Virus record (IMG/VR): IMGVR_UViG_2663763181_000001
Length of the DNA stretch: 64,000 nucleotides
Direction: 5' to 3' (one strand)
Source of the DNA: an uncultured virus (IMG/VR IMGVR_UViG_2663763181_000001)
Taxonomy: Duplodnaviria; Heunggongvirae; Uroviricota; Caudoviricetes
Shown: positions 1 through 64,000 of the stretch, one piece after another
Layout: each line of letters begins with the position of its first letter
How positions within the stretch are numbered: position 1 is the first letter of the stretch
Notes under the pieces: model-generated
What the model saw: the letters and a program-made list of their open reading frames with translations, nothing else
Told to the model about the DNA's origin: nothing
Databases searched by the model: none
Position numbers and translations under genes: made by a program

Positions 1-138
1 TAAAAGAAGTAGAATCCTGACAGTCTAGCTGTAATTGTTAATAGTTGCATTCGGTTGCTTTATCTTGCATTTTCAAATAGTTAAACATAATTAAAGTTGC
101 ATCCGCTTGTACCACAATGCTGTATTTTGCATTTCATT

Positions 139-197
139 AGTCTACAAATCAGTCTACAAATTTATTTTTCAATTAATTTAAAAAAATTTGTAGACTG
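139..197. repeat. AGTCTACAAAT direct pair plus inverted copy; candidate integrase arm-type sites
   Basis: AGTCTACAAAT at 139-149 and 151-161; ATTTGTAGACT(G) at 186-197. Confidence 0.5.
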
Positions 198-266
198 CAT
201 GCTTTCTAAGCAAAACATATCCAACTTTCAAACCTGAGTAATTCTATCATTTTGAATAGTTTATAA

Positions 267-452
267 ATGAATTATTATCGATTCTTAGTTGATAGTTGTT
301 TTTTATTAAGAATGAGTGAAGAACTTATGAAAGATTGGGTCTACTTCTATATCGAGCATACAATTAAATATGGTGAACCTTTCTTTAAAGAGTCAGGCTG
401 GTCATTAGGTTTGAAAAATAATTATTTAGTTATGAGCGAAGTCCTAAGCTAA
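267..452 (+). CDS. Small hypothetical protein (true start may be 327, MKDWVYF...)
   Basis: ORF track only; no recognisable motif. Confidence 0.35.
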   Translation: MNYYRFLVDSCFLLRMSEELMKDWVYFYIEHTIKYGEPFFKESGWSLGLKNNYLVMSEVLS

Positions 453-553
453 ATAAAGAGAAATAATGCATTATTAATGCATATCTTATTTATAATTGAA
501 CAAAGAAATAAATAATCAATTTTGTCAAAAGACATAAATTTAGTTGGAAAATT

Positions 554-1270
554 ATGCGCTATTTTAAAACACAATTTCAAATATGTTTAAAACATTTCCT
601 TTATGCACAACCCAATTATTCAAATGGAGCTAATACACATTATTTAAAGGTAAAACCTGTTAATCATTATTTTAAATTATTGATAGATGAAAGCTTTAAG
701 GACCTTCGCTCAAGTATTTATACAGAGATTGCAGAAAATCGTCGCGAACCTTTTGATCATGCAATAAAGTATCTAATTTCTTCAAATAAATTACTTGATG
801 TTGATGGAATAGATATCTATTACACATATTTACCAAGTGTTTCTATTAGTGCCTTCAGTTGTGAATTATTTTTAAAAGCTTGGATAGCAGAGGATAAAGT
901 CGAACATATTTATTCACCCTATCATCAAGTCACTCATGTTCGTTATATGGGATCTTTTGCCACAACTTTTCTAAAAAGTTTACCAAAAGGAAACTTACAT
1001 AACCTTAAAGAAATCTTCTTAGCTCTACCTGAAGACATCCAAGATTTTCATATCTATATCTATGATTGCTTTTATAAAACTTCATTAAATTTATCTTTAG
1101 TTGATGCTTTGGAAAAAGTTAAAAGCTACTTTATTGACTCAAGATATTTTTTTGAGAAACCTAATGCTCAATATGATGCATACTTAGTAAATGATTTAGC
1201 AAATTTCTTTTATGAAGTATTCTTATTTTTAAATAACTGGAATGGAAAAGTACACACAGATATCAATTAA
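554..1270 (+). CDS. HEPN-like domain protein
   Basis: AFSCELFLKA...HNLKEIF...SRY pattern typical of HEPN (ExxLK/HxL/RY); very AT-rich. Confidence 0.55.
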   Translation: MRYFKTQFQICLKHFLYAQPNYSNGANTHYLKVKPVNHYFKLLIDESFKDLRSSIYTEIAENRREPFDHAIKYLISSNKLLDVDGIDIYYTYLPSVSISAFSCELFLKAWIAEDKVEHIYSPYHQVTHVRYMGSFATTFLKSLPKGNLHNLKEIFLALPEDIQDFHIYIYDCFYKTSLNLSLVDALEKVKSYFIDSRYFFEKPNAQYDAYLVNDLANFFYEVFLFLNNWNGKVHTDIN

Positions 1271-1293
1271 ATTACTTTCTAAAGGATTTCAAT

Positions 1294-1937
1294 ATGTGCT
1301 CAAACTATGAACCAATTGCAAAAGATAGAATTCACTTGCTGGATCTGTTTGAGCCGACATTTGAATATAAATCTCACATATACCCTAACTATGAAGCCCC
1401 CTATTATTCTCTAAAAAAGAACAAATGGAATGGCGATTGGCTAGATTTGGTTTGGTCGCTCCATGGGTCAAAGAACTTAAAAAAGTTCATAACACTTACA
1501 ATGCAAGAACGGAAACAGTTCACGAAAAGCCTAGTTTCAAAAATGCATGGAAGAAAAACCAATTCTGTTTAATCCCAGCTGATGTAATCTTTGAGCCAAA
1601 ATATATAAATAATAAGCCTGAGTGGTGGGGAATTTATCGTAAAGATGCTATGCCTTTTACTATAGCTGGTATTTATGAATATGCTGTCGTAAACGGCGAA
1701 GAAATAAGATCTATGAGCATGCTCACAATTAACTCTGACCATCACCCTTTTATGAATCAATTTCACGCGCCCACTGATGAAAAGCGTTCTATTATTGTTA
1801 TTCCTCCTAAATTAAGGAATGACTGGCTTCATTGTAAGCATGAGGAAGCAAATGACTTTTTCTTAGATATGCCAGCTGATGAATTCACCGCTCAACCCCG
1901 ATCAGAACTGAAGAATTTCCGACCAAATACACTATAA
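1294..1937 (+). pseudogene. SOS response-associated peptidase (SRAP/HMCES/YedK family), frameshifted
   Basis: N-terminal MCSNY (Cys2) in ORF 1294; FGLVAPW, YNARTET, CLIPAD..FEP, FTIAGI, H...EKRS in ORF 1425. The frames join at the C5 run 1397-1401. Confidence 0.85.
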
Positions 1938-2015
1938 GGAACGTCAACTTTTGACTTCTACTTGTTTATCCACATTTTTTTTAATTTGAATTTAAACGCT
2001 GCTCTAGCATATCAT

Positions 2016-2038
2016 CTTGATTATGTAACGAAATCAAG
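2016..2038. promoter_or_regulatory. UmuDAb-type SOS operator (inverted repeat)
   Basis: CTTGATTATGTAACGAAATCAAG just upstream of the umuD RBS; resembles the A. baumannii TTGAAAATGTAACTTTTTCAA site. Confidence 0.75.
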
Positions 2039-2046
2039 GAGTAACT

Positions 2047-2547
2047 ATGAGCATTATCCCCAATTCAATTATCGAAATTAAACCACATCTCAATGCTGGC
2101 AAGGTTTTGAGTGAGGTTGAATCCATAAAATTAGTTTCACCTACTACTTTTTTTTCAATACCTTTAGCTATAGAAAAAGTTTCAGCTGGTTTTCCCTCTC
2201 CTGCTCAAGATTATGTTGATCGAACTCTCGACATGAATGAGCACCTAATTAAAAATGAAGAAGCAACATTTATTGTTAGAGTGGCATCACTTTCGATGCT
2301 TAACGCTGGCATTGATATTGATGATGAGTTGATTGTTGATCGTAGTCTTGATGCTAAACACAACGATATTGTTGTTGCACTTATAGATAATGATTTTACT
2401 GTTAAACGCTTAATGATTGATGAAAATGAGCGTTGGTTAAAAGCTGAAAATCCAGATTATGATGATATTCATCTTCATGACGGGCAAGAACTAATAATTT
2501 GGGGCGTGGTTACCTATATTCTAAAAAATACAAGAAAAAAATCATGA
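2047..2547 (+). CDS. umuD: DNA polymerase V subunit UmuD (S24 peptidase)
   Basis: [12 protein letters not shown] cleavage motif, SM catalytic Ser, FTVKRL catalytic Lys. Confidence 0.95.
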
Positions 2548-3842
2548 GGCACGAAGATAAAGTCTTTTTTCTCATAGATGTAAATAACATGTATGTCTCA
2601 TGTGAAAGAGTCTTTAATCCAAGCTTGAACAATAAGCCGGTCATCGTTTTATCAAATAATGATGGCTGCGCCGTTGCGCGCAGTAATGAAGCAAAAATCT
2701 TAAATATAAAAATGGGTGTGCCATTATTCCAAATCAGAGAAGTCGTACAAACGCACAATGTAATTGTTCTCTCTAGTAATTATGAACTTTACGCTGAAAT
2801 GTCGCGCAGATTTCATAAAATTCTTGCATCGTATGTAACTGATGAAGATGTTGAGAAATATTCAATAGATGAGTGTTTTGTTGATTTTTCAGCTTATGAA
2901 AAAAATTTTGACCTAGAAAAGGTCGCTCAAGATATGCGCTTAAAAATATGGAAATGGCTTGGATTACCTGTGTGCGTTGGAATCGGTAGAAGCAAAACAG
3001 AATCGAAGATTGCTAACCATATAGCTAAGAAAAATCAATCGTTTAATGGCGTTTGCGATTTAGTAAACATGGATCCGTGCAACAAAGAATATTTCTTCGC
3101 GCAGATAGATGTTTCTGAGGTTTGGGGAGTTGGCCGTAAGCATGCTAAAAAGCTTCAATCAATGGAAATTAACACTGTATTAGATCTCGCATGTAGTGAA
3201 CCCAGAGAGATGCAAAGAAGATTTTCTATTGTGATGGCTCGTACTATTAATGAGCTGCAAGGCATCTCTTGCCTTGAAATTGAAGACACCCCACCCTCTA
3301 AAAAGCAAATTATTAAGTCATGTTCTTTTGGTGCAAAAGTTACCGAACTTATTGACCTTCAAGAAGCGATAGCGATGCATGCTCAAGAAGCTTGTAAGAG
3401 ATTGAGAGATGATGAGTCATTATGCGGCTGTCTAATTGTTTTTGTTCAATCTAGTCCTTTTGATGAAAATGTACCTTTCTATAACAAGTCAATAACCGGC
3501 TCATTTTCACAGCCAACAGATTGTGCATTAGATTTCGTAAAAGCTGCAACAAAGATGGTATCTCACATTTTTAAAGAAGGTATTAAGTATAAAAAATGTG
3601 GGGTCATACTAACTGGGCTAGAACCAAAAGTTGGACACACTTATGACCTTCTCACGGATTTTGAAGCTATAGAAAAAAAAGAACAATTGATGAAAGCACT
3701 GGATAACGTTCACAACAAATTTGGAAAGAAAAAACTCGGTATAAGTACGTGTTATGTACCAGGACGGAACTGGTCTATGTCGCGGGATAAATTAAGCAGA
3801 AATCCTTTTTTGTGGGACGAACTGTTGACTATTAATAACTAA
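2544..3842 (+). CDS. umuC: DNA polymerase V catalytic subunit UmuC (Y family)
   Basis: [30 protein letters not shown] motifs; ATGA overlap with the umuD stop gives start 2544. Confidence 0.95.
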
Positions 3843-3911
3843 TTTAATATTAAAGAATTACTTAAAATTTTAAAAACTCTATTCTCTATCCCAGCAATAT
3901 CGAGAAAATCT

Positions 3912-5057
3912 ATGGAAATCAAAAAAATCTTCAATTTGATAAGTCAAAAAATGATGGCTGAATTTTATATTTCTGCTGAATTTAATCATCATGGTGTTAA
4001 AGGTGATTATAGAGAAGATGCTTTAAAAAATTTTTTAGAAAATGGCAAACTTCCTAAACAATATAAATTAGGAAATGGAGAAATCATTAGTTCATATAGC
4101 CAAACTTCAAAGCAAACAGATTTAATTGTCTATGACAACAACAAGAGTATTATATTTCAAGCATCAGATAGTATTCAGATCTATCCAATTGAAACTATTT
4201 ACGGAATTATTGAAATAAAATCAAAGTTAAGTAAACAAAAACTTAATGAAGGCTTAGAAAATATCAAATCTTTAAAACAAATACATTCACCTTCTTTTAT
4301 TTCTAAAAAACTAGGGCCAACTTCCACAGTCACATATGGCAATACACCGCCTTTTGGGGTGATCTTTGCGTATGATCTTGGAGGTAATAGTCTTGATTCC
4401 CTCGAAGAAAACCTAAGAGAATGGTGCTCTAAGAACCCTGCTTCTGTATGGCCTAATATGATTTGTGTTTTAAATCAGGGGTTAATTTTATTTAGAGAAG
4501 GCTTAAAAGACAGACTACATTCTAATGAGATAACGGATGAATGCACAACGATTGGTCTGCATTTCAAGGAGGATTCTTTATTTGAATTTACATCAAGATT
4601 AATTTCCCTATGTAGTACAAGAAAGGTCGAGGTATTTGATATAAGCCAATATTCTGATATTGGACTAATTGTAGATGGATTAAGAGTAAAAGGTGTTAGA
4701 AGATGGAAACATAAAGATGACCCAAGCAAACAATTTTGCTTGAAACAAGAATTTATTAAAAAAGTATATTCAGAATGTAAAGAACAAATTTCAAGTAAAG
4801 AATTATTGATTAAGCGTCTTGGTAATATTTCTGGACTAGAGCAGCTTTATCAAGATACTAATGGATTAGTCTATTTATATAACCCTGAAAATTATAAAGG
4901 AATGGCGGATATCCTATCTACTCCTACCCAAAGTAGTGAAAGCATAATTGAAAGGTTACAAAATGAGAAAAATATAGCTAATGGTTTCTTTATGTATATA
5001 AATGAGGTTCCTTATTTTGTACCTTATATTTACGTAACGGATGAAGATTTAGAATAG
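3912..5057 (+). CDS. DUF6602-like PD-(D/E)XK nuclease-domain protein
   Basis: GDYRE..L..FL...LP, SKQTDLIVYD, PIETIYGIIEIKSKL. Confidence 0.7.
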   Translation: MEIKKIFNLISQKMMAEFYISAEFNHHGVKGDYREDALKNFLENGKLPKQYKLGNGEIISSYSQTSKQTDLIVYDNNKSIIFQASDSIQIYPIETIYGIIEIKSKLSKQKLNEGLENIKSLKQIHSPSFISKKLGPTSTVTYGNTPPFGVIFAYDLGGNSLDSLEENLREWCSKNPASVWPNMICVLNQGLILFREGLKDRLHSNEITDECTTIGLHFKEDSLFEFTSRLISLCSTRKVEVFDISQYSDIGLIVDGLRVKGVRRWKHKDDPSKQFCLKQEFIKKVYSECKEQISSKELLIKRLGNISGLEQLYQDTNGLVYLYNPENYKGMADILSTPTQSSESIIERLQNEKNIANGFFMYINEVPYFVPYIYVTDEDLE

Positions 5058-5218
5058 TTATATCTTCCTACCAAAATACCAATCACTGGAATACATTAAT
5101 AAACTAATTAAAAAGAAGATTTTTTAAATTTAACTTATGATGAACTCGTCGAGATTATTAGTAAGGCTCGGATGACGGGTCTACAGATGATTTCTATTTT
5201 AGGAACAGTTGGTGATTA

Positions 5219-6016
5219 ATGAAACATAGGAAAGTAACTTTATCAGCAGTTTTATTATGGGGCGTAGTTGCTTATGCACTTGCACTTCTTACATATTGTA
5301 CAATGAAGAGTGTATTAAGTGCTTCAGCAGATAATATTTCTGCTTTTGGCTCTATACTTGGGGCATGTGGTGCATTCTTTGCTGCTTTTGTAGCAACATA
5401 TTTATTCAATGATTGGAGACTTCAAGCCTCTTTTGATTTAAAAAAACAACATGTAAATGAAATTAGTTATTTATTAGCCCAAAGTTATGACGAACTTCAT
5501 AAAATGGAAGAAATACTAGAAAATTTGAAAAATGTGAAAGACTATAAAATACTTTATGAAAAATATTATTCATTTAAAGCAAATGATTTAAGAGATGAGT
5601 TTTATAGCAAACAACTGAATGTTAAAATGCTTGATAGACTTAATAAAAGTCAAAATGAAATATTTGTTGTTTATGCAAAATACCAGAACCATCTTGTATA
5701 TTTAGTAGATAACTTTAATCGCATTCAAAAATCATATATTCGATATTATGATAAATTTAATAGCGAAATGGGTAATGCCGAGCGTATACTTATGTTGAAT
5801 AAGGGGTCATTCCCAAAGTATATACTTCCAAGTGAAAAAAATGCTGAAGAGGTCGGTCTTTTAAATACGCATATCTATCTTCCTATACAATTTGAGAAAG
5901 AAGATATATCTTATACTTTTAATAATATATTTGAGTTAATAAAAAAGCTAAGTGAAATATATAAAGATCTTGAAGCTAAAGTTCTTGACTCAATTGACCT
6001 TACAAAAAATGATTAG
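5219..6016 (+). CDS. Membrane protein (two N-terminal TM helices, helical soluble domain)
   Basis: Hydrophobic segments at about aa 7-27 and 42-63; 265-aa ORF. Confidence 0.75.
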   Translation: MKHRKVTLSAVLLWGVVAYALALLTYCTMKSVLSASADNISAFGSILGACGAFFAAFVATYLFNDWRLQASFDLKKQHVNEISYLLAQSYDELHKMEEILENLKNVKDYKILYEKYYSFKANDLRDEFYSKQLNVKMLDRLNKSQNEIFVVYAKYQNHLVYLVDNFNRIQKSYIRYYDKFNSEMGNAERILMLNKGSFPKYILPSEKNAEEVGLLNTHIYLPIQFEKEDISYTFNNIFELIKKLSEIYKDLEAKVLDSIDLTKND

Positions 6017-6141
6017 CCCTCGTCAAATGGCTTTTAAACGAATACCTACACTCAAAATGAGGAAATTCATTGATAGTATAAATGATGAAGCTCTAAAAGC
6101 CTCTTTAAAAACAGTCTACGATGCAGAAATAAATAATTAAT

Positions 6142-6171
6142 AAAAAAGCCCTGAATATTCAGGGCTTTTTT
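6142..6171. terminator. Bidirectional intrinsic terminator between accessory and lysis genes
   Basis: Perfect palindrome AAAAAAGCCCTGAATATTCAGGGCTTTTTT. Confidence 0.85.
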
Positions 6172-6266
6172 TAAAGTGCTTTAACGCAAATAGATACGTT
6201 TACGTTGCTATTTATTGTATGGGCCGTACAGCCACATAAAAGAAAGCTCAGTAACAGTAACTTCAT
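6171..6266 (-). CDS. 31-aa lipoprotein downstream of the endolysin (MKLLLLSFLLCGCTAHTINSNVNVSICVKAL)
   Basis: Translated by hand; lipobox LCGC; TAATG coupling to the endolysin stop; ends at the terminator. Confidence 0.7.
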   Translation of the reverse strand: MKLLLLSFLLCGCTAHTINSNVNVSICVKAL

Positions 6267-7036
6267 TAGGCTTCCAAAACCCTAGTAGCTGTTACGCCTT
6301 TTAATTGTGGCAATGTATAACGCTTACTTGCTGGTTGAGGAGTACGTCCATACCAACGGAACTCTTGGAAATCTGAATCACTATAGAGTGCGTAACACAC
6401 TTTATTTGATTGATTACCACCAAGACAAACAAGTTTTCCAGTGGTCTTATCACGTCCTACGACAAAACAAACATGGCCTCCACCTTTACGGGTTTTAATA
6501 GCAACACAACCATAAGCAGGTTTTGTTAGTTTTGCGCCGTAATTCACGTAATCCAATGCACGGTACCAATGCTTAGGATAAGCAATTCCTGCTGCTTTCA
6601 AGCAATGAGCAACAAAAGTTCCACACCACGCAGTTTCATCATCCGCCCACCAAGCTTTAAGCTCTTTTAACCATTTCAAAATAGTTGGATTGTGCTGTTT
6701 ACCTGGTATTTCTTGCAGACCAATATGTTTTTTTGCTTCAGCTATCCAAGCTAATTCATCAAGCTTTGTCGGTGTAGGAATATTCATTAAAGTGTTGATT
6801 CCTACTAACTGGCCTGTTAGTTGAGGGCCATTAAGTCGCGGCTGAGAAATTTTCTTACCGATCCATGAAAGACCAAGCATTAAAGTACCAGTTACAAATG
6901 CATGATACTTTTCAGGGATAACCTCATAATCAACACCCCATTGAAGTGCTGGCAACAAAATTAGCATGATGAATGCACCAATTGTCGGTAGCTTGACAGA
7001 AAGGTACTGCCAAGCATTATTTTCAATAAACTTCAT
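6266..7036 (-). CDS. Endolysin, TIGR02594/NlpC-P60-like peptidase with N-terminal two-TM holin-like domain
   Basis: WIAEAKKHIGLQEIPG, DETAWCG (Cys), GGGHV (His), LGGNQ; follows the holin. Confidence 0.85.
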   Translation of the reverse strand: MKFIENNAWQYLSVKLPTIGAFIMLILLPALQWGVDYEVIPEKYHAFVTGTLMLGLSWIGKKISQPRLNGPQLTGQLVGINTLMNIPTPTKLDELAWIAEAKKHIGLQEIPGKQHNPTILKWLKELKAWWADDETAWCGTFVAHCLKAAGIAYPKHWYRALDYVNYGAKLTKPAYGCVAIKTRKGGGHVCFVVGRDKTTGKLVCLGGNQSNKVCYALYSDSDFQEFRWYGRTPQPASKRYTLPQLKGVTATRVLEA

Positions 7037-7311
7037 TCATCTTTCCTTTTTCGTAAACTATCTTGCTCTAAGACTTTGATTCGTAACTCGCTTTCTTTTT
7101 CACGTAATTCACTTTCTTTACGTTCTCTGCGATCACGTCTCCACTGAAAAATGAAACTAATGAATAGGCCAACAACAGCCACAATTGCACCTGTATAGCT
7201 CAACCAATTAATTGAAGTTAAAGAACCAAAAGCACTTGCTAAACCACTCCAGAAAGTAGTTTTATTAGCAAAAGTTGTGACAGTGACTTCAATTGCCTGA
7301 TGATCAGACAT
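7033..7311 (-). CDS. Holin
   Basis: Short, hydrophobic TM segment(s), highly charged C-terminus, ATGA overlap with the endolysin. Confidence 0.75.
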   Translation of the reverse strand: MSDHQAIEVTVTTFANKTTFWSGLASAFGSLTSINWLSYTGAIVAVVGLFISFIFQWRRDRRERKESELREKESELRIKVLEQDSLRKRKDE

Positions 7312-7340
7312 GACCTATTCCCCACGTTTCATTTGTGGTT

Positions 7341-7381
7341 ATTTTTGCAAGTGTTGTTGTTCTAATTGGAGTAAGGTTCCA
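7341..7381 (-). promoter_or_regulatory. Late-promoter motif TGGAAC-N29-AAAAAT upstream of the lysis genes
   Basis: One of 16 intergenic copies with fixed spacing (see findings). Confidence 0.65.
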
Positions 7382-7434
7382 AACACAAAGCACGAAAAAA
7401 AAGCCCGAATTATTCAGACTTTTCTATGTGCAAA

Positions 7435-7728
7435 CTATCTGCCTCTACTTGCTAGGGCATTTAATCCCTTAATGACTTCTTGACCTAATTTTAAGAATAC
7501 GTTGTGACGTTCAATTTCGTTTTCTAAATACTTCTTGCGGTTTTCCCATGCTGATGAATTGAAGTAAGTACTTTCAAAACTCAAAGGCATTTTTAAAGCA
7601 TCTGATAAAGGCATTGGGCAGTTTTCAGAAATACTACTTGCAGTATCAAGCAAAAGATCGGTCCAACTCTTTGATGATTCCTGTAAAGACGGAAGCGGTG
7701 CGAAATCGTGCAGGCGCGTCATCTGCAC
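7435..7728 (-). CDS. Hypothetical late protein overlapping the upstream gene (start uncertain)
   Basis: ORF track; fills the gap before a terminator-like hairpin at about 7395-7423. Confidence 0.5.
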   Translation of the reverse strand: MQMTRLHDFAPLPSLQESSKSWTDLLLDTASSISENCPMPLSDALKMPLSFESTYFNSSAWENRKKYLENEIERHNVFLKLGQEVIKGLNALASRGR

Positions 7729-8341
7729 CTCTTTCCACTAAAATACCGTGGTTATCAACGCTTAACCGTAAATGAGTAAATAACTCATTGTTTAAATTAT
7801 TAAAGTCTTGATAGCACAAATCAAAATCACTAGCTGGCATTTTCTTAATGAAATCTAGCCGCTGCTTAAATTGTTCTTCAAATAATTGAGGGTTTGTTCT
7901 ATCCGGCAATAAAGCTAAGTGTTCATGATTAGAATAACTCAACTGAAAAGCCATCATGCAGGCAATCCATTCAGCGACGTTCTTACAATTTGCCTCTAAG
8001 AACTCCACTTCCATTCCAATAAGCTGTCTAACTGTAATTCCATTTTGAGTAGTTTCAGTTTTCCAATTATTTTCTGATTGAAGGAAAACTTTAGACCAGT
8101 CAGTGTTCACCTCCAACATAGTATTACTTTGTTTTTCAAGATATTTAAGCAGCAATAAATACCGTTCCTGAATTGATAAAAGTAAAGGATCCACATTGTC
8201 TAATGCTGATTTCAGAAAAGCTGAAAGTCTTTTTTCATTAAAATTTGGAGCAATGATAGATATTTTGAGACATTGCTCAAAACTAAGCTCTTGCATTTGG
8301 TAGGTATTTTCACCAACGTACACAGGATCAAAAGTAATCAT
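7646..8341 (-). CDS. Hypothetical tail/baseplate assembly protein
   Basis: ATG at 8341 coupled (TAATG) to the upstream stop; context only. Confidence 0.6.
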   Translation of the reverse strand: MITFDPVYVGENTYQMQELSFEQCLKISIIAPNFNEKRLSAFLKSALDNVDPLLLSIQERYLLLLKYLEKQSNTMLEVNTDWSKVFLQSENNWKTETTQNGITVRQLIGMEVEFLEANCKNVAEWIACMMAFQLSYSNHEHLALLPDRTNPQLFEEQFKQRLDFIKKMPASDFDLCYQDFNNLNNELFTHLRLSVDNHGILVERGADDAPARFRTASVFTGIIKELDRSFA

Positions 8342-9153
8342 TAGTTGCCTCCATATAATGAGTAAATATCCTTTGAGTCCCATGCAGTTCGACTCATTAA
8401 ACTAATATTGACAGCTAAACTTAACCGGTTACCTTTTTCATCAATTGGCGCGACTATTGGTGCTGAAACACTTTCAAGAATAAAGGGTTTATAAGTTTTG
8501 CCATGAGTAGTGAGAGATACGAAAGGTGGGATAACCCCTGAAAACAAGCCTTCTAAGATTGTATTTGAATCATTAACGACATTTTGCAGCGTAGAATCAG
8601 ACGATAATGATACTGGTACGCTCCAAGCCTCCAACTGCATGATCTTGTCTTCAACTTCGGATTTTGCATCACTAAAGGCCAAGAAAAAGATTGATAAATT
8701 AAGACGTACTGATGATGTAGATAGGAATACTTGAGTTGTATTCACTTTAGTTAAATTTGTTCGCCCTTCAACGCTCTTAAGTGCATTTTCAGCCGTTGCT
8801 AAAGGTCCTGATGCCATATCACTTAATGCTGAAATGAATGGTGAATTCTCACCTAACGTTGCTGCAGCTTGAAGCATTTGCCCAGTTTGCAAGTTAGCCA
8901 TCAACATTGGCATCTTTAGTTCTGGATTGCTATTTTCAAATGGAGTTTGCCATTGGCTCTCAATACTTTTATCACCGTCAGTCAACAAAGCACGAATTAC
9001 TGGTGAGGCTACTGGGTTACCATCTTTATCACAAAGTGAGAATTCAGCATATTTATGCTTTGAAATTGAGCCATAGAAAGGATCTGATTCAGTACTGGGC
9101 AACTTTGTTTTAGCTGTATTAACAGCTGGTGCATATGCTAAAGCTTTGGACAT
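8341..9153 (-). CDS. Putative tail tube initiator/baseplate protein
   Basis: Beta-rich tube-like pattern (LNLSIFFLA...PPFVSLT...FILESVS); late motif at 9220-9225. Confidence 0.5.
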   Translation of the reverse strand: MSKALAYAPAVNTAKTKLPSTESDPFYGSISKHKYAEFSLCDKDGNPVASPVIRALLTDGDKSIESQWQTPFENSNPELKMPMLMANLQTGQMLQAAATLGENSPFISALSDMASGPLATAENALKSVEGRTNLTKVNTTQVFLSTSSVRLNLSIFFLAFSDAKSEVEDKIMQLEAWSVPVSLSSDSTLQNVVNDSNTILEGLFSGVIPPFVSLTTHGKTYKPFILESVSAPIVAPIDEKGNRLSLAVNISLMSRTAWDSKDIYSLYGGN

Positions 9154-9284
9154 GTTTAAGTACTAATTCATAACAAATAAGCTATTATTAAATAAAAAAT
9201 ATGGACACTTATTAGCTTAGTTCCAGCATTAAAAACTGATAAGAAAGTATTGAAAATACAATAATTACTAATTTTAATATCAAG

Positions 9285-9312
9285 TTGATTGTGAGCAATT
9301 TTTTAGTATGAT
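9285..9312 (+). promoter_or_regulatory. Sigma70-like promoter of the moron
   Basis: TTGATT-N16-TATGAT upstream of 9357. Confidence 0.45.
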
Positions 9313-9356
9313 GGAAATGCGAATATTTATTTATGCTATTGTTTGAGAAATAAAAA

Positions 9357-10418
9357 ATGTTAGATTTATTCACCCCAATTGTTGAGTCTGAAAAACAACA
9401 TTATATTTTTAAAATTTTATCAAATGAAACAATGTATGCTGAAAGGAATGTAATATTAGATTGGGCTGATGGATTTGTAGATAGAGATAATAAATTTGTA
9501 AAAGAATTCCAAACTACTTTTGAATCTTCTTTGATGGAATTATATCTAAATAAAATCCTGAAATCAGAAAATATTGATATAGACTATAAACATAATGCAC
9601 CTGACTTTGTGTGCAACAAAAATGGTTCATCTTTTTGTATTGAAGCGACTATTGCAAATCCTGAAAAAGATGGGCAGCCAGCCTATGGTTTTACAGAAGA
9701 CTATTTAAATTTTGATATTGACTTTAAAGAGTTCAATAGGAAATCAATTATTAGAATTGCTAATTCTATTGTCACTAAATCTCAAAAATATACAAGATCT
9801 TATTGTAAATACCCGCATGTAATCGGTAAACCTTTTATTTTAGGTCTTAATTCCTTTGATCGTCCTCATTCCCATTTTATAGGACACCGCGGTTTAATGG
9901 CAGTCCTCTATGGAATTTATTTTAATGAAGAAAGGGCTGTTTCAGAAGAACTTTCCTATATTCCAAGAGAAAGAATGGATTTTATTGAGAAAGATAATGG
10001 AGCATCAATTCAACTCGGTTTTTTTACAACTTCGGAGTACGAGCACATTAGTGGCGTAATTTATAATCCATATGCTAACTGGGGGAAAGTCCAAGCATTA
10101 GCTGAATTATCTGAAGCAAATAAATATACATATTTTAATGCGCTTTACACTAGGGATGAAGTAAATGAGGAAACGTTAACCCCAGATATCCGTCAAGGTA
10201 TTCCTAAAGAAGAATATTCTGAATCGATCTTTGATGGTATGTATATTTTTCATAATCCTCATGCTAAATATCCAATTCCTAAATTTTTATTTAACCATCC
10301 TAAAATTGCTCATTTCAGTTTGGATAAAGCCGGGAATATTATTGAAAGAATTAGTGGTAAATTTTTACTTTCACGAAGTTTAATAGGTGCACGTGTAAGT
10401 TCAATGTTTCCCAAATAA
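9357..10418 (+). CDS. Moron: PD-(D/E)XK-like nuclease-fold protein, candidate anti-phage gene
   Basis: ELYL...APDFV...CIEAT motif; opposite strand to its neighbours; AT-rich; own promoter and terminator. Confidence 0.6.
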   Translation: MLDLFTPIVESEKQHYIFKILSNETMYAERNVILDWADGFVDRDNKFVKEFQTTFESSLMELYLNKILKSENIDIDYKHNAPDFVCNKNGSSFCIEATIANPEKDGQPAYGFTEDYLNFDIDFKEFNRKSIIRIANSIVTKSQKYTRSYCKYPHVIGKPFILGLNSFDRPHSHFIGHRGLMAVLYGIYFNEERAVSEELSYIPRERMDFIEKDNGASIQLGFFTTSEYEHISGVIYNPYANWGKVQALAELSEANKYTYFNALYTRDEVNEETLTPDIRQGIPKEEYSESIFDGMYIFHNPHAKYPIPKFLFNHPKIAHFSLDKAGNIIERISGKFLLSRSLIGARVSSMFPK

Positions 10419-10476
10419 AGAGAAATTCAAAGACATAATATTTATAAATTTAATTTTGCTGTATCCAACAATCCAT

Positions 10477-10507
10477 AAAAAATACGCTCATCAAGAGCGT
10501 ATTTTTA
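10477..10507. terminator. Bidirectional intrinsic terminator
   Basis: AAAAAATACGCTC-ATCAA-GAGCGTATTTTTT between convergent genes. Confidence 0.85.
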
Positions 10508-10516
10508 TTACTTATA

Positions 10517-13500
10517 TTAAGCAGCTAGATTAATATTATTCTCTTGCTCAAATTCATCAATCTTCTTAATAATTTCAGCAGACTTGTTATATGGCATAAC
10601 AATCTCATCAAACTCATTTACTTCTGAACCCCAGAATTTGAGCATGATATTCTTAATCTGAGGTTTATCCACGCCGTCGCCATTGAATACATACTTGCTA
10701 CGTTCAGTTCTGACATATAGTTGGTACTTAGCAAGCTGCTCATCAATACGTAGTTTTCTAGGAGGCATTGCGATATCACGAATTTCTGAAAAGAGGTCTT
10801 CAACACTTGTAAGGTGCGTAAAGTCTAATTCTCGTGTTATTGGAACATCATTAGAGCCTGCATGTTTTTCAATAATGATGATGCGAGTTGAAACGGCGGT
10901 ACCAGCATTTTTAAAGGTTGATTGAGGTAACCAGATTTCAGCTGTCAGAATTGCACCAGGTGTGCTTTCAATAAATTCGTCCACTTTAGAATCCATTGAA
11001 CCACGTGGTACCAAGGCCACAATCCGACCACCATCATAAAGATGACCAAAAGCCTTCTTGATATGTTGAATTGCCAAAGTGCCAGCATGACCAAATGGCG
11101 GATTCATCACAATCGCATGGTACTTATTCAATGATTCTAAAGATTCGAATGTATCAACAATTACTTTAGCACCTGTATTTGCCATTTGAGCACGACTAGC
11201 TAAAGACTCAGTCGGTTCAATCATTGTCAACTCTACATCCTGCGGAACAAAACGACCAATAGCTCCATCACCAGCACTAGGCTCAAGCACAGAATCGCCA
11301 GTGTGTACCCCTGCCCATTCAATCATTTTGAATCCTAGAGGTTCAGGCGTTGCATACCATTCCTTACCTTCGCGGTTATTACGACTTTCAGAACGTTTGC
11401 CTTTGGCATAGTAGAATGTTAGTGCTTGATCAAATGGGGTTAACTTAGCAATACGGGCATTTTCTTCATCATATGCTTTACCGCCAATACCATCATTTAG
11501 ACTTGGCTCTTCATATTTAGCTTCTTCATAAGCCTGAATTAACGCTTCTTTGATACTTACTACAGCATCAGCACCTTTTGCAAAGTTATCTACTGTTTCT
11601 GCGCGTCCAGCAATCGTGTCTGCAAATGCAGCCCGTTCCCATGCAGTACCAGTAGTCAAGTATCTCTGAATAGCATTTGATGCTTGTCCGGTTCGATAGA
11701 TACGCCCTTCCGTCTGTCTCAACTTGGCTGGCTTTGTTGGTTGACCAATATTAATGAGTACTCGCTGGTGTTTACCAGTTGTATCATGCAAGCTAATCCC
11801 AGTAGAACCAGCATCTGACTGCAGAATGAGAATATCGTGCCCGCTATCATCAGTATTAAATAACGCTACATTAGTTTCACGTTGTTGCTTTGAAAGACGG
11901 CCATTAAATAAAAGAGCATTAGGAAATGCATTCTTTAAAGTTTCAACAGGTGAATCATAATCAAGATTGAGATTTACTAGATCCGGTCTATTTTCTTTGA
12001 ATGCATTATATTCAAGCTCAATATCTTCTCTAAGTGGGCTTTCATATTTTTCGATATCAAGCTTACTAATCAAGAAAGGTGCAAAACCACCGCCCTCGTT
12101 ATAGTCATGAAAAATTACTACTTTACGACCTAATGCTAAGTGCTTTTTCACCATATCAACACAAGCTTCAGCTTTAATAGCTTCTAACAAACGGCGTCTT
12201 GCTAAGTAATCAAAGCGTTTTGCAATAATTTCGTATATTTTTTTAAATCGGTTGCCAGTAAATAGCCGATCATATTCTTGCATAGATGCATGACGTCCCC
12301 AGCCTGTTGTTGGTTTACCAGTCTGAGCAGCCCATTCTTCAAAAGTTCTTGTTTTGTGCCCTTCTATTTCTTTATAACCATTGCGAAGATAAGTTAAACC
12401 TTCATCAATAAGTTCACCAACACGAGAGCCAATTAGAATGAATTTACGATCATAGTCAAAATTTACTTCTAAATCCCGCCCAGACATAGCACCAGTGTTT
12501 TTAAGATTTTCAGCGAACTGTCTTTCAAGTACTCCTGTATCTACCTTAGCTTCAGGTCGGGTCAACTTACCATATCGCTTTCGATATCCAAGATTTCCCA
12601 TATAGAAGTGCTCTCGAGCCTTACTAAAGCCTTCAGCTAAATTACCTTGGTCATCAACAGATACTGAAGGAGACATATAATCAAATAAATAGCCTTCCGC
12701 CCAATCAAGTGAAAAGTGATAACTAAATGGCGTAGCAGATAAGAAAACAACTTTGACCTTACTTTTCTGGTGTTTCCAATTCAAATTCCAGATCTTTCGT
12801 TGTTCATTTCGAAGGATCTGCATTTTGTTATAAGCACTTAGGTATTGTTCTGTTTCTTTACCATCTTCATCGAGCTCTTCAATTGGCATCTGATCAGCAA
12901 ATTTATCTTCAAACCATTCACTAAAACCATGCAAATGCCCGGTTAATGCTCTTAGTTTGTTTAATGCTGCAGTTGCTTTACCATCGGATGATTGCGATAG
13001 AGTATGTGCCTCATCAATTAATATCAGGTCCCAATGTTTGTGAACTAAACTTTTATTTTGTCCAAAATTAGCAAAGGTTGTGACCACGACTGTGTGTTCA
13101 TTACCGCCGTTATCTTTAATACTTTTTAATTTGTAAGCTTTGATATTCAACGGACTTGAGCTTTTTACAAAGTCATTTGCAATCTTATCATTCAAGGTAA
13201 CAATCAAAATATTCTTGAGACCAGCATTAATAAAACGCTTTGCCACTCCAAGCCCAGTAAAGGTTTTACCTGTACCAGTGCCGTTAGTAAAAAGAATACC
13301 CTTCTTATTTTCCTCAATTAACCGCTTTTCAGTTTTTAAAACATCACCACGTTGTGCCAGTTGCAGATATGGCAAAGCTGCGTCAATATTTGAAGCATCG
13401 CTCCAAATTGTTTCTACATTATCTGCTTTTAATTGAGCTTCAAGCTTTTCATCTATGGCAGCTCTAACTGATTTAGCAGATTGTACAATTGATCGATCTC

Positions 13501-14347
13501 TTGCTCGTTTAAGAGATGATCTCTTACCAGATAGTTCACTGCTTCCGCTGCTGTTAATCCGGTTAGCACTGGTTCCACTATCTCCATTTGAAGATTCATT
13601 TCTAGGATTTCGGCCGCCAAGTAAACTTGCATCATCACTTTTTGGTAAGCCAGTATTACTGTCTCTGAGTACCCCAACTTCTCCATCATTTCTGACTGCT
13701 TCTGAAGCCTCAAGTTCATCTTTTCCTGATCCAGTTGTAGAAACAATTGGTCCTCTGGATCTGAGACGAAATTCGCCAACTGATTCCACATCTGAATTGG
13801 TATTTGATACATGTAAGAATAATCCTTTTACAAGTTGCTGATCTTCTGAAAGAAGAGAGTCTGGAATAGCTTTAAGATGTTTTGAGCGTACAAGAATTTC
13901 ACCCTGATAATAAAAGGCATAGGGGTCAAACTCTTTAGCTTTGGTTAATTTGATGCCTTTAAGACCAATAACCTGTAATGTTTTATTCTTTTTAGTGGTG
14001 TATGGCTTCAGCTCTTTATCGCAAGCAAAAAGACTGACAATAGTCTCTAGCTGTTCAATAACATTTCTGGAACTGTTATTAAGGTGTTGGATAACTGATT
14101 CATCAATGTTTTTGATAGCCTCGTTATATAAGACTTCAATAACTTCATCCAATTTTGGAAAGTCACTTTCTTGACGGGCAAAAGCTAAAGCTTGCTTTGC
14201 TACAGACAAGTTAAGTTCTATTTGCTTATGGATTATAAGAAGGAAAAATCGAGCAATATTGCTCTGATAATGCATGAAATCAATCATGTAATAAATCGCA
14301 ACCAATACTGTGTCTTTAGTGATTGGTTTGAGCTTTAAAATGGACAT
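10517..14347 (-). CDS. DarB-like polyvalent protein: SF2 helicase plus C-terminal N6-adenine DNA methyltransferase
   Basis: GTGTGKT, DEAH, SAT, QTEGRIYR helicase motifs; LEPSAGDG and NPPFG MTase motifs. Confidence 0.85.
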   Translation of the reverse strand: MSILKLKPITKDTVLVAIYYMIDFMHYQSNIARFFLLIIHKQIELNLSVAKQALAFARQESDFPKLDEVIEVLYNEAIKNIDESVIQHLNNSSRNVIEQLETIVSLFACDKELKPYTTKKNKTLQVIGLKGIKLTKAKEFDPYAFYYQGEILVRSKHLKAIPDSLLSEDQQLVKGLFLHVSNTNSDVESVGEFRLRSRGPIVSTTGSGKDELEASEAVRNDGEVGVLRDSNTGLPKSDDASLLGGRNPRNESSNGDSGTSANRINSSGSSELSGKRSSLKRARDRSIVQSAKSVRAAIDEKLEAQLKADNVETIWSDASNIDAALPYLQLAQRGDVLKTEKRLIEENKKGILFTNGTGTGKTFTGLGVAKRFINAGLKNILIVTLNDKIANDFVKSSSPLNIKAYKLKSIKDNGGNEHTVVVTTFANFGQNKSLVHKHWDLILIDEAHTLSQSSDGKATAALNKLRALTGHLHGFSEWFEDKFADQMPIEELDEDGKETEQYLSAYNKMQILRNEQRKIWNLNWKHQKSKVKVVFLSATPFSYHFSLDWAEGYLFDYMSPSVSVDDQGNLAEGFSKAREHFYMGNLGYRKRYGKLTRPEAKVDTGVLERQFAENLKNTGAMSGRDLEVNFDYDRKFILIGSRVGELIDEGLTYLRNGYKEIEGHKTRTFEEWAAQTGKPTTGWGRHASMQEYDRLFTGNRFKKIYEIIAKRFDYLARRRLLEAIKAEACVDMVKKHLALGRKVVIFHDYNEGGGFAPFLISKLDIEKYESPLREDIELEYNAFKENRPDLVNLNLDYDSPVETLKNAFPNALLFNGRLSKQQRETNVALFNTDDSGHDILILQSDAGSTGISLHDTTGKHQRVLINIGQPTKPAKLRQTEGRIYRTGQASNAIQRYLTTGTAWERAAFADTIAGRAETVDNFAKGADAVVSIKEALIQAYEEAKYEEPSLNDGIGGKAYDEENARIAKLTPFDQALTFYYAKGKRSESRNNREGKEWYATPEPLGFKMIEWAGVHTGDSVLEPSAGDGAIGRFVPQDVELTMIEPTESLASRAQMANTGAKVIVDTFESLESLNKYHAIVMNPPFGHAGTLAIQHIKKAFGHLYDGGRIVALVPRGSMDSKVDEFIESTPGAILTAEIWLPQSTFKNAGTAVSTRIIIIEKHAGSNDVPITRELDFTHLTSVEDLFSEIRDIAMPPRKLRIDEQLAKYQLYVRTERSKYVFNGDGVDKPQIKNIMLKFWGSEVNEFDEIVMPYNKSAEIIKKIDEFEQENNINLAA
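13453..13812 (-). CDS. Nested same-strand, alternative-frame gene inside the DarB-like gene (119 aa)
   Basis: AAGGA SD 10 nt before ATG; protein-like helical composition while the host frame is low-complexity. Confidence 0.55.
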   Translation of the reverse strand: MYQIPIQMWNQLANFVSDPEDQLFLQLDQEKMNLRLQKQSEMMEKLGYSETVILAYQKVMMQVYLAAEILEMNLQMEIVEPVLTGLTAAEAVNYLVRDHLLNEQEIDQLYNLLNQLELP

Positions 14348-14422
14348 ATATCCCTCAACATAGGAACTTTACATTCCTATGTTGAATGATCGTAAGTATC
14401 TAATTTTTAGTAGGTTCCAGAT

Positions 14423-15934
14423 CTAAACATCTAATTCTTCGAAAAGAATGTCATTAATTTTGTTCCCTTCATGATTTTCTTTGTCATTACTTTGATCAAT
14501 TTTAGCTTTCAAAGCACTGTGGAAACGTTCAGCTCCCTCTTTCGTTAATCGAATTATTTTAGGGCTACTTGAACTGCTGGAATCAACCAATGAATCGTAC
14601 ATTTGCACACTAATGAAATCATCACCAAGCACTTGTTGTGCATATTGGAGAGCATCTTTTACACTTACTGGTTCAGGTTCACCAAACAATCCTACATTGC
14701 TGCTATCTAAAGCTTGTTTCTCTGCAAATTCAGCTAAAGCTTTAAATAACATACTCATTTTTTTTGAACTGCGGCTATTCTTGGCGAGAAATACGGCGAG
14801 CTCAGCAACACCTTCTCCTAGATCCTCAAAAAGCCCTTGCTGCTTTACAAACTCAACAATATCTTGATCATTTTGCTTTGCAGATAAAATTGTATTTGCT
14901 GCATCAATAATTGCATTAGCAACACGTTGATCAATGGCTTGCTCCATTCCATCAACGATTTGATCTGATATATCTTGAACATTTCCACGACTTATGGCTT
15001 GCGCTTCAATAAATTTAGGGGCAGCAACACCAAGCGCATTAAGCATATTTTGAAGATCTGGTTTTGTATGATCAGCCATCATTTCTAGCAAACGATCATC
15101 ATTGTACGCTTTACTAAAAATTGCGGCCTTGATTCTGTTTATCAGTGCTTGTGTTGGTTTTTTATCTTTCGTTGTGTACTGGGCAGCTTCTGTATCACCT
15201 AATTTACTTAAAAAACCTTGAATAAACTTTTGATTACTTACTGCTAATAAATCGCCATCTTCACTCGGATTAAAAAGTGCCAGTAAATTCTCATCTAAAC
15301 GTTTAGCATCAGCTTTAGCACGTTCAGTTGCTGTAAAAGACAACTTATCATCTTGGTTAGCATCTATTGCAAATTGAGCTCTATCAATCTCGGTTGTACG
15401 AATACGTATCAAAATCGGTTGAGCTATTGCTTGGACCTGCTCACTACTAAAGCCAAAGTAATCAGCTTCATCAATCAACCATTGTTTATACTCATCTGCG
15501 GAACCGCGATCATAGGCAAGCTTGATTGCCATTGTTCGGCCATTTCCTGATTCAACCACTAAATCATCACCAGTAATCGGTGCTCCCGTATCTGCACGAC
15601 CTGAGCGGCCTAGGCTTTCGGGATCTAAATCATTAGCAGTTTTCTGTACCCATGCTTGTGAGGATTCACGACTACGATCTCGTGGCTGCAATTCTTGCGG
15701 ATAATTAGGGTTTTCCGCACCAGTTGCTGTATGAGATGCAATGACTTGATCAATATCAACTAAAGCGAATACAGTAGAAATCTTTTGTCCTTTGGCTGTT
15801 TTCACATTATTAGTTCTACCCTTCAAAAGCCCAGTGAAGGGCTGTTTAGGTTTAAAGAAGCTGATCATTTGATCAATTACAACTAATGGATTTTTAGCAA
15901 TATCTTGAGTAGAAATTAGATTTAATGTTGTCAT
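14423..15934 (-). CDS. DdrB-like ParB-domain protein
   Basis: LQPRDRSR, GAPI...VVESGNGR signature of the ddrB-like ParB family; coupled to the darA-like gene. Confidence 0.8.
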   Translation of the reverse strand: MTTLNLISTQDIAKNPLVVIDQMISFFKPKQPFTGLLKGRTNNVKTAKGQKISTVFALVDIDQVIASHTATGAENPNYPQELQPRDRSRESSQAWVQKTANDLDPESLGRSGRADTGAPITGDDLVVESGNGRTMAIKLAYDRGSADEYKQWLIDEADYFGFSSEQVQAIAQPILIRIRTTEIDRAQFAIDANQDDKLSFTATERAKADAKRLDENLLALFNPSEDGDLLAVSNQKFIQGFLSKLGDTEAAQYTTKDKKPTQALINRIKAAIFSKAYNDDRLLEMMADHTKPDLQNMLNALGVAAPKFIEAQAISRGNVQDISDQIVDGMEQAIDQRVANAIIDAANTILSAKQNDQDIVEFVKQQGLFEDLGEGVAELAVFLAKNSRSSKKMSMLFKALAEFAEKQALDSSNVGLFGEPEPVSVKDALQYAQQVLGDDFISVQMYDSLVDSSSSSSPKIIRLTKEGAERFHSALKAKIDQSNDKENHEGNKINDILFEELDV

Positions 15935-17886
15935 TAGATATTCTCCGCTTCCATTTTTTGTACTTGATTCAAGAGCTCTGTCACCGCTGGAATAAGAAGT
16001 GGATCATTTAAGTCTTTTTCTGCTTCATCTCGAATTTGCTCTAATAACTCAAGATTAACTTTAACCTGCCCTTCAATTACTGAACGGTAAAGTTGATTAC
16101 CTTCATCATTTGTCGTACTAGGCTGAAGATCTTCAACTTCTGTCGGAGCATTTAGTTCTTTAAATTCTTCATTATCTGAATTTTGGGCTGGCTCTTTATT
16201 TCTGAGGCGATCCGCTAAATGTTCATCTGCCCATGCTCTTGAATATTCATAAAATGCTGTTAAATATTCTGGTGAACCTTCGGCACCATTCCAGTTTTTT
16301 AAGAATTCACCACGGCGATCTGAAACCCAAGCCATAAAGTCTATGTTGTTAGAATCTTCAGGATTTTCCAAAGTGTCTAACCATGCTTGCATCATTTTGT
16401 TTTCAGCTATACCAGCTGTACGTGCTGCTAATACTTCTTCATCTCTTTTTTGTTTAGCTTCATTTTCGGCATCAATAAGTTTTTTTGCTTCTAATTCTGC
16501 TTGCTGTTGAGCCAAAGCCTGGTCATCTAGATCAGAAATCCATTCACGTGCCCAAACTACTGCATCAGAACCCCCCTCTAGAGCCTTATTGATACGTTCA
16601 AAGAATGCTTGGTAACGTAAACCATCTTCACCTGCCCATTCAGGATCAGCATTTAAACGCTTTAAGTCGGCTTTTAAACGTTCGGCTTCTTCATCAGAAA
16701 TACTATCTGGTAACTCATTATCGAGACTATTCTCTTTAATGATTACTTCATTTTCTTCAGATTGCTTGGTTAACAATGTATTTTGCAACTGATCCAATTC
16801 ATTTAATAAATTGGAAATTTCTACACTTAAAGAATTTAATTGACTTTGTTTTTGCTCGAGACGTAGTTCAGCATCTGCTAAAGCCTTGGCCTTTTCTGCT
16901 TTTTTAGATTGTAACCGCTTAAAACGATTACTATTTTGGTTAATCAACTTCATAATTCGACCAGCGAGAACTGGAATTGATATTCCTTCTCCCTGATTAG
17001 GCTGAATTGCAGCCGTAATATCCCGATTGTTCATTAAAATCTTCCATGAAATTAATGCATCTGCTGGACTAATTTTTTTTGATAATCGATCTGGCTTATG
17101 AAAAAGGATTGTGAAGTTTTGACCATCATCAAAATCATAAGTAAGAGCAATTTGAAGGACTTTTTTATGCTTAAAGGGCTTACTTTCCGTAACGTTAACG
17201 ATTTTGACGCCAGTTTTTGAAAACTGATCCATAGAGTGATGCAAAATTGCAGATAGCTGCTCTAAATGCTGGTAATCAACGATAATAGAGTCATAATGCG
17301 CTTCTTCTACGCCTAGACTAGATAAAAGCGTAGGTAACCCATCAAATTTACTTAATAATTGGCTGTGATCATCATTTCGTTGCATATCTAATAACAACTT
17401 AGAAGTATCACCCTCATGAGAAATTAAATTGATTCCATCCCATTCAGGTTTTTCAGCTGCGACAACATTTTGTAATTGTTCTAGTTGCCATCTTTGAATC
17501 GGTTTTGAACCCGTCAAATTAAATTGTTGTGAAGATAAATGGCGCTTAAGTCCAAATTGATTTGTTTCAATAACATCTGTAACACAAGCATCAAACATTC
17601 GGCCAAATTGCAGTATCGCTAAATCAGCTGCATGCTGGTCATCGATAGCGCCTAATACCGCAACAGAATCAAACGCATCTATCCCACCCTTTTTACCTTT
17701 TAAATTTACAACACGCCAGAAATCATTTTCCGTGTAATCTTCAGTGACTAAAGCATTAATTTGACGGTAATCACCCTTAATAAACCCAATTGAACAAGCA
17801 CCACTATTCACCATAGAGTCAAAACCATGTACTAATCGGCTTTGATGTGGTGCGTGTGTTTGAATGAAAATTGATTTAACACTCAC
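15934..17886 (-). CDS. DarA-like (defence against restriction A) protein
   Basis: PFK...DGQNFTILFHKPD...SWK...RDIT...P..G...R.MKLI..NS.RF DarA N-terminal-type domain plus coiled coil; GTG start with GAGGA RBS. Confidence 0.75.
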   Translation of the reverse strand: MSVKSIFIQTHAPHQSRLVHGFDSMVNSGACSIGFIKGDYRQINALVTEDYTENDFWRVVNLKGKKGGIDAFDSVAVLGAIDDQHAADLAILQFGRMFDACVTDVIETNQFGLKRHLSSQQFNLTGSKPIQRWQLEQLQNVVAAEKPEWDGINLISHEGDTSKLLLDMQRNDDHSQLLSKFDGLPTLLSSLGVEEAHYDSIIVDYQHLEQLSAILHHSMDQFSKTGVKIVNVTESKPFKHKKVLQIALTYDFDDGQNFTILFHKPDRLSKKISPADALISWKILMNNRDITAAIQPNQGEGISIPVLAGRIMKLINQNSNRFKRLQSKKAEKAKALADAELRLEQKQSQLNSLSVEISNLLNELDQLQNTLLTKQSEENEVIIKENSLDNELPDSISDEEAERLKADLKRLNADPEWAGEDGLRYQAFFERINKALEGGSDAVVWAREWISDLDDQALAQQQAELEAKKLIDAENEAKQKRDEEVLAARTAGIAENKMMQAWLDTLENPEDSNNIDFMAWVSDRRGEFLKNWNGAEGSPEYLTAFYEYSRAWADEHLADRLRNKEPAQNSDNEEFKELNAPTEVEDLQPSTTNDEGNQLYRSVIEGQVKVNLELLEQIRDEAEKDLNDPLLIPAVTELLNQVQKMEAENI

Positions 17887-17959
17887 GGAGTTATCCTCAT
17901 TTTAGTTTGAGGATATTTTCTCAATTAGGTGAATCTATAAAGGCAATGAGTTCCATAGC

Positions 17960-18613
17960 TTATTTTAAGTTGGGAAACATTTTGATGAAATTTAAAGTAA
18001 CAATGGCATGTGCTTTATTAGAGGCATCAAGGGGCAAATTGCCTGCTTGAAGTGAAACTAGATGCTCAATTTCAAATTGGTTCTGATTTCTTGCAGCTTT
18101 ATCAAAAGCATATATTTTTAATCTCATTAAGTATTCAATTGGTGGAGACTGAGTACCATCTTTATTAAACATTATTTCTTTTATAGCTTTAGCACTATTC
18201 GCAATAGCTGCTTCTTTAGTCTCAATAAATGAAATGTTCAACTCATTTGAAGCATTACCAGTTACATGGTTGAGTTGAAAATGCCCCACATGCACTGCAT
18301 CGGTTTGGGCATCTAGTAGTGATACATCTACATTATTGGCTAACCAAGCAACTTTGTTTGAAGGATCAAAAATTGGAATATTTGCTTGAGCAATTTTACT
18401 GTTTGCACGGTACGGGCGAATTTCAATTCCAAAATGGGCCGCTGAAAGTGTCCCTAATGCGTAAAGTTCCTGATAATGTGAAACAGCTCGATCAACAGTT
18501 AGACCAGACCACAAGACAGGATTCTTAGCAAAACGTTCTTTAAACGGATTTAAAACGTTTCCCAAACTGTTATTTATAGTTTTATTCTGTGTTTCGTATT
18601 CAAAAAAAGCCAT
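17960..18613 (-). CDS. Putative tail tube-like/baseplate protein
   Basis: Tube-fold-like pattern (ELNISFIET); coupled to the portal gene. Confidence 0.45.
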   Translation of the reverse strand: MAFFEYETQNKTINNSLGNVLNPFKERFAKNPVLWSGLTVDRAVSHYQELYALGTLSAAHFGIEIRPYRANSKIAQANIPIFDPSNKVAWLANNVDVSLLDAQTDAVHVGHFQLNHVTGNASNELNISFIETKEAAIANSAKAIKEIMFNKDGTQSPPIEYLMRLKIYAFDKAARNQNQFEIEHLVSLQAGNLPLDASNKAHAIVTLNFIKMFPNLK

Positions 18614-20148
18614 TATTCTTCATCCTCTGGAAATTTACGGCTTTTAGCAATACTTTCAGCTAACGTTAATGCTTCCTCATATTTCATACCTGTATCGCGC
18701 TCAAGAATGTACGCCATAATATCTACATCTAAATTTGATTCTTTCAATGACGCGATTACTTGTGTTTTAAGTAATGTTGTATTCATTCTTGATTGAGCAT
18801 TGTTGATTTCTTCTGTAGCTGCTGCAGTTTGGTTTGAATAATATTCAACTTGCCAAGGGTAATCTTCAGGCTCAAATTGTTCGTTGTAAGCAAAACCCCA
18901 ATCCAAATGAAGAATTTGATTAATCCCTTCGGAAGCTGCTGTTCGAATGTCTTGTGACCTACGCATGATTTGTGCAGAAGTATGGAATGCTCCACCTTCT
19001 CCAATACCGCCAGTTAACATATCAGCCCAACCAACCATGCTTGGATCTAGACCAATTCCGCCCATCAGCAAACGGACATTAATCATGAATTGTTCAATAT
19101 TAATAGGTGAGCTTCGTTGATTCTTGATATCACCTACTGGATTTAGAACTTGTTTTTCATCAAATACCGGAAGCATGTGAAAAGCAGTATTCCAGACTGC
19201 TTCACCACCTGATAAAGCATCACGGACATAAGCCTCATGATTTTTCAGTAAACCTTCTAAACCACGGATATAGGCTTGACGTTGGGCTGGCGGCATTCCT
19301 GACATATTTACTGTCAAGAACATCTGATTTACGGTATCTGCGATTTGCTGGCTATTCATAGATGCCAAAGCGAGGATTACATCATCATAAATATCTTCAA
19401 TCTCATAAAGAAATGAGCCGCCTAAATGCGCGGGTAAGATTGGTAGCTCATCTGGATCATCACCCTCCAACATTTTCGTGACAAGTCCAGTTTCAACAAG
19501 CTCATATTGAGCAATATTGCTCATACGGGGCATTTTGAAACGTACCATTTGAATAGTATTCAGCTTGGTAATAGTTTTTTGCCAATTGCGAGGATCTAAA
19601 CAAAAAAAGGCGACAGTCTTACTGCCTTGTTCGAAAGGCTGTATTAATGGCGGATATGTATACTCATTACATACGAGGTCAATTACACCTTTATCTTTTT
19701 TCCCATAAATACGTGCATAGGAATCACCGAAAGAAATAGCATCTCGGGCAAGTTTGCTTAAATACTTATTGATAAGCTTTTCCATCTTTACACGGCGCTC
19801 ATCTAGTTGTTTTTTTAGTTTTTCAGCTGCTGGTCCACTGGCCTTTTTCAAGCGTTCGGCAGGTGTAATAAAGACTTGTTGGCCGCTATAAGAATCTCCG
19901 CCTAATGCGGCAGAAACATGAATCCCCATACCCTCTGCGATAGGTGCAAAGCGTAACATTCTCTCCCATTTTGTAAGAATTTCTTTTCTAGTACGTTTTT
20001 TATTGGCTTTGGTTTGGTTAGTCCCAAGTGAAAACGGAGCCATAGTTTCATATAGCTGTGCTGTTGCATCCTGATTAGACGTATCGAATTGCTGATCATA
20101 TGAATTAACATTTTCACCGAGTAACAACGATAAGAACCGAGAAGACAT
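18613..20148 (-). CDS. Portal protein (P1 Prt-like)
   Basis: 511 aa; WERML..PIAE.M.IHVS.ALG, ARDAISFGDSYAR, GLDPSM.G patterns; late motif upstream. Confidence 0.65.
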   Translation of the reverse strand: MSSRFLSLLLGENVNSYDQQFDTSNQDATAQLYETMAPFSLGTNQTKANKKRTRKEILTKWERMLRFAPIAEGMGIHVSAALGGDSYSGQQVFITPAERLKKASGPAAEKLKKQLDERRVKMEKLINKYLSKLARDAISFGDSYARIYGKKDKGVIDLVCNEYTYPPLIQPFEQGSKTVAFFCLDPRNWQKTITKLNTIQMVRFKMPRMSNIAQYELVETGLVTKMLEGDDPDELPILPAHLGGSFLYEIEDIYDDVILALASMNSQQIADTVNQMFLTVNMSGMPPAQRQAYIRGLEGLLKNHEAYVRDALSGGEAVWNTAFHMLPVFDEKQVLNPVGDIKNQRSSPINIEQFMINVRLLMGGIGLDPSMVGWADMLTGGIGEGGAFHTSAQIMRRSQDIRTAASEGINQILHLDWGFAYNEQFEPEDYPWQVEYYSNQTAAATEEINNAQSRMNTTLLKTQVIASLKESNLDVDIMAYILERDTGMKYEEALTLAESIAKSRKFPEDEE

Positions 20149-20212
20149 AACGAAGCCAAAATACCTAAATAATTATGTATTTTGAAGGCTGCTATTTTTT
20201 TACTTTTAGATG

Positions 20213-20234
20213 GGTTCCAAAGTGAATTGGAACC
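20213..20234. promoter_or_regulatory. Back-to-back late motifs forming the palindrome GGTTCCAA-N6-TTGGAACC
   Basis: Lies between the divergent portal gene and the 20308 gene; both arms have a -10-like hexamer at N29. Confidence 0.65.
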
Positions 20235-20307
20235 AAACAGATTTAATAAAAATCCAGCATGCAATTCTATCTGAACAAACTTACTTTACTGTTTAGAGGA
20301 TTCGCTA

Positions 20308-20502
20308 ATGGCTGATGTAAAAGTATTCACTGATATGGATATTGAATTAGCTCAAAAGACAAAAGATATTGTAAATAGTCAGCGTTACAATAATCGTCCA
20401 GCTTTCAAAACCTTAACCCTAGGCTGGGACCTTGAAACTGGTTCTATTGCAGTTAACTACACTTTTGTAGAAGAACCACAAAGTACTGATCAACCTGCAT
20501 AA
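20308..20502 (+). CDS. Small hypothetical late protein (64 aa)
   Basis: GAGGA RBS, late motif upstream, terminator at 20518-20538. Confidence 0.75.
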   Translation: MADVKVFTDMDIELAQKTKDIVNSQRYNNRPAFKTLTLGWDLETGSIAVNYTFVEEPQSTDQPA

Positions 20503-20517
20503 CATGCTTTAATAAGT

Positions 20518-20538
20518 AAGCCCCCCAAAAAGGGGCTT
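20518..20538. terminator. Terminator hairpin between convergent genes
   Basis: AAGCCCC-CCAAAAA-GGGGCTT followed by TCTT. Confidence 0.6.
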
Positions 20539-20556
20539 TCTTATTATCTAGTAATC

Positions 20557-21219
20557 TTATGATGCAAAAGAGGTAATATGAACAGGAAGAGTGCCATTAG
20601 GCCCTAAATTTTCAATAATCCTTGAAGAGATATCATTTAATTTAGCAGCAGCCGCAAACTTTAGTTGTAACTGGCCATTAGAGTACCTACCAAACAAGCC
20701 CCCTCTATTTAAGTTATTCATAGGTCCCGGTCTAAACCACGAAGGTAAAGTATTTAATAAGATACCCACATTAGAACCAATGCTCAGCGTAATACCGTTT
20801 AATAAATTATCTGCTGTTAATTGATATGTTTGCACAATCCTTGGAACATTTTTAGCAGATATAGCAGACCAGATTAAATTACCTTGCTCATCATATACAT
20901 CTAAATAACCAGAGATTTTAGTGTAGTCATAACTTAAAAATGAAATATTATTGTTATGCACACTATGCCAATATTTCCCACAAAACTCTGTTCCTTCAGA
21001 TAGGTTTAAAATATAAAGAGTCTCTTTTGGTAAATCATTACGAAAAGAAGGATATACCAAACTAGGGGTTTGAATAAAACTAGGTGCCCAACCAGAAGAT
21101 GCACCTATTGAACTAGGTGTACCACCATCTAACACTTGTACAGAATTTACACCTAAATGTCTGTAAGTGTCGCTAACAATAATTTCACCTTTATCATTAC
21201 TTACTTCAAAGCCAGACAT
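20557..21219 (-). CDS. Tail-tip accessory protein
   Basis: MSGFEVSNDKGEII...GYLDVYDEQGNLIWS repeats typical of proteins downstream of central tail fibres. Confidence 0.6.
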   Translation of the reverse strand: MSGFEVSNDKGEIIVSDTYRHLGVNSVQVLDGGTPSSIGASSGWAPSFIQTPSLVYPSFRNDLPKETLYILNLSEGTEFCGKYWHSVHNNNISFLSYDYTKISGYLDVYDEQGNLIWSAISAKNVPRIVQTYQLTADNLLNGITLSIGSNVGILLNTLPSWFRPGPMNNLNRGGLFGRYSNGQLQLKFAAAAKLNDISSRIIENLGPNGTLPVHITSFAS

Positions 21220-21539
21220 TATCCATACCTATAAATATCAACAGTAAGAAGGGCCAAACCAGATAATGCACTCACTCTTACTACATTAGGTGTATAAATA
21301 GACGCAAAAGGCCCACCATGGTAAGCAAGTGTAGGGTATTGCTGAGTCATATTACCTAAGCAGTTTTCTCTAACAATTGCTATATGAGTTTCAGATGTAA
21401 TACCGTCATAAACATAATCCTTATAATACTCATTAGAACCTAAAGAGATTTCAAAAGTATGTATTAAGTGCATTTGACGATCTGTAACATCAACAACAAT
21501 CTTCCCAGTTTCATCAAAACATTGTAAGCCTTGTGGCAT
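21219..21539 (-). CDS. Tail-tip accessory protein
   Basis: MPQGLQCFDETGKIVVDVTDR N-terminus; GGAGG RBS. Confidence 0.65.
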   Translation of the reverse strand: MPQGLQCFDETGKIVVDVTDRQMHLIHTFEISLGSNEYYKDYVYDGITSETHIAIVRENCLGNMTQQYPTLAYHGGPFASIYTPNVVRVSALSGLALLTVDIYRYG

Positions 21540-21583
21540 ATTGTCCTCCCAATATAAAGGGCTAGATAACTAGCCCTTCTTCA

Positions 21584-24500
21584 CTACCACAGCCCTAATT
21601 TAACCCTGACAACATTATTATCGTCGTAAACTGTAATTAAACTGCCGCTTAAAACCATTCTTGCACCATTGGGTTTAGCCGGATCCTTGTAGGTAGTTAA
21701 GGTCCCCAACTCACCAGCAATCGCGCTCAATTTATCGACTTTAAACAGTTCAGCTGTTAAAGACTTCGCTTTGAAGTTTGCTGCGGTCAAATTTTTAATA
21801 AATACATCACTATTCATAATGACCTGATTGTCTTGAATTATGAACGGCATATATTTAGTAGAAGAAGTACCTGTTGTGAAAAAAATTCTATCAGCTTGGA
21901 AACCTATAGAAGTTTGGACAGTTCCATTATTTTGTTCACTTACCATGGATAAACCAGAGAAAACACCGTTGTTATCCATTCCCATTACGTATTTACCTTT
22001 CATCCCGTTGATCAAATCAACTTGAGACTTAAGATTAATTGCATTTGGCCCATATACTGAAGTGAGAGTTTGAAGTGAACCAGCGTAAGCTCCTACATCC
22101 GTGGTATATGTAGTTTTAAAACTCTCAAATTCAGCAATATTGTCTGCATCTTCAATATCGATGTAATCAAGATCCACTTCGCCTGCTTGAGCTGCATAAT
22201 TGCCGATAAAAACAGGAGTAAAGAAAGCTGCTTTATTTGCAAATGTTTTGGGGTTTGTAAGCGTTCCAGCCCCACTACTTGCACCAGCAGATCTACCCTT
22301 GAAATACGCAACACCAGTAACCCAAGAACCCAATGCAGGTGCAGCACCACCAACCACATAATGACTTGAGCCAATATCTCCATTTATGTAATTCGTATCT
22401 GTAATAAATGCAGATTTTGCGGCATTAAAACAGGTGGCCCCCACATAAACTACACCAGCACCTGACACCCTTCTGTAGCGGTATTTAATCCGGTACATCT
22501 TATTATCATCAATTGGTAAGGTAGAGAACCAGTTTAGCCAGATTTCATCGTTGCCAGAATTATCACCCATCCGTAATGCATAACCTCCCCGACATGTTTG
22601 ATCTTCAATTAAACGCATACCTATTCTTGAGCCGCTAGGCGTTCTGTTAATCCAATCTATCTCAAAAGTTTGCAAAGCAGACGCCATAATGGTTTGGCTA
22701 TTTGCTGAATAGAGGGCTGATAATCGTTCACTGGATGAAGCAACTGCCTCATTCAATTTTGAAGAAGTCACATAATCTCTTTGTATGTCAGCAACTGTTC
22801 TAGATGCTGCAGCAGCTGTGTCTTGAGCTTTTACAATTTCTGCAAAAATTGGTACTGGTACAAGTGACGAATTATATTGAATTGGTTCAATAGATTGTCC
22901 CAAAGCTGTGAAAGACTCAGTTTTAATAAGTGGTGTAATCGTTTTATAGTGTGAAATATCATATCTCGCCCCACCCCGTAAAAAGACAGTTTCAATTGAA
23001 GAGTTAGGCATTTGTTTAATGTTTATTAAAGGTGATTGTGCAGTCCAGCTAAAAGAGAACTTATCAATAATTCTATTTTCTGCTTGAGTACCCCATCCAT
23101 TAGCGGTAACACTCCATTCACAATTAAGACCGAAAGAGCGTGTACCATGTGTAGCCCAAGGCACATTACTATTATTTTGGCCGCCCAAAGTACAAAATAC
23201 TTTAAAATCATACTTTTGCTTACCGGTAGCCAACTGAAAGATAACAGGATAGTAAATATCTGGATTCAAACCTGATAAGTCAACATTCGTTAAAATATTT
23301 TCTTTTAAGCTTTCAGTATTTTTCTGTAATGGATCAATATATTCTGACTTTAACTGATTTGACGATGCAGCAATTGCTCTTTCAATATTTGTATTAGTTA
23401 GGTCAGAATTAAGAATATATGCACTATTTGTTCTATCTAATTTAGAAGACATTTCAGTAAGTTTACTTGCCCATGTTTCCTTAAAATTAGTTAATGTCCC
23501 TAATGATTCTGTAGCTGTAGAAACGAAATCTTGTAAATTAGGATCTGCAGATGCATAGTCAGTTACGTCATAACATTCAATTTGAGCTAAAGTCCAGGAT
23601 AGAGGGCTTTCAGGTGTTGGGGCTGGTCCACCCGCTACATGTACGAATCCAGAAGTATCGAATCTTCCGGTGGCACCGGATTTAACCATACGAACATAAA
23701 CTTCAAATCTACCCGTCCCGTCAGTGCTCCCAATGAATTTATCTACTGATCCATCGCCCATTAAATTTGCTGCAGGATATAACTTGTAGCCGATAGGTAA
23801 TTTAATCAGGTATTTAATGATGAAAATAGCATTTGAACGTGTGAAAAACTGTTGATGAAAACCGCCGAAATTCGGGCTTGCTGAACCAGTCGTAACGATT
23901 CTAAGCTCATGAGTTGAAGTTGTCGGATTGTCAGCACTTTTAGCTTCACGAGTAACACTAACTGTACCATTGCCTAGATTGTTATAAGTGCCGACGTTGT
24001 TCATTCCTTTCTTGAAATTTACATCACCGTAAAGCAACTTACCGTTAGTAATCATCATTGCAAGCTTAGTTGTATTTTCTAATGCTGAACCCAGATTGTC
24101 GGTGCTTGTTTGGAGCTGAGTAATATCATTATTACGAAGATTAATTAAATCTTTTGATGTTTGATCCGCTGCTGCTTTAGTAGTTTTTAATACCGTTGAA
24201 AGTCCACCTGGTACAGAAGCGTCATATTGCTGAATTTGTTGTGCAATAACACCTTTGTTAACATCAGCATTGATAAATGTATCTTCCACAAATTTCGCAT
24301 TTTGTTTAAGAGTAGTTTTAAATCCTCCTTTGAAATTAGGAGCAGAATTTCCTCGGCTAATGAAAATATTCGAAACTGAAAATGTGCCCGCTGAAGGAGC
24401 ATTATCAAATCTTAAACCCAGAGGAACAAATTCAAAATTCGTAGCTTTTACATCACTTGGAAAAATCCCCGTTAATTCTAATTCTCCACTTGCTTGAACA

Positions 24501-27500
24501 GTAAATAATGGTAAACCAAGCCCATATACCGCGCCGTGAAATTGGATGGTACAAACTGCACCAATTAGACCTGCCGAAGCATTATATTTGATTCGTATAA
24601 CTACAGGATCACCTTTAGCGATTGGTAGTTCTTTAATTTTATATTGTAGTTCCCAGACTGGAAAAGTTTGATTTGTGCCTGTTGAAACATTTAATGTTTT
24701 GGTTTCATCTCCTAATAAAATCCAATTGTCTTCTGCGTATTGAATAGTATCCAGTTTTGCTGAAAAGGATTTTATTTCTTCTGCAAATACTTCTTTTGCA
24801 TCAGATCGAGTAATTTTTTGTTGAAGAATTTGAGCATGATTTTCTAAAACTTTTTGCAAGTTTCCACTGTTATTTGCCAAACCTAGAGGAATGCCACTAA
24901 CGACCTGAACAGCAACCATTATCTGTTTTGCACCATTCAGACCAGAGTCAGGAATTGCGTGAAGTTCAATACCTCTTCCAGCCCCTATTCCTTTCTGACC
25001 AATAAGGATATATGCATCCCTTCCCGTAATCTGATCAAGAGTAAATTGATTTGCACCTAATGAAAGTAACGCAGCTTTAACTGTGTTTAAATTCATAGCA
25101 ATGTAATCATAGTTAGTGATAATCACAAAAGTATCTTTAGGTATTTCATTAATAGCATTACTCATGGCAACGGCGTTTGCAGGGTCACCATATGTGTCAT
25201 ATCGAGTTGAAGTTGCAATCGAGCCATCTGCTGCTAAAACATGCACAGAAAAGCCGCGGTTAGAAGCTACAGATATAGTCTCACCTTTTAAGTTCTTGAT
25301 TCCAGTAAAATCATTATTCCAGCCTGAAGAATAAACTCTGTAATTAAAGACTTGTCCTAGATCTTGATTTAACTGCTTGTAATTAGAATCTAAGCTATTA
25401 ATTGATTGGGTTATATTTTGTTGATTATCACTAATTGTAGAGTTTATTTCCTGAAACTTCCCATCAACTGTTAATTTATTCGTATCAACAGTAGATTTCA
25501 GAGTTGTATAATTTTCAGTTAGTACTTGGATCTTTTCTAAATTTTTCTGAACATCTGTTTTAGTACCTGTAATTGCTAATGAGTTAGCTTCTAAACCTTT
25601 CTCAATTTCACGAGGATTTTTTCTAAATCCTGTTGCTAACTCACCTTTCTCTAATTGAACTTCTCGAATTAAGAAATCAGGAGCATACCCTACTTGAGCA
25701 CATAGGATAATATTAATATACTGTAAGTTATTGATATTTGTATCAAAAGTATAAGTACATAATACTTCTTTATCTGTTGCAATATTCCATTCATTAACAA
25801 CCTGATTATTACTGCTACCATCATATCTATGGATGATTAATAGCAAAGTTTTTTGTGCTGCAGTTAGAGCTTTGGCTTTAAGTGACAACGTATAGGTTTG
25901 ATTTATTTCTAAACCATCAGCTATCGTAATTGACTCGATAAAACCTTTAAAATATGTAGACGAATTCGTAGAGCGGAATCTCCCCCAGTTTGCGCCATAA
26001 GCATCCTTAAAAACTTCTAGAACATTACCTTCAACAACAGCATTCTGACGCCAGTTAGAGATTGAAAAAGGCGCATAGAAATCACCATTCTTGATTAAAT
26101 TGTCTCCACCACTTGACGAGATTGTTGCTTTTAGAATTTTACTTTCTTCAGCTATAGCTTTATTTGTTTCTGCTTTTGTATAACGGGTGCTATCCAGTGT
26201 TGCTGAACTATCTGTCCATAAATTTCCGAACTTCTGCTTAAATTTTGCTTCCAATGCATCTGTAGCTGCGGCAACTGCTTTATTTGTGTCAGCAGTAGTC
26301 GAATAATTTTGTAGTTGTGTAGCGCGTACAAGTGATGTGTCTACATCTTTGTCTGTGAAAACGCTATTTACCCGATAAGCTTGTAACTCCCACCAACCAC
26401 CACTGCCATTGTGTCCAAGCGCAAAACCTAACTTCATTTGTGGATGAGTATTAAAAGTTACAACCTGTTCGATATATACCCATTCTTCGTTTGCTGGAAT
26501 TCTAATTAAAGCAATCGCTGATGCAGTGATTGTAGCATTTGAAAAACTACCATCAGCTTTGCCATACATAGCCGTAATGCTGCAATCACCTGTAGAATCT
26601 GCACTTCGGCGGACCCAAAAGCTAACTTTATATGAACGATTTGTCGGTAAAGCTTTACGGCTATATATCCAACATCCTGCTTGATTCGAAGAATCTTTTC
26701 TAAAGACAGTATTGCCAACTTTACCTGTATTAGTTGTTTTAAAGTGGATTTTCAAATCATAACTATAGTAATTAATCCAATCTTCAGGGTTTTTTAAATT
26801 AAAATCTGGCAGTAATGAGTCACTATCATTAGCAGATTCAATAGATGCTTTAACATTTTTAATTTGAGCATTAAGCTGATTAGTTTGATTTGCTGTAGCT
26901 TCGTCTAACTTTGCTGTGGTTGCATAGTTCTGCAGTGCTTTTGCGGTGTTATCGATATTTTTTTCAGCATTTGAAAGTCCAGTTTCAAGACTTGATGTTC
27001 TCTTTGTTAGTGCCTCCTTTTCAGTCACATATGTTTGTTTGAAATCATTAAAGTTTGCATTAACTTGGTCTACTGCAGCGTTGTAGTCATAAGCACTGGG
27101 GATCCACGATTCAGTAGTGATTAAGTCACCCCTGACAAGCACTGCCCAATAAACCGTTCCGACTGAACCTTGAGCAGCAGTAGGACTGTTAATCATGTAA
27201 AAATTTAAAGCACGTTTTTCAATAACTTGATTATTTTTAACAAAGGTTATTTTATTAATAACTTTGCCATTTGTATTAACAACGGATTGTAAGGCTTGCT
27301 GACCTCCCCCAGCATAAACTGCCAAATTAGAGTTTGTATCCGCACCATTTCTTTGATGTTCGGCACACCACATTAAAGTGTATTTTGCGCCTACCTCCCA
27401 ATCCTCGCCTAGCTTATATGAAAGATGAGGATATGAAGTTCCGTTATATTTACCCACAACATTTGACTGGATAAGCAAATTCGAACCAGCAGCTGCGGCT

Positions 27501-30500
27501 CTACTCAAACTTGCAGAGAGTGCTGTTGCTTGCTCTGTAACTGCTTTAATCTGTCCAGCTTGTTCTGTTACATCTGATTTCGTTGCTTCCAATGCTTCTG
27601 ATGAAGCCTTTTTATTTACTTCATTATTAGTTAAATTTAGATCATTTCTAAGCTTAGAAATATCTAAACTTTGAGAAGACAATGTTTCGCCGTGCTTCTT
27701 AACTTCCGCTTGAGTGATCTTAATCGCTTCTGCATTAGCATTTAATGAGCTTTGCGTATCCCGAGGGCTTGGGCTCCATGCTGTAGGTTTATTGCCGGCT
27801 TCGATCTGTAATTTTTGAATTGTTGGAATTCGGCCTGAGCCATATGTACCGTAAAACTCAATTGTAGATTCAGTTGAACTGCCAGTGTTAAATTTAGGAA
27901 AAACCGTCACTGCAAATTTTTGAAATTCATTTGCTTTAGTTACTGTAACTGAAGTTGTGAAAAAGTGGGCAGAACCATTAGATGAGTAAACCTGAACCGA
28001 ACCGGCAACAGGTACACTCACTTCAAATGAAATGGTAACCGGCTTATCTAAGTTTTCGTCATAAAAAACTTTTAACTCTTTGCTTCGTTCATACATTAAG
28101 TATTCACGACTTGTTGTAGCTGTCGATGTTCTAGGAGCTTCTGAATTAGCAACTGCATTAACACCACCGATTTTTAAATTATCTACAGCAGCTGTTATAT
28201 CAGTCGATACACGGCCCATTGCACTTTCGAGATCACTCTTTGTAGCTGTTTTCAATAAAGCTTGAGCATTGCTCTGAATACCTGTTTCTGCATTCTGCAT
28301 TCTTGTTTCAAGCTTACTGGTCCTTTCAGCTTCAGCTTCTGTTCTGTTAGTTGCTGTTTTGAATAAATCATTTGCAGTTGCAGTTGCATCATTAGCTGAA
28401 GCTAATGAGTTGTTATCTTCAACAATAATGTAATTAAGCTGACAAATTCCTGTCTGGAAGTTGTAGTTTGCAATAAAGATTGGGGCATAAAATTCAGCTT
28501 GCGCTGGGAAAGTACGCGGATTATCAATTGTCCCTAAGCCAGTTGCTGCCCCAGTAGATTTACCCTTCATGTATAGAACTACTTCTTGCCATTCACCTAA
28601 ATTAGGTTTAATGGCCGACAATAAGTAGTTAGAAGAACCCATATCTCCTGCAAGGGTGTTTGTAGTCGTTACGTATTTACTTTGGTCTGCATTTTTACAT
28701 GCAACACCAAGATAAATAGATCCATTTTCACCGAGTACACGGCGGAAACGTGCACGAACCCGATAAAGTGTATCTGGGTTAATCTTTACAAACTCATTCC
28801 AATGAACCCATGTTTCATCATTATCAGCATTATTCCCAAGCTCAAGAATATAACCACCTAGTGCATCAGAATCTTGAATTACTTTCACTTCTGCAGTGGT
28901 ACGCCAACGTGTCCAGTCATCAATACCTTTTGTCGTAACGACTGCACGTACCCCAGAAGTTACTTGAGTTTGAGATTTTAGACTTAATAAATTTTGAGAA
29001 AGGGCTTCGGTAGCTTTTACAGCTGTTGTTCCTGTTTGCTGCGCTTCTGCTGCATTATCAAAAGCCAATTTTGCAAGATCATCAGTAGTTTTAAGTGATG
29101 ATGAAAGGCCATTTATGCTTGTATTTGTATTACTTTCTAAGGTCGAAACACTTTTTTGAACATCAGTAATTTGCCCTTGTACCTTTAAGTTTTCTTTAGA
29201 GATACTTGTATTAAGTTCACTAAATTTTGAAGCAGTAGACTGTTCCAACTCGGTAAGTGACTCAGTAACTTCTAAAATATTTGCATTAGATTTCCGATCA
29301 GCTTCTTCCAAAGCTGCTTTCGTTTGGTCGATACGTAAAGATAAGGCTTTATCACCATCAGAAACTGATTGAGCAATTGTTGCTATATCCGACTCTGTTT
29401 TAGTTTTATTCGAATTAAAGTCAGTTTTTAGTTCTTCAAGTTTTTTTGCTTCTGAAACAACCTTCTCATCAACAAGTTTCACTGAAGATTCTACTTTTTC
29501 GATGTTTGCGGCATTACCTTCTATTTGTTCTTGTGAGTTTTTAAGAGTAGATTCAATTTGTGAGGTTTTCTCAGCAATAGATTGATTCAAATCACTTACA
29601 GTACGTTCGACTTTGTTAATAGCAGTTTTGTTGTCACCAATTTGTGATTGTGCGGTGCTAATTTGCTCAGTAAACGCTTTATCTTGAGCTGCTAGAGTTT
29701 TTATTTCTTCTGAAATTAGAGCGTTTGACTTACCGAATTCGTTTTGCATTTCAGCAAACTTAAGCTCAAAACTTTGAGTTAAAGCCTCTTTATCATTTGC
29801 ACGTGCTTCAGCTTCAGCTAGAAAACCAGAATCAACTTTCTTATCAAGATCAATATACTGAGCTGCAATTTGATCTACTTTTTTAACTGCAGCTTCAGTT
29901 TGGGTTACAACCGGTTCAATTTTTTGATTAATGAGTGTATTAGTTTCTTCACCTAATGCTAATTTAGCGTCATCAATCATTTGACCAGCTTTAACTAAGT
30001 TTTGATCAATGTCTTGTTTTAAGGCGGCCTTAGTTTGATCAATAACATTTAGTGTGTCAGCTGCTTGTTTTTTACGGTCCAGAACTTCTTGATCCGCAAT
30101 TTTTTTTGCGTTTTCTGCAACTAACCGAATTTCATTTGAATCACTTCTTACATCAGCAATGATTGAATCTGTTTCTCTTTTAATAAATCCGATTTTGTCA
30201 TCGAGTTCTTTTTCAGCACGAATTGCACGTTGCTGAGCATCTGCAACCAGCGCTTCATTCGCTTGAATAGACTGATCAATACGTTGATTTGCTTCATCTA
30301 AACGAATATTGGCATCACTTACATGCTGCTCAACAATCTGTTTAGTATCAATAATTTCTTGATCAATATAAGCTCTTACTTCATCAACCTTACTTTGTGC
30401 AATTTGACCAACTTCTTTTACTTGATCATGTATTTTTTGCACTTCTTCATCGATGTGATTAATACCTTCTTCAAGCAATTTATAGGCATCAGAATCTTTA

Positions 30501-31162
30501 ATATTTTCAATTAACTTTTCTACTTCTTTTACTTTTTCTTCAATCGCTTGATTAGCTTGCTCGTTATTTTCAATCTTTTCCCCTTGTTCTTTTAATTCGT
30601 CCTTAAGCCCTTCTAACTTATCAAGAGCGTCTTTAAATGCACCCTCAATAGCTTTAGGGTCAATAGGCACACCCGCAACCGTAAGCGTTGTGCCAACGGC
30701 CATACTACCCGCTACAGAACTATTGCCAGCTACTGAAGTATTACCCACTACAGTGCTATTTCCCGTTAATGTGCTATTACCAGTTTGTTGAGTATTAGCT
30801 TGTACATTCATTAACGGCGTTTTGATCGAAACGGTTGTGCCAGAATCTACTTTTAAATTTTCTTTAGAGATAAATTCAATATTGTCTTGTCGAATACGGC
30901 GCACACCTACAATCGCGCCGTCTCCGTGACTAACATAACTATGGATTACTGGACGTTCTTCATTACCATTTTCAAAGAAGACATAGACGTCTTCCCCATC
31001 CACAATTTGAATTTCTGTATCTAAATCACTATCGCCGACTGGATACGCAAAAGTTGCTGTAATTCCTTCACTCGCGCCATCAGTTAAACCATGAATGTGT
31101 ACTTGTGCAGTACGACCTTTTGCGTTGTAACTTAAAATCTTTGCACGTTTTAAACCATTCAT
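21584..31162 (-). CDS. Giant central spike/tail fibre (3192 aa): gpV/gp5-like N-terminus, coiled coils, carbohydrate-binding-like modules, ILEI-like domain, J/DUF1983-like C-terminus
   Basis: OB-fold spike start (VYVFFENGNEERPVI), GNS(T/V) beta-helix repeats, RDAYILIGQKG, FQADRIFF..PFII, VRVKLGLW terminus. Confidence 0.8.
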   Translation of the reverse strand: MNGLKRAKILSYNAKGRTAQVHIHGLTDGASEGITATFAYPVGDSDLDTEIQIVDGEDVYVFFENGNEERPVIHSYVSHGDGAIVGVRRIRQDNIEFISKENLKVDSGTTVSIKTPLMNVQANTQQTGNSTLTGNSTVVGNTSVAGNSSVAGSMAVGTTLTVAGVPIDPKAIEGAFKDALDKLEGLKDELKEQGEKIENNEQANQAIEEKVKEVEKLIENIKDSDAYKLLEEGINHIDEEVQKIHDQVKEVGQIAQSKVDEVRAYIDQEIIDTKQIVEQHVSDANIRLDEANQRIDQSIQANEALVADAQQRAIRAEKELDDKIGFIKRETDSIIADVRSDSNEIRLVAENAKKIADQEVLDRKKQAADTLNVIDQTKAALKQDIDQNLVKAGQMIDDAKLALGEETNTLINQKIEPVVTQTEAAVKKVDQIAAQYIDLDKKVDSGFLAEAEARANDKEALTQSFELKFAEMQNEFGKSNALISEEIKTLAAQDKAFTEQISTAQSQIGDNKTAINKVERTVSDLNQSIAEKTSQIESTLKNSQEQIEGNAANIEKVESSVKLVDEKVVSEAKKLEELKTDFNSNKTKTESDIATIAQSVSDGDKALSLRIDQTKAALEEADRKSNANILEVTESLTELEQSTASKFSELNTSISKENLKVQGQITDVQKSVSTLESNTNTSINGLSSSLKTTDDLAKLAFDNAAEAQQTGTTAVKATEALSQNLLSLKSQTQVTSGVRAVVTTKGIDDWTRWRTTAEVKVIQDSDALGGYILELGNNADNDETWVHWNEFVKINPDTLYRVRARFRRVLGENGSIYLGVACKNADQSKYVTTTNTLAGDMGSSNYLLSAIKPNLGEWQEVVLYMKGKSTGAATGLGTIDNPRTFPAQAEFYAPIFIANYNFQTGICQLNYIIVEDNNSLASANDATATANDLFKTATNRTEAEAERTSKLETRMQNAETGIQSNAQALLKTATKSDLESAMGRVSTDITAAVDNLKIGGVNAVANSEAPRTSTATTSREYLMYERSKELKVFYDENLDKPVTISFEVSVPVAGSVQVYSSNGSAHFFTTSVTVTKANEFQKFAVTVFPKFNTGSSTESTIEFYGTYGSGRIPTIQKLQIEAGNKPTAWSPSPRDTQSSLNANAEAIKITQAEVKKHGETLSSQSLDISKLRNDLNLTNNEVNKKASSEALEATKSDVTEQAGQIKAVTEQATALSASLSRAAAAGSNLLIQSNVVGKYNGTSYPHLSYKLGEDWEVGAKYTLMWCAEHQRNGADTNSNLAVYAGGGQQALQSVVNTNGKVINKITFVKNNQVIEKRALNFYMINSPTAAQGSVGTVYWAVLVRGDLITTESWIPSAYDYNAAVDQVNANFNDFKQTYVTEKEALTKRTSSLETGLSNAEKNIDNTAKALQNYATTAKLDEATANQTNQLNAQIKNVKASIESANDSDSLLPDFNLKNPEDWINYYSYDLKIHFKTTNTGKVGNTVFRKDSSNQAGCWIYSRKALPTNRSYKVSFWVRRSADSTGDCSITAMYGKADGSFSNATITASAIALIRIPANEEWVYIEQVVTFNTHPQMKLGFALGHNGSGGWWELQAYRVNSVFTDKDVDTSLVRATQLQNYSTTADTNKAVAAATDALEAKFKQKFGNLWTDSSATLDSTRYTKAETNKAIAEESKILKATISSSGGDNLIKNGDFYAPFSISNWRQNAVVEGNVLEVFKDAYGANWGRFRSTNSSTYFKGFIESITIADGLEINQTYTLSLKAKALTAAQKTLLLIIHRYDGSSNNQVVNEWNIATDKEVLCTYTFDTNINNLQYINIILCAQVGYAPDFLIREVQLEKGELATGFRKNPREIEKGLEANSLAITGTKTDVQKNLEKIQVLTENYTTLKSTVDTNKLTVDGKFQEINSTISDNQQNITQSINSLDSNYKQLNQDLGQVFNYRVYSSGWNNDFTGIKNLKGETISVASNRGFSVHVLAADGSIATSTRYDTYGDPANAVAMSNAINEIPKDTFVIITNYDYIAMNLNTVKAALLSLGANQFTLDQITGRDAYILIGQKGIGAGRGIELHAIPDSGLNGAKQIMVAVQVVSGIPLGLANNSGNLQKVLENHAQILQQKITRSDAKEVFAEEIKSFSAKLDTIQYAEDNWILLGDETKTLNVSTGTNQTFPVWELQYKIKELPIAKGDPVVIRIKYNASAGLIGAVCTIQFHGAVYGLGLPLFTVQASGELELTGIFPSDVKATNFEFVPLGLRFDNAPSAGTFSVSNIFISRGNSAPNFKGGFKTTLKQNAKFVEDTFINADVNKGVIAQQIQQYDASVPGGLSTVLKTTKAAADQTSKDLINLRNNDITQLQTSTDNLGSALENTTKLAMMITNGKLLYGDVNFKKGMNNVGTYNNLGNGTVSVTREAKSADNPTTSTHELRIVTTGSASPNFGGFHQQFFTRSNAIFIIKYLIKLPIGYKLYPAANLMGDGSVDKFIGSTDGTGRFEVYVRMVKSGATGRFDTSGFVHVAGGPAPTPESPLSWTLAQIECYDVTDYASADPNLQDFVSTATESLGTLTNFKETWASKLTEMSSKLDRTNSAYILNSDLTNTNIERAIAASSNQLKSEYIDPLQKNTESLKENILTNVDLSGLNPDIYYPVIFQLATGKQKYDFKVFCTLGGQNNSNVPWATHGTRSFGLNCEWSVTANGWGTQAENRIIDKFSFSWTAQSPLINIKQMPNSSIETVFLRGGARYDISHYKTITPLIKTESFTALGQSIEPIQYNSSLVPVPIFAEIVKAQDTAAAASRTVADIQRDYVTSSKLNEAVASSSERLSALYSANSQTIMASALQTFEIDWINRTPSGSRIGMRLIEDQTCRGGYALRMGDNSGNDEIWLNWFSTLPIDDNKMYRIKYRYRRVSGAGVVYVGATCFNAAKSAFITDTNYINGDIGSSHYVVGGAAPALGSWVTGVAYFKGRSAGASSGAGTLTNPKTFANKAAFFTPVFIGNYAAQAGEVDLDYIDIEDADNIAEFESFKTTYTTDVGAYAGSLQTLTSVYGPNAINLKSQVDLINGMKGKYVMGMDNNGVFSGLSMVSEQNNGTVQTSIGFQADRIFFTTGTSSTKYMPFIIQDNQVIMNSDVFIKNLTAANFKAKSLTAELFKVDKLSAIAGELGTLTTYKDPAKPNGARMVLSGSLITVYDDNNVVRVKLGLW

Positions 31163-31171
31163 ATATTTGAC

Positions 31172-32065
31172 CTACAAATTAGCAATCCAGAACTTTGATG
31201 AAGTCCCCATTGATCCCCCGATTGCGCCTGTATCTATATGATGTGCAGCAGTTAAAACGACATACTTCTTACTATCTATTTCGAATATATCGCCTGCATT
31301 CCAGTTCAAATTTAGTGGTCTAATAATGGTCCCGCGCATGATCAAAACTTTTTCCAAGTTTTTGACTTGTCGGGCATCTAAACCAGCTCTTTGCGTCACA
31401 GTGTGGCCTGGGGTTATTGAGTCATCACCAACAACCGTTGAACCGTTATTCTCAACTGTGACAAAAGATGATTTTTGCATCAGTTCCAAAGGTTTACTGG
31501 ATATCCAAACGACACTGCTAGGATCTAGTTTTGTGATAGGTTCCTTTTTAAAGAAAGAATCAATTTTTTGAGCAGACACTTTATTATTTTGAAAGCAAAT
31601 TACAGCCGCTTCTTGTTGTAGATAATGAGCCAAGCGCTGTGTAGGCATACTACCCTTTAAACAAACAAATTTAGGCAAAGGTAAATCACTGCCCAGACTG
31701 ATCGTTGCACCACAAGCTCGAATTACTGAATTAAAAGAAGTTTCATTACTAATAATTGCTTGCTTTGAATATTCAATAAGTCTTTTACAACCAGCCAAAA
31801 TACCAATACATGAGATGCCACCTACTCGCCGATCTTGTTTAATAGTCTGAGTTTTTAGAGGGGTTACTTTGATAAGTTCGAAAGGATGAGATATGTCATT
31901 TACAGTAAGTAGCTCCCCTTCTTTTAAAAGGGAGTCTAATTCAGTAGTAGATTGAACTGTGAACTCAATGGATGCAGGAATAGGTACGAGATCAGTTCTT
32001 AAAGTTGCACTAATCAGCTCAGATGCTGGAATAATTTTACCCGCAGATACAATGGTGATTTGCAT
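31172..32065 (-). CDS. Putative baseplate hub protein
   Basis: Directly upstream of the spike gene; C-terminal AGDIF....YVVLTAAHH pattern. Confidence 0.5.
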   Translation of the reverse strand: MQITIVSAGKIIPASELISATLRTDLVPIPASIEFTVQSTTELDSLLKEGELLTVNDISHPFELIKVTPLKTQTIKQDRRVGGISCIGILAGCKRLIEYSKQAIISNETSFNSVIRACGATISLGSDLPLPKFVCLKGSMPTQRLAHYLQQEAAVICFQNNKVSAQKIDSFFKKEPITKLDPSSVVWISSKPLELMQKSSFVTVENNGSTVVGDDSITPGHTVTQRAGLDARQVKNLEKVLIMRGTIIRPLNLNWNAGDIFEIDSKKYVVLTAAHHIDTGAIGGSMGTSSKFWIANL

Positions 32066-32514
32066 TAACGGTTCCCCAAGTTAAAATTAAAACTAATTGG
32101 GGCCATACAAAACGCAAGTTTAGGCAAAGCGTCTTTCTTTTCATTATAGTTCTGTTGAGCTTCTGATACAGATAGCCCATAACTTTCGACTCCGAGCCCA
32201 CGAGTAGCTTCAACCAATCTAGCTTGCAAAAGATCACAGTGAGCTTTTACTAATGGTTGGATGATTACGTACTCATCACCGCTTAGTACGATAGTTTCAT
32301 TCAGTTCAATACTCGTGGTAGCTTTAGTTTGACAATCTAAAACAGCCCATCCGGCATAATATTTTGCCTCATCTAAAAATGCTTTCACGATATCATCAAG
32401 CAAAATTGAATAGCCCGATAATTGATATTCTTTATAGAGTTCTTCTGAAAGTTGCTGGATAGAACCAGCAACTACAGCATAACCTTCAGATTCAGGTAAT
32501 AACTTCATAGCCAT
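32065..32514 (-). CDS. Hypothetical virion morphogenesis protein
   Basis: Translationally coupled within the tail operon. Confidence 0.6.
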   Translation of the reverse strand: MAMKLLPESEGYAVVAGSIQQLSEELYKEYQLSGYSILLDDIVKAFLDEAKYYAGWAVLDCQTKATTSIELNETIVLSGDEYVIIQPLVKAHCDLLQARLVEATRGLGVESYGLSVSEAQQNYNEKKDALPKLAFCMAPISFNFNLGNR

Positions 32515-33161
32515 TACCCAAATAGATTGCCCAGTTGACGACCAACGCCTTGCACAGCATTTGCAAGATTAGTTGCTTGTTGAGCAGTATTGATCACTTG
32601 CTGAACTCGATTAACAAGCTCAGCTGTACCATCAATTTCTTTTTTACCCGGCTGAATACTGCCGTTGGTACCAATGTTTGCGAAGCTACCAAAGTAGTTA
32701 TAGTCGATTGGGCAAGAAACTGTCATTACTTGTGATCGGCTATCAGAATCGTATTCAGCAGATTCAAAACGAATAGCACAGTTTTCAAGTGCATATGAGC
32801 GGGTAAAACTTCCTAATCGGCCATCGTAATAATCACCATGGATTATTCCTCCACTAGCTACGACATATTCAGCTAGTAGTTGATCATGTCCTGCTTCAGT
32901 TACTAGGATTTGAAGGTTGCCTGTATAATGGGTTTTCGGGGGACCAGCAACAATTCCTGTAAAACCACCCGCATATTGAACTTCTGCTGGATCTTCATTA
33001 CTCACAATCGGACGTGGGCAACTTTTAAATAAGAAGCGAAGATCTTCCATGCCACGAGGAACAAACATCCCCTGACATGCTAATAAGGGGGAACCAAGTT
33101 GCTGTAGAGCAATGTAATCTTGTTTAAGCTGATTTAGTAAAATCGGATTAGATTGTTGCAT
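32514..33161 (-). CDS. Tail tube-like protein (P1 Tub-like)
   Basis: G..LL....F...G.ED...L.KS.P.P....ED pattern resembling P1 Tub from memory; start may be 33170. Confidence 0.55.
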   Translation of the reverse strand: MQQSNPILLNQLKQDYIALQQLGSPLLACQGMFVPRGMEDLRFLFKSCPRPIVSNEDPAEVQYAGGFTGIVAGPPKTHYTGNLQILVTEAGHDQLLAEYVVASGGIIHGDYYDGRLGSFTRSYALENCAIRFESAEYDSDSRSQVMTVSCPIDYNYFGSFANIGTNGSIQPGKKEIDGTAELVNRVQQVINTAQQATNLANAVQGVGRQLGNLFG

Positions 33162-33276
33162 ATTTCTCATGCTCAATAGCTTTAATATGACCCAAGATTA
33201 AAAGGTTATATCCACTTAAAATTTGATTGGTTCCATAAAAAAAGCCACCCTAAAAGTAGCTTTTTAAATCTGCTTT

Positions 33277-33555
33277 TTATCCAATATTTGGTGGTACTCG
33301 CAGAACCTGTAATGAAGGTACACCCCGATCTAGCGCATCTTGGACACAACGATAATCAGGATTATTTGGTTCATAACCAAGTTCACCACGGATATTACCC
33401 TTATGTATTGTCATCGGTGCATCAAAACGCCCACGCATAAAACGACCAATAATAATTGTGTCAGTTAATGATTGATTGGTCTTTGTTTCTGTTTTATCAG
33501 TTTTTTTCTGATATTGAATACCAGGCGCTTCACCTATGATTTGAGTTGTATTCAT
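33277..33555 (-). CDS. Small protein resembling a tail-sheath N-terminal domain
   Basis: APGIQY....DK...IIIGRF.RG..D.P..I.....LG; AAGGA RBS before ATG 33555. Confidence 0.55.
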   Translation of the reverse strand: MNTTQIIGEAPGIQYQKKTDKTETKTNQSLTDTIIIGRFMRGRFDAPMTIHKGNIRGELGYEPNNPDYRCVQDALDRGVPSLQVLRVPPNIG

Positions 33556-33617
33556 TAGTATTTCCTTAATTAAATGGATTATAGGTAAAGCCAAAAAATG
33601 ACCTTACCTATGAGTAA

Positions 33618-34385
33618 TTAGTAAATACCTAAGCGTTTACCTTTTTTGAATGAACGTAAACGCTTGTTGATTGCATTCGCAGTAAAAGCATGAAGTCGAG
33701 CTTTTTTCATACCAGCTTTTTGTGCTGCAGTTAAACGGACCTTTTGACCAGGTAATCGTTTATTCACAACGGTTTTGATACCTTGACGAATAGCCAGCAC
33801 ACCACGGTAGTGAATTTTTCGCCCATTTACTTTCCGTTGGCTAAATGCTCCATTTCGAGCTTTAATTTTTTTAGCCATTGAATCGAAACCTTCTTCAGTT
33901 TCATCTGCTTCACCGAAAATAAACTCTCGAACGAGTTCTTCAAGTTCTGGACCATCGTCTGGCATATTAGCAAGAACTGTATTGGCTGCTGCTTCTAACG
34001 CCGCATCAGCAACTTCTGTATCATCACTAAAGATCTCTTCAATATCAGAAGCGTCAACGCCAAATGTTAAGAAAGCATCGGAAAGAGACGCCATCAAAGC
34101 GTTTTCATAGATACCTTCTTCATCATCTGCACCATCTAATGCATCGACAATTAATGCGTCTAAATGATCAACGCCCAGTTCACCTTCTTCAAGCTTACCT
34201 TCACTGATTGTATCTACCGTATCGGATAGAATGTTCAGAGCAATTTGTCGTACTTGTTCAATCACAGATTGCTGTTCTCGATCAGTACTTGAAACCTTAC
34301 TTACAACGGTAGAAATATTCTCCGCTGCTGAATCAAAAGCACGTAAAGTTAATGGTTTTTCAGTAGTGGGTCCGAATGGATTCAT
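33618..34385 (-). CDS. Putative prohead core/scaffold-like protein
   Basis: Highly acidic body, very basic C-terminus, two FDS motifs. Confidence 0.45.
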   Translation of the reverse strand: MNPFGPTTEKPLTLRAFDSAAENISTVVSKVSSTDREQQSVIEQVRQIALNILSDTVDTISEGKLEEGELGVDHLDALIVDALDGADDEEGIYENALMASLSDAFLTFGVDASDIEEIFSDDTEVADAALEAAANTVLANMPDDGPELEELVREFIFGEADETEEGFDSMAKKIKARNGAFSQRKVNGRKIHYRGVLAIRQGIKTVVNKRLPGQKVRLTAAQKAGMKKARLHAFTANAINKRLRSFKKGKRLGIY

Positions 34386-34403
34386 CTTGATAGATCCTTA
34401 AAA

Positions 34404-35699
34404 TTATTTAACTAAAACGTCGTCATCAAAAATTGCGGCACGAGTTGTACCAACAACTCCATGGGCTAAATAGAGTCGTACACGCTCATATGGATAGTCT
34501 TTGTCAGGTATTAAACTGAACTCAAAAGGTTTACCCCCTAGATCTTCAGCCGGTTGTAACCAACCGGTTGTCTCACTAGAAGCGCCCTCTAAAAACTCTT
34601 GAATGTCATCACCAGCTTTTTTGATATAGTCCGGTGTAGCTTGGAACATATAAGTCCGCAGGATCTCGATACATTTATTCGTAACCCGAGCCGAAATCTC
34701 CGCGGCGGGAACTAAACGCAAAGCACTATTTTTGCTTTGGTATTGGGTAAGCACATCACTTAATACAAATAATGTAGTTTCAAACTTAACTGGACGAACT
34801 ACATTTACTTTAGCCTTAGCCAACATTTCTTGAGTCTGTTCATCTTCAAGATCAATATTCGGCATCTGGCTTAAGTTTTTTGCTGTAAAGGGATAATCTT
34901 TCCAAGCTACTGCATTTTTTAACGGCGCAAAGCCTTGTTTATTTAACTTTGCATTACGTAATAATTTATCGCCGATGTAATGGCCCAAATAATAAGCTGG
35001 TACCTTACGACCTCTTAGCGTGACAGCATCAGATGGGCGGCAAAGGTTCGGGCTCCAAATGAATTGAACAAACTGTGATTGAGCATCTACACTTGTCGCA
35101 AATTGAGCTGCTTGCTCAGCTGTAAAAGTTGGGTTGATTTCAGCATCCAAAGGAATACGTAATTTTGTAGCTGCACGTTGAGCCGCAACATAAATTGGTA
35201 AATCATGAGGATTTGGTAAAGTCAGATATGCTGGTGTGCTTAATTGGCTTGTCAGAATTTTATATAGTTCATCTGGATTAAATGACGGTAACGATTCGTC
35301 TTCCAATGCCAACGTTTTTGAAGCACGACCTAAGCTATTTGATTCGTTATAAGCATTAGATTTGAGAATTGCTTTTAACGCATCAATACCTAACGATAAA
35401 TCAAATCGCTCGAAATATTCTTTCGCATCAGCTACAGCAACAATCGAAGCGGAATTTTCAATGTCTCCATCTACTAATCCCTGAACAGTAACAATTTGGT
35501 CACCAGTTACCGCATCACGTATTTCTAAACGCATAGAAATATCTGCAGGTCCACGTGGGCTTGAAACTTTCGCAAAAAATGCCACATTGATTTCTACACT
35601 AGCAAGATAACTGTATGTATCAAATTCTAATTTGAGTGATGGACTGTCCCCTGCTACAAGGGATAGCTCACCTGTACTTGATAGAGCAAGTATATTCAT
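34404..35699 (-). CDS. Tail sheath-like protein
   Basis: C-terminal LAKAKVNVV..DVLT...SALRLV...FL...GWL pattern of contractile sheaths. Confidence 0.55.
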   Translation of the reverse strand: MNILALSSTGELSLVAGDSPSLKLEFDTYSYLASVEINVAFFAKVSSPRGPADISMRLEIRDAVTGDQIVTVQGLVDGDIENSASIVAVADAKEYFERFDLSLGIDALKAILKSNAYNESNSLGRASKTLALEDESLPSFNPDELYKILTSQLSTPAYLTLPNPHDLPIYVAAQRAATKLRIPLDAEINPTFTAEQAAQFATSVDAQSQFVQFIWSPNLCRPSDAVTLRGRKVPAYYLGHYIGDKLLRNAKLNKQGFAPLKNAVAWKDYPFTAKNLSQMPNIDLEDEQTQEMLAKAKVNVVRPVKFETTLFVLSDVLTQYQSKNSALRLVPAAEISARVTNKCIEILRTYMFQATPDYIKKAGDDIQEFLEGASSETTGWLQPAEDLGGKPFEFSLIPDKDYPYERVRLYLAHGVVGTTRAAIFDDDVLVK

Positions 35700-35777
35700 T
35701 ACATTACACGCCCAAGGCTATTTGTTTTAAGTATTTTGAGCCGTGGGAGTTTTTGATTTTCTGGCTAGTTCCAATGT

Positions 35778-35803
35778 AAAAAAACCACTCGAAAGTGGTT
35801 TTT
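35778..35803. terminator. Intrinsic terminator after the capsid operon
   Basis: AAAAAAACCACT-CGAA-AGTGGTTTTTT. Confidence 0.75.
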
Positions 35804-35816
35804 TATTTCCTAAATT

Positions 35817-36104
35817 TTATAATCCGCTAGCAAGTTCCGTAGGCTCTTCTGCCTCAGTAGGTACAATTTGAAGTACATTACCTTTCAAGCCATTAATTTG
35901 ATCTAGGTTATCTAACAATTGTTTATGAGCTTCGTCACCAATCAAAGTGAATGTGACCTTTTGACTAGCTTGTACTAAAACTTGTGTAAATGGTTCGGTA
36001 ATGTCACTTAAACCGTTATTTTGAAGTGTAATACTTCGTTCAGTAGGATGATCACCTACAGCATCCATAATTGGGTTCGTGCCATCAATAATGAAAATAG
36101 TCAT
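35817..36104 (-). CDS. Putative head decoration protein
   Basis: Downstream of MCP; paralogous to the C-terminal domain of 36109-36735. Confidence 0.5.
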   Translation of the reverse strand: MTIFIIDGTNPIMDAVGDHPTERSITLQNNGLSDITEPFTQVLVQASQKVTFTLIGDEAHKQLLDNLDQINGLKGNVLQIVPTEAEEPTELASGL

Positions 36105-36108
36105 CTTG

Positions 36109-36735
36109 TTACTCAACAGTTAGATTCTTACCAAGCCCCTTCAACTGACGTAAGTTTTCCAGTACTTGATGTTTAAATGTTTGGTTATGACACGTAATAC
36201 TTGCTGTTTTACCTGCCTCAATAGCAACACGTGATAACGGTTCTAAAACTGTTGAAAATCCGTTATTAGTAATTTTAATAACTAGCGGATCCACGCTACT
36301 CCCACCTGATACTGTTAACAAATCCGTAATGGGAGTATTAACTTTAGAAGTATCAGTTTCTTTAAGGACATGATCCGATTCATTCCCCACATCATCACCA
36401 GACTTACCACCATTAGAATCTAGATCATTTGAAGGTTTGACAGAATCATTCGATGTTTCAGTTGGATTTCCATTTTCTTGAGTATTGGACTCTTCATTAT
36501 CTGAATCGCCATTTTTCAAATCAGTAGGTTTATTACCTTCATCTTGAGATGCGCCGTCTTCAGGACCTTGGCTATTTAACAAATCACCTTGGTCTGAAGC
36601 TTTTTCATCACCAGCTTGGGTATTCTGTGTTTCTGTAGTTTTATTGGTTTTATTACGTGTGTTTTTTGGTTTAGTAGTCGCTTGTTCGTCAGTTGAAGCT
36701 AAAGTTTCGTCAGTGTTTTGTGTTGCAGCAGCCAT
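36109..36735 (-). CDS. Putative head decoration/accessory protein with disordered acidic N-terminus
   Basis: Directly follows MCP; AAGGA RBS. Confidence 0.55.
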   Translation of the reverse strand: MAAATQNTDETLASTDEQATTKPKNTRNKTNKTTETQNTQAGDEKASDQGDLLNSQGPEDGASQDEGNKPTDLKNGDSDNEESNTQENGNPTETSNDSVKPSNDLDSNGGKSGDDVGNESDHVLKETDTSKVNTPITDLLTVSGGSSVDPLVIKITNNGFSTVLEPLSRVAIEAGKTASITCHNQTFKHQVLENLRQLKGLGKNLTVE

Positions 36736-36798
36736 GAGATTTTCCTTTCAATAAATAGGGTAAAAAGGCGCATCGAAATGCGCCCTTATCTGTTTTAC

Positions 36799-38577
36799 TT
36801 ACGAATTTTTGAGAGATGGCATATTGATACAGTGGATGACATAGCTTTGATCAGCATAACGTTCTAACGGGTTCATTTCGGCTGCTTGAGCACCGATTAA
36901 AGTAAGTACTGATTCACGCGCATCTGGTCGAGTTTCAATAACTGAAAGAGGCGTTTGAATAAAGCCAACGAACGGCGCACGAATTGGCTCATTACCACGA
37001 CCAACTAAAAGCATATCAAACGCTGTATCTGCTTCAGCTACAAGCTCTTGTGCTGTCGGTGCGTGGTAAACGTTTGTACCATCTGCAAGAGTACCAATAC
37101 GGACAATTTGACCATAACCAGCAGTGTATCCGGTTTTAACTGGCATCTTGTCGCTTGACAGTTGATTAAAGAATACTGACCCAGTATCGCCAACATATAA
37201 GTCAAATGCTACGGTAGAGCCACCAGTACGTTGGTTAATATCCAATTTGGCCGCTGCAATAAATTTATTTACTTCCGCAAACAAGTCACCTGAAGTATTA
37301 AATGCAGCTGCTAATTTTCCAGTCACACCACGAGAAGCATCAAAAGTAACTTCACGAGCGGAGTATTCAGCTAAATCTTTTGCTTCACCTAATAAACGTA
37401 CAGTTTGTTCTAAGAAGATTTTACCTTGAACAATTGCTAAAGCCTGACCCAGAAAACCAAGCTTAAGTTCGTTAGTTAACTGAGATTGTAATAGTGTTGA
37501 AGCTGTTACCCGTGCCATGATAGGTGACGCAATCAATGTTTCATATTCAGGTTCGAAATCAACACCAACTGGGGTTAATAGATAGTTATCATTACCATCA
37601 CGCGCATCAAAATCCGCCACAAGATGAACTTCAATTTTCGCACCAACTGGTAATGCTTCATTTAATGTCACGCTAATTTTGCTAGCTGAAATGTCAATTT
37701 CGCTACCAACTACACGATATTCAACGCCGTTTACTACTACGTCTTTCTCAGCAATAGCAGAAATCTTGCCTGAAAATTTTGATTTACTGCGATTTCGAGT
37801 ATGCGCAACTTCTTTACCATTGATCTTAATAGATACATTACCCGCAATAAATGGCAATAAACTCGCTTTGGCATCAGGTGTTTTAGCCTTGAAGTCTTCA
37901 TAACCTGTTCGTGCAGTCACAGTATAAGTTGTACCTGCGCCACCATTAGACAATGCAAAACGGAATCGTCCTTCAACATAAGGCTTAGAAGCATTTGCAC
38001 CATCTAAGTATTCTGATTTCTTCATTGCACCAAAATCACGGTTGGTGATAAAGCGAATAGATACAATCGGTACTTCATTTGAGCTATTAGAGTTGGGAAT
38101 CATAGCAACGATAGGTGTTGCATAAGCGATAACGTTGGCGATAGTAGCAACTGTAATTGCTGGAACGATGCTTACAGATTCATGATGCTGGTGATTTACA
38201 TCATCAAAACCAGATTCATTAATACTATCGTAATAGCTAAGGGTCTCAGCAGGCAAAGCAGATGCTTGTTTCGCACCACTTAAACCAGCAGATAATGCAG
38301 CTGCAATGATTGAAGGATGTGGTAATTCACCCCCATGGCGTGCTTGATATTGTGATACCCCAAACATCACAGCTTTATCAACTTCTGGCGCATAATCCAT
38401 GCCAATTGAATCAAAAATTGCTTTTAATACTTCTGGGTAATCTTCTGCAGCTGTTTGAGCACTATCAAACCCATTTTCAAGCTCATCAGGACTTTTGAAA
38501 TAGTAATTTCGGCACTGAACAGTAGCTAGTTGTTGAGCATCATACTTTTTACGAATTTCTTCTGTTAACACAGTCAT
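36799..38577 (-). CDS. Major capsid protein (P1 gp23-like)
   Basis: 592 aa; own late promoter and downstream hairpin; YQARHGGELPHPS N-terminal pattern like P1-type capsids. Confidence 0.65.
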   Translation of the reverse strand: MTVLTEEIRKKYDAQQLATVQCRNYYFKSPDELENGFDSAQTAAEDYPEVLKAIFDSIGMDYAPEVDKAVMFGVSQYQARHGGELPHPSIIAAALSAGLSGAKQASALPAETLSYYDSINESGFDDVNHQHHESVSIVPAITVATIANVIAYATPIVAMIPNSNSSNEVPIVSIRFITNRDFGAMKKSEYLDGANASKPYVEGRFRFALSNGGAGTTYTVTARTGYEDFKAKTPDAKASLLPFIAGNVSIKINGKEVAHTRNRSKSKFSGKISAIAEKDVVVNGVEYRVVGSEIDISASKISVTLNEALPVGAKIEVHLVADFDARDGNDNYLLTPVGVDFEPEYETLIASPIMARVTASTLLQSQLTNELKLGFLGQALAIVQGKIFLEQTVRLLGEAKDLAEYSAREVTFDASRGVTGKLAAAFNTSGDLFAEVNKFIAAAKLDINQRTGGSTVAFDLYVGDTGSVFFNQLSSDKMPVKTGYTAGYGQIVRIGTLADGTNVYHAPTAQELVAEADTAFDMLLVGRGNEPIRAPFVGFIQTPLSVIETRPDARESVLTLIGAQAAEMNPLERYADQSYVIHCINMPSLKNS

Positions 38578-38731
38578 TTTAAACCAGCCTTTGGCTTTCT
38601 ATGTAAGATGCAGAAAGTCTGACATGGCCTATTTTTACTAAAGCTGGTCGGTTCCAAACATAAAAAAGTCCCCAAAATTGAGGACAAAGAAAATGTAGCT
38701 AAAGGACCATCTCAGCCCTTTATTTATATAG

Positions 38732-39034
38732 CTATCCGCTTACACCACTTGAAACATAAATCTCCACATTATCACCTGCTTTCACTCTATAACGGAGCTT
38801 ATCCCAGCAATGCTGTCTAAACGGTTCAGTATCGGGCGCAGCAGCTGTTAATGTAAGAATAGACACCCAGTGAGAATCGTTTTGCGGATCTGCATATGGA
38901 ACATTGCTTCCGAAAAACTCTACTTCTGCCCCGTTCCCGATTACCTGGTAATTGAAAATTGCAGAAGTACATTGTTCAGCTATTTCAATGTCACCTGTCT
39001 TTTTACCTTTTTCATTGAATATTAAATAGCTCAT
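38732..39034 (-). CDS. Hypothetical virion protein
   Basis: GGAGA RBS, coupled to the upstream gene. Confidence 0.6.
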   Translation of the reverse strand: MSYLIFNEKGKKTGDIEIAEQCTSAIFNYQVIGNGAEVEFFGSNVPYADPQNDSHWVSILTLTAAAPDTEPFRQHCWDKLRYRVKAGDNVEIYVSSGVSG

Positions 39035-39579
39035 TTAGTTTCTCCATCACCTATAGGTGAAATAAACAAATCATCTCTACGGTTTAAAACATACTTACTG
39101 CCAAAATCTGCCATGAGGCTAAAACCAGTAATATTCACAATCTCAAACCACAACATTAAATTTTCATAAATCATTAATCCTAAAAGGTCCCCTTCTTTAA
39201 GAATCAAGTCGGGGATGTTGATTATCCTTTCCAATACATCTTCCAACTCATCATTAAATGGCTCTACTTGAGCAGTTAATACCAAATCTGAGGGGTTATT
39301 CATTGAGAAGTTCTTTTGAATATAACCACCATTAAATTTATCGAAATGAACATAAGCAGCGCCCTTATATTCATACTTGTAGTTGGGTTCGTCTTGGATC
39401 GATAAAGTGTTCGCTTCAAAAGAAAGAGGATCTAAAGGTTTTGAATCTTCAGCCGGATTATTGAAAATTACTTCTTTTCGCCAAATTTGCGCTGGAATAC
39501 TTGCTAGAGCATTCATAACAACGCGTCTAGCTGCTAAACGGCGTCCATTTGCAACTTGATTTACTGATCTATTTAGCAT
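39031..39579 (-). CDS. Putative neck/head-closure protein
   Basis: LKEGDL.......WFEIVN beta-barrel pattern; context. Confidence 0.45.
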   Translation of the reverse strand: MLNRSVNQVANGRRLAARRVVMNALASIPAQIWRKEVIFNNPAEDSKPLDPLSFEANTLSIQDEPNYKYEYKGAAYVHFDKFNGGYIQKNFSMNNPSDLVLTAQVEPFNDELEDVLERIINIPDLILKEGDLLGLMIYENLMLWFEIVNITGFSLMADFGSKYVLNRRDDLFISPIGDGETK

Positions 39580-40699
39580 TTCGACTTAAACCTTTCATAA
39601 AGACATTTAACATGTCATTGTCGATTGCGCCTGATTTATGTAAGGCTTGAATTCTTTCAATTTGACTCGCTCTAACAGTTTCCACTTCAAAACGTTTGAG
39701 GGTTTTTAATTCGCGTTCTAAGAGCTTTTTGGCAACTTTATCAGCTCTACGCATCATTTCTTTTTCTGCTTTTTGGATATTGGCCTTGATTGGCTTAACA
39801 GAACCATTCATCAAATCCTTTACTTGCTCGTTAATTGAATTCTGTATTTGCTTATCTGTTTGCTTATACCGTGCACCTACTTGTTTTTTACGGTCTTTCT
39901 CTACTTCCTTTTTAAGGTAGGCAATCCCAGATGGTGAACTAATCCACTTAACAACGCGCAATACATGCTTACATGCCACACCGGATAAATGCGGGTTACG
40001 TATCTTTGGAAAGCCGCCCTCATCACGTCCTAAATTGTAACCGCCAATAGTTGCCATATAGCGGTACCAGAACGTATGACGTTCGCAATCACACTGAAAT
40101 TTGATTTTGCCTTTAGCCAAGCGGTTTTTGACGGTGTTTAATGCCTGTTTATCGATATCAAAAACAACAGATTTAAAGTTAGAAAACTCAATCTCAACGT
40201 GATGATTTAAAACTTTACTATTTGGTCCGGCATTAGTAAGCAAGTGAACTAAACCAGCTTTTCTGCTTACTGGAACCGCCAAATAGATTTGCTCATTTGC
40301 CCGGTCAATATCGTCTTGTCGGCTTAAATTAATGATGTTTTGAGGGGTAATACCCTTACTATACTGATCTTTTAATAGTTGAATGTTTTCCTGAAATGCC
40401 AAGATATCATCACGGGTAATACGCCGTGGTACTTCTCCATTTCGCTGACCTAATGTTGTAAAAAGTACCCTTTCGACATCATATTTTTCCCCTTGGGCAA
40501 TATCTTGTGGTCGCAAGAACATAGGTTTAGGGATCTTTCGTCCCCAATCATCATATTCAATTTCTTTTTCTGCAAATGCCCGCTGTTCTCTATCTGCACG
40601 CTGGCGGCTCTGTTGATCTCTACGAACTCCACCATTTTGCAAAGACTGGTTTAATTGCAGCTGGGCACGGCGTAAATCATCTGGCTTGAATGCTGACAT
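39569..40699 (-). CDS. SWIM-type zinc-finger phage protein
   Basis: CDCERH...ACKH (CxC...CxH). Confidence 0.6.
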   Translation of the reverse strand: MSAFKPDDLRRAQLQLNQSLQNGGVRRDQQSRQRADREQRAFAEKEIEYDDWGRKIPKPMFLRPQDIAQGEKYDVERVLFTTLGQRNGEVPRRITRDDILAFQENIQLLKDQYSKGITPQNIINLSRQDDIDRANEQIYLAVPVSRKAGLVHLLTNAGPNSKVLNHHVEIEFSNFKSVVFDIDKQALNTVKNRLAKGKIKFQCDCERHTFWYRYMATIGGYNLGRDEGGFPKIRNPHLSGVACKHVLRVVKWISSPSGIAYLKKEVEKDRKKQVGARYKQTDKQIQNSINEQVKDLMNGSVKPIKANIQKAEKEMMRRADKVAKKLLERELKTLKRFEVETVRASQIERIQALHKSGAIDNDMLNVFMKGLSRNAK

Positions 40700-40700
40700 A

Positions 40701-40979
40701 TTAATTATCCTGCAAGTATTCTTTTTGAAGTCTTAAAAGGTCAACGAGCCTTGGAAATGCTACCTTTTGTAGAGGTAACTTTTCCCAAACGCCATTCGCT
40801 TCACAAGCCACAAGTACTGCGTCAATATGATTTCTTGAACCATATAATTTCAAACTCAACAATGATGGATCTAGCGATTCATCCTCTTTAATCTCCCATA
40901 CAATTAAATTCTGAATATTATTTTGTTGAAGATTCCGGTGAATTAAGTCTCTAATAGCATTTCGATAATCATTTCTCAT
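40701..40979 (-). CDS. Baseplate tail-X/LysM-like small protein
   Basis: DPSLLSLKLYGS...AVL pattern. Confidence 0.5.
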   Translation of the reverse strand: MRNDYRNAIRDLIHRNLQQNNIQNLIVWEIKEDESLDPSLLSLKLYGSRNHIDAVLVACEANGVWEKLPLQKVAFPRLVDLLRLQKEYLQDN

Positions 40980-40993
40980 ACTGTTTCACCTAT

Positions 40994-42532
40994 TTAAGCT
41001 TTAACAGTACTTACACGAGCAAAACCACCAATACCTGCTTTACCAGTATTACCATTACTTTCGGTTGCAAGACCAGGTTCACCAACAATGAGTGTCATAT
41101 ATTGAATTTTTTCACTGATATTAGAATATCTACAAACCAATAATCCGCCACTAGCACCGCCACCACCTAAACCCCAACCAAGATCACCGACTCCATTTGC
41201 GCCATCTCCACCTGCACCCCAATTACCCTCAGGACTTACTGAAGAACCGCCTACATGATTAGTTTGATTTGCAGCTATACCTGCATTACCAAGTTTTCTA
41301 GAAATCTCAGTTAAGTTTGAATTTATAGTGATTGCCGTAGGTAACCCACCAGCACCATTTGAAAAATAACTACCGTTAGACCATTGCCCACTAGTACCAC
41401 CTTTACCACCCCCCACTAATGCTAAATCAAGTTCATTTAAACGTAAGCGAGTATCACCACCATCTGTACCATGGGCCATTCTTCCAGCTTCCCAAATACT
41501 GCCACCGCCGCCGCCACCAGCACCTACTAAAATGAATTCTTTTTGCTCTTTTGGTTGGATTGGAATGATATACACACCAGGTACTGTGTAATCGCCATTA
41601 CCATCATTAAGTGTTTCTGCAGCAACTTGAATTACAGACCAACTTACAATTCCAGAATACCCAATTCGGTTTTGCCCAGAACGATTCCAAACTTCATAAT
41701 CAAATGACTTTTCAGAACGCGTTATTGTCCACGCTTCATGCGTGCTTTCAGGTGTTAAATGGATAGCATATTTTGAGTCACGTAAGTCAGTTACCTTTCC
41801 ACCCAAATCAATAGTAGCTTTAGACCCAATGTTTACCCCTGCTCCCAATAATTTCGGATATTGAGAATCTAAATATTTTTTTAAATCCGTTAGCTGCTGA
41901 CCTAAATTTTGGGATGAAGTATCTAATCCATTAATTTGGCGCTGTAAATCATCATCTTTTTCTTTTACGTCTTTTCTAAAAGCATATTGTGAATGTGGAT
42001 CATTATGATTTAAGTGTTCTTTGATTATTTTCTGTATTAACGCCCCGTATTGCGGGTGTGGATCCTCATCTGCACTATGCTGGTTCATCAACATCACTGC
42101 AATTGGAGTATTTGGATCAATTTTTATAGTTACATTTTTTAAATTAACGTCAGTTAAAACAAATCCAAAAGTAACGATAGCAACCACGTTTGCATGCAGT
42201 GACATGATTGATTGAACTTCTGTAGTTGACGCTACTGCAAGTAAAGTGCCGTCTGATAGGTAAATACCCATCTCAAACACTTCCATTGTTAAAGTGGGCT
42301 CAATACTCATTACAAAACGCAAAGTACCCGTTTCTGTATCTACACCACCACCGTTAAGAGAAAATCTAGCTAATTCATTTTTAAGAGAAGTTAGGTTTTT
42401 CGCTTCCACTGATGCATCAAATTTGCCGGTACCAACAGCAAGATGGGTAAGCTCCCCCCCAAAGCTAGCAACATCGCTCACTTTATTTAATGCATTCCGA
42501 CCTGCGTCAGTTAAAAAGAAGTTAATAGCCAT
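40994..42532 (-). CDS. Side tail fibre (collar domain, DPHPQY repeats, Gly-rich C-terminal domain)
   Basis: LTDAG...THLAVGTG, HSADEDPHPQY/HNDPHSQY, GAGGGGG-rich end. Confidence 0.8.
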   Translation of the reverse strand: MAINFFLTDAGRNALNKVSDVASFGGELTHLAVGTGKFDASVEAKNLTSLKNELARFSLNGGGVDTETGTLRFVMSIEPTLTMEVFEMGIYLSDGTLLAVASTTEVQSIMSLHANVVAIVTFGFVLTDVNLKNVTIKIDPNTPIAVMLMNQHSADEDPHPQYGALIQKIIKEHLNHNDPHSQYAFRKDVKEKDDDLQRQINGLDTSSQNLGQQLTDLKKYLDSQYPKLLGAGVNIGSKATIDLGGKVTDLRDSKYAIHLTPESTHEAWTITRSEKSFDYEVWNRSGQNRIGYSGIVSWSVIQVAAETLNDGNGDYTVPGVYIIPIQPKEQKEFILVGAGGGGGGSIWEAGRMAHGTDGGDTRLRLNELDLALVGGGKGGTSGQWSNGSYFSNGAGGLPTAITINSNLTEISRKLGNAGIAANQTNHVGGSSVSPEGNWGAGGDGANGVGDLGWGLGGGGASGGLLVCRYSNISEKIQYMTLIVGEPGLATESNGNTGKAGIGGFARVSTVKA

Positions 42533-42607
42533 AACCACCCACCCATATGATTTATTGATCTATGGTAGTTATGAAGAATAGGTATTTAAGTGGGCAGTTC
42601 CATATAA

Positions 42608-44599
42608 CTAATCATTTTCTTTTTCAGCTGCTTCTCTTAAAGCACTGAATCTTGATTTACGTTCAGCTTGTTCACGGCCTTCCGGTGTATCGTCAGTGAC
42701 ATTTACAGTTTCGTAAGCTTCAGTGTAGTGAACGTTTTCTAAGAATAAGAAAGCAAAAGCATCACCAATATCCGGTGATTTAATTCCCATACGTTTCATT
42801 TCGTCTTTGCTCAAGATTTTATAACGAGCAAAGTCATCGAACCGGTATGGAACGTGGATTAATTGGTCTTTAATTTTAACATTGTGTTTCTTCGTTTTTA
42901 TTTTAAAACGTCCATTTGCGATTGCTCGAGCTAAGCCCACATAAGCTAATGAACGTTTATTCGTAAACTCTTTTCTATTGTCATTACTAAAACATTGTGA
43001 GCCCCAATAAACAGGAACGTAGAAAATACCTTGCTTTTTAAGATACTGGCCTAAACCTTTACCTGCCCCGTTGTCATCTACAACCAAGTTAGCATTTGGG
43101 TACTGTAAAAGTAGCTCATTAATCTTTGCAAATAGTTCTAAGATATCATCTCTGTTTTTGCATAATGGAATATCTACAACTTCTACACGGCGTGCACGCT
43201 CCCCCCATTGCGATTCGCCCCAAACTTTAGATACAACAATTACTGAATCGTCACGACCAACACCACCACCAACGTCAACCGTAATGACATAACCGAATTG
43301 ATGGTCATCAAAAATACTCGCGCCAACATACATTTCTTCTGTTTGACGTTTGGTAATTAAGAACTCATCCGATAAGTCTGGGAATTCACCTAGAACACGG
43401 ATCTTGTACTGAGCGTCTTCACGGCTTCCATACTTTTGCCGTTGTTCTTCTAAAGATTGCTTACTAACTAATGGTGACTCTTCCCCGTTAAATGTGAGAG
43501 CAATCCAAACACCACCAGCTCGATGACTTAACTTGTGATGAGTCTCATAGAACATACCCGCATTACGGGTAGGTTGCGACGTCATTACGGCACGGTTGTC
43601 TTCGTGAGTTAATGCACCAAACGCTACATCCAGTACAGCATCATCTACACCGCTGGCCTCATCGACCCAGACCATGTAGTTATCGCCGTGGTTACCAGCC
43701 AAGTTTGTAGGTTGATGTTTTGGTGCTGTCTTAGCAAAGACATACCATTTTTCTTTGTAGCCTTTAATGTAAACGAGTTCAGACTGGTACCCGACATAAT
43801 CAGCAAGCCAAGCCAAAGGCCCTTGCTTCAATCGTGCTAGATTGATACTGATTTCTTTCCAGACTTGTTTCTTTAACTGCCCGATCTGGGGGGCAGTAAA
43901 CATCATGATTGATTCATCAAAAAACAAGAGATGCCATAAGGCAACAATACCGGCACTGGCCGTTTTACCAGTGTTATGTAGTACTAAGTCATCTTCACCT
44001 AAGAAAAATGGATCTGGATCGAGTACAAAACCGTAATATTTACCTTCACCCAGCTCGGCAACGGATGTGATTTTTAAAGGCTCATGATCCCCATCAACAA
44101 GCCTATATGATGCAAACTGTTCTCTATTTTTTGGCTTTAGGTTCATGTATTGAGAAACAAGTAATTCAATCTTGTCGCCCTTTGACCAGCCGTTACCATC
44201 GTATAAAGAGATTAAGCAAAGGATATGCGATTTATTGAATGTATGAGCTTTGCCATTCTCATATTCAAACCGGTACATATCCTGATAACCAGTTACTGTT
44301 TTAATTACATCTAGTTCAGTCTTACCATCTGCAGCAAGGATCTTGTGATTTAGGTTAATGCGCTCAACTGGGATAAATTCCCCATTGGCTAATTTGATTA
44401 AAGTCCCTTTTCCAAAACAACCGTGACCTGAAGCTACGGATGTACGACTACCATCAAATGCAATAGATTCAAATAGTAATTCTTGTTGCCATGTGGGTTC
44501 GACACCTAATGCTTCTACGGCGAAAGCATAGATGTCGTATCGATAACGCTCACAAAGTTCCCACCATTCGGGAATTTCTTTTAATGGTGCCAAAGCCAT
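42608..44599 (-). CDS. Terminase large subunit (P1 PacB-like) containing a mini-intein
   Basis: Walker A SGHG|TGKT split by the intein; VDEASG Walker B; RVLGEFP, VDVGGG, SPDIGDA nuclease motifs. Confidence 0.92.
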   Translation of the reverse strand: MALAPLKEIPEWWELCERYRYDIYAFAVEALGVEPTWQQELLFESIAFDGSRTSVASGHGCFGKGTLIKLANGEFIPVERINLNHKILAADGKTELDVIKTVTGYQDMYRFEYENGKAHTFNKSHILCLISLYDGNGWSKGDKIELLVSQYMNLKPKNREQFASYRLVDGDHEPLKITSVAELGEGKYYGFVLDPDPFFLGEDDLVLHNTGKTASAGIVALWHLLFFDESIMMFTAPQIGQLKKQVWKEISINLARLKQGPLAWLADYVGYQSELVYIKGYKEKWYVFAKTAPKHQPTNLAGNHGDNYMVWVDEASGVDDAVLDVAFGALTHEDNRAVMTSQPTRNAGMFYETHHKLSHRAGGVWIALTFNGEESPLVSKQSLEEQRQKYGSREDAQYKIRVLGEFPDLSDEFLITKRQTEEMYVGASIFDDHQFGYVITVDVGGGVGRDDSVIVVSKVWGESQWGERARRVEVVDIPLCKNRDDILELFAKINELLLQYPNANLVVDDNGAGKGLGQYLKKQGIFYVPVYWGSQCFSNDNRKEFTNKRSLAYVGLARAIANGRFKIKTKKHNVKIKDQLIHVPYRFDDFARYKILSKDEMKRMGIKSPDIGDAFAFLFLENVHYTEAYETVNVTDDTPEGREQAERKSRFSALREAAEKEND
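43973..44419 (-). mobile_element. Mini-intein (149 aa, Cys61-Asn209, no homing endonuclease)
   Basis: CFGKGT start, block B TFNKSH, terminal VLHN followed by Thr. Confidence 0.9.
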
Positions 44600-44618
44600 A
44601 CCGTAAAAACACCATTAA

Positions 44619-45131
44619 TTAAAAGATTGAAAAAGGAAGCATTGTTGGATCTACAGCATCTTCTTCAAACTGATTCCCTTCAGTAATTGAAAAGCCTTTT
44701 GCAATTTTTGTACTAGCCCAAACAGCTAACAGGATTGCAATGTGGCCGTTGTTTAAGCTGCTGCTATCAAATTCCTGCTGAAGGCCGTTTTTATCGACTT
44801 TACGGATTTCAAGTACGTTCTTAGGGTTGTACTGGTTTAACTTCGGCTCAATTTCAATTAATTTTGCTCTGTAACGAGCTTGATAAATTGAAATCACTTC
44901 CTCTAAGTGGTCTTTAGCATTGAAACTTAATTGCCAATTCTGTACTTGGTCCGGTGAGTCAGTTACTACAACCGTTTGATCTCTTAAATCACTTGGTACA
45001 GGTAAATTTGAATAAACGGCTGTTTTTTGAATAACAAGCTCACCAGTATCCGCAAATGCGGCTCCAATGAGACGAATCGGTTGATCAGAAAACCCAGCAA
45101 CACGACTGTCAATACGAATAATTCCAGACAT
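44619..45131 (-). CDS. Hypothetical protein upstream of the terminase
   Basis: AAGGA RBS before ATG 45131. Confidence 0.65.
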   Translation of the reverse strand: MSGIIRIDSRVAGFSDQPIRLIGAAFADTGELVIQKTAVYSNLPVPSDLRDQTVVVTDSPDQVQNWQLSFNAKDHLEEVISIYQARYRAKLIEIEPKLNQYNPKNVLEIRKVDKNGLQQEFDSSSLNNGHIAILLAVWASTKIAKGFSITEGNQFEEDAVDPTMLPFSIF

Positions 45132-45142
45132 TACTTGTATCC

Positions 45143-45343
45143 TTAGCGCCGTTTGCGTTCTAACTTGGTTTGGCATTCAATGCAGAATTTCACGCCACCT
45201 AAAGAACGGCGGCGCTCTGGTATTTCTTCACCACATTCAACACATTCTTTTTCAGATTCGCCGTCAAAACGGCATCGATTTGCAATTTCTTGCTGCAATA
45301 AATAATCAGCACTTTCTTGTGCCTTATCGATTAAGTCAGTCAT
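45143..45343 (-). CDS. TraR/DksA C4 zinc-finger protein
   Basis: D.ID.A N-terminus; CVECGEEIPERRR...CIECQ. Confidence 0.9.
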   Translation of the reverse strand: MTDLIDKAQESADYLLQQEIANRCRFDGESEKECVECGEEIPERRRSLGGVKFCIECQTKLERKRR

Positions 45344-46139
45344 CTATACGCTCAACTGTAATTTCACCTGTTTCTCTGTCACCCTTCAAACGTTGATGGT
45401 CGAGTGGCGTGTACTGATCAGCTTGCACTACAACTTTGTCGTTGATTGCGGGCTGTTCCGTTGCTGAGCCGTCAGGTTCATACCCATTACCCGTGTTTTG
45501 ATCGAAAGGACCACCGAAACCGATAACGTTAGGTGTGTAACCCACAAGCTGAATATCTACAGTTGAGATAGAAAGATTGACTGCTTCGCTAGGTACGGGT
45601 GATGGAAAAAGTTCATTTTCAAATACAGTGAATGTTGAATTAACAACATGATCATTCCATTGCTGAAATGGCACATTAAAACGGCGGTTATCACTGCTAG
45701 ACATGTACGCGCAAAATTGCCCAATGACTGAACGCAGATCGTTAGGATTGGTGGCAAAAAATGCGATTTGAGCTCTTACAGTTGTTGGTACTAGACGAAC
45801 TTTTACCCGCTTCTCATCAATGACCGTTTCAACAAAATCTGGTACTGGTAGTAATTGATTTACATCAGGGGGTTGGTCTGTTAACGCTGTTGCAGTAAGC
45901 ATGATTGGTAATTGAACTTTAGAGTTATCACCATGTGTTTGGCTTTTTCTGTATTCAGAAAGCATTGCTTCTGAGTCGTCCATCATCCTTGAAGGACATG
46001 CTTTTATAGCGTTGCCAATAGCTCTCATTTTCCAGTCAGCTGTTAATTGTGTCTCTGGCATATACCAAGCGCGAAAATTAACTAACTGCTTATACCAAGC
46101 GTTTTGAATGCTTTTAAGTGAATCATTGGGGTAATTCAT
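45336..46139 (-). CDS. Putative tail completion/terminator protein
   Basis: Context; LPIM...VRAQIAFF pattern; start at MNYPND. Confidence 0.4.
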   Translation of the reverse strand: MNYPNDSLKSIQNAWYKQLVNFRAWYMPETQLTADWKMRAIGNAIKACPSRMMDDSEAMLSEYRKSQTHGDNSKVQLPIMLTATALTDQPPDVNQLLPVPDFVETVIDEKRVKVRLVPTTVRAQIAFFATNPNDLRSVIGQFCAYMSSSDNRRFNVPFQQWNDHVVNSTFTVFENELFPSPVPSEAVNLSISTVDIQLVGYTPNVIGFGGPFDQNTGNGYEPDGSATEQPAINDKVVVQADQYTPLDHQRLKGDRETGEITVERIDD

Positions 46140-46141
46140 TA

Positions 46142-47047
46142 TTACCCCCATACACTAAAGATATTGCCAAAAGACTTTTTCGGCTTTTTAGCTTTTTCTT
46201 TTACACTTGGCTGATCCATGGATTGCAGAATTTGTTCAGCATGTTGTTGAACTGAATCAAAGCTCTTCACAGGATTTACCAAACCTGTATAGAGTTCTTT
46301 TTTGCGTTCTTCCCTAAGTTGTTGCAGGCGTTTCTGTTTATCAACTTTTTCTGATAGTTCACCTACTAACCCTTGAGCATTTCCTAACTCATTTAAAAGA
46401 TGAAGTTGGCTATTGATATTGTCGTAGGTCTGTAAGATTTGATCTTCAAGTAATTGAGCAATAACAATTTCAGATGGTGATAACTGTGAAATGTCAGTTG
46501 CACTATCAAAGCAAGAAACAACACCTTCAGGTTCTTCTGGAACAAATAAACCATCAAATAACTGACCGTCACCTACATTACTTGCATAGTTAGGTTGTGA
46601 CACATAGTCAAAACCAAAAAAGCCAGTTGGTATAAGACGACCACCCATTCTCTTATAGTTAACTGCTGTGCTGAATCCACCTGCTTGTGCGGCATACTGT
46701 CTTAATGCAAGTTCACCAGGTTCATTGTCAAAAAATTCTTCTTGATGCTCTACAGTCCCATCTTGTGAAGCACGTAAATGAATTGTTTTAAGCGCAGGGG
46801 CTAGATATACCAATTTACCTTTAATAGGAACAGTTTCAGGCGGTACCATACCGTAACGCTGTCGAATTTGATGACCGTAAAAACCTTGTAATGAATTAGT
46901 AGCAACCATTTCTTGAACATGGTCACTGTTGATCAAGTTGACCATTGCATCAACATCGACATTACTTCGATCAACACCGGTATATTTACGGCATCGGTCA
47001 TGTAAGTTGTAAGATAGAACTTTTGTCTTTCTATTTTTGCTAGCCAT
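46142..47047 (-). CDS. Prohead protease (P1 Pro-like)
   Basis: GFYGH (His), GGFS (Ser), FFGFDYVSQPNY (Asp) motifs. Confidence 0.7.
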   Translation of the reverse strand: MASKNRKTKVLSYNLHDRCRKYTGVDRSNVDVDAMVNLINSDHVQEMVATNSLQGFYGHQIRQRYGMVPPETVPIKGKLVYLAPALKTIHLRASQDGTVEHQEEFFDNEPGELALRQYAAQAGGFSTAVNYKRMGGRLIPTGFFGFDYVSQPNYASNVGDGQLFDGLFVPEEPEGVVSCFDSATDISQLSPSEIVIAQLLEDQILQTYDNINSQLHLLNELGNAQGLVGELSEKVDKQKRLQQLREERKKELYTGLVNPVKSFDSVQQHAEQILQSMDQPSVKEKAKKPKKSFGNIFSVWG

Positions 47048-47119
47048 AAAAAAGCCCCAATGCTGTGATTGAGGCTATTGTTTCAGTTGTTCTATAGTTG
47101 AAATTTAATCAGTTCCAAA

Positions 47120-47347
47120 TCAAATCTTTTGATCACATTCAATCAATTCCAATAGCTTGTCATGCTGTTTATCTTCAATGGTTGCATCAAAGATGAATCC
47201 ACTTTTTAGTGAGATAAAAACATCATAAAAGCTCTCGCTAACCATGCCGCCTCGATGTTCACTTTGGGAGACTTGCAAACAATCCATTTGAGATAAGTCA
47301 ATTAATTGAGAACAACCACGCTTTCGACAAAAAATACTTAATCGCAT
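47120..47347 (-). CDS. Hypothetical protein
   Basis: ORF track; GGGTGA RBS. Confidence 0.6.
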   Translation of the reverse strand: MRLSIFCRKRGCSQLIDLSQMDCLQVSQSEHRGGMVSESFYDVFISLKSGFIFDATIEDKQHDKLLELIECDQKI

Positions 47348-47358
47348 ACTTCACCCAA

Positions 47359-47817
47359 TTACTTTAGAAGTGTACCTTCAACACCACGAGCACGGCGCTC
47401 TGCTGTACGCTTATTAAATTCTTCTAGCGCACTTTCCATATAAATAATGGCTTGTTTATTGAATTCGCTTGGGAATTTTTCATCTAAAGTTTTAGTACGG
47501 TGAATAAGCACTTTTAACAATGCTTCACTAGTAACTCCATTCACCCCATGTTCAGGAATTGGGCCATCCTGAAAATGAAGACTGATTTCAAAATCTTTTG
47601 CGTTCTGAGTTTCTGGATTTGCTGAAATCTTATAGTAATGGCCCTGAGCATAAGCTGTAATGCCTTCAACCATTTCCCCATTAACAACTTTATCAATTTC
47701 TTGTGGTTTTAATTCACGGTTTGCGTAACCTAAGAAATGATCAATTAATAGGTTTTCTCCTTGATCATTGATTGGTTCTGCGATTCCTACTAAAACATTG
47801 TCTTGAGCTTGTTGCAT
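47359..47817 (-). CDS. Tad1/Acb2-like immune-signal sponge (anti-defence)
   Basis: H.Y.I...FQ.G.....GV....LL....R.....F.S..N..A....E.AL...N.R...R..RGV.GT matches the Tad1 pattern. Confidence 0.7.
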   Translation of the reverse strand: MQQAQDNVLVGIAEPINDQGENLLIDHFLGYANRELKPQEIDKVVNGEMVEGITAYAQGHYYKISANPETQNAKDFEISLHFQDGPIPEHGVNGVTSEALLKVLIHRTKTLDEKFPSEFNKQAIIYMESALEEFNKRTAERRARGVEGTLLK

Positions 47818-47895
47818 ATAAAAAAGTCCTGAACTAATGAACAGGACTATGAAATCATTTTGTATTTGAGCACTAACTCAACAGTTCCAATTGAA

Positions 47896-48510
47896 TTAAA
47901 GGAAGTTATAGACTGCATAAGGCTTCGCTGCTATGGCTGCTGCTAAGCTGGTCAAGCCTAAGTCTCTATCAAATGCCATCGAATGAACTTTAACGACAAT
48001 ATTGGCTGGTACTAAACGCCGTAATATCGGTGACAGTTCTACCACTTCATTTGCATCAACAGTTTTATCTAGAACAATTCTAATCCGACTTGTTAAAAAG
48101 TAATTCGGCTTTTCAAAATCAGACAAATAGGCTGGATATTCTTTTAGCTTTTCCAAGCTGTGCCAAAGCCGGATAATCTGAAAATGATCTTTCCCCCAAA
48201 GCATACGCAAAACGAACTCTAAAAACGCTAATCCTCTTTTATTACCCATGCTGCTCCAATTGGAGTAGATTATTCGCATTAACGTGTCAGAGGTGTTATT
48301 ACGCCGTAATACAACAAGTCCATTTTGTTTAGAAAACCGTTCTACAACTGTTTTACTACCGATATGAGGACAACCGTAATCCAGTAAATCTTGTATGGAC
48401 TGCTCAAAGTTTTGTGCAAATACTTGTTTAAATGCTTTAGCAAGTGCGGTTTGCAAGCCCGAACTTACGTAGTGTTCATCAAGTGGCCGTGTAAAGCTTA
48501 TAGGGTCCAT
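47896..48510 (-). CDS. Baseplate wedge protein (gpI-like)
   Basis: RGLAFLEF.L...LRRLVPA; follows the J-like gene. Confidence 0.6.
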   Translation of the reverse strand: MDPISFTRPLDEHYVSSGLQTALAKAFKQVFAQNFEQSIQDLLDYGCPHIGSKTVVERFSKQNGLVVLRRNNTSDTLMRIIYSNWSSMGNKRGLAFLEFVLRMLWGKDHFQIIRLWHSLEKLKEYPAYLSDFEKPNYFLTSRIRIVLDKTVDANEVVELSPILRRLVPANIVVKVHSMAFDRDLGLTSLAAAIAAKPYAVYNFL

Positions 48511-49943
48511 GTTGCCCCCGAAATATCAGCAGTACGTTCCAATTCAACAGTGATACTGTCTTTGGTCACATATACCCACTCATTAGGCTTATTCAACTCA
48601 TTTGATAGCATAATGGTAAAGTCACTCATCCGGTCTTGGAATGCGACAATATTGTCATTAATCAGCTTTCCCATTTCCTGAGTATTAAAGCCATTAACAA
48701 GCCAACGACTTGAGCTCAATGATTCACGCCCGTATCGCTCTACAAGTAACTCTTTAATCTGTGTTTTAACCATATCAGTATTATGAACAGAAGCTAATGA
48801 GCCTTTAATTTTTACTTCAATTGGCTTTTCAACAACTTCATGTACATTCACTTTACCTTCATACAAGTTATCGCAAAAACCAATATATCGACAGATATCT
48901 TGTTCTAAGGTAGCTTGTTCAGCAGGGTTCTTTGCGACCACTACAATGTTCAAATGATTAATGTCACGGTAAGTAATTGAAAAATGTTGTTCTTGAAGCG
49001 TCTCATTCCACACAGAAATAAACTGGGCCCGTTTCATAAACTTCTTACGGACAGCATAGTCAAAGTTACCGAGAAATACCGCATCTTCATCATAAAGTGA
49101 TGGATAACTTGATAGTAAACGTAACTCCGAAACAGATAATGGGTCTACACCTTGTCTTATCAGCCCACCAGCTTTAAAACGCACTGATACCCGTTGTTCA
49201 TCATTACTGAGGACATCAAGTAAAGCAGCGTCTTTTAAACGAGTTGCGTCTACTTCACCATATGTCTCAAGGATTCCCATTGTCACAGTTTCATTGGCTT
49301 GTAGGGTACGACCTGCTCTCTCAGAGTCACCAAATTCAATAAATACTCTTCTAAGATTATCAGTTGTTACAGTTACAGCATATTCACCAGGTTCAACATT
49401 CATCCACCGAGGCTTAATAACATAGTTGTTATTGCCCTGCTTTACAGAAATATTCGCAAGTGAAAGGTCCTCTAAAAGATCTATTCGATATTTATGAAAC
49501 CCTTCAGTAACTGGTACAACATATTTAATTTCACGGTATTCGCTTTGTTCTGCTATTACTTCCGCCGTTTCACCTGCTTTGACTGTAATCGATTGAATAA
49601 GCCGCCAGACTCTACCGCCACTATGATCTTCAATCATTCGCCCTTGACTTAAGCTCACAGCATTTGTTGACCGGTTGATGATTTCAATTAAGTGCTGACA
49701 CGGCGTACCTATAGGCAAAATGCCTTTATTTGTAGCATCTGCAATAATTGAGCGGTCACGTGTTTTGGTAAATGGTTCAATTGAAGCAATATCGATTTCT
49801 GGACCAAATGCAGTCAAAAAACTAGCCATAGAACGCAGCTGGTGAACGACAAGGGGATCTTGAGCTTTATAGCGTTCCTGAATCTCATAATCATCTATCG
49901 CTGCTTGGAGCTGGGCTTCAAAATCAGCTTGCGTTAATGTCAT
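48498..49943 (-). CDS. Baseplate J-like wedge protein (P1 BplA-like)
   Basis: EPF.KTRDRSI.ADA..KG, FGD...G, G.DP....ELR patterns. Confidence 0.7.
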   Translation of the reverse strand: MTLTQADFEAQLQAAIDDYEIQERYKAQDPLVVHQLRSMASFLTAFGPEIDIASIEPFTKTRDRSIIADATNKGILPIGTPCQHLIEIINRSTNAVSLSQGRMIEDHSGGRVWRLIQSITVKAGETAEVIAEQSEYREIKYVVPVTEGFHKYRIDLLEDLSLANISVKQGNNNYVIKPRWMNVEPGEYAVTVTTDNLRRVFIEFGDSERAGRTLQANETVTMGILETYGEVDATRLKDAALLDVLSNDEQRVSVRFKAGGLIRQGVDPLSVSELRLLSSYPSLYDEDAVFLGNFDYAVRKKFMKRAQFISVWNETLQEQHFSITYRDINHLNIVVVAKNPAEQATLEQDICRYIGFCDNLYEGKVNVHEVVEKPIEVKIKGSLASVHNTDMVKTQIKELLVERYGRESLSSSRWLVNGFNTQEMGKLINDNIVAFQDRMSDFTIMLSNELNKPNEWVYVTKDSITVELERTADISGATWTL

Positions 49944-50262
49944 ATGTCTCACCTGTTACTGATTTACCCAATCGGTCTGCTACTTGGTTAAGATCTATAT
50001 TCACATTCATGATGCTTAAATGAATATGAACCGTCTCAAATCCTTCGGTTTGTGAATACAGTGCTAGTTGGTCAGAGTTAAGCTCAGATAATATTGGTAG
50101 ATCCTTTTTCATCTTAATAAGAAAACTATCTGCCACCCTCGAGTCTAAAGGTGCCATTAGCAAATCATAAAGAGGTGCACCAAAGTCAGAACCATACTTC
50201 CCATTGACCGGATGATTAAGCCAGTACTCAACCATGTCTAAAATTGTTTTAGATGTGATCAT
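49924..50262 (-). CDS. Baseplate gp25/gpW-like protein
   Basis: WL..P.....GSDFG..L..LL motif; upstream of the J-like gene. Confidence 0.6.
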   Translation of the reverse strand: MITSKTILDMVEYWLNHPVNGKYGSDFGAPLYDLLMAPLDSRVADSFLIKMKKDLPILSELNSDQLALYSQTEGFETVHIHLSIMNVNIDLNQVADRLGKSVTGETYDINAS

Positions 50263-50618
50263 TAAGAAGTTGCTCTATTACTGAAAATCATCAAAAGCTT
50301 TACTAGTATTGCGGTGCCAATCTGATAAGTTGAAAAAATGGTGAAATAGATTATGAATATCCATAATGAAACGCTTAATGCATCAAAATATGAAGCAACG
50401 TTATAGATTCTCCAATCAACAAGAATAATAGTGATCAATACACATGCCATACTTATGAAATACATATATCTGATTTCTTTAAATAAGAGGCTTATAGGCA
50501 CATGACGGAATTGTTTAATATACGCAGCTTTATTCTTGCTATTCCATCCAGTAACAACGGAAAGATAAGCTAAAAATGCAAGAATTAAGACAATATCAAT
50601 ACCGATTTGAATTTGCAT
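50262..50618 (-). CDS. Membrane protein (3 TM) in the baseplate operon
   Basis: Start MQIQIG at 50618 after AGGGTG RBS and late motif; the longer 50792 start would run through the promoter/sRNA. Confidence 0.65.
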   Translation of the reverse strand: MQIQIGIDIVLILAFLAYLSVVTGWNSKNKAAYIKQFRHVPISLLFKEIRYMYFISMACVLITIILVDWRIYNVASYFDALSVSLWIFIIYFTIFSTYQIGTAILVKLLMIFSNRATS

Positions 50619-50691
50619 AAAAAACACCCTTAATAAGAACTGTATTAAGGGTATTGCTTTTGTATTTATGTAAGCGTGAATGGTTCCAGAT

Positions 50692-50720
50692 TTGAAAATA
50701 GGAAAAGCATGGATTATTAT
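50692..50720 (+). promoter_or_regulatory. Sigma70 promoter for the sRNA
   Basis: TTGAAA-N17-TATTAT; +1 expected near 50727. Confidence 0.65.
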
Positions 50721-50726
50721 ATATAC

Positions 50727-50818
50727 AAAGCCCGCTCCACTTATGACACGAGAACGTATAGGGTCATAAGTGTAGGTTAGAAGATGTCGCAACCCATCTC
50801 TAACTACCGGGCTTTTTT
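50727..50818 (+). ncRNA. Candidate ~90-nt structured small RNA (three-way junction)
   Basis: AAAGCCCG/CGGGCTTT closing stem, CACTTATGAC/GTCATAAGTG, GTTAG-AGATG/CATCT-CTAAC stems, terminal U-tract. Confidence 0.6.
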
Positions 50819-51758
50819 AATGCACTTCAAAAGCTGTAAGCAGCCATGCATTACTACCTTCTCGCTTAATCAATGACGCTTCATGCGAATTAAATACAAT
50901 ATTTATTCTTGTAGATAATCCACGTTCTGTACGCCGTTGTGTACTACCTTGAGCGATTGTTTGCACAATAGTATCCACAAGCATATGCACAACTTCATCA
51001 TATGTCATGCCATCACTTTCCATACGGCGCTTGATAATATGCTTAATACCCTGTTTTTCACTGCCATACTCAAAATCTACCCAGCCTAGATCATTACGAT
51101 ACATTGCTCTATGCACTGTGGTTTTTTCCATAATGGCTTTGTTCATTGCAGCTTTACCACGCGTGATATTTGCTGTAACTGATTTGATTGGACTCGCACT
51201 ATCAAATTCAGGCTTTCCCAGTTCGGATTGACCAGCCTCCGAACTTATACCCAGTTGTTGCTTAGCTTGTTCAATTTGTTCCTTCAGTTGGTCACGCTGA
51301 GCGGTTTGTTTTGCTAAATCTTCATCTAGCTTTTGTTCTTGTTCTTGTACTTCTTTAATTTTCTGATCTACAGAAGTACGGCGCGGCGGTAAGCTTACTT
51401 TTTCACGCTTATTTTGTTCTTGGATTTTAGATTGTGCTTCACGGATAAGTTTAGCAACACAACTTATGGCGTTTTCAAATGTTGGCTTATAGTCATCACT
51501 AAAATCGCCAGATAGAACAATTACTTTATCATTCAGTTCGGCCTTCACTACATCTGCTAAAGCACGAATATAAAGTGTGAGCGTAGCGCCACCTGAAAAG
51601 AAAAATGCTACTGGTAAAACGCTAACACCAGCAACGCGCTTAATTTTGCGAAATTCTGGTGTAACAATCGTTTGGCCTGTTGCTTTTTCTAATGCCGATT
51701 GGATCTTTTTAATGTATGGAGTAGTAGCTGTTATAGCTGCAAGATTAAGACTGCCCAT
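50817..51758 (-). CDS. Hdf/DarA-N-like protein fused to a C-terminal PBECR (barnase/EndoU/colicin/RelE-like) nuclease domain
   Basis: IKRVAGVSVLPV.F.F..G..L.L N-terminal domain, coiled coil, LG.VDF.YG...GIKHII.RR...WLLTAF. Confidence 0.65.
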   Translation of the reverse strand: MGSLNLAAITATTPYIKKIQSALEKATGQTIVTPEFRKIKRVAGVSVLPVAFFFSGGATLTLYIRALADVVKAELNDKVIVLSGDFSDDYKPTFENAISCVAKLIREAQSKIQEQNKREKVSLPPRRTSVDQKIKEVQEQEQKLDEDLAKQTAQRDQLKEQIEQAKQQLGISSEAGQSELGKPEFDSASPIKSVTANITRGKAAMNKAIMEKTTVHRAMYRNDLGWVDFEYGSEKQGIKHIIKRRMESDGMTYDEVVHMLVDTIVQTIAQGSTQRRTERGLSTRINIVFNSHEASLIKREGSNAWLLTAFEVH

Positions 51759-51911
51759 GAAAAATAACCTCATTAAAATGTGATTATTTTGCGATTAATC
51801 AAATTTATGAGGTCAATGAGGTTCCATAATAAACTTTAGTAAATTTAATTATTGAAAATATTTTAGAGATCTAAGAATATCTTTGATAAATTAAAAATTT
51901 GAGTAATATGC

Positions 51912-53633
51912 ATGCTACAAATATGTACAGGTAAATTATTTTCTAAAGATATTGAATATAGAAATAATTTGAAGGGAATTATTTATACAAATTTAAAATT
52001 ATTTCGAGATGAAAAAATTCAAACTAAAGCTGGCTCAATAGTTTACGCTGAGAATGCAAGTAGTCCAAATACAGTAATCTATGAAATAGAAGAACTAATT
52101 GAAGAAAGTGAACGTAAACCTGGCCTTCTTATTTCTCACGGTATCAATTCTTTAATATTAGATTTTTCAGCCATTCTTTCCTTTGCTCTAAATTGTACAG
52201 CTTCGCCAAGTCATTCATTAACAGAAAGATTACTTAGTGAGCAAGAAGGTGTTTCTACTCAAAGATCACCAAATAAAATGATTAAAACAGTTTTTGACAA
52301 AAATATTTTTTGTTCTGAAGAAAGCCAAAAGTTTTTTATCAACTTTACAAATCACTTAATTGGCCTTGAACGCAAAACTTATATAGGTGTAATGAGCTCT
52401 ATTCGTACCTATGTTACAGGTATGCATAGAATCGCAGATGACTATGAATTAGCATACACTCTACTTGTTGCATCTATTGAATCACTTGCACAAAATTTTG
52501 ATGGTCACCAATCAACTTGGGAGGACTATGATCAGAATAAAAAGAAGATAATTGATGAAGCTTTAAAGGGATGTGATGAAGATATTTCTGAAAAGGTTAG
52601 AGAGGCTATTTTAAGTATAGAACATACCTCTTTACGAAAAAGATTCCAAGCTTTTGCACTTGAACATGTTTCTCCCACTTTTTTTAGAGAGGAAGCGGAT
52701 TTTGCAATTAATCCTATCTCTAGATTAGATTTACCCACTGCTCTCAACAATGCATATCAAGCTAGATCTAAATATGTCCATAATTTAATAAAATTACCAA
52801 AACTATTAACCTTAGGTGAATATTCTGAATTTTGCATTATAAAAGAGAAAAGATGGTTAACCCTTCAAGGTTTATCAAGACTTGCAAGACATGTAATTAT
52901 TCAATTCGTTCTGAAGCAAGAGACTGTTGAAAATGAACCCTATGATTATTCATTAGAGCGATCAAATATTTTACAAGTACATTTAGCACCTCAACATTGG
53001 ATTGCTGCACCAGACTTTAGTGTAGGTGCGGGAGTTCAGAAATTGGAAGGGTTTCTTTCTCAACTAAGAGATTGTTTTACAAATGTTCCTAATGCAAGTG
53101 TAACTGACTTAACAAGCGTTTTAGATGAGTTGGAGTTAAAAATTGATACATTAAAACAGGATGATAAAAAAGCTTTTCTTGCCCTTTACATTCTATATTA
53201 CACCTATTTAAAAGACACATACAAAGATAATGAAAAACGAATAAAAAAAGTGGAAAGATTTATTAAGAAACATGAGAAGAAGTTTGCTAATCCTAGCGTA
53301 GAAGGACTTATTGTTAAAACTTTGCTAATTCTACCTTTTAAATGGAATATTGAAGAACACGAGAAATATTTAAAACAATATTTTAGTGACCGAGATAAAA
53401 AAAATAAAATAAGATGCCCAGATATTTTTGAATCAGGAATGATTCTTCAATTAGCCGAACGTTATAGAGAAGCTGGGAATGAAAAGAAAGTACTCGAACT
53501 AATTGACTTGGCAGTTGAAAACCTTCCCGCACATAAGATGTTACGCAACTTTGAAAAAGAATATAAAAAAAATTCACAACCTTTTGATAGCAAGGATATT
53601 TTATTTCCTCTGGAAGAAGACATAAAGGCATAA
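51912..53633 (+). CDS. Moron: ApeA-like HEPN protein, candidate anti-phage RNase
   Basis: LLVASIESLA...AYQARSKYVH (RxxxxH); opposite strand; AT-rich. Confidence 0.65.
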   Translation: MLQICTGKLFSKDIEYRNNLKGIIYTNLKLFRDEKIQTKAGSIVYAENASSPNTVIYEIEELIEESERKPGLLISHGINSLILDFSAILSFALNCTASPSHSLTERLLSEQEGVSTQRSPNKMIKTVFDKNIFCSEESQKFFINFTNHLIGLERKTYIGVMSSIRTYVTGMHRIADDYELAYTLLVASIESLAQNFDGHQSTWEDYDQNKKKIIDEALKGCDEDISEKVREAILSIEHTSLRKRFQAFALEHVSPTFFREEADFAINPISRLDLPTALNNAYQARSKYVHNLIKLPKLLTLGEYSEFCIIKEKRWLTLQGLSRLARHVIIQFVLKQETVENEPYDYSLERSNILQVHLAPQHWIAAPDFSVGAGVQKLEGFLSQLRDCFTNVPNASVTDLTSVLDELELKIDTLKQDDKKAFLALYILYYTYLKDTYKDNEKRIKKVERFIKKHEKKFANPSVEGLIVKTLLILPFKWNIEEHEKYLKQYFSDRDKKNKIRCPDIFESGMILQLAERYREAGNEKKVLELIDLAVENLPAHKMLRNFEKEYKKNSQPFDSKDILFPLEEDIKA

Positions 53634-53654
53634 TTTATTTATATTAATTTATGT

Positions 53655-53695
53655 ATATTAAAGTTCTCATGTTTTTATAATGAGAACTTTAATAT
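53655..53695. terminator. 16-bp perfect hairpin between convergent genes
   Basis: ATATTAAAGTTCTCAT-N9-ATGAGAACTTTAATAT. Confidence 0.7.
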
Positions 53696-53726
53696 TTTAT
53701 TTGGCAGTGCCATTATGAATGAAAAA

Positions 53727-54125
53727 TTATATACATCCAGGTTCGTTACCTGATCTGCACTCTTGCATTTCTTGTAATTCTTTAATTCGTGATTCCGTCT
53801 TTTCCACTAAACATGCATTAAGTACAAAAGGATATAAAGAACCCTTTAGCACTGGTGAGGATTGAAATTGACAATCTTTTTCTTTGTATTGAATCCAAGC
53901 TCTTTGAGCTTCTTTCAATTGAAGTTTCTCTGTTGGGTTAAGCTCTTTCATATAATTTGCATAAACAGAATTAATTTTCTGATTTGCAGAATTCAAAACA
54001 TTTGATGAGCAATTATTTAAAGCCGACTGATTTGGCAAATTTGAGCATTTATCTATACCAGCAAAAGTAACTGAACAAGTAATCGTGCTCATAATTAAAA
54101 AAGTAATTCTCATGAATTTATACAT
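53727..54125 (-). CDS. LprI/DUF1311 lysozyme-inhibitor family secreted protein
   Basis: Signal peptide; Q..LN.C, LKEAQRAWIQYKEKDC, C.......RIKEL. Confidence 0.85.
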   Translation of the reverse strand: MYKFMRITFLIMSTITCSVTFAGIDKCSNLPNQSALNNCSSNVLNSANQKINSVYANYMKELNPTEKLQLKEAQRAWIQYKEKDCQFQSSPVLKGSLYPFVLNACLVEKTESRIKELQEMQECRSGNEPGCI

Positions 54126-54145
54126 CTAATTGCTCCACTCTTAAT

Positions 54146-54967
54146 TTATTTATATCTATCTTTAGTACATGGCAGCCAATTCAAATCATTTCCTGCAGCC
54201 TTCTCGTTTTCTGAGCCCCAACACCATCCGCCATTTTTAATATCGACATATAAAGTATCTCTTTCTTCACAACTTTCAATAGTTTTCGGGTCATCACCCG
54301 AACCACCACGGCATGAATCATTGAGCTTTTCATATTGGAGAATTTTGTCTTGAATGATTTTAGGAATTTCAGAAGATTGTTTTTTTAAATAATCGTTAAT
54401 ACCTTGTATTGATAGTTCGCCAGCTTGATAAAAATGAACATATATAATTGGTAACTCTTCAATTTGGTTAGTTGTTGGGTTTGTATAAGTAAAAACGTCT
54501 GACGGCGCAACAGTGCCCTTAAATGCAATTATGTCGCCTTCTATAACCCTTGCTTGTACATTTGGATCAAAAACTAAAACAACTAAATTACCATCAAAAT
54601 TAGCTTTATTTGCCAGTACCCCATATAAACCAGCTTTTTGATTTATTAATGGCCTTGAGGATGCCAAAGCCAAAGTATGATTATCAACCTTCTGAATTGA
54701 TTCGATACTCGCTGCACCTATTAATTTTGTACCTACATCATAATCATGAAATCTAATTCCTCTATAGGTTTTGTCGTCATTTATTAAAATACTTTGATTC
54801 AAAAAATCAGATTCATTTAAAGATGTAAAATCGTAAGTTGCTTCCGCTTTAACGGGTTCTTGCATTGCTGAGTTAGATCCTTCAGCTGGTTGCTCATTAT
54901 TTTTATTACAACCAGCTAATGCAAGCATAGTAATTAATACCGTTAAATTTAAAGCTCTAAGAGTCAT
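54146..54967 (-). CDS. Lipoprotein of unknown function
   Basis: Lipobox LAGC; C-terminal CRGGSGD...C..RD...GWCWG motif. Confidence 0.75.
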   Translation of the reverse strand: MTLRALNLTVLITMLALAGCNKNNEQPAEGSNSAMQEPVKAEATYDFTSLNESDFLNQSILINDDKTYRGIRFHDYDVGTKLIGAASIESIQKVDNHTLALASSRPLINQKAGLYGVLANKANFDGNLVVLVFDPNVQARVIEGDIIAFKGTVAPSDVFTYTNPTTNQIEELPIIYVHFYQAGELSIQGINDYLKKQSSEIPKIIQDKILQYEKLNDSCRGGSGDDPKTIESCEERDTLYVDIKNGGWCWGSENEKAAGNDLNWLPCTKDRYK

Positions 54968-54974
54968 TAATAAA

Positions 54975-57218
54975 CTAACCTTCTAAGTTTCCCATTCCTA
55001 TCCCACCAGTTAAAGCATGTGCTAGGAATCTATCATTTACATTCTGACCGATATTACCATTATTACCATTAACAACAACGACTTCCTGAGGATTTGGAGT
55101 ATTAAGTGGCTGTTTAAAAGCTGGTACTTTTGTTATAGGAGTACTTTTTAGACTAGTACCACTTGAGCTAAGATCCCTTTTTGAAGTTGGTATATGTGGA
55201 GTTTGAGAGCTTAAAACGCCTGAGAGTTTTCTACTTGTTTGGTTATAGATATTTCCTTGCTTTGGCTCAATGCCAGAAGCACTCTTCACTGTTTTAGCTT
55301 CTACATCTTTTAATGTTTTAGAGTTATCTTGCTTATCTGTAAGTAGAGATCTTTTGCCTGCATCAACATGGATATTTTGTGCCATTGCTGAACGTTTCAT
55401 AGCTTCAGCTTCAACTGCTGCAGGTCGTTCATAATATCGGGAGACAATAGCACCGGCTTGATTAGCGGATTTAGATTGTCTTAACTTTTTACCTGCAGAT
55501 GATTCATTGTTATTTAATTCCCAGTTCACAAAAGCTAATTGTTCTTGATATGAGGATTGACGAATATCTTTACCAAACTTTTGTTTAAATTTTGCTTGTC
55601 TATCAGGATGCCATTGACCAATTCCAAAAGCTTTACCATTATCACCAATAGCCGTATGTTTAAAGCCACTTTCTGCTTCAAGATTCGCAACTATTCCAGC
55701 AGCTTGCTCTGGTGTCCAATTTCCTCCTTCCTTACTTGTGAAAAACTTTAATGCCTCATCTCTAGCAGCTGATCGATTAACTGGTTGTGCAATTGTAGCG
55801 CCATATTGAGCTACACCAGCATTTGCTCCAAAACCCGGCTTATAAACTCCTTGACCGATTCCCCATGTTGGAACGCCTTCATGAAATGGATTAAACCGGT
55901 TAAATTTATCCTTAATGAAGTCTAAGGCATCACCAGCAGTATCTTTAACGCCGTCTATAACTTTTGAAGCAGTACCTTTCGCCTGATCAAAAGCATTAGA
56001 CGCATAGCTTACAAATCCTTTCCAAGCAGTATTAATAATACTTGGTACATCTGCAGCAATTAATGAATCGGTCCATTCTTTAAAATACGGCGCAACTGCG
56101 GTACCTAGCTTATTACCTATCCAAGAACCAGCCATACCACCAATCAAAGTACCAGCTGGACCAAATAAAGACCCGACAGTACCACCAATTACTCCACCTG
56201 CAAGACTACCAACGGTACCGCCCTTTTCTTGTGTACTTTGTTCATTCCAATCTAACAATGATGCACCAGCAGCCAGTGCACCAATTACGGGTAGACCACG
56301 TCCAAACTTGAGAAGTTTACCCAAGCCCTTTCCTAATTTCCCTACACCTTTCTTTCCTTTGCCTAGAACACCGCCTAGAAGCCCACTGCCAGCAGATAGA
56401 GCTGTAGAAAGTAATTTCCCTAGTGAACCTAACAAACCACCCTTAGAAGCTAAATTATCGGCAATACGCTGCAATAACTTTATTTGTTTGCGGTTATGGT
56501 TCTCTTGTTCACGAGGTAATGGCTCATTTCGCTTTTTACTACGCATTAATCCAGTTAATGGCCGCAAAGCTAATCCTGCTGCACGGCGTACAGGTGAAAG
56601 TAAATGACTAACTTCATTGATAGCATCAACTGTAGGATCTACACCTTGTGGTGAGTTCGGCATTACCCCTTTAATCGCCGTAGATATCGTTTGGGCAACT
56701 TTACGAATCGATGATTGGTTTTGGGGTTCATTTGGATTAGATACAAAACGGCCCTTTTCATCACGCTCAGGAACAGTAGGATTTACAATTTTTGATAAGT
56801 CTTCATGACTATTAATTTCTATAGCTGGCTTTCGTCCTTTAGCATTGTTGATTTGTTTTTTATCTACTGTAGTAAGGTCAATAACTGATTGGTCCAAAAC
56901 ATCAGCAAAGTCTTTGACTATCTTGTCTGCTACAACAAAAGACTGTGTAACAGGATTTGCTTTTCCTTTTAATAAATCTTCAAATTCTAAAGGTGGTCTA
57001 TTATTGATAGCATTTAGCATCTTTTGAAATTCAGTCAGTTTTGTCTGAGGCTTAGCAAACTGTGCTTTTTGCTCTTCAAAGCTTTGAGTAAGAATTTCGA
57101 TAATCTTTTCAATATTCGAATCAATCGTACTTACTTTTTTTTCAACTCGTTTCATCCCGATGATGAAGCCCAGCTCATCGTAAGATAAAACTGGATTATT
57201 GTGATTTGAATCTGTCAT
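54975..57218 (-). CDS. Tape-measure/injection protein with phage tail lysozyme domain (P1 Sit analogue)
   Basis: QAAGIVANLEAESG...GDNGKAFGIGQWH.DR...YERP; Gly-rich hydrophobic segments. Confidence 0.8.
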   Translation of the reverse strand: MTDSNHNNPVLSYDELGFIIGMKRVEKKVSTIDSNIEKIIEILTQSFEEQKAQFAKPQTKLTEFQKMLNAINNRPPLEFEDLLKGKANPVTQSFVVADKIVKDFADVLDQSVIDLTTVDKKQINNAKGRKPAIEINSHEDLSKIVNPTVPERDEKGRFVSNPNEPQNQSSIRKVAQTISTAIKGVMPNSPQGVDPTVDAINEVSHLLSPVRRAAGLALRPLTGLMRSKKRNEPLPREQENHNRKQIKLLQRIADNLASKGGLLGSLGKLLSTALSAGSGLLGGVLGKGKKGVGKLGKGLGKLLKFGRGLPVIGALAAGASLLDWNEQSTQEKGGTVGSLAGGVIGGTVGSLFGPAGTLIGGMAGSWIGNKLGTAVAPYFKEWTDSLIAADVPSIINTAWKGFVSYASNAFDQAKGTASKVIDGVKDTAGDALDFIKDKFNRFNPFHEGVPTWGIGQGVYKPGFGANAGVAQYGATIAQPVNRSAARDEALKFFTSKEGGNWTPEQAAGIVANLEAESGFKHTAIGDNGKAFGIGQWHPDRQAKFKQKFGKDIRQSSYQEQLAFVNWELNNNESSAGKKLRQSKSANQAGAIVSRYYERPAAVEAEAMKRSAMAQNIHVDAGKRSLLTDKQDNSKTLKDVEAKTVKSASGIEPKQGNIYNQTSRKLSGVLSSQTPHIPTSKRDLSSSGTSLKSTPITKVPAFKQPLNTPNPQEVVVVNGNNGNIGQNVNDRFLAHALTGGIGMGNLEG

Positions 57219-57299
57219 TACAAAAAATGCCCCATATTGATATAGGGCATTATGTTTAGTTTAACTTTTAAAATTATTTCTTAGTTCCAATCCTATTCA

Positions 57300-57563
57300 T
57301 CAATAAACAATATGAAGTACATATTTTTCATTGTCTCTTGAATCTAGGCTTACTTTATAACCCAAGTTTACTAACTCACTTTCAACTTTTTGAATAGTAT
57401 CTAAAGAAGTTCGAGTTTTCAGTGAAGGATAGTAAACTTCACGCTCTCCTAATTTAGCAAGGTTCTCAATATTTCGGTTAATTTCTTCAAGTAAATAACT
57501 TGAAGTAAAAGGTTGAGATGCTTCTGCAATTTTTGCAGCTTCAGCTGCTGTAATGAATGTCAT
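57300..57563 (-). CDS. Hypothetical protein
   Basis: GGAGGT RBS; 87 aa. Confidence 0.7.
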   Translation of the reverse strand: MTFITAAEAAKIAEASQPFTSSYLLEEINRNIENLAKLGEREVYYPSLKTRTSLDTIQKVESELVNLGYKVSLDSRDNEKYVLHIVY

Positions 57564-57706
57564 TTTATGACCTCCAAAAAAGTTTAGATACTTACTAATA
57601 TAGTCATAAGTTTCTTAATTCTCTGGTAATTTTAATAAAAATTCGAAATAAGTGATTATAACTTAAGCAGAACTGCACATTAAATTAAGTCTGGCATTTT
57701 TCCAGC

Positions 57707-58549
57707 TCAATTTTCACTTTTTTCATCTTCAGGCTCTACTTCACCGGCTTCAATTAACGCTAACTTTCGCATAAACGCCTCTTCTTTTTTCTTTTTCATA
57801 TTAGCTTTTGCAATTGCCATTCTTTCTTCAGCACCTGAAATAACTGAACTACGCCGTGCTTGAACTTCCGACTGGTCTTTAAGATCATCTACATCTAAGC
57901 CCCAGAACATTGCTTCTGTCTTGGCAATGTTAGAAATGCTGATACTTTGCTTAACGTTTAAATCTACAACCTGACATATAAGTCCCATCTTGAACTTGAC
58001 TAATGCTAATTGTTCCTCAGTTGGATTATTTAAATTCAGTACTTCATCTCTAATATGAATAACACTATCGATAGTGTCTGTAATTAACTCTCCAAGCTTA
58101 TGAGCTCTTATACGGTTATTTTTGACAACCAAAGCTGACTTTAGATAGTTCTCGTTGACTGTAGAACGCCCGCCGTTGTTATGACCATTATTTTTAGAGT
58201 TTTGACTATTAAATTCAGCAATATTTGACGTTTTTTTGACAGAATTTTGACTATCACTTTTTTCCGATTTATCAGTAGTTTGTGTATTTTCTTGACCATT
58301 GTTTTTTTTGGTCAATTTTTTAATCTCTTTATTGAGCTCTTGGGCTGTCTTTTTGACTAAAGATTTAGCTTTCTTTTTCCATTTCTCAGCAAGTGCTTTA
58401 CGGCGTACAACGGATGGCGAAGGCATCTCACAACCGAGTTCTTCGCCAACCTGATCAACTAAAGCTTGCCATGTAATCTTAGGTGAAGATTCATAGACTT
58501 CTTTTAGCCGGTTCCAAATTTCTTCCGAGTATTCAATCTTGCGAGCCAT
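57707..58549 (-). CDS. Putative terminase small subunit (N-terminal HTH)
   Basis: W..LK..YE....TW..L....PS.VRRKA..EKW HTH pattern typical of TerS. Confidence 0.5.
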   Translation of the reverse strand: MARKIEYSEEIWNRLKEVYESSPKITWQALVDQVGEELGCEMPSPSVVRRKALAEKWKKKAKSLVKKTAQELNKEIKKLTKKNNGQENTQTTDKSEKSDSQNSVKKTSNIAEFNSQNSKNNGHNNGGRSTVNENYLKSALVVKNNRIRAHKLGELITDTIDSVIHIRDEVLNLNNPTEEQLALVKFKMGLICQVVDLNVKQSISISNIAKTEAMFWGLDVDDLKDQSEVQARRSSVISGAEERMAIAKANMKKKKEEAFMRKLALIEAGEVEPEDEKSEN

Positions 58550-58562
58550 TAAAGTCTATCCC

Positions 58563-59249
58563 TTATTCAGTAAATAGACCTATTTGTTTTACTTCAGCTA
58601 TAGCTTGTTGCTGTAAAGAAGCCTTGCTAAAACGTTTTTTATTTTGGATAAGATCAATTAGAGCTTTTTGCTGTAAATCGTTCTCTTCGCGTTGGAAAAC
58701 ATCATCGATAGCCATTTCTAAGTTACGGATTTGTTTCGCACGATTTTGTTCACACTCACGCACTATACGCATAAGGGTGTGAAGTTCTGGTAAAACCTTT
58801 TCTTGAATAGACTGATCTTGCGATAAACAAGCTTGAATAAGGCCCTTTGAGGCTTCTAGTAACTCAACCGTTAAGGCTTTAGGGAAAGAAGTAATATGCT
58901 GTGCCGCTGCCATACTCAATTGAAATGCCATGGCTTGAGTATATTCACTCATCATTTCACCAAGACTGTTAAACAGAATACCAGCTACAGAAGCTGTTTT
59001 ATCTAGTTCCGGTTCAATCGTAAAACCAAGAATCCAGTCAGCTGAAACACCATATTTTTGACATAGCAAAGAAAGTAATTCTGCATCTGGCATTAACTTA
59101 CCGTTTTCGATTTCACTCATACGATTTTTATGCGGTGTACCGAATATTTCTAATGCTACGTCTTCTTGACGTAATTGAGCCATGTCACGCGCCATTGCAA
59201 GTTTTCTTCCGATAAGTACTCGACGTTGCAAATCGCTCTTTTTCGCCAT
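58563..59249 (-). CDS. XRE-family HTH regulator
   Basis: IGRKLAMAR....LRQEDVA...MSEIENG...P...YGVSADWILG. Confidence 0.85.
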   Translation of the reverse strand: MAKKSDLQRRVLIGRKLAMARDMAQLRQEDVALEIFGTPHKNRMSEIENGKLMPDAELLSLLCQKYGVSADWILGFTIEPELDKTASVAGILFNSLGEMMSEYTQAMAFQLSMAAAQHITSFPKALTVELLEASKGLIQACLSQDQSIQEKVLPELHTLMRIVRECEQNRAKQIRNLEMAIDDVFQREENDLQQKALIDLIQNKKRFSKASLQQQAIAEVKQIGLFTE

Positions 59250-59948
59250 TTAAATGCTTCTCCCAGCTAACCAATCAAAATCTACAGTTTTTGACAACCA
59301 ATCAGTTTCATCAGTAAAAACGCACGAAAGCCAGACACAACCTTCTTCACATGGTTCTGCCAGCTTAATTTGTTCACTTATGAAAATATTGTCGTCTTTG
59401 AATAACAAGCCATCACCCTTGACACTATCAATAAGTAATTTTGGATAGTTATCAATATCAAAGCGTGGATAAGTCTTTGCACTGTAAGAACGAGTTTTAA
59501 GTGGTGGCTGAACAATTAATCGTATTTCACAAAGTTGATCGATAGCTTTTAACTTAAGTGCTCTAAACATAGGTCCATATTGCTTTTGAACCTTGTCTTT
59601 ATATTTTTTAGCACCTACTGAAAGACTATTTCTTTGCTTTCCATTCTGATCAATTGTAGCCCGCCAAATCTCGTTAGCGCTTAATCCATAAGGCAATTTG
59701 ATTGTGATGTATTGCTTACCAGAAATGATAACACCGCCTGTGCTTCCCCTATATATAGTATTTTCACCGTTTTCACCCTCATATTCTTTTTCTACATGGC
59801 AAGGGAAAAACACATGTTTAGAAGGGCTAGACTTTTGCTTTTTAGTTTTTTCATTGCCTAATGAAACACTGAAATCCTTAAAGAGTTCCTGTCTTTTATT
59901 ATTGGAGAAAAACTCACTCCACTGACGGCGGTTACTTTTTTTAATCAT
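59250..59948 (-). CDS. rusA: RusA-family Holliday junction resolvase
   Basis: LP...SANEIWR, RFDIDNYPKLLIDSV, FKDDN. Confidence 0.8.
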   Translation of the reverse strand: MIKKSNRRQWSEFFSNNKRQELFKDFSVSLGNEKTKKQKSSPSKHVFFPCHVEKEYEGENGENTIYRGSTGGVIISGKQYITIKLPYGLSANEIWRATIDQNGKQRNSLSVGAKKYKDKVQKQYGPMFRALKLKAIDQLCEIRLIVQPPLKTRSYSAKTYPRFDIDNYPKLLIDSVKGDGLLFKDDNIFISEQIKLAEPCEEGCVWLSCVFTDETDWLSKTVDFDWLAGRSI

Positions 59949-60542
59949 AACGACCTCAAATCAAGCAAGTAAGATTTACATAAACTTGAAGCTCTTCTTG
60001 CATGACATAATCCTTAAAAACACTTAGTTCCAGAATTATTAACCGTTAGATTTATTTAGAAGTACCCTTGTTCCAATTCATTATTTTTGTTTGTAAAAAA
60101 ATGCTCTCTTTTATATATGCAAAATATATTGATCCTCAAAAAAACATCGAGCTGGTCCTACTTACCAATGTGTCAGCACTTTTAGGATAGGGGCCCCTAT
60201 CATTTCCTTCTTTTTAGTAATTTAATATCCAAACCCTTTTTACGTAGGATTTGCATCACACACCAAAATTTTAAAGGCCACATCTAGTTTCCCTTTATTA
60301 TAAAATTATTACCTAGGGGTTGTTTAGAAATCTAAAACTTTTATAACTCTTACTCAGAAATTCTCTTTTTCATCAACCATAAATTACATAAAATATTATA
60401 TTTATCCACAACTTAAATAAGCTTGATTCTTTAATTGATAAACTCACTAGAATAATATTTCTTAAAATAATAGGAGTATATTGACAGAAAAAAGCTAAAA
60501 TATTACTCTCTAAAAGTTTTCTTCATAAAAAAGCATCAAAAA

Positions 60543-60638
60543 ATGAAAACTATCATCGTAGCTTTTGTACTCTCAGCAATTTTGATCATTCTATCATTTT
60601 TATTTTACATGATTATAAAAACCCATTATAAGAAATAA
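60543..60638 (+). CDS. 31-aa single-TM peptide (MKTIIVAFVLSAILIILSFLFYMIIKTHYKK)
   Basis: Translated by hand; TTGACA-N17-TACTCT promoter at 60481-60509; hairpin at 60652-60680 downstream; weak RBS. Confidence 0.45.
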   Translation: MKTIIVAFVLSAILIILSFLFYMIIKTHYKK

Positions 60639-60910
60639 CAAAGAATTAAAAAAGCTCATTTCCGAACCAGAAATGAGCTTATGAAATCCACATAAACCTG
60701 AAATACTAAGTATGGCTACTTAGCAATATTAAATTAAATGAATTTCTTTGAAGAATCAATATTTTTTTTAAAAAAGTATCTAAAAAAATTTAAAATTATT
60801 ACAAATATTATAATTATAGCTTTTAGCAAAGTTAATTTCTTTGCTGCTACAAAAAAGTAAAAGTTCAAAAAGAATAAAACTTCTAAAATTAGTTAACGGG
60901 ACTAAGAAAA

Positions 60911-61366
60911 CTATTTTTTAAAAGTTGCTTTATAATGTTTGGAATTAAAATAATTTACAATCTCTTCCCCATTATTTTGATTTTTTTCTAAATTTAAGGT
61001 TAAAAAATCTAATTCCGATTCCAAATTTATAAACTCGGGAATATATTCTTTGATAGGAGGGGGTGGCTTAGGGCCCCCTTCAGTAATTTTTTGAATAAAC
61101 CCAGCTAACCATAAAATGTATTCTTCTCTTAAATTATAAGAAGGAATCAAACTTACATCAATCTTTACCTTACAATCATTTTTACTTTTACTCAGTACTT
61201 CATTGAAATCAATAAAATTATATTTCAGCTTATATTCTGTACCCTTAATTTCTTTTCGAATCACCTTCATAAGAATATACATATTTTCTAAAACATCTTT
61301 AGAAAATAGTTTTTCATTTTTCATTTTTTTGTAAATAGTCTCAGCAAGAAAAAGATATTGTGGCAT
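60911..61366 (-). CDS. Hypothetical protein (very AT-rich insert)
   Basis: 151-aa ORF. Confidence 0.6.
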   Translation of the reverse strand: MPQYLFLAETIYKKMKNEKLFSKDVLENMYILMKVIRKEIKGTEYKLKYNFIDFNEVLSKSKNDCKVKIDVSLIPSYNLREEYILWLAGFIQKITEGGPKPPPPIKEYIPEFINLESELDFLTLNLEKNQNNGEEIVNYFNSKHYKATFKK

Positions 61367-61501
61367 GTTACAAATTCCATTTCATAATTTCCTCTTATTC
61401 TATAATATAGAATTATTAAATTAATATTACAAGAATTTACTCAAAGTTTTTTATTTTAAATTTTGAAGTAATATCAAAATATTAAGATAGTAATTCCTAA
61501 T

Positions 61502-61535
61502 AAAAAGGTCTATTTCTTTTTTAAGAAATAGACCT
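61502..61535 (-). terminator. Intrinsic terminator of the replication operon
   Basis: AGGTCTATTTCTT-TTTT-AAGAAATAGACCT with A-run on the left. Confidence 0.65.
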
Positions 61536-61629
61536 AGCGAAAAAAGCGCTCAAACCTAAAAATGGCTGATTTAGTATTAGCTGCCCTTATTCAAGTTGGT
61601 ACTATTAAGTAATTTAGAAAATGCTCAAT

Positions 61630-61825
61630 TAACCTCTCTCTTTAAATTTCTCTGCTTCCATCTAGTCCCTACATCTTATGAAATGGACCCCATATTGCAT
61701 TCATATTCTTGAGCTGCTTCTCTTCGTAGTTAAGCCTTTTTCTGATTAGCTTGAACTTGGGTCGGGGTTAGCTTGTTTGGATTGTATTTTTTTGAGCGTT
61801 TTTTGCTGGTTGCTTTAGATTTCAT
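61630..61825 (-). pseudogene. Degraded phage gene (MKSKATSKKRSKKYNPNKL...) with in-frame stops
   Basis: ATGA-coupled start with GGGGTG RBS; TAA after 31 codons and a second stop further on; left end approximate. Confidence 0.4.
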
Positions 61826-62355
61826 TTGCACCCACCCCCTTTAGCTCTTAACTTTTCAGCAACTAAACGATCAGCTACACGCTTAACTCGATTCCAAACA
61901 AAGTTGTGATCAATTTCAGAACGACCTTGATAAATACGTTCAAGTTGAAATGCCGTAACTGAATAATCCACTTCTAAGGCCAGTAAATCCCAATCTTCAT
62001 TAAAAGCTGTAGCGTAGGGGGTCAATTGGCTTTTCTGTGCCAAAATACGCAATTGGCGAGCATCTGGACCACGTTTTACAACTGGTTTTGGCTTAGATTT
62101 GATTAAACCAGTTGAAAGCGCCCATTCGACACAAGTTTCGCAACGACAACATAAACGCTTATACATAGGTCCGGTGCCGTGAGGCATATTGAGATCACGC
62201 CCTATAGACTCAACGTGTCGAATTTTATTACCAGGATGTTTCAGCCATTTCTTAACTGCTTTTTCTAATGCTTTTCGCTCCTTAGATTTAGCTGCTACGT
62301 TTGAGTAAGCAACTAATGCGTATTCAGATTTTTTCATATCAACAAATGCGTTCAC
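61822..62355 (-). CDS. Hypothetical phage protein with CRCxxC motif
   Basis: HGT...Y....CRCETC; ATGA-coupled to the loader gene. Confidence 0.7.
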   Translation of the reverse strand: MNAFVDMKKSEYALVAYSNVAAKSKERKALEKAVKKWLKHPGNKIRHVESIGRDLNMPHGTGPMYKRLCCRCETCVEWALSTGLIKSKPKPVVKRGPDARQLRILAQKSQLTPYATAFNEDWDLLALEVDYSVTAFQLERIYQGRSEIDHNFVWNRVKRVADRLVAEKLRAKGGGCK

Positions 62356-63116
62356 TGTGCTTTACCTCCACCTATACGAGCATCATCCCAATCACATTCC
62401 ACAATATCTAAGCCATCATGTTGAAATCTTGACCAAAGCCGGTCCCCAAGATCATCGCGAACCTCAGAAAGGCTTAGGTTTGAAATCACTACTGTTGGCT
62501 TCATCTCGTCATAACGAGTAAGTAGAACCTTATGAACACTCTCAAGCAGGTGAGGACGTTTTTCAGCACGGTCATGTAAGCCATATTCGTCAATAATTAA
62601 TAAATCTTTGCCCACATAACGTTTTAGTGCTTCATCTTCGCTATCACCGCTACGGCGATAGGCACCCGCAATATCTTCAGCTAAGTCTGCAGACGTAATG
62701 TAAATAGCCTCCCAGTTTTTAATGATGATATTTTTCAGAATAGATGAACCTAGATGGGTTTTACCTGTTCCAGTACGACCAACAAGGAGTAAATTTCTAA
62801 AAACACCTGCATTGAAATCCATAGTGAACTTTTCACAAGTTTTACGAGCTTTGTCTTGTCCTTTGTGAGTTACTGCATAGTTGCTAAAGCCGCTATTTAC
62901 ATGTCTTTTAGGGATACCAGCTCGAGCCATTTTCAAATTTAAAATACGAATATTCTTATCGCTTTCATATTTTTCATTTGACTGCTTCATGATTTTTTCA
63001 ACACAAGACTGACAAACGATTCGACCATGTACATTGATCATTTGTTCTTTGTGGATCTTACAGATCTGGTTTGTATGGGAAATTTTATATTCCAATTTTT
63101 GAGGCACTGCGTTCAT
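62352..63116 (-). CDS. DnaC/IstB-like helicase loader ATPase
   Basis: N-terminal CxxH/CxxC Zn motif; GRTGTGKT; LLIIDE; ISNL...GDRLWSR. Confidence 0.9.
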   Translation of the reverse strand: MNAVPQKLEYKISHTNQICKIHKEQMINVHGRIVCQSCVEKIMKQSNEKYESDKNIRILNLKMARAGIPKRHVNSGFSNYAVTHKGQDKARKTCEKFTMDFNAGVFRNLLLVGRTGTGKTHLGSSILKNIIIKNWEAIYITSADLAEDIAGAYRRSGDSEDEALKRYVGKDLLIIDEYGLHDRAEKRPHLLESVHKVLLTRYDEMKPTVVISNLSLSEVRDDLGDRLWSRFQHDGLDIVECDWDDARIGGGKAQ

Positions 63117-64000
63117 ATCAACTCACCCTTCACAGCTGTGTGAGCAACCGGTTCATATTTCTTTGGCGCTCCCCATTGATCATTTACGTTGCGTGGTAAC
63201 GATTGATGGTTTGACTGTTGACCAGTAGTCATTTCGGGTTTTTCGTTTAGGTACCAAGATGCTTTGAAGGCACCCCAAGGATTTTGTCTTTTCAAACAAT
63301 ATTCGACGGCTTGCTGAAGTGTGATTCCTGCTTTTTGGGCTTCATTCAAAAGTGCGTCAAAAGCGTTTTCGGTGTTTTGAGCTTTCTTGGCTTTACGTAC
63401 TTGTAAGAACTCAGCAGCGTCTTTCTCAGGTACACCATTTTTTTTCAAAGCACTCTTGAAACTAAATTTTGCTTGAGTCGATGAATCAACTTCGCCAACG
63501 GCGGAGTTGTTATTCCCTTCTGGATTCAGTGAATCAGGATTCAGATTAAGGGAATCAGGATTCAGATTAAAGGAATCAGGAATCAGGGCGTTTTGGTCTG
63601 AGATAGAAACAGTTTTAGAACCGTTATCTAACTGTTCTTGTGTGTTTCCACTACTGTTTGCTTGATTCGATTCACTTTCTTGATAACTGTTTTCAACAGC
63701 AGAACCAGTATTTTGAGGGGCAAATGGACCTGTTTTATCGTAAAAATGCTTTAAATCAGCTTTATTTAGCTGAATTGCCTTTCCAACAATTGTTTTGTTT
63801 TTTGGATTACGTTGATAGACAGTGTAGATGCCATTTCTGTCAGGTAGCTCACTATCTTTCTCAAGACCATGTGGGTTTTGATGTTTAACAAAGTTAACGA
63901 TATGGATAACATCAATACCATCAGCGTTATATAACTCGATAAAACCAAACTTAGAAATGTTCTCTAACTGTTCTGCAACGTTTATATCGTCTGCAGGAAA
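63113..64000 (-). CDS. Phage replication initiator (lambda O/DnaD-like), 5' end outside the window
   Basis: Frame is open from 64000 (FPADDINV...FVKHQNPH...LIPDS...WGAFKASW) to the stop at 63113; upstream of the DnaC-like gene. Confidence 0.8.
   Translation of the reverse strand, partial: FPADDINVAEQLENISKFGFIELYNADGIDVIHIVNFVKHQNPHGLEKDSELPDRNGIYTVYQRNPKNKTIVGKAIQLNKADLKHFYDKTGPFAPQNTGSAVENSYQESESNQANSSGNTQEQLDNGSKTVSISDQNALIPDSFNLNPDSLNLNPDSLNPEGNNNSAVGEVDSSTQAKFSFKSALKKNGVPEKDAAEFLQVRKAKKAQNTENAFDALLNEAQKAGITLQQAVEYCLKRQNPWGAFKASWYLNEKPEMTTGQQSNHQSLPRNVNDQWGAPKKYEPVAHTAVKGELI
63531..63587. repeat. 21-bp tandem repeat within the initiator gene (candidate ori region)
   Basis: GAATCAGGATTCAGATTAA(G/A)G x2 plus partial GAATCAGG and AATCAGG. 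Confidence 0.7.

Follow-up and report, generated by a model that had tools for sequence, protein, structure and literature searches.

We find that 360 bases of the window, a stretch of 64,000 nucleotides from an uncultured virus of the Caudoviricetes (IMG/VR record IMGVR_UViG_2663763181_000001), are very probably a genuine dual-coding stretch, in which a small protein with its own start lies within the linker of a helicase-methyltransferase (Table 1). In frame 0 these bases would encode a disordered linker of the 1276-aa helicase-methyltransferase P0002 (its gene is hereafter called the host gene), and in frame +1 an independent, acidic protein of 119 aa with a predicted seven-helix fold (P0001). 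Purifying selection acts on the small frame, the host frame being merely held open and hydrophilic. There is strong support for the nested open reading frame (ORF) as a genuine overprinted gene, from the selection on its frame, its deep conservation, a conserved ATG and Shine-Dalgarno (SD) sequence, and a confidently predicted fold. The evolutionary proof is unusually clean for a nested gene, and the gene is old; it adds a protein family to the giant 'DarB-like' polyvalent virion proteins, which are poorly understood, offers a handle on their assembly, their control or their use against restriction, and provides a test case for dual-coding evolution, with a folded protein lying over a disordered linker.

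Table 1. Features of the host gene and of the overlap in the window.
Feature	Position	Strand	Remarks and basis
Host gene, 1276-aa helicase-methyltransferase (P0002)	10517..14347	-	Pfam; 'DarB-like' by domain content
N6-adenine methyltransferase module	10838..11392	-	~residues 986-1170, NPPF motif; Pfam MTS
SF2/SNF2-type helicase module	11498..13369	-	~residues 327-950, right after the overlap; Pfam
Host-frame S/G/R/D/N-rich linker	13448..13813	-	~residues 179-300; carries the overlap; translation
Nested small gene (product P0001)	13453..13812	-	119 codons + TAG; ORF list and translation
A5 run (CCAAAAAGT)	13639..13643	-	host-to-small frame switch point in several database proteins
Shine-Dalgarno-like AAAAGGA	13823..13829	-	10 nt 5' of the internal ATG; sequence
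Antisense 128-aa ORF	13455..13841	+	overlies the same DNA; ORF list

The nested ORF begins with an ATG (13810-13812, minus strand) 535 nt inside the host gene, and therefore lies on the same strand in the +1 frame. The sequence 5' of this internal ATG (gtAAAAGGAttattcttacATG) contains the motif AAAAGGA, whose duplex with the anti-SD sequence has an energy of -5.4 kcal/mol. An earlier note on this DNA had described a same-strand, alternate-frame ORF preceded by this motif, coding for an L/E/Q/M-rich product and coinciding with an S/G/R/D low-complexity linker of the host frame, and each of these points is borne out: the 119 residues include 21 L, 14 Q, 13 E and 9 M (with 8 N and 8 V), giving the window copy a pI of 4.2 and a net charge of -12, and the host frame over the overlap is rich in S, G, R, D and N, with a GRAVY of -0.87. 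The length of the ORF exceeds chance. When the host protein was fixed and its synonymous codons were resampled, the +1 frame stayed open in 0.3% of 200,000 trials, and in 0.01% when the host codons were shuffled; furthermore, with 124 codons the run found here is the longest that the +1 frame of the host gene offers without a stop, the runner-up having 68. As no σ70-like promoter was found upstream on the minus strand, the small gene would have to be expressed by internal initiation from a long late mRNA, the small protein being translated from its own ATG and SD sequence on the message of the host gene. Contigs from three RNA-library runs span the region, although such contigs prove neither transcription, strand nor translation, and one raw-read RNA run gave zero reads on the stretch.

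Selection on the small frame can be read from the variation among close relatives. We retrieved 44 close IMG/VR loci, 42 of which contain the region. Stop codons in close homologues, which the earlier note had named as the evidence that would speak against the gene, do not occur in them: the ATG is preserved and internal stops are absent in all 42; in one locus (L043) the stop codon is altered and the small frame extends a few codons further. Among 41 near-identical gene copies, polymorphic sites were counted by host codon position, and those at positions 1/2/3 number 31/13/5 inside the nested ORF, compared with 22/12/65 upstream and 78/49/432 downstream of it. The variable sites inside the ORF are thus mostly at host position 1, which is the third position of the small frame, and outside it at host position 3. 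Of 52 variants in this set, 34 are synonymous in the small frame (20.9% expected) and only six in the host frame within the overlap, where just 5 of ~118 host-frame synonymous sites are variable. The same picture emerged in a second lineage (47-48% identity to the window in the helicase region), with 15/1/2 polymorphic sites inside versus 20/16/145 outside; of its 19 variants, 14 are synonymous for the small protein. The p-values for the codon-position switch (chi2 p=7.6e-22 for the 41 copies, p=1.3e-13 for the second lineage) and for the synonymous variants of the first set (p=5e-12) overstate the independence of the data, because each polymorphism set is made up of related sequences; the independent replicates of the test are the two lineages. 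Two whole-locus comparisons (L118/L119 and L060/L061) were left out of the counts, as they were spoiled by indels.

The same holds over larger distances. In comparisons between genera, the identity in the small frame is higher than that in the host frame in 14 of 15 pairs (the remaining one is a tie), and the alignment score is higher in all 15; the small protein retains 30-65% identity over a stretch in which the host-frame peptide is unconserved. In an alignment of ten relatives, the linker is poorly conserved and gapped, whereas the helicase that follows is conserved, with invariant motifs such as TNGTGTGKT. A profile search with the small-protein family recovered 247 clusters (50% identity) at E<=1e-3, 60 of them at E<=1e-10; the members are mostly 115-135 aa long, are matched over their full length, and have Met1 conserved in 97%. 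At 38 diverse loci, Met stands at the aligned start in 37, and an SD-like sequence (<= -4 kcal/mol) lies upstream in 30, versus 22.6% of control positions (Mann-Whitney p=5e-12).

The family is present in all 61 diverse loci examined, and 58 of them have it nested in that same +1 frame, immediately 5' of the helicase domain, nesting being scored by a host-frame run of >=300 aa around the small ORF. These 58 include the nested ORFs of six cultured phages (of Pseudomonas, Klebsiella, Serratia, two Vibrio and Ruegeria), in none of whose genomes the small gene is annotated; long nested out-of-frame genes are seldom found in double-stranded DNA phages because gene callers forbid them. In Pseudomonas fluorescens phage Skulduggery, the nested ORF occupies record positions 33577-33966. 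The carriers are phages of Gamma- and Alphaproteobacteria and many metagenomic viruses. In the phage collection, eight records (six phages) are covered >=71% by P0002, and they are exactly the eight that bear the family; none of the other 187 records matching P0002 gave a family match with four family queries at the E cut-offs used, and among those listed (22 of the 187) most match the methyltransferase alone. The small gene therefore co-occurs strictly with this helicase-methyltransferase clade in the phage collection. Within this clade of phage virion 'polyvalent' proteins, the nesting is of ancient origin and all but universal. Genome samples yielded few further members: the family occurs in 1 of 400 scored genomes of the class (the near-twin of the window only), in 1 of 401 of the phylum of the metagenome-assembled genome, and in 2 of 401 of the phylum of the window. 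Six g13 genomes (a genus) gave weak profile matches (E ~1e-4), which were rejected as SmpB. Zero related loci were found in viral or metagenome contigs with the query P0143, and zero with P0081. A search of the longer proteins at E<=1e-5 found no fused in-frame forms (weak evidence); family members of greater length (up to 439 aa) lack any Pfam domain, and the relatives of one of 288 aa (P0094) are ordinary 121-aa nested genes.

Both frames are maintained. The host frame runs through the overlap without a stop in every one of the 42 close copies and in 58 of the 61 diverse loci, and given the small protein, random synonymous codons would leave it open with a probability of 1e-5 (~1 in 100,000), so that selection for read-through is called for. 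This bears on the alternative that only the small frame is real, the 1276-aa ORF being an N-terminal piece and a helicase-methyltransferase that restarts downstream, with the host frame of the overlap untranslated. The barely conserved host-frame peptide would fit such a split, as would the giant gene already being divided into several ORFs in this prophage and the two loci that hold the small gene without a surrounding host frame; with the host frame open so consistently against such odds, however, we regard this alternative as very improbable.

Slightly less probable still is a trans-frame product, in which a +1 slip at the A5 run would fuse the N-terminus of the host protein to the last 62 residues read in the small frame. 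Exactly such chimeras of host and small frame, joined at the A5 run, are represented by four database proteins (P0004, P0008, P0009 and P0010). However, gene callers yield such proteins only given an indel in the DNA, and P0004 switches frame three times, as is typical of homopolymer sequencing errors, which are most likely what these chimeras represent. Moreover, selection acts equally on the N-terminal half of the small protein, Met1 and the SD sequence are conserved in the family, the lysine codon of the A run is not, and the run itself is indicated only in the Acinetobacter-type lineage.

Two explanations that do without a second protein come last. The ORF might be a product of chance, untranslated, and open because a low-complexity, hydrophobic-poor linker lacks the combinations of codons that make +1 stops. 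Composition does raise the odds, as the 0.3% of resamplings shows, and the antisense frame is likewise open in the window; but that antisense ORF, which is not a gene but a by-product of composition, has stops in 6 of 41 homologues, has no Pfam match, and has the freely varying sites at its own codon position 2 by frame arithmetic. This true chance ORF is broken in close copies, and the excess of +1-frame synonymous substitutions, the protein identity retained where the host-frame peptide has lost it, the 247 clusters, the conserved start signals and the confident model described below leave a chance origin of the nested ORF hardly credible. Equally hard to credit is selection acting directly on the nucleotides or the RNA (for structure, packaging or a regulatory signal), which the unusual invariance of the host-frame synonymous sites would suit, but which is opposed by the strict three-base periodicity of the freely varying sites in the +1 frame, by an amino-acid sequence that outlasts DNA similarity (megablast gave zero matches beyond close kin, while tblastn and the profile do find the family), and by a confident, coevolution-driven fold not expected of an RNA element.

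An AlphaFold2 model of the small protein built from 122 sequences is all-helical, with a pLDDT of 92.9 and a pTM of 0.84, and is predicted to have a seven-helix fold. With this model a Foldseek search of the PDB gave nothing at E<=0.001 (best 2.2), and VIA-align against 48,161 chains gave a best Z of 5.0 (YpgQ, 85 residues aligned, rmsd 3.6), which is too low to be meaningful for helical bundles; a BFVD search with a first, poor model (pLDDT 59) had a best E of 1.2, and the ESM Atlas gave zero usable matches. At the sequence level, zero matches were found in Pfam, PHROGs, PADLOC and NCBIfam, across the 122 members any Pfam family is common to at most one, and the best PDB profile match, a designed TPR (E 0.007), was taken as noise. 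The small protein represents an added protein family with a confidently modelled and apparently unmatched fold.

The host gene sits in the head/tail module and adjoins the portal gene. P0002 has Pfam matches to ResIII (341-454), Helicase_C (809-887) and MTS (1026-1111) and matches phrog_10691 and phrog_5143; phrog_10089, named 'DarB-like', matches its methyltransferase only (1e-6). Like DarB of phage P1 (PMC5512222), it combines an EcoKI/TaqI-type N6-adenine methyltransferase with an SF2/SNF2 helicase in one polypeptide, and the two methyltransferases are homologous (24% identity over 201 aa, E 1e-6, BLASTP). The 'DarB-like' label of the earlier note is upheld to this extent; the order of the domains, on the other hand, is reversed, the methyltransferase (91-290) preceding the helicase (833-1533) in DarB and following it in P0002 (helicase 340-900, methyltransferase 998-1165). 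In addition, this prophage has the giant gene divided into at least three ORFs, and in cultured phages the relatives of P0002 are single giant ORFs of 3,100-3,900 aa. The polyvalent-protein paper (PMC5512222) contains zero occurrences of 'overlapping' or 'frameshift', and a literature search, within the portions of the sources that were accessible, found no description of this nested gene.

A known arrangement of similar layout is Rz1 of phage lambda, an out-of-frame gene embedded inside Rz (cited in PMC9409062 and PMC9144972): both are complete +1-frame genes with their own start within a larger gene on the same strand, and both products are kept. The small protein is unrelated to Rz1, however, is not a lysis gene product, and would be a soluble helical domain of ~120 aa rather than a lipoprotein, and the host frame that it overlaps forms a disordered linker in a giant virion helicase-methylase. 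The parallels that the earlier note had drawn with phage P1 are weak. A small ORF, iddB, is indeed annotated inside a P1 Dar anti-restriction gene (ddrB), but in the P1 record it lies on the opposite strand and not in darB; Ulx, a 17-kDa P1 head protein that aids DarB localisation (PMC9024508), is likewise a small protein encoded beside a DarB-type helicase-methylase, but by a separate, non-overlapping gene downstream of darB. Neither is related to the family (hhalign probability 0.06 for IddB, and 0.1 over 11 columns for Ulx), and no family member was found in bases 1-40000 of P1, which include darB. By analogy, Ulx is a plausible functional counterpart of the small protein as an accessory for packaging.

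Two copies of the family are free-standing, one directly upstream of hsdM-hsdS-macro-hsdR, a type I restriction-modification (R-M) operon, and the other inside an integrase/D5-primase element. The co-occurrence with the helicase-methyltransferase clade and this single R-M neighbourhood are the grounds on which we tentatively suggest that the small protein may bind an HsdM-type methylase/SF2-helicase machine, either that of the phage or that of its bacterial host. In the first case, the target would be the phage's own helicase-methyltransferase module, and the small protein, synthesised in cis shortly before translation reaches the helicase domain, might be a chaperone, a packaging aid or a brake; the role of chaperone or inhibitor that the earlier note had proposed would be in keeping with both observations. 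In the second, it would be an anti-restriction factor directed at the type I restriction enzyme of the bacterium. Ocr and ArdA are small acidic anti-restriction proteins. The small protein resembles them in size and acidity and in its association with anti-type-I-restriction genes and mobile elements; it differs in having no match to any of the above family databases and no fold match, and in that some family members are basic. The median net charge of the family is -5.4, with 105 of 122 members negative and 17 of 122 at a pI above 7; a reading as a DNA mimic is weakened, because acidity is common in the family and not universal.

A more far-reaching reading, which we consider rather unlikely as a whole, would combine an undescribed family with a new helical fold, a dedicated binder of HsdM/SF2 machines (a new class of type I restriction inhibitor or regulator) encoded in the linker of an injected anti-restriction polyprotein, and a small gene that is the older partner. 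Flanking genes would have been fused by reading through the small gene in another frame, giving rise to the giant ORFs, and the 'linker' would be the overprinted frame. The greater age of the small gene is suggested because the small protein is predicted to be folded and is conserved, and the linker is disordered and unconserved. This reading is further suggested by the two free-standing copies of the family, beside the type I R-M operon and in the integrative element.

The nested ORF described in the earlier note, which read it as an overprinted gene in a DarB-like gene, has the frame, ATG, AAAAGGA sequence, composition and overlap with the host-frame linker that were ascribed to it. Its 119-aa product (P0001) is rich in L, Q, E and M, and the same bases read in the frame of the large helicase-methyltransferase gene (the host gene, product P0002) encode a stretch rich in S, G, R, D and N, located between the N-terminal region and the helicase. 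As judged by sequence comparison and structure modelling, this small gene appears to be a real, ancient and overlooked overprinted gene, whose product would represent a new family of small helical proteins.

Coordinates of the nested ORF, the host gene and other features of the window
Feature	Coordinates	Strand	Length	Remarks
Nested ORF	13453..13812	(-)	119 residues	+1 frame, start 535 nt into host gene; ATG after AAAAGGA
Host gene	10517..14347	(-)	1276 aa	ResIII/SNF2-type helicase ~340-900, then N6-adenine methyltransferase ~998-1165
Antisense ORF	13455..13841	(+)	128 aa	same DNA as nested ORF; open in window
Portal	18613-20148			
Sheath	34404-35699			
Terminase	42608-44599			
Tail protein			3192 aa	

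The window contains a myovirus-type prophage morphogenesis region, and one close member of the small-protein family is named in nr as an Acinetobacter baumannii hypothetical protein. In cultured relatives (Skulduggery, ZX1, Parlo, two Vibrio phages and Ruegeria 45A6) the giant polyvalent gene is a single ORF of ~3,160-3,910 codons; in the window (10517-17886, minus strand) it is present as at least three ORFs (650, 503 and 1276 aa). Upstream of the host gene, two same-strand genes resemble the N-terminal regions of these giant phage proteins (phrog_5143 and other families), and the small gene remains with the helicase-methylase piece of the split gene. Elsewhere, a 120-aa ORF with a TTG start (19902-20264, minus strand) overlaps the 5' end of the portal gene in a different frame.

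When the host protein was held fixed and its codons were resampled, the +1 frame was open in 0.3% of 200,000 trials, and when the host codons were shuffled, in 0.01%; the longest other +1 run in the host gene is 68 codons, compared with 124 at the nested ORF. Composition favours the existence of the nested ORF, yet it is insufficient to explain it, and the decisive evidence against a chance ORF is comparative. The antisense ORF on the same DNA was rejected as a gene or selected frame and is regarded as a by-product, since stops interrupt it in 6 of 41 close gene copies and the freely varying sites fall at its second codon position.

A scan of IMG/VR yielded 44 loci with 94-100% protein identity, 42 of which contain the region. 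The earlier note had proposed a search for stops in close homologues; in all 42 the ATG is preserved and no stop interrupts the frame, which leaves the nested ORF standing, and in one of them (L043) its stop codon is lost, adding a few codons. Sites were counted in 41 gene copies, the window included, after leaving out one truncated copy (L030), one frameshifted downstream (L041) and two partial loci without the region (L037 and L044). Variable sites at host codon positions 1/2/3 numbered 31/13/5 inside the ORF, 22/12/65 upstream and 78/49/432 downstream. As the third position of the +1 frame is host position 1, this shift means that the selected frame switches within the two 120-nt windows in which the ends of the ORF lie. 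Furthermore, of 52 variants, 34 are synonymous for the +1 frame, against an expected 20.9%, and only 6 for the host frame, against an expected 26.1%. A second lineage, i.e. the L107 group of five sequences, whose helicase region is 47-48% identical to that of the window, has 15/1/2 variable sites inside the ORF versus 20/16/145 outside, with 14 of 19 variants synonymous in the small frame. The frame-specific conservation proposed as a check is thus seen in two lineages (chi2 p=7.6e-22 for the first, with p=5e-12 for its synonymous variants, and p=1.3e-13 for the second), which are the independent replicates of the test, the p-values overstating independence because the sequences within each set are related. 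The small gene therefore has ORF boundaries of its own and is under purifying selection.

A word-based protein search found 119-aa relatives with 59-65% identity. When 401 genomes of the taxonomic family were searched in six frames, three genera yielded six true loci, each with the nested +1 arrangement, an ATG start and a Shine-Dalgarno (SD)-like sequence; six weak matches were discarded as SmpB. A profile built from eight sequences and searched against 1.84 billion representatives gave 247 clusters at E<=1e-3 (60 at E<=1e-10), whose members are mostly 115-135 aa long with the match starting at residue 1. By tblastn with family members, eight records were found, representing six phages: Pseudomonas Skulduggery, Klebsiella vB_KpnP_ZX1, Serratia Parlo, Vibrio D274, Vibrio 1.232.O and Ruegeria 45A6. 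In each, the match lies in the +1 frame of an annotated giant CDS ('DarB-like', 'PLxRFG' or 'hypothetical') and ends where helicase homology starts, and none of the six has a separate annotated feature at this site. The same eight records, and no others, are covered by P0002 to 71% or more; in the other 187 P0002-matched records, four family queries found nothing at the E cut-offs applied, and among the 22 of these that were listed it is mostly the methylase part alone that is matched. The helicase-then-methylase module is thus strictly associated with the small gene.

Further divergent loci were collected, 36 from IMG/VR via the helicase (33-48% identity) and others via the small protein. Altogether, 61 of 61 diverse loci, the six cultured phages among them, contain a family member, which in 58 is nested in the same relative frame inside a host-frame stretch at least 300 aa long. 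The start signals are conserved: of 38 loci, 37 have Met at the aligned start and 30 have an SD-like sequence (<= -4 kcal/mol) before it, versus 22.6% of control positions. The four clearest exceptions (L148-L150 and L132), with A-rich leaders devoid of any SD-like sequence upstream of the nested ATG, may derive from hosts using little SD. Three loci depart from the nested arrangement: L152 and L158, described below, and L147:1782-2376. In the last, on a metagenome contig of low coverage, the host ORF terminates together with the small domain, beyond which the small frame continues; an indel is the probable cause, rather than a real rearrangement of the frames.

The DNA is dual-coding. Were the small protein the only product of importance, ~1/100,000 of the synonymous recodings that hold it would leave the host frame open, yet every close copy and the 58 nested loci have it open. 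Of 15 between-genera pairs, 14 show higher identity in the small frame than in the host frame and one is a tie; by alignment score the small frame leads in all 15. In an alignment of ten sequences the linker is gapped and variable and the following helicase well conserved; the linker peptide itself is thus hardly conserved, so the host frame need only stay open and hydrophilic, a demand loose enough to leave room for a second gene. Frame-specific selection, conserved start signals and the maintenance of both frames bear out the claim of an overprinted gene.

Such an arrangement is of a known kind, lambda Rz1 in Rz being the textbook +1 gene embedded in a phage gene (passages in PMC9409062 and PMC9144972). 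The P1 genes cited earlier as analogues are less close: iddB (L143:26577-26975, P1 record) is indeed annotated within ddrB, but on the opposite strand, as an antisense nested ORF unrelated in sequence to the small gene; ulx is a separate and likewise unrelated gene, and no family member was found in P1 bases 1-40000. The host protein does share the methylase (E 1e-6) and helicase of P1 DarB (L143:10469-17236), but in reversed order, methylase preceding helicase in DarB, and the annotation label 'DarB-like' seems to rest mainly on the methylase. No published description of the nested gene was found in the literature searched: the available text of the polyvalent-protein survey (PMC5512222) is without the words 'overlapping' and 'frameshift', and that of the Parlo announcement (PMC6606913), the JC1 paper and the Lastavirus paper mentions only the giant gene.

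AlphaFold2 gave an unsure model of the small protein with 8 sequences (pLDDT 59), and with 122 sequences a model of seven helices lacking a disordered segment (pLDDT 92.9, pTM 0.84). Searches of the PDB with Foldseek and with VIA-align (best Z 5.0), of BFVD (poor model only) and of the PDB sequence set gave no significant match, which falls short of proving a new fold; no fitting family was found in Pfam, PHROGs, PADLOC or NCBIfam. The window copy is strongly acidic (pI 4.2, charge -12); the family has a median charge of -5.4, negative in 105 of 122 members, with a pI above 7 in 17.

Free-standing copies indicate that the small protein can work without the overlap. In L152, a high-GC Phycisphaeraceae MAG contig, the family domain forms the first 114 residues of a 362-aa protein, whose 240-aa tail has no Pfam match, and hsdM, hsdS, a macro-domain gene and an hsdR-like gene lie directly downstream (L152:6001-13085). 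A 123-aa copy at a contig end (L158:9563-9934) follows genes for an integrase, a D5-type primase-helicase and a Sel1-repeat/trypsin-like protein, a setting that looks like a small integrative element.

Since no promoter-like site was found upstream of the nested gene, ribosomes would make the small protein by initiating internally on the large gene's late mRNA. RNA-library assemblies from three runs in three studies contain the stretch, though contigs tell neither strand nor transcription, and one raw-read RNA run had no reads on it. The most likely function is one linked to the helicase-methylase or to type I restriction, and the protein may act on an HsdM-type methylase/SF2-helicase machine. 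It could partner the phage's own module in cis, being made just ahead of the helicase domain and serving as a chaperone, packaging aid or brake; this is the idea of the earlier note, with P1 Ulx as functional analogue (passage in PMC9024508). Alternatively, it could inhibit or regulate type I restriction enzymes, as would fit the restriction-modification neighbourhood of one free-standing copy, the mobile-element copy and the acidity. Binding to such a machine in either way, both taken jointly, is a tentative proposal that we doubt somewhat more than we believe.

Some family members (P0143, P0139, P0081, P0049 and P0031; 220-439 aa) have long C-terminal extensions in which no Pfam domain was found; P0143 is AT-rich, and its K/E-rich tail probably did not arise as a chance run-on. 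An A5 run (window 13639-13643, minus strand) is the point at which four chimeric database proteins (P0004, P0008, P0009 and P0010) change from the host frame into the small frame. A real +1 slip at this run may lie behind them, but they are probably homopolymer sequencing errors in assemblies; P0004 has three frame switches.

Follow-up and report, generated by a model that had tools for sequence, protein, structure and literature searches.

Genes and features of the locus

The window analysed here, a stretch of 64,000 nucleotides, represents most of a 79-kb virus record (IMG/VR IMGVR_UViG_2663763181_000001) and carries a minus-strand gene at 50817-51773 encoding a 318-amino-acid protein in which an Hdf/DarA-N carrier (Hdf-like, PHROG 1620, E = 8e-31) is fused to a swappable C-terminal tip. 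In this virus the tip is a PBECR1 domain of 127 amino acids (50820-51200, minus strand; PF18809, E = 6e-12, 46.4 bits against a cut-off of 27.6), and the residues by which PBECR1 is defined are present, namely His245 (codon 51039-51041) within a helix and Thr/Ser in the C-terminal LTAF strand. The accessible text of PMC5512222 lists a catalytic histidine, a C-terminal Thr/Ser and a virion context as PBECR features and proposes mRNA or CRISPR RNA as targets; the GxxH motif holding the histidine named there as catalytic occurs in 53 of 55 domains. PBECR1 is a putative BECR-fold domain, and a structure model of it (pLDDT 91.5) was compared with solved structures. Its best fold match, at a Z below 8, was a CDI toxin (Z 6.1, rmsd 4.3, 94 aligned), followed by further CDI toxins (Z 5.6 and 5.4) and then by a TA toxin, colicin D and RelE at modest Z of 5-6. 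Foldseek returned the same CDI toxin chain as its best match (E = 4.7e-3), and a sequence search of solved structures gave nothing. The colicin D structure entry describes a tRNase, and several of the other fold-matched toxins are tRNases as well.

The virus record is close to the temperate Acinetobacter phage ABMM1 (PMC10345192), which matches the window at 97% across the RNA element described below. Packaging of the Hdf-PBECR1 protein is not mentioned in the accessible part of the ABMM1 paper. The Hdf of P1 resides inside the head and leaves it along with the DNA: 55 DarA-Hdf pairs line the head interior and are gone after DNA ejection (PMC12810830, as far as its accessible text goes); by analogy, we infer that the Hdf-PBECR1 fusion may be packaged in the virion and delivered. 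Upstream of the Hdf gene lies a variable slot (51912-54967), occupied by an LprI gene, a lipoprotein-like ORF and a plus-strand ORF of 573 amino acids that neither Pfam nor PHROG profiles match; in ABMM1 the slot contains antirepressor and HicB-type genes. Elsewhere, a large terminase-like ORF (42608-44599) contains what looks, judged by its motif, like an insertion of the intein type.

Directly behind the nuclease gene and convergent with it, the plus strand encodes a predicted three-way-junction RNA of about 92 nucleotides, reaching from the first base of its closing stem P1 to a U run (50727-50818). It is preceded by a sigma70-type promoter motif (50692-50720) with the -35 hexamer TTGAAA at 50692-50697, a 17-nucleotide spacer and the -10 hexamer TATTAT at 50715-50720. 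The 5' strand of P1 (50727-50734) pairs with 50808-50815 and leads into the junction segment GCUCC (50734-50738), which is followed by P2 with its loop L2 (50738-50772), in the window a perfect 10-bp stem (50738-50747/50763-50772), the junction segment GUAG (50772-50775) and P3 (50776-50804; stem 50776-50786/50795-50804), whose 8-nucleotide loop L3 reads TCGCAACC. The 3' strand of P1 and the U run (50808-50818) form a likely terminator that overlaps the end of the nuclease gene, since the T run at 50813-50818 reaches into the minus-strand stop codon at 50817-50819; in relatives this run comprises 6-8 T. The promoter, closing stem, both hairpins, loop and U-tract of the original prediction all agree base for base with these positions. 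An ACG-AGAA-CGT sub-hairpin that it had placed within P2 appears neither in the centroid structure nor in the family consensus.

Taken by itself, the promoter motif in the window is no proof of a promoter: it is the best of ten promoter-like sites in 3 kb, with 10 of 12 matches, and shuffled sequences contain 12.0 such sites by chance. Its hexamers are, in turn, invariant in 17 close relatives of the locus, in which the spacer varies. The 99 nucleotides at 50727-50825 fold into a three-way junction at -33.9 kcal/mol (z = -4.64), a value equalled by 0 of 200 shuffles; as the minus strand of the same segment folds comparably (z = -4.33), folding alone does not give the strand. A comparison with Rfam yielded no match at gathering thresholds in the window, none over the element at E<=10 and none in 20 related loci. 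No second copy was found elsewhere in the phage. Among 24 RNA-seq runs listed for the stretch, 20 contain it as contigs; six contig runs that were inspected carry no information on strand, transcript ends or level, and the prophage was absent from two raw-read runs. A 176-196-amino-acid ORF annotated across the element was rejected as the product of an over-long start, because relatives lacking the RNA also start at ATG 50618 and because the length of the T run varies.

Below the element, TGGAACC (50682-50688, minus strand) is not part of the RNA but marks the border of the swappable tip cassette and is shared with loci carrying other tips. Its plus-strand form GGTTCCA, at 7375, 14413, 20213, 33229, 38650, 50682 and 51820, lies 47-73 nucleotides before seven minus-strand ORF starts and also occurs at 13571 and 58510, making TGGAACC a candidate late-promoter element. 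A 13-bp hairpin at 50623-50655, just before a downstream gene for a 118-amino-acid membrane-type protein (50262-50618, minus strand), covers the likely ribosome site, and its inner part is inverted in three related loci (L001, L014 and L065).

A covarying RNA family behind PBECR1 domains

Homologues were collected by profile scans (80 viral and 80 metagenome loci), a PF18809 scan of 400 genomes (3 matches), a 16-mer scan and a scan for the motif alone. Among the 68 loci of the 16-mer scan, five non-Acinetobacter ones were examined, of which one (L297) was real and four were chance matches. The motif-only scan of viral contigs gave at least 120 loci, and among the loci listed the whole element was apparent by eye only in the Acinetobacter copies and in L264, the rest being chance. 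A homologue obtained by motif scanning lies behind a PBECR1 domain (52%); its stems have changed and its L2 loop has not. At a Competibacter locus whose domain is 42% identical, a clear RNA homologue directly follows the domain within the reading frame.

We aligned 34 first copies, picked by a GGAGC anchor, with MAFFT and without fitting to a structure; near-duplicates, one copy with an insertion and nine loci lacking the anchor were left out. The consensus of the family is a three-way junction in which 23 of 25 pairs show two-sided changes (6 of 7 in P1). Paired cells amounted to 85%, compared to 55% after column shuffling and 35-47% with slid partners. Since these 34 copies also trained the covariance search model (R1) and relatedness among the loci is widespread, counts and p-values make the cases look more independent than they are.

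Applied to 98 loci (319 kb), R1 returned 62 matches, every one downstream and antisense, and each located directly behind PBECR1 or forming a tandem second unit. It likewise matched 11 of 11 loci fetched after model building, some of them close to training loci. An antisense match lay between -20 and +60 nucleotides from the domain end for 55 of 59 distinct complete PBECR1 domains. Three further domains showed the second unit only (overlapping matches were dropped; the first units were found by the GGAGC anchor), and L272 was the sole domain among the 59 without any R1 match. The spacing between RNA and domain end was -6 to +11 nucleotides in 53 of the 55 cases, and RNA homologues adjoin PBECR1 domains down to 30% identity. 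In 46 of 55 copies the protein frame runs on without a stop for over 35 codons, placing the RNA gene within a protein linker. Most of these embedded copies have no clear U run that would account for their 3' end, and any read-through would be antisense to the nuclease mRNA.

Two kinds of evidence bear on the strand. Within paired columns, G-U outnumbered A-C by 65 to 30 in the unfitted and by 106 to 29 in a fitted alignment, favouring the strand opposite the nuclease gene. In the sequence preceding the outermost copy, the best -10 box fitted TAnnnT at 27 of 43 loci, against 57 of 672 control positions. It mostly lay 7 nucleotides before P1, and a TTGACA-like -35 at 17 nucleotides was common, even inside ORFs. 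The -35/-10 pair averaged 7.4 bits versus 1.2 bits in controls. Five of the loci whose best box departs from TAnnnT apparently, judged by eye, have a further degenerate unit upstream. By this geometry, transcription would set in with the first base of P1. What lies antisense directly behind PBECR1 is a conserved motif, a three-way-junction RNA equipped with a sigma70 promoter motif.

Across 62 distinct copies, the stems vary, while the junction bases (GC-CC, GUAG and CA) are 90-100% fixed, as are the loop bases CG, AG and C. Within GCUCC the individual bases are conserved at 97% (G), 97% (C), 79% (U), 90% (C) and 100% (C), and GUAG is 97-100% conserved; L2 retains CG...AG, and L3 is variable except for conserved C's. 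Variable stems combined with fixed junctions are as expected for recognition by a protein. Contact between L2 and L3 is tentative: three candidate column pairs (41-71, 38-73 and 31-77) show 9-11 two-sided changes each, mostly from one subtype, and a kissing-run test on the family gave no excess (139 of 300 shuffles scored at least as high). The RNA subtypes are spread over the protein tree, and the close proteins L441 and L594 carry different ones, which argues against strict one-to-one specificity between RNA and protein.

The RNA is exchanged together with the PBECR1 tip

Comparison of 75 viral loci that carry a gene related to the Hdf gene revealed that the RNA segregates with the PBECR1 tip. 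A complete PBECR1 tip was present at 63 loci, all 63 with the RNA element, whereas none of the nine loci with other tips had it. The remaining three loci (L059, L061 and L063) carry an interrupted PBECR1 tip and gave no RNA match. The other tips are ART-like at six loci (L066, L069, L071, L072, L073 and L075), two of them broken, and PRTase-like at three (L067, L070 and L076), labels that are based on motifs; Pfam gave no match for either type. At least three exchangeable tip types thus occur on one Hdf carrier in ABMM1-like prophages. This looks like an Hdf-based polymorphic effector locus, seemingly undescribed, with the constant carrier and exchangeable C-terminal tips of a polymorphic cassette. 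An immunity ORF directly downstream of the PBECR1 tip is absent and the RNA occupies this slot, which is filled by a 74-amino-acid ORF with the ART-like tip.

Similarity among the tip types resumes at the TGGAAC motif, which puts both the promoter and the RNA within the cassette that is swapped. The downstream genes for proteins of 118 and 112 amino acids occur with every tip type, and the 118-amino-acid membrane gene was rejected as a partner of the RNA since it also accompanies the tips at RNA-less loci. On the strand corresponding to the RNA, four ART-like or PRTase-like loci form simple hairpins only (z of -1.0 to -2.4 versus -4.3), and promoter scores there are weaker in other-tip than in PBECR1 cassettes. 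Together, covariation, strand bias, fixed promoter position, co-segregation and adjacency in 55 of 59 domains support the initial proposal of a plus-strand structured RNA tied to PBECR.

Tandem units, orphan copies and distant clades

Several loci carry a second RNA unit in tandem, and in 8 of 8 pairs this unit is closer to the first unit of another locus than to its neighbour, with 98% and 100% identity to first units elsewhere in two cases. Scans starting from the RNA, performed on three draws of 151 genomes, matched seven genomes, two of which were model sources. PBECR1 was adjacent in three of the five new genomes, and the other two had no PBECR1 match. One of these orphans (G440:C18:12150-21500, L672) resides in a satellite-like element of about 9 kb with an integrase and a DUF3987 primase, where it follows a TATACT box and a further stem-closed structure that differs from it in type. 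At the other (G750:C53:24964-25061, L674), the last ~20 codons of PBECR1 remain; this copy adjoins an apparent RelE-type toxin and HTH pair. Both belong to one subtype that is also met as a tandem second unit. We read the retention of orphans as cross-immunity, although both may be leftovers of decay, and the genomes are incomplete. Unlike units in tandem and orphan copies are signs of a possible action in trans.

Model R1 did not match the distant PBECR1 clades (portal-fused, solo and Helicobacter-type). At 44 distinct distant loci, however, the best promoter score behind the domain averaged 12.0 on the antisense strand and 8.5 on the other. Many of the sequences that follow are predicted to form three-way junctions with a terminator, as many as three of them in a row. 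In one distant subtype, 4-nucleotide complementarity between two loops was found in 17 of 17 units (what remained of 20 extracted once an unrelated match and two units bearing insertions had been dropped), compared to 3.49 with shuffled partners (6 of 2000). The arrangement is thus a property of the PBECR1 family, shared by RNAs that may be unrelated by descent.

Solo and portal-fused PBECR1 genes are accompanied by a second RNA family (L472, L473, L474, L476, L480, L485, L486, L487, L492, L504, L508 and L534), a three-way junction with covarying 4-nucleotide loop-loop pairing, arrays of up to three units, a strong promoter and terminator, and no Rfam match among those tested. Unlike convergent structured RNAs were noted in other PBECR1 clades (L543, L545, L555, L562 and L580; L479, L482 and L517; L494 and L518), and the Helicobacter-type loci include two promoter-RNA units.

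A probable RNA antitoxin

The anatomy of the locus favours an antitoxin or decoy among the three roles originally proposed for the RNA, namely antitoxin, decoy and guide. At a probability that we put at about 0.6, the RNA is a type III-like antitoxin for a predicted virion-delivered, colicin D/CDI-like RNase. In lysogens, and from phage DNA on its entry, host RNA polymerase would transcribe it constitutively. As in P1, the Hdf carrier would travel inside the head and leave it together with the DNA, with the PBECR1 tip as an active RNase that the RNA binds and blocks. The surface that the protein recognises could consist of the invariant bases of the junction and a possible contact between the loops, perhaps mimicking a tRNA-like substrate. 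Such an RNA would shield a cell in which virions are being assembled and guard the lysogen against sibling particles; it would help a newly infected cell only where the phage DNA lasts long enough to be transcribed. The RNA would take the slot held by an immunity ORF in polymorphic toxin cassettes, and its antisense coding would allow it to sit within the linker of a multidomain protein. An antitoxin fits best because of the fixed geometry and junctions, the host-type promoter, the immunity slot, the stacked foreign copies and the orphans.

The RNA is perfectly complementary to the nuclease mRNA by position, as any antisense element would be, its promoter converges on the nuclease gene, and the missing U run of most embedded copies implies that transcription would cross the coding sequence of the domain. 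It might therefore act in cis in a type I-like manner, with the RNA or its read-through product pairing with the mRNA and triggering decay to curb leaky toxin in lysogens; the convergent 3' antitoxins of Bacillus prophages act in this way on their toxin mRNAs. Pairing in cis, however, requires neither invariant junctions nor fixed geometry, hardly explains tandem unlike copies and orphans, and gives no protection from an injected protein, and an mRNA cut just behind the domain would leave the domain intact. The linked protein is, moreover, a 127-amino-acid nuclease domain instead of the small, usually hydrophobic toxin of type I systems, and we regard this reading as unlikely. The same linkage and conservation data would also accommodate an activating subunit or guide that is loaded on PBECR1 and sets or licenses its target, be it a host tRNA, an mRNA or a defence RNA; the part that changes would be L3 or the 3' read-through. 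The variable L3 loop, the occurrence of several RNA subtypes within a clade of proteins and the path from AbiF/AbiFr to Cas13 (PMC12737573, accessible text) would suit such a role, which is nevertheless a little less likely still: no segment resembles a spacer, unit length is fixed with an L3 of 7-8 nucleotides, loop targets in the phage genome are not above chance, orphans occur without a nuclease, and a host-type promoter supplies the RNA mainly where inhibition is needed. A bolder combination, in which interchangeable RNA subtypes, hidden antisense in genes for virion proteins, retune a programmable or switchable PBECR1-RNA nuclease that is injected or assembled on entry, and in which phages and satellites hoard arrays of RNAs against the injected RNases of rivals, appears about as doubtful as pairing in cis; if true, a second RNase fold, after HEPN/Cas13, would have been domesticated by a small RNA.

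Still lower odds attach to the remaining readings. A three-way junction with invariant core bases in the style of small ribozymes, together with the persistence of orphans, might point to an RNA with an activity of its own, either a self-cleaving ribozyme or a decoy for host defence that shares an anti-defence task with PBECR1. Rfam ribozymes did not match, a start at the first base of P1 leaves nothing to trim, and the nearly constant spacing of -6 to +11 nucleotides to the domain end in 53 of 55 cases speaks against this reading, rendering it improbable. That the structure instead works in the coding-strand mRNA, where it would signal termination, processing or recoding just after the domain, would agree with the equally stable minus-strand fold (z = -4.33) and, in the window, with its location after the stop codon, but conflicts with the excess of G-U over A-C, the antisense promoter and the 46 of 55 copies inside open frames. 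We consider it very improbable, including in the form of a mere minus-strand terminator that had been named as the counter-case to the original prediction. Finally, a temperate phage that combines head genes of P1 type with a small folded RNA invites comparison with C4 of P1 and P7, a small folded antisense RNA of temperate phages, and a C4-like trans-acting regulator of an antirepressor operon had been among the first suggestions. This idea has next to nothing left in its favour: Rfam C4 models were unmatched, paired loop-target sites numbered 31, 1 and 0 for 6-, 7- and 8-mers versus 62, 3.2 and 0.13 in shuffles, pairing of the element to the start regions of the three nearby genes (Hdf, 118 and 112 amino acids) was not above chance, and the RNA is linked to PBECR1 rather than to icd/ant.

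Should the RNA be an antitoxin for PBECR1, the BECR fold and virion-delivered polymorphic toxins would join the targets of protein-binding RNA antitoxins, which are described for ToxN-type and HEPN nucleases in the accessible texts of PMC12283969 and PMC12737573. A nuclease domain in a giant multidomain protein could then carry its own immunity without a separate gene. The question of PBECR function raised in PMC5512222 (accessible text) would become directly testable in a laboratory strain with a 127-amino-acid domain and a 92-nucleotide RNA. The locus also exemplifies a structured RNA gene with a promoter conserved in protein linkers, outside the view of intergenic motif screens.

Comparison with known systems

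In the main texts of mostly open-access papers, PMC5512222 and bioRxiv 10.64898/2026.08.28.747851 among them, our literature search found nothing linking an RNA to PBECR. The motif could stand unnamed in supplementary lists of candidate RNAs (PMC5737381, phage RNA screens or A. baumannii sRNA surveys). The PBECR polyvalent proteins of PMC5512222 share the PF18809 domain, the histidine with the C-terminal Thr/Ser and the virion context with the protein described here, but no associated RNA is named there, and the main text uses neither 'ncRNA' nor 'small RNA'. The DUF3800, drum and skipping-rope motifs (PMC5737381, accessible text) are alike in that unlike RNAs accompany one protein domain in either orientation and with terminators; they differ in the domain, have no Rfam match to the PBECR1 RNAs and are unreported inside ORFs. 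P1/P7 C4 differs in that the PBECR1 RNA has neither an Rfam match nor loop targets.

Two further systems resemble the locus in part, as far as their accessible descriptions go. MuF toxins of temperate phages (PMC5576092) have a head-protein carrier, a variable C-terminal tip, proposed delivery with DNA and a downstream partner; this partner is a small immunity ORF, whereas the PBECR1 tip has an RNA, and the PBECR1 carriers are Hdf/DarA-N, portal or polyvalent proteins. In AbiF/AbiFr (PMC12737573), a single cis-encoded structured RNA binds an RNase via unpaired bases and inhibits it, but the RNase is a stand-alone defence protein of the HEPN fold, and the PBECR1 RNA is without an Rfam match.

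The closest predicted functional parallel is type III toxin-antitoxin systems. In ToxIN, CptIN and TenpIN the RNA is encoded upstream on the same strand within one operon of promoter, repeats, terminator and toxin (PMC12283969, accessible text), and the likeness to the PBECR1 locus lies in an endoribonuclease with a structured RNA, tandem unlike units and occurrence in phages. The RNA of these systems is an upstream, same-strand H-type pseudoknot with a ToxN-type partner. That of PBECR1 is a downstream, antisense three-way junction with its own promoter, often located inside the ORF, and its partner is the BECR-fold domain of a virion protein. No ToxN/CptN/TenpN-family toxin was detected at the window locus, where Pfam identified PBECR1 only and PHROGs Hdf and unknown families. 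The PBECR1 RNA is predicted to work like a type III antitoxin while departing from each of these family-defining features.
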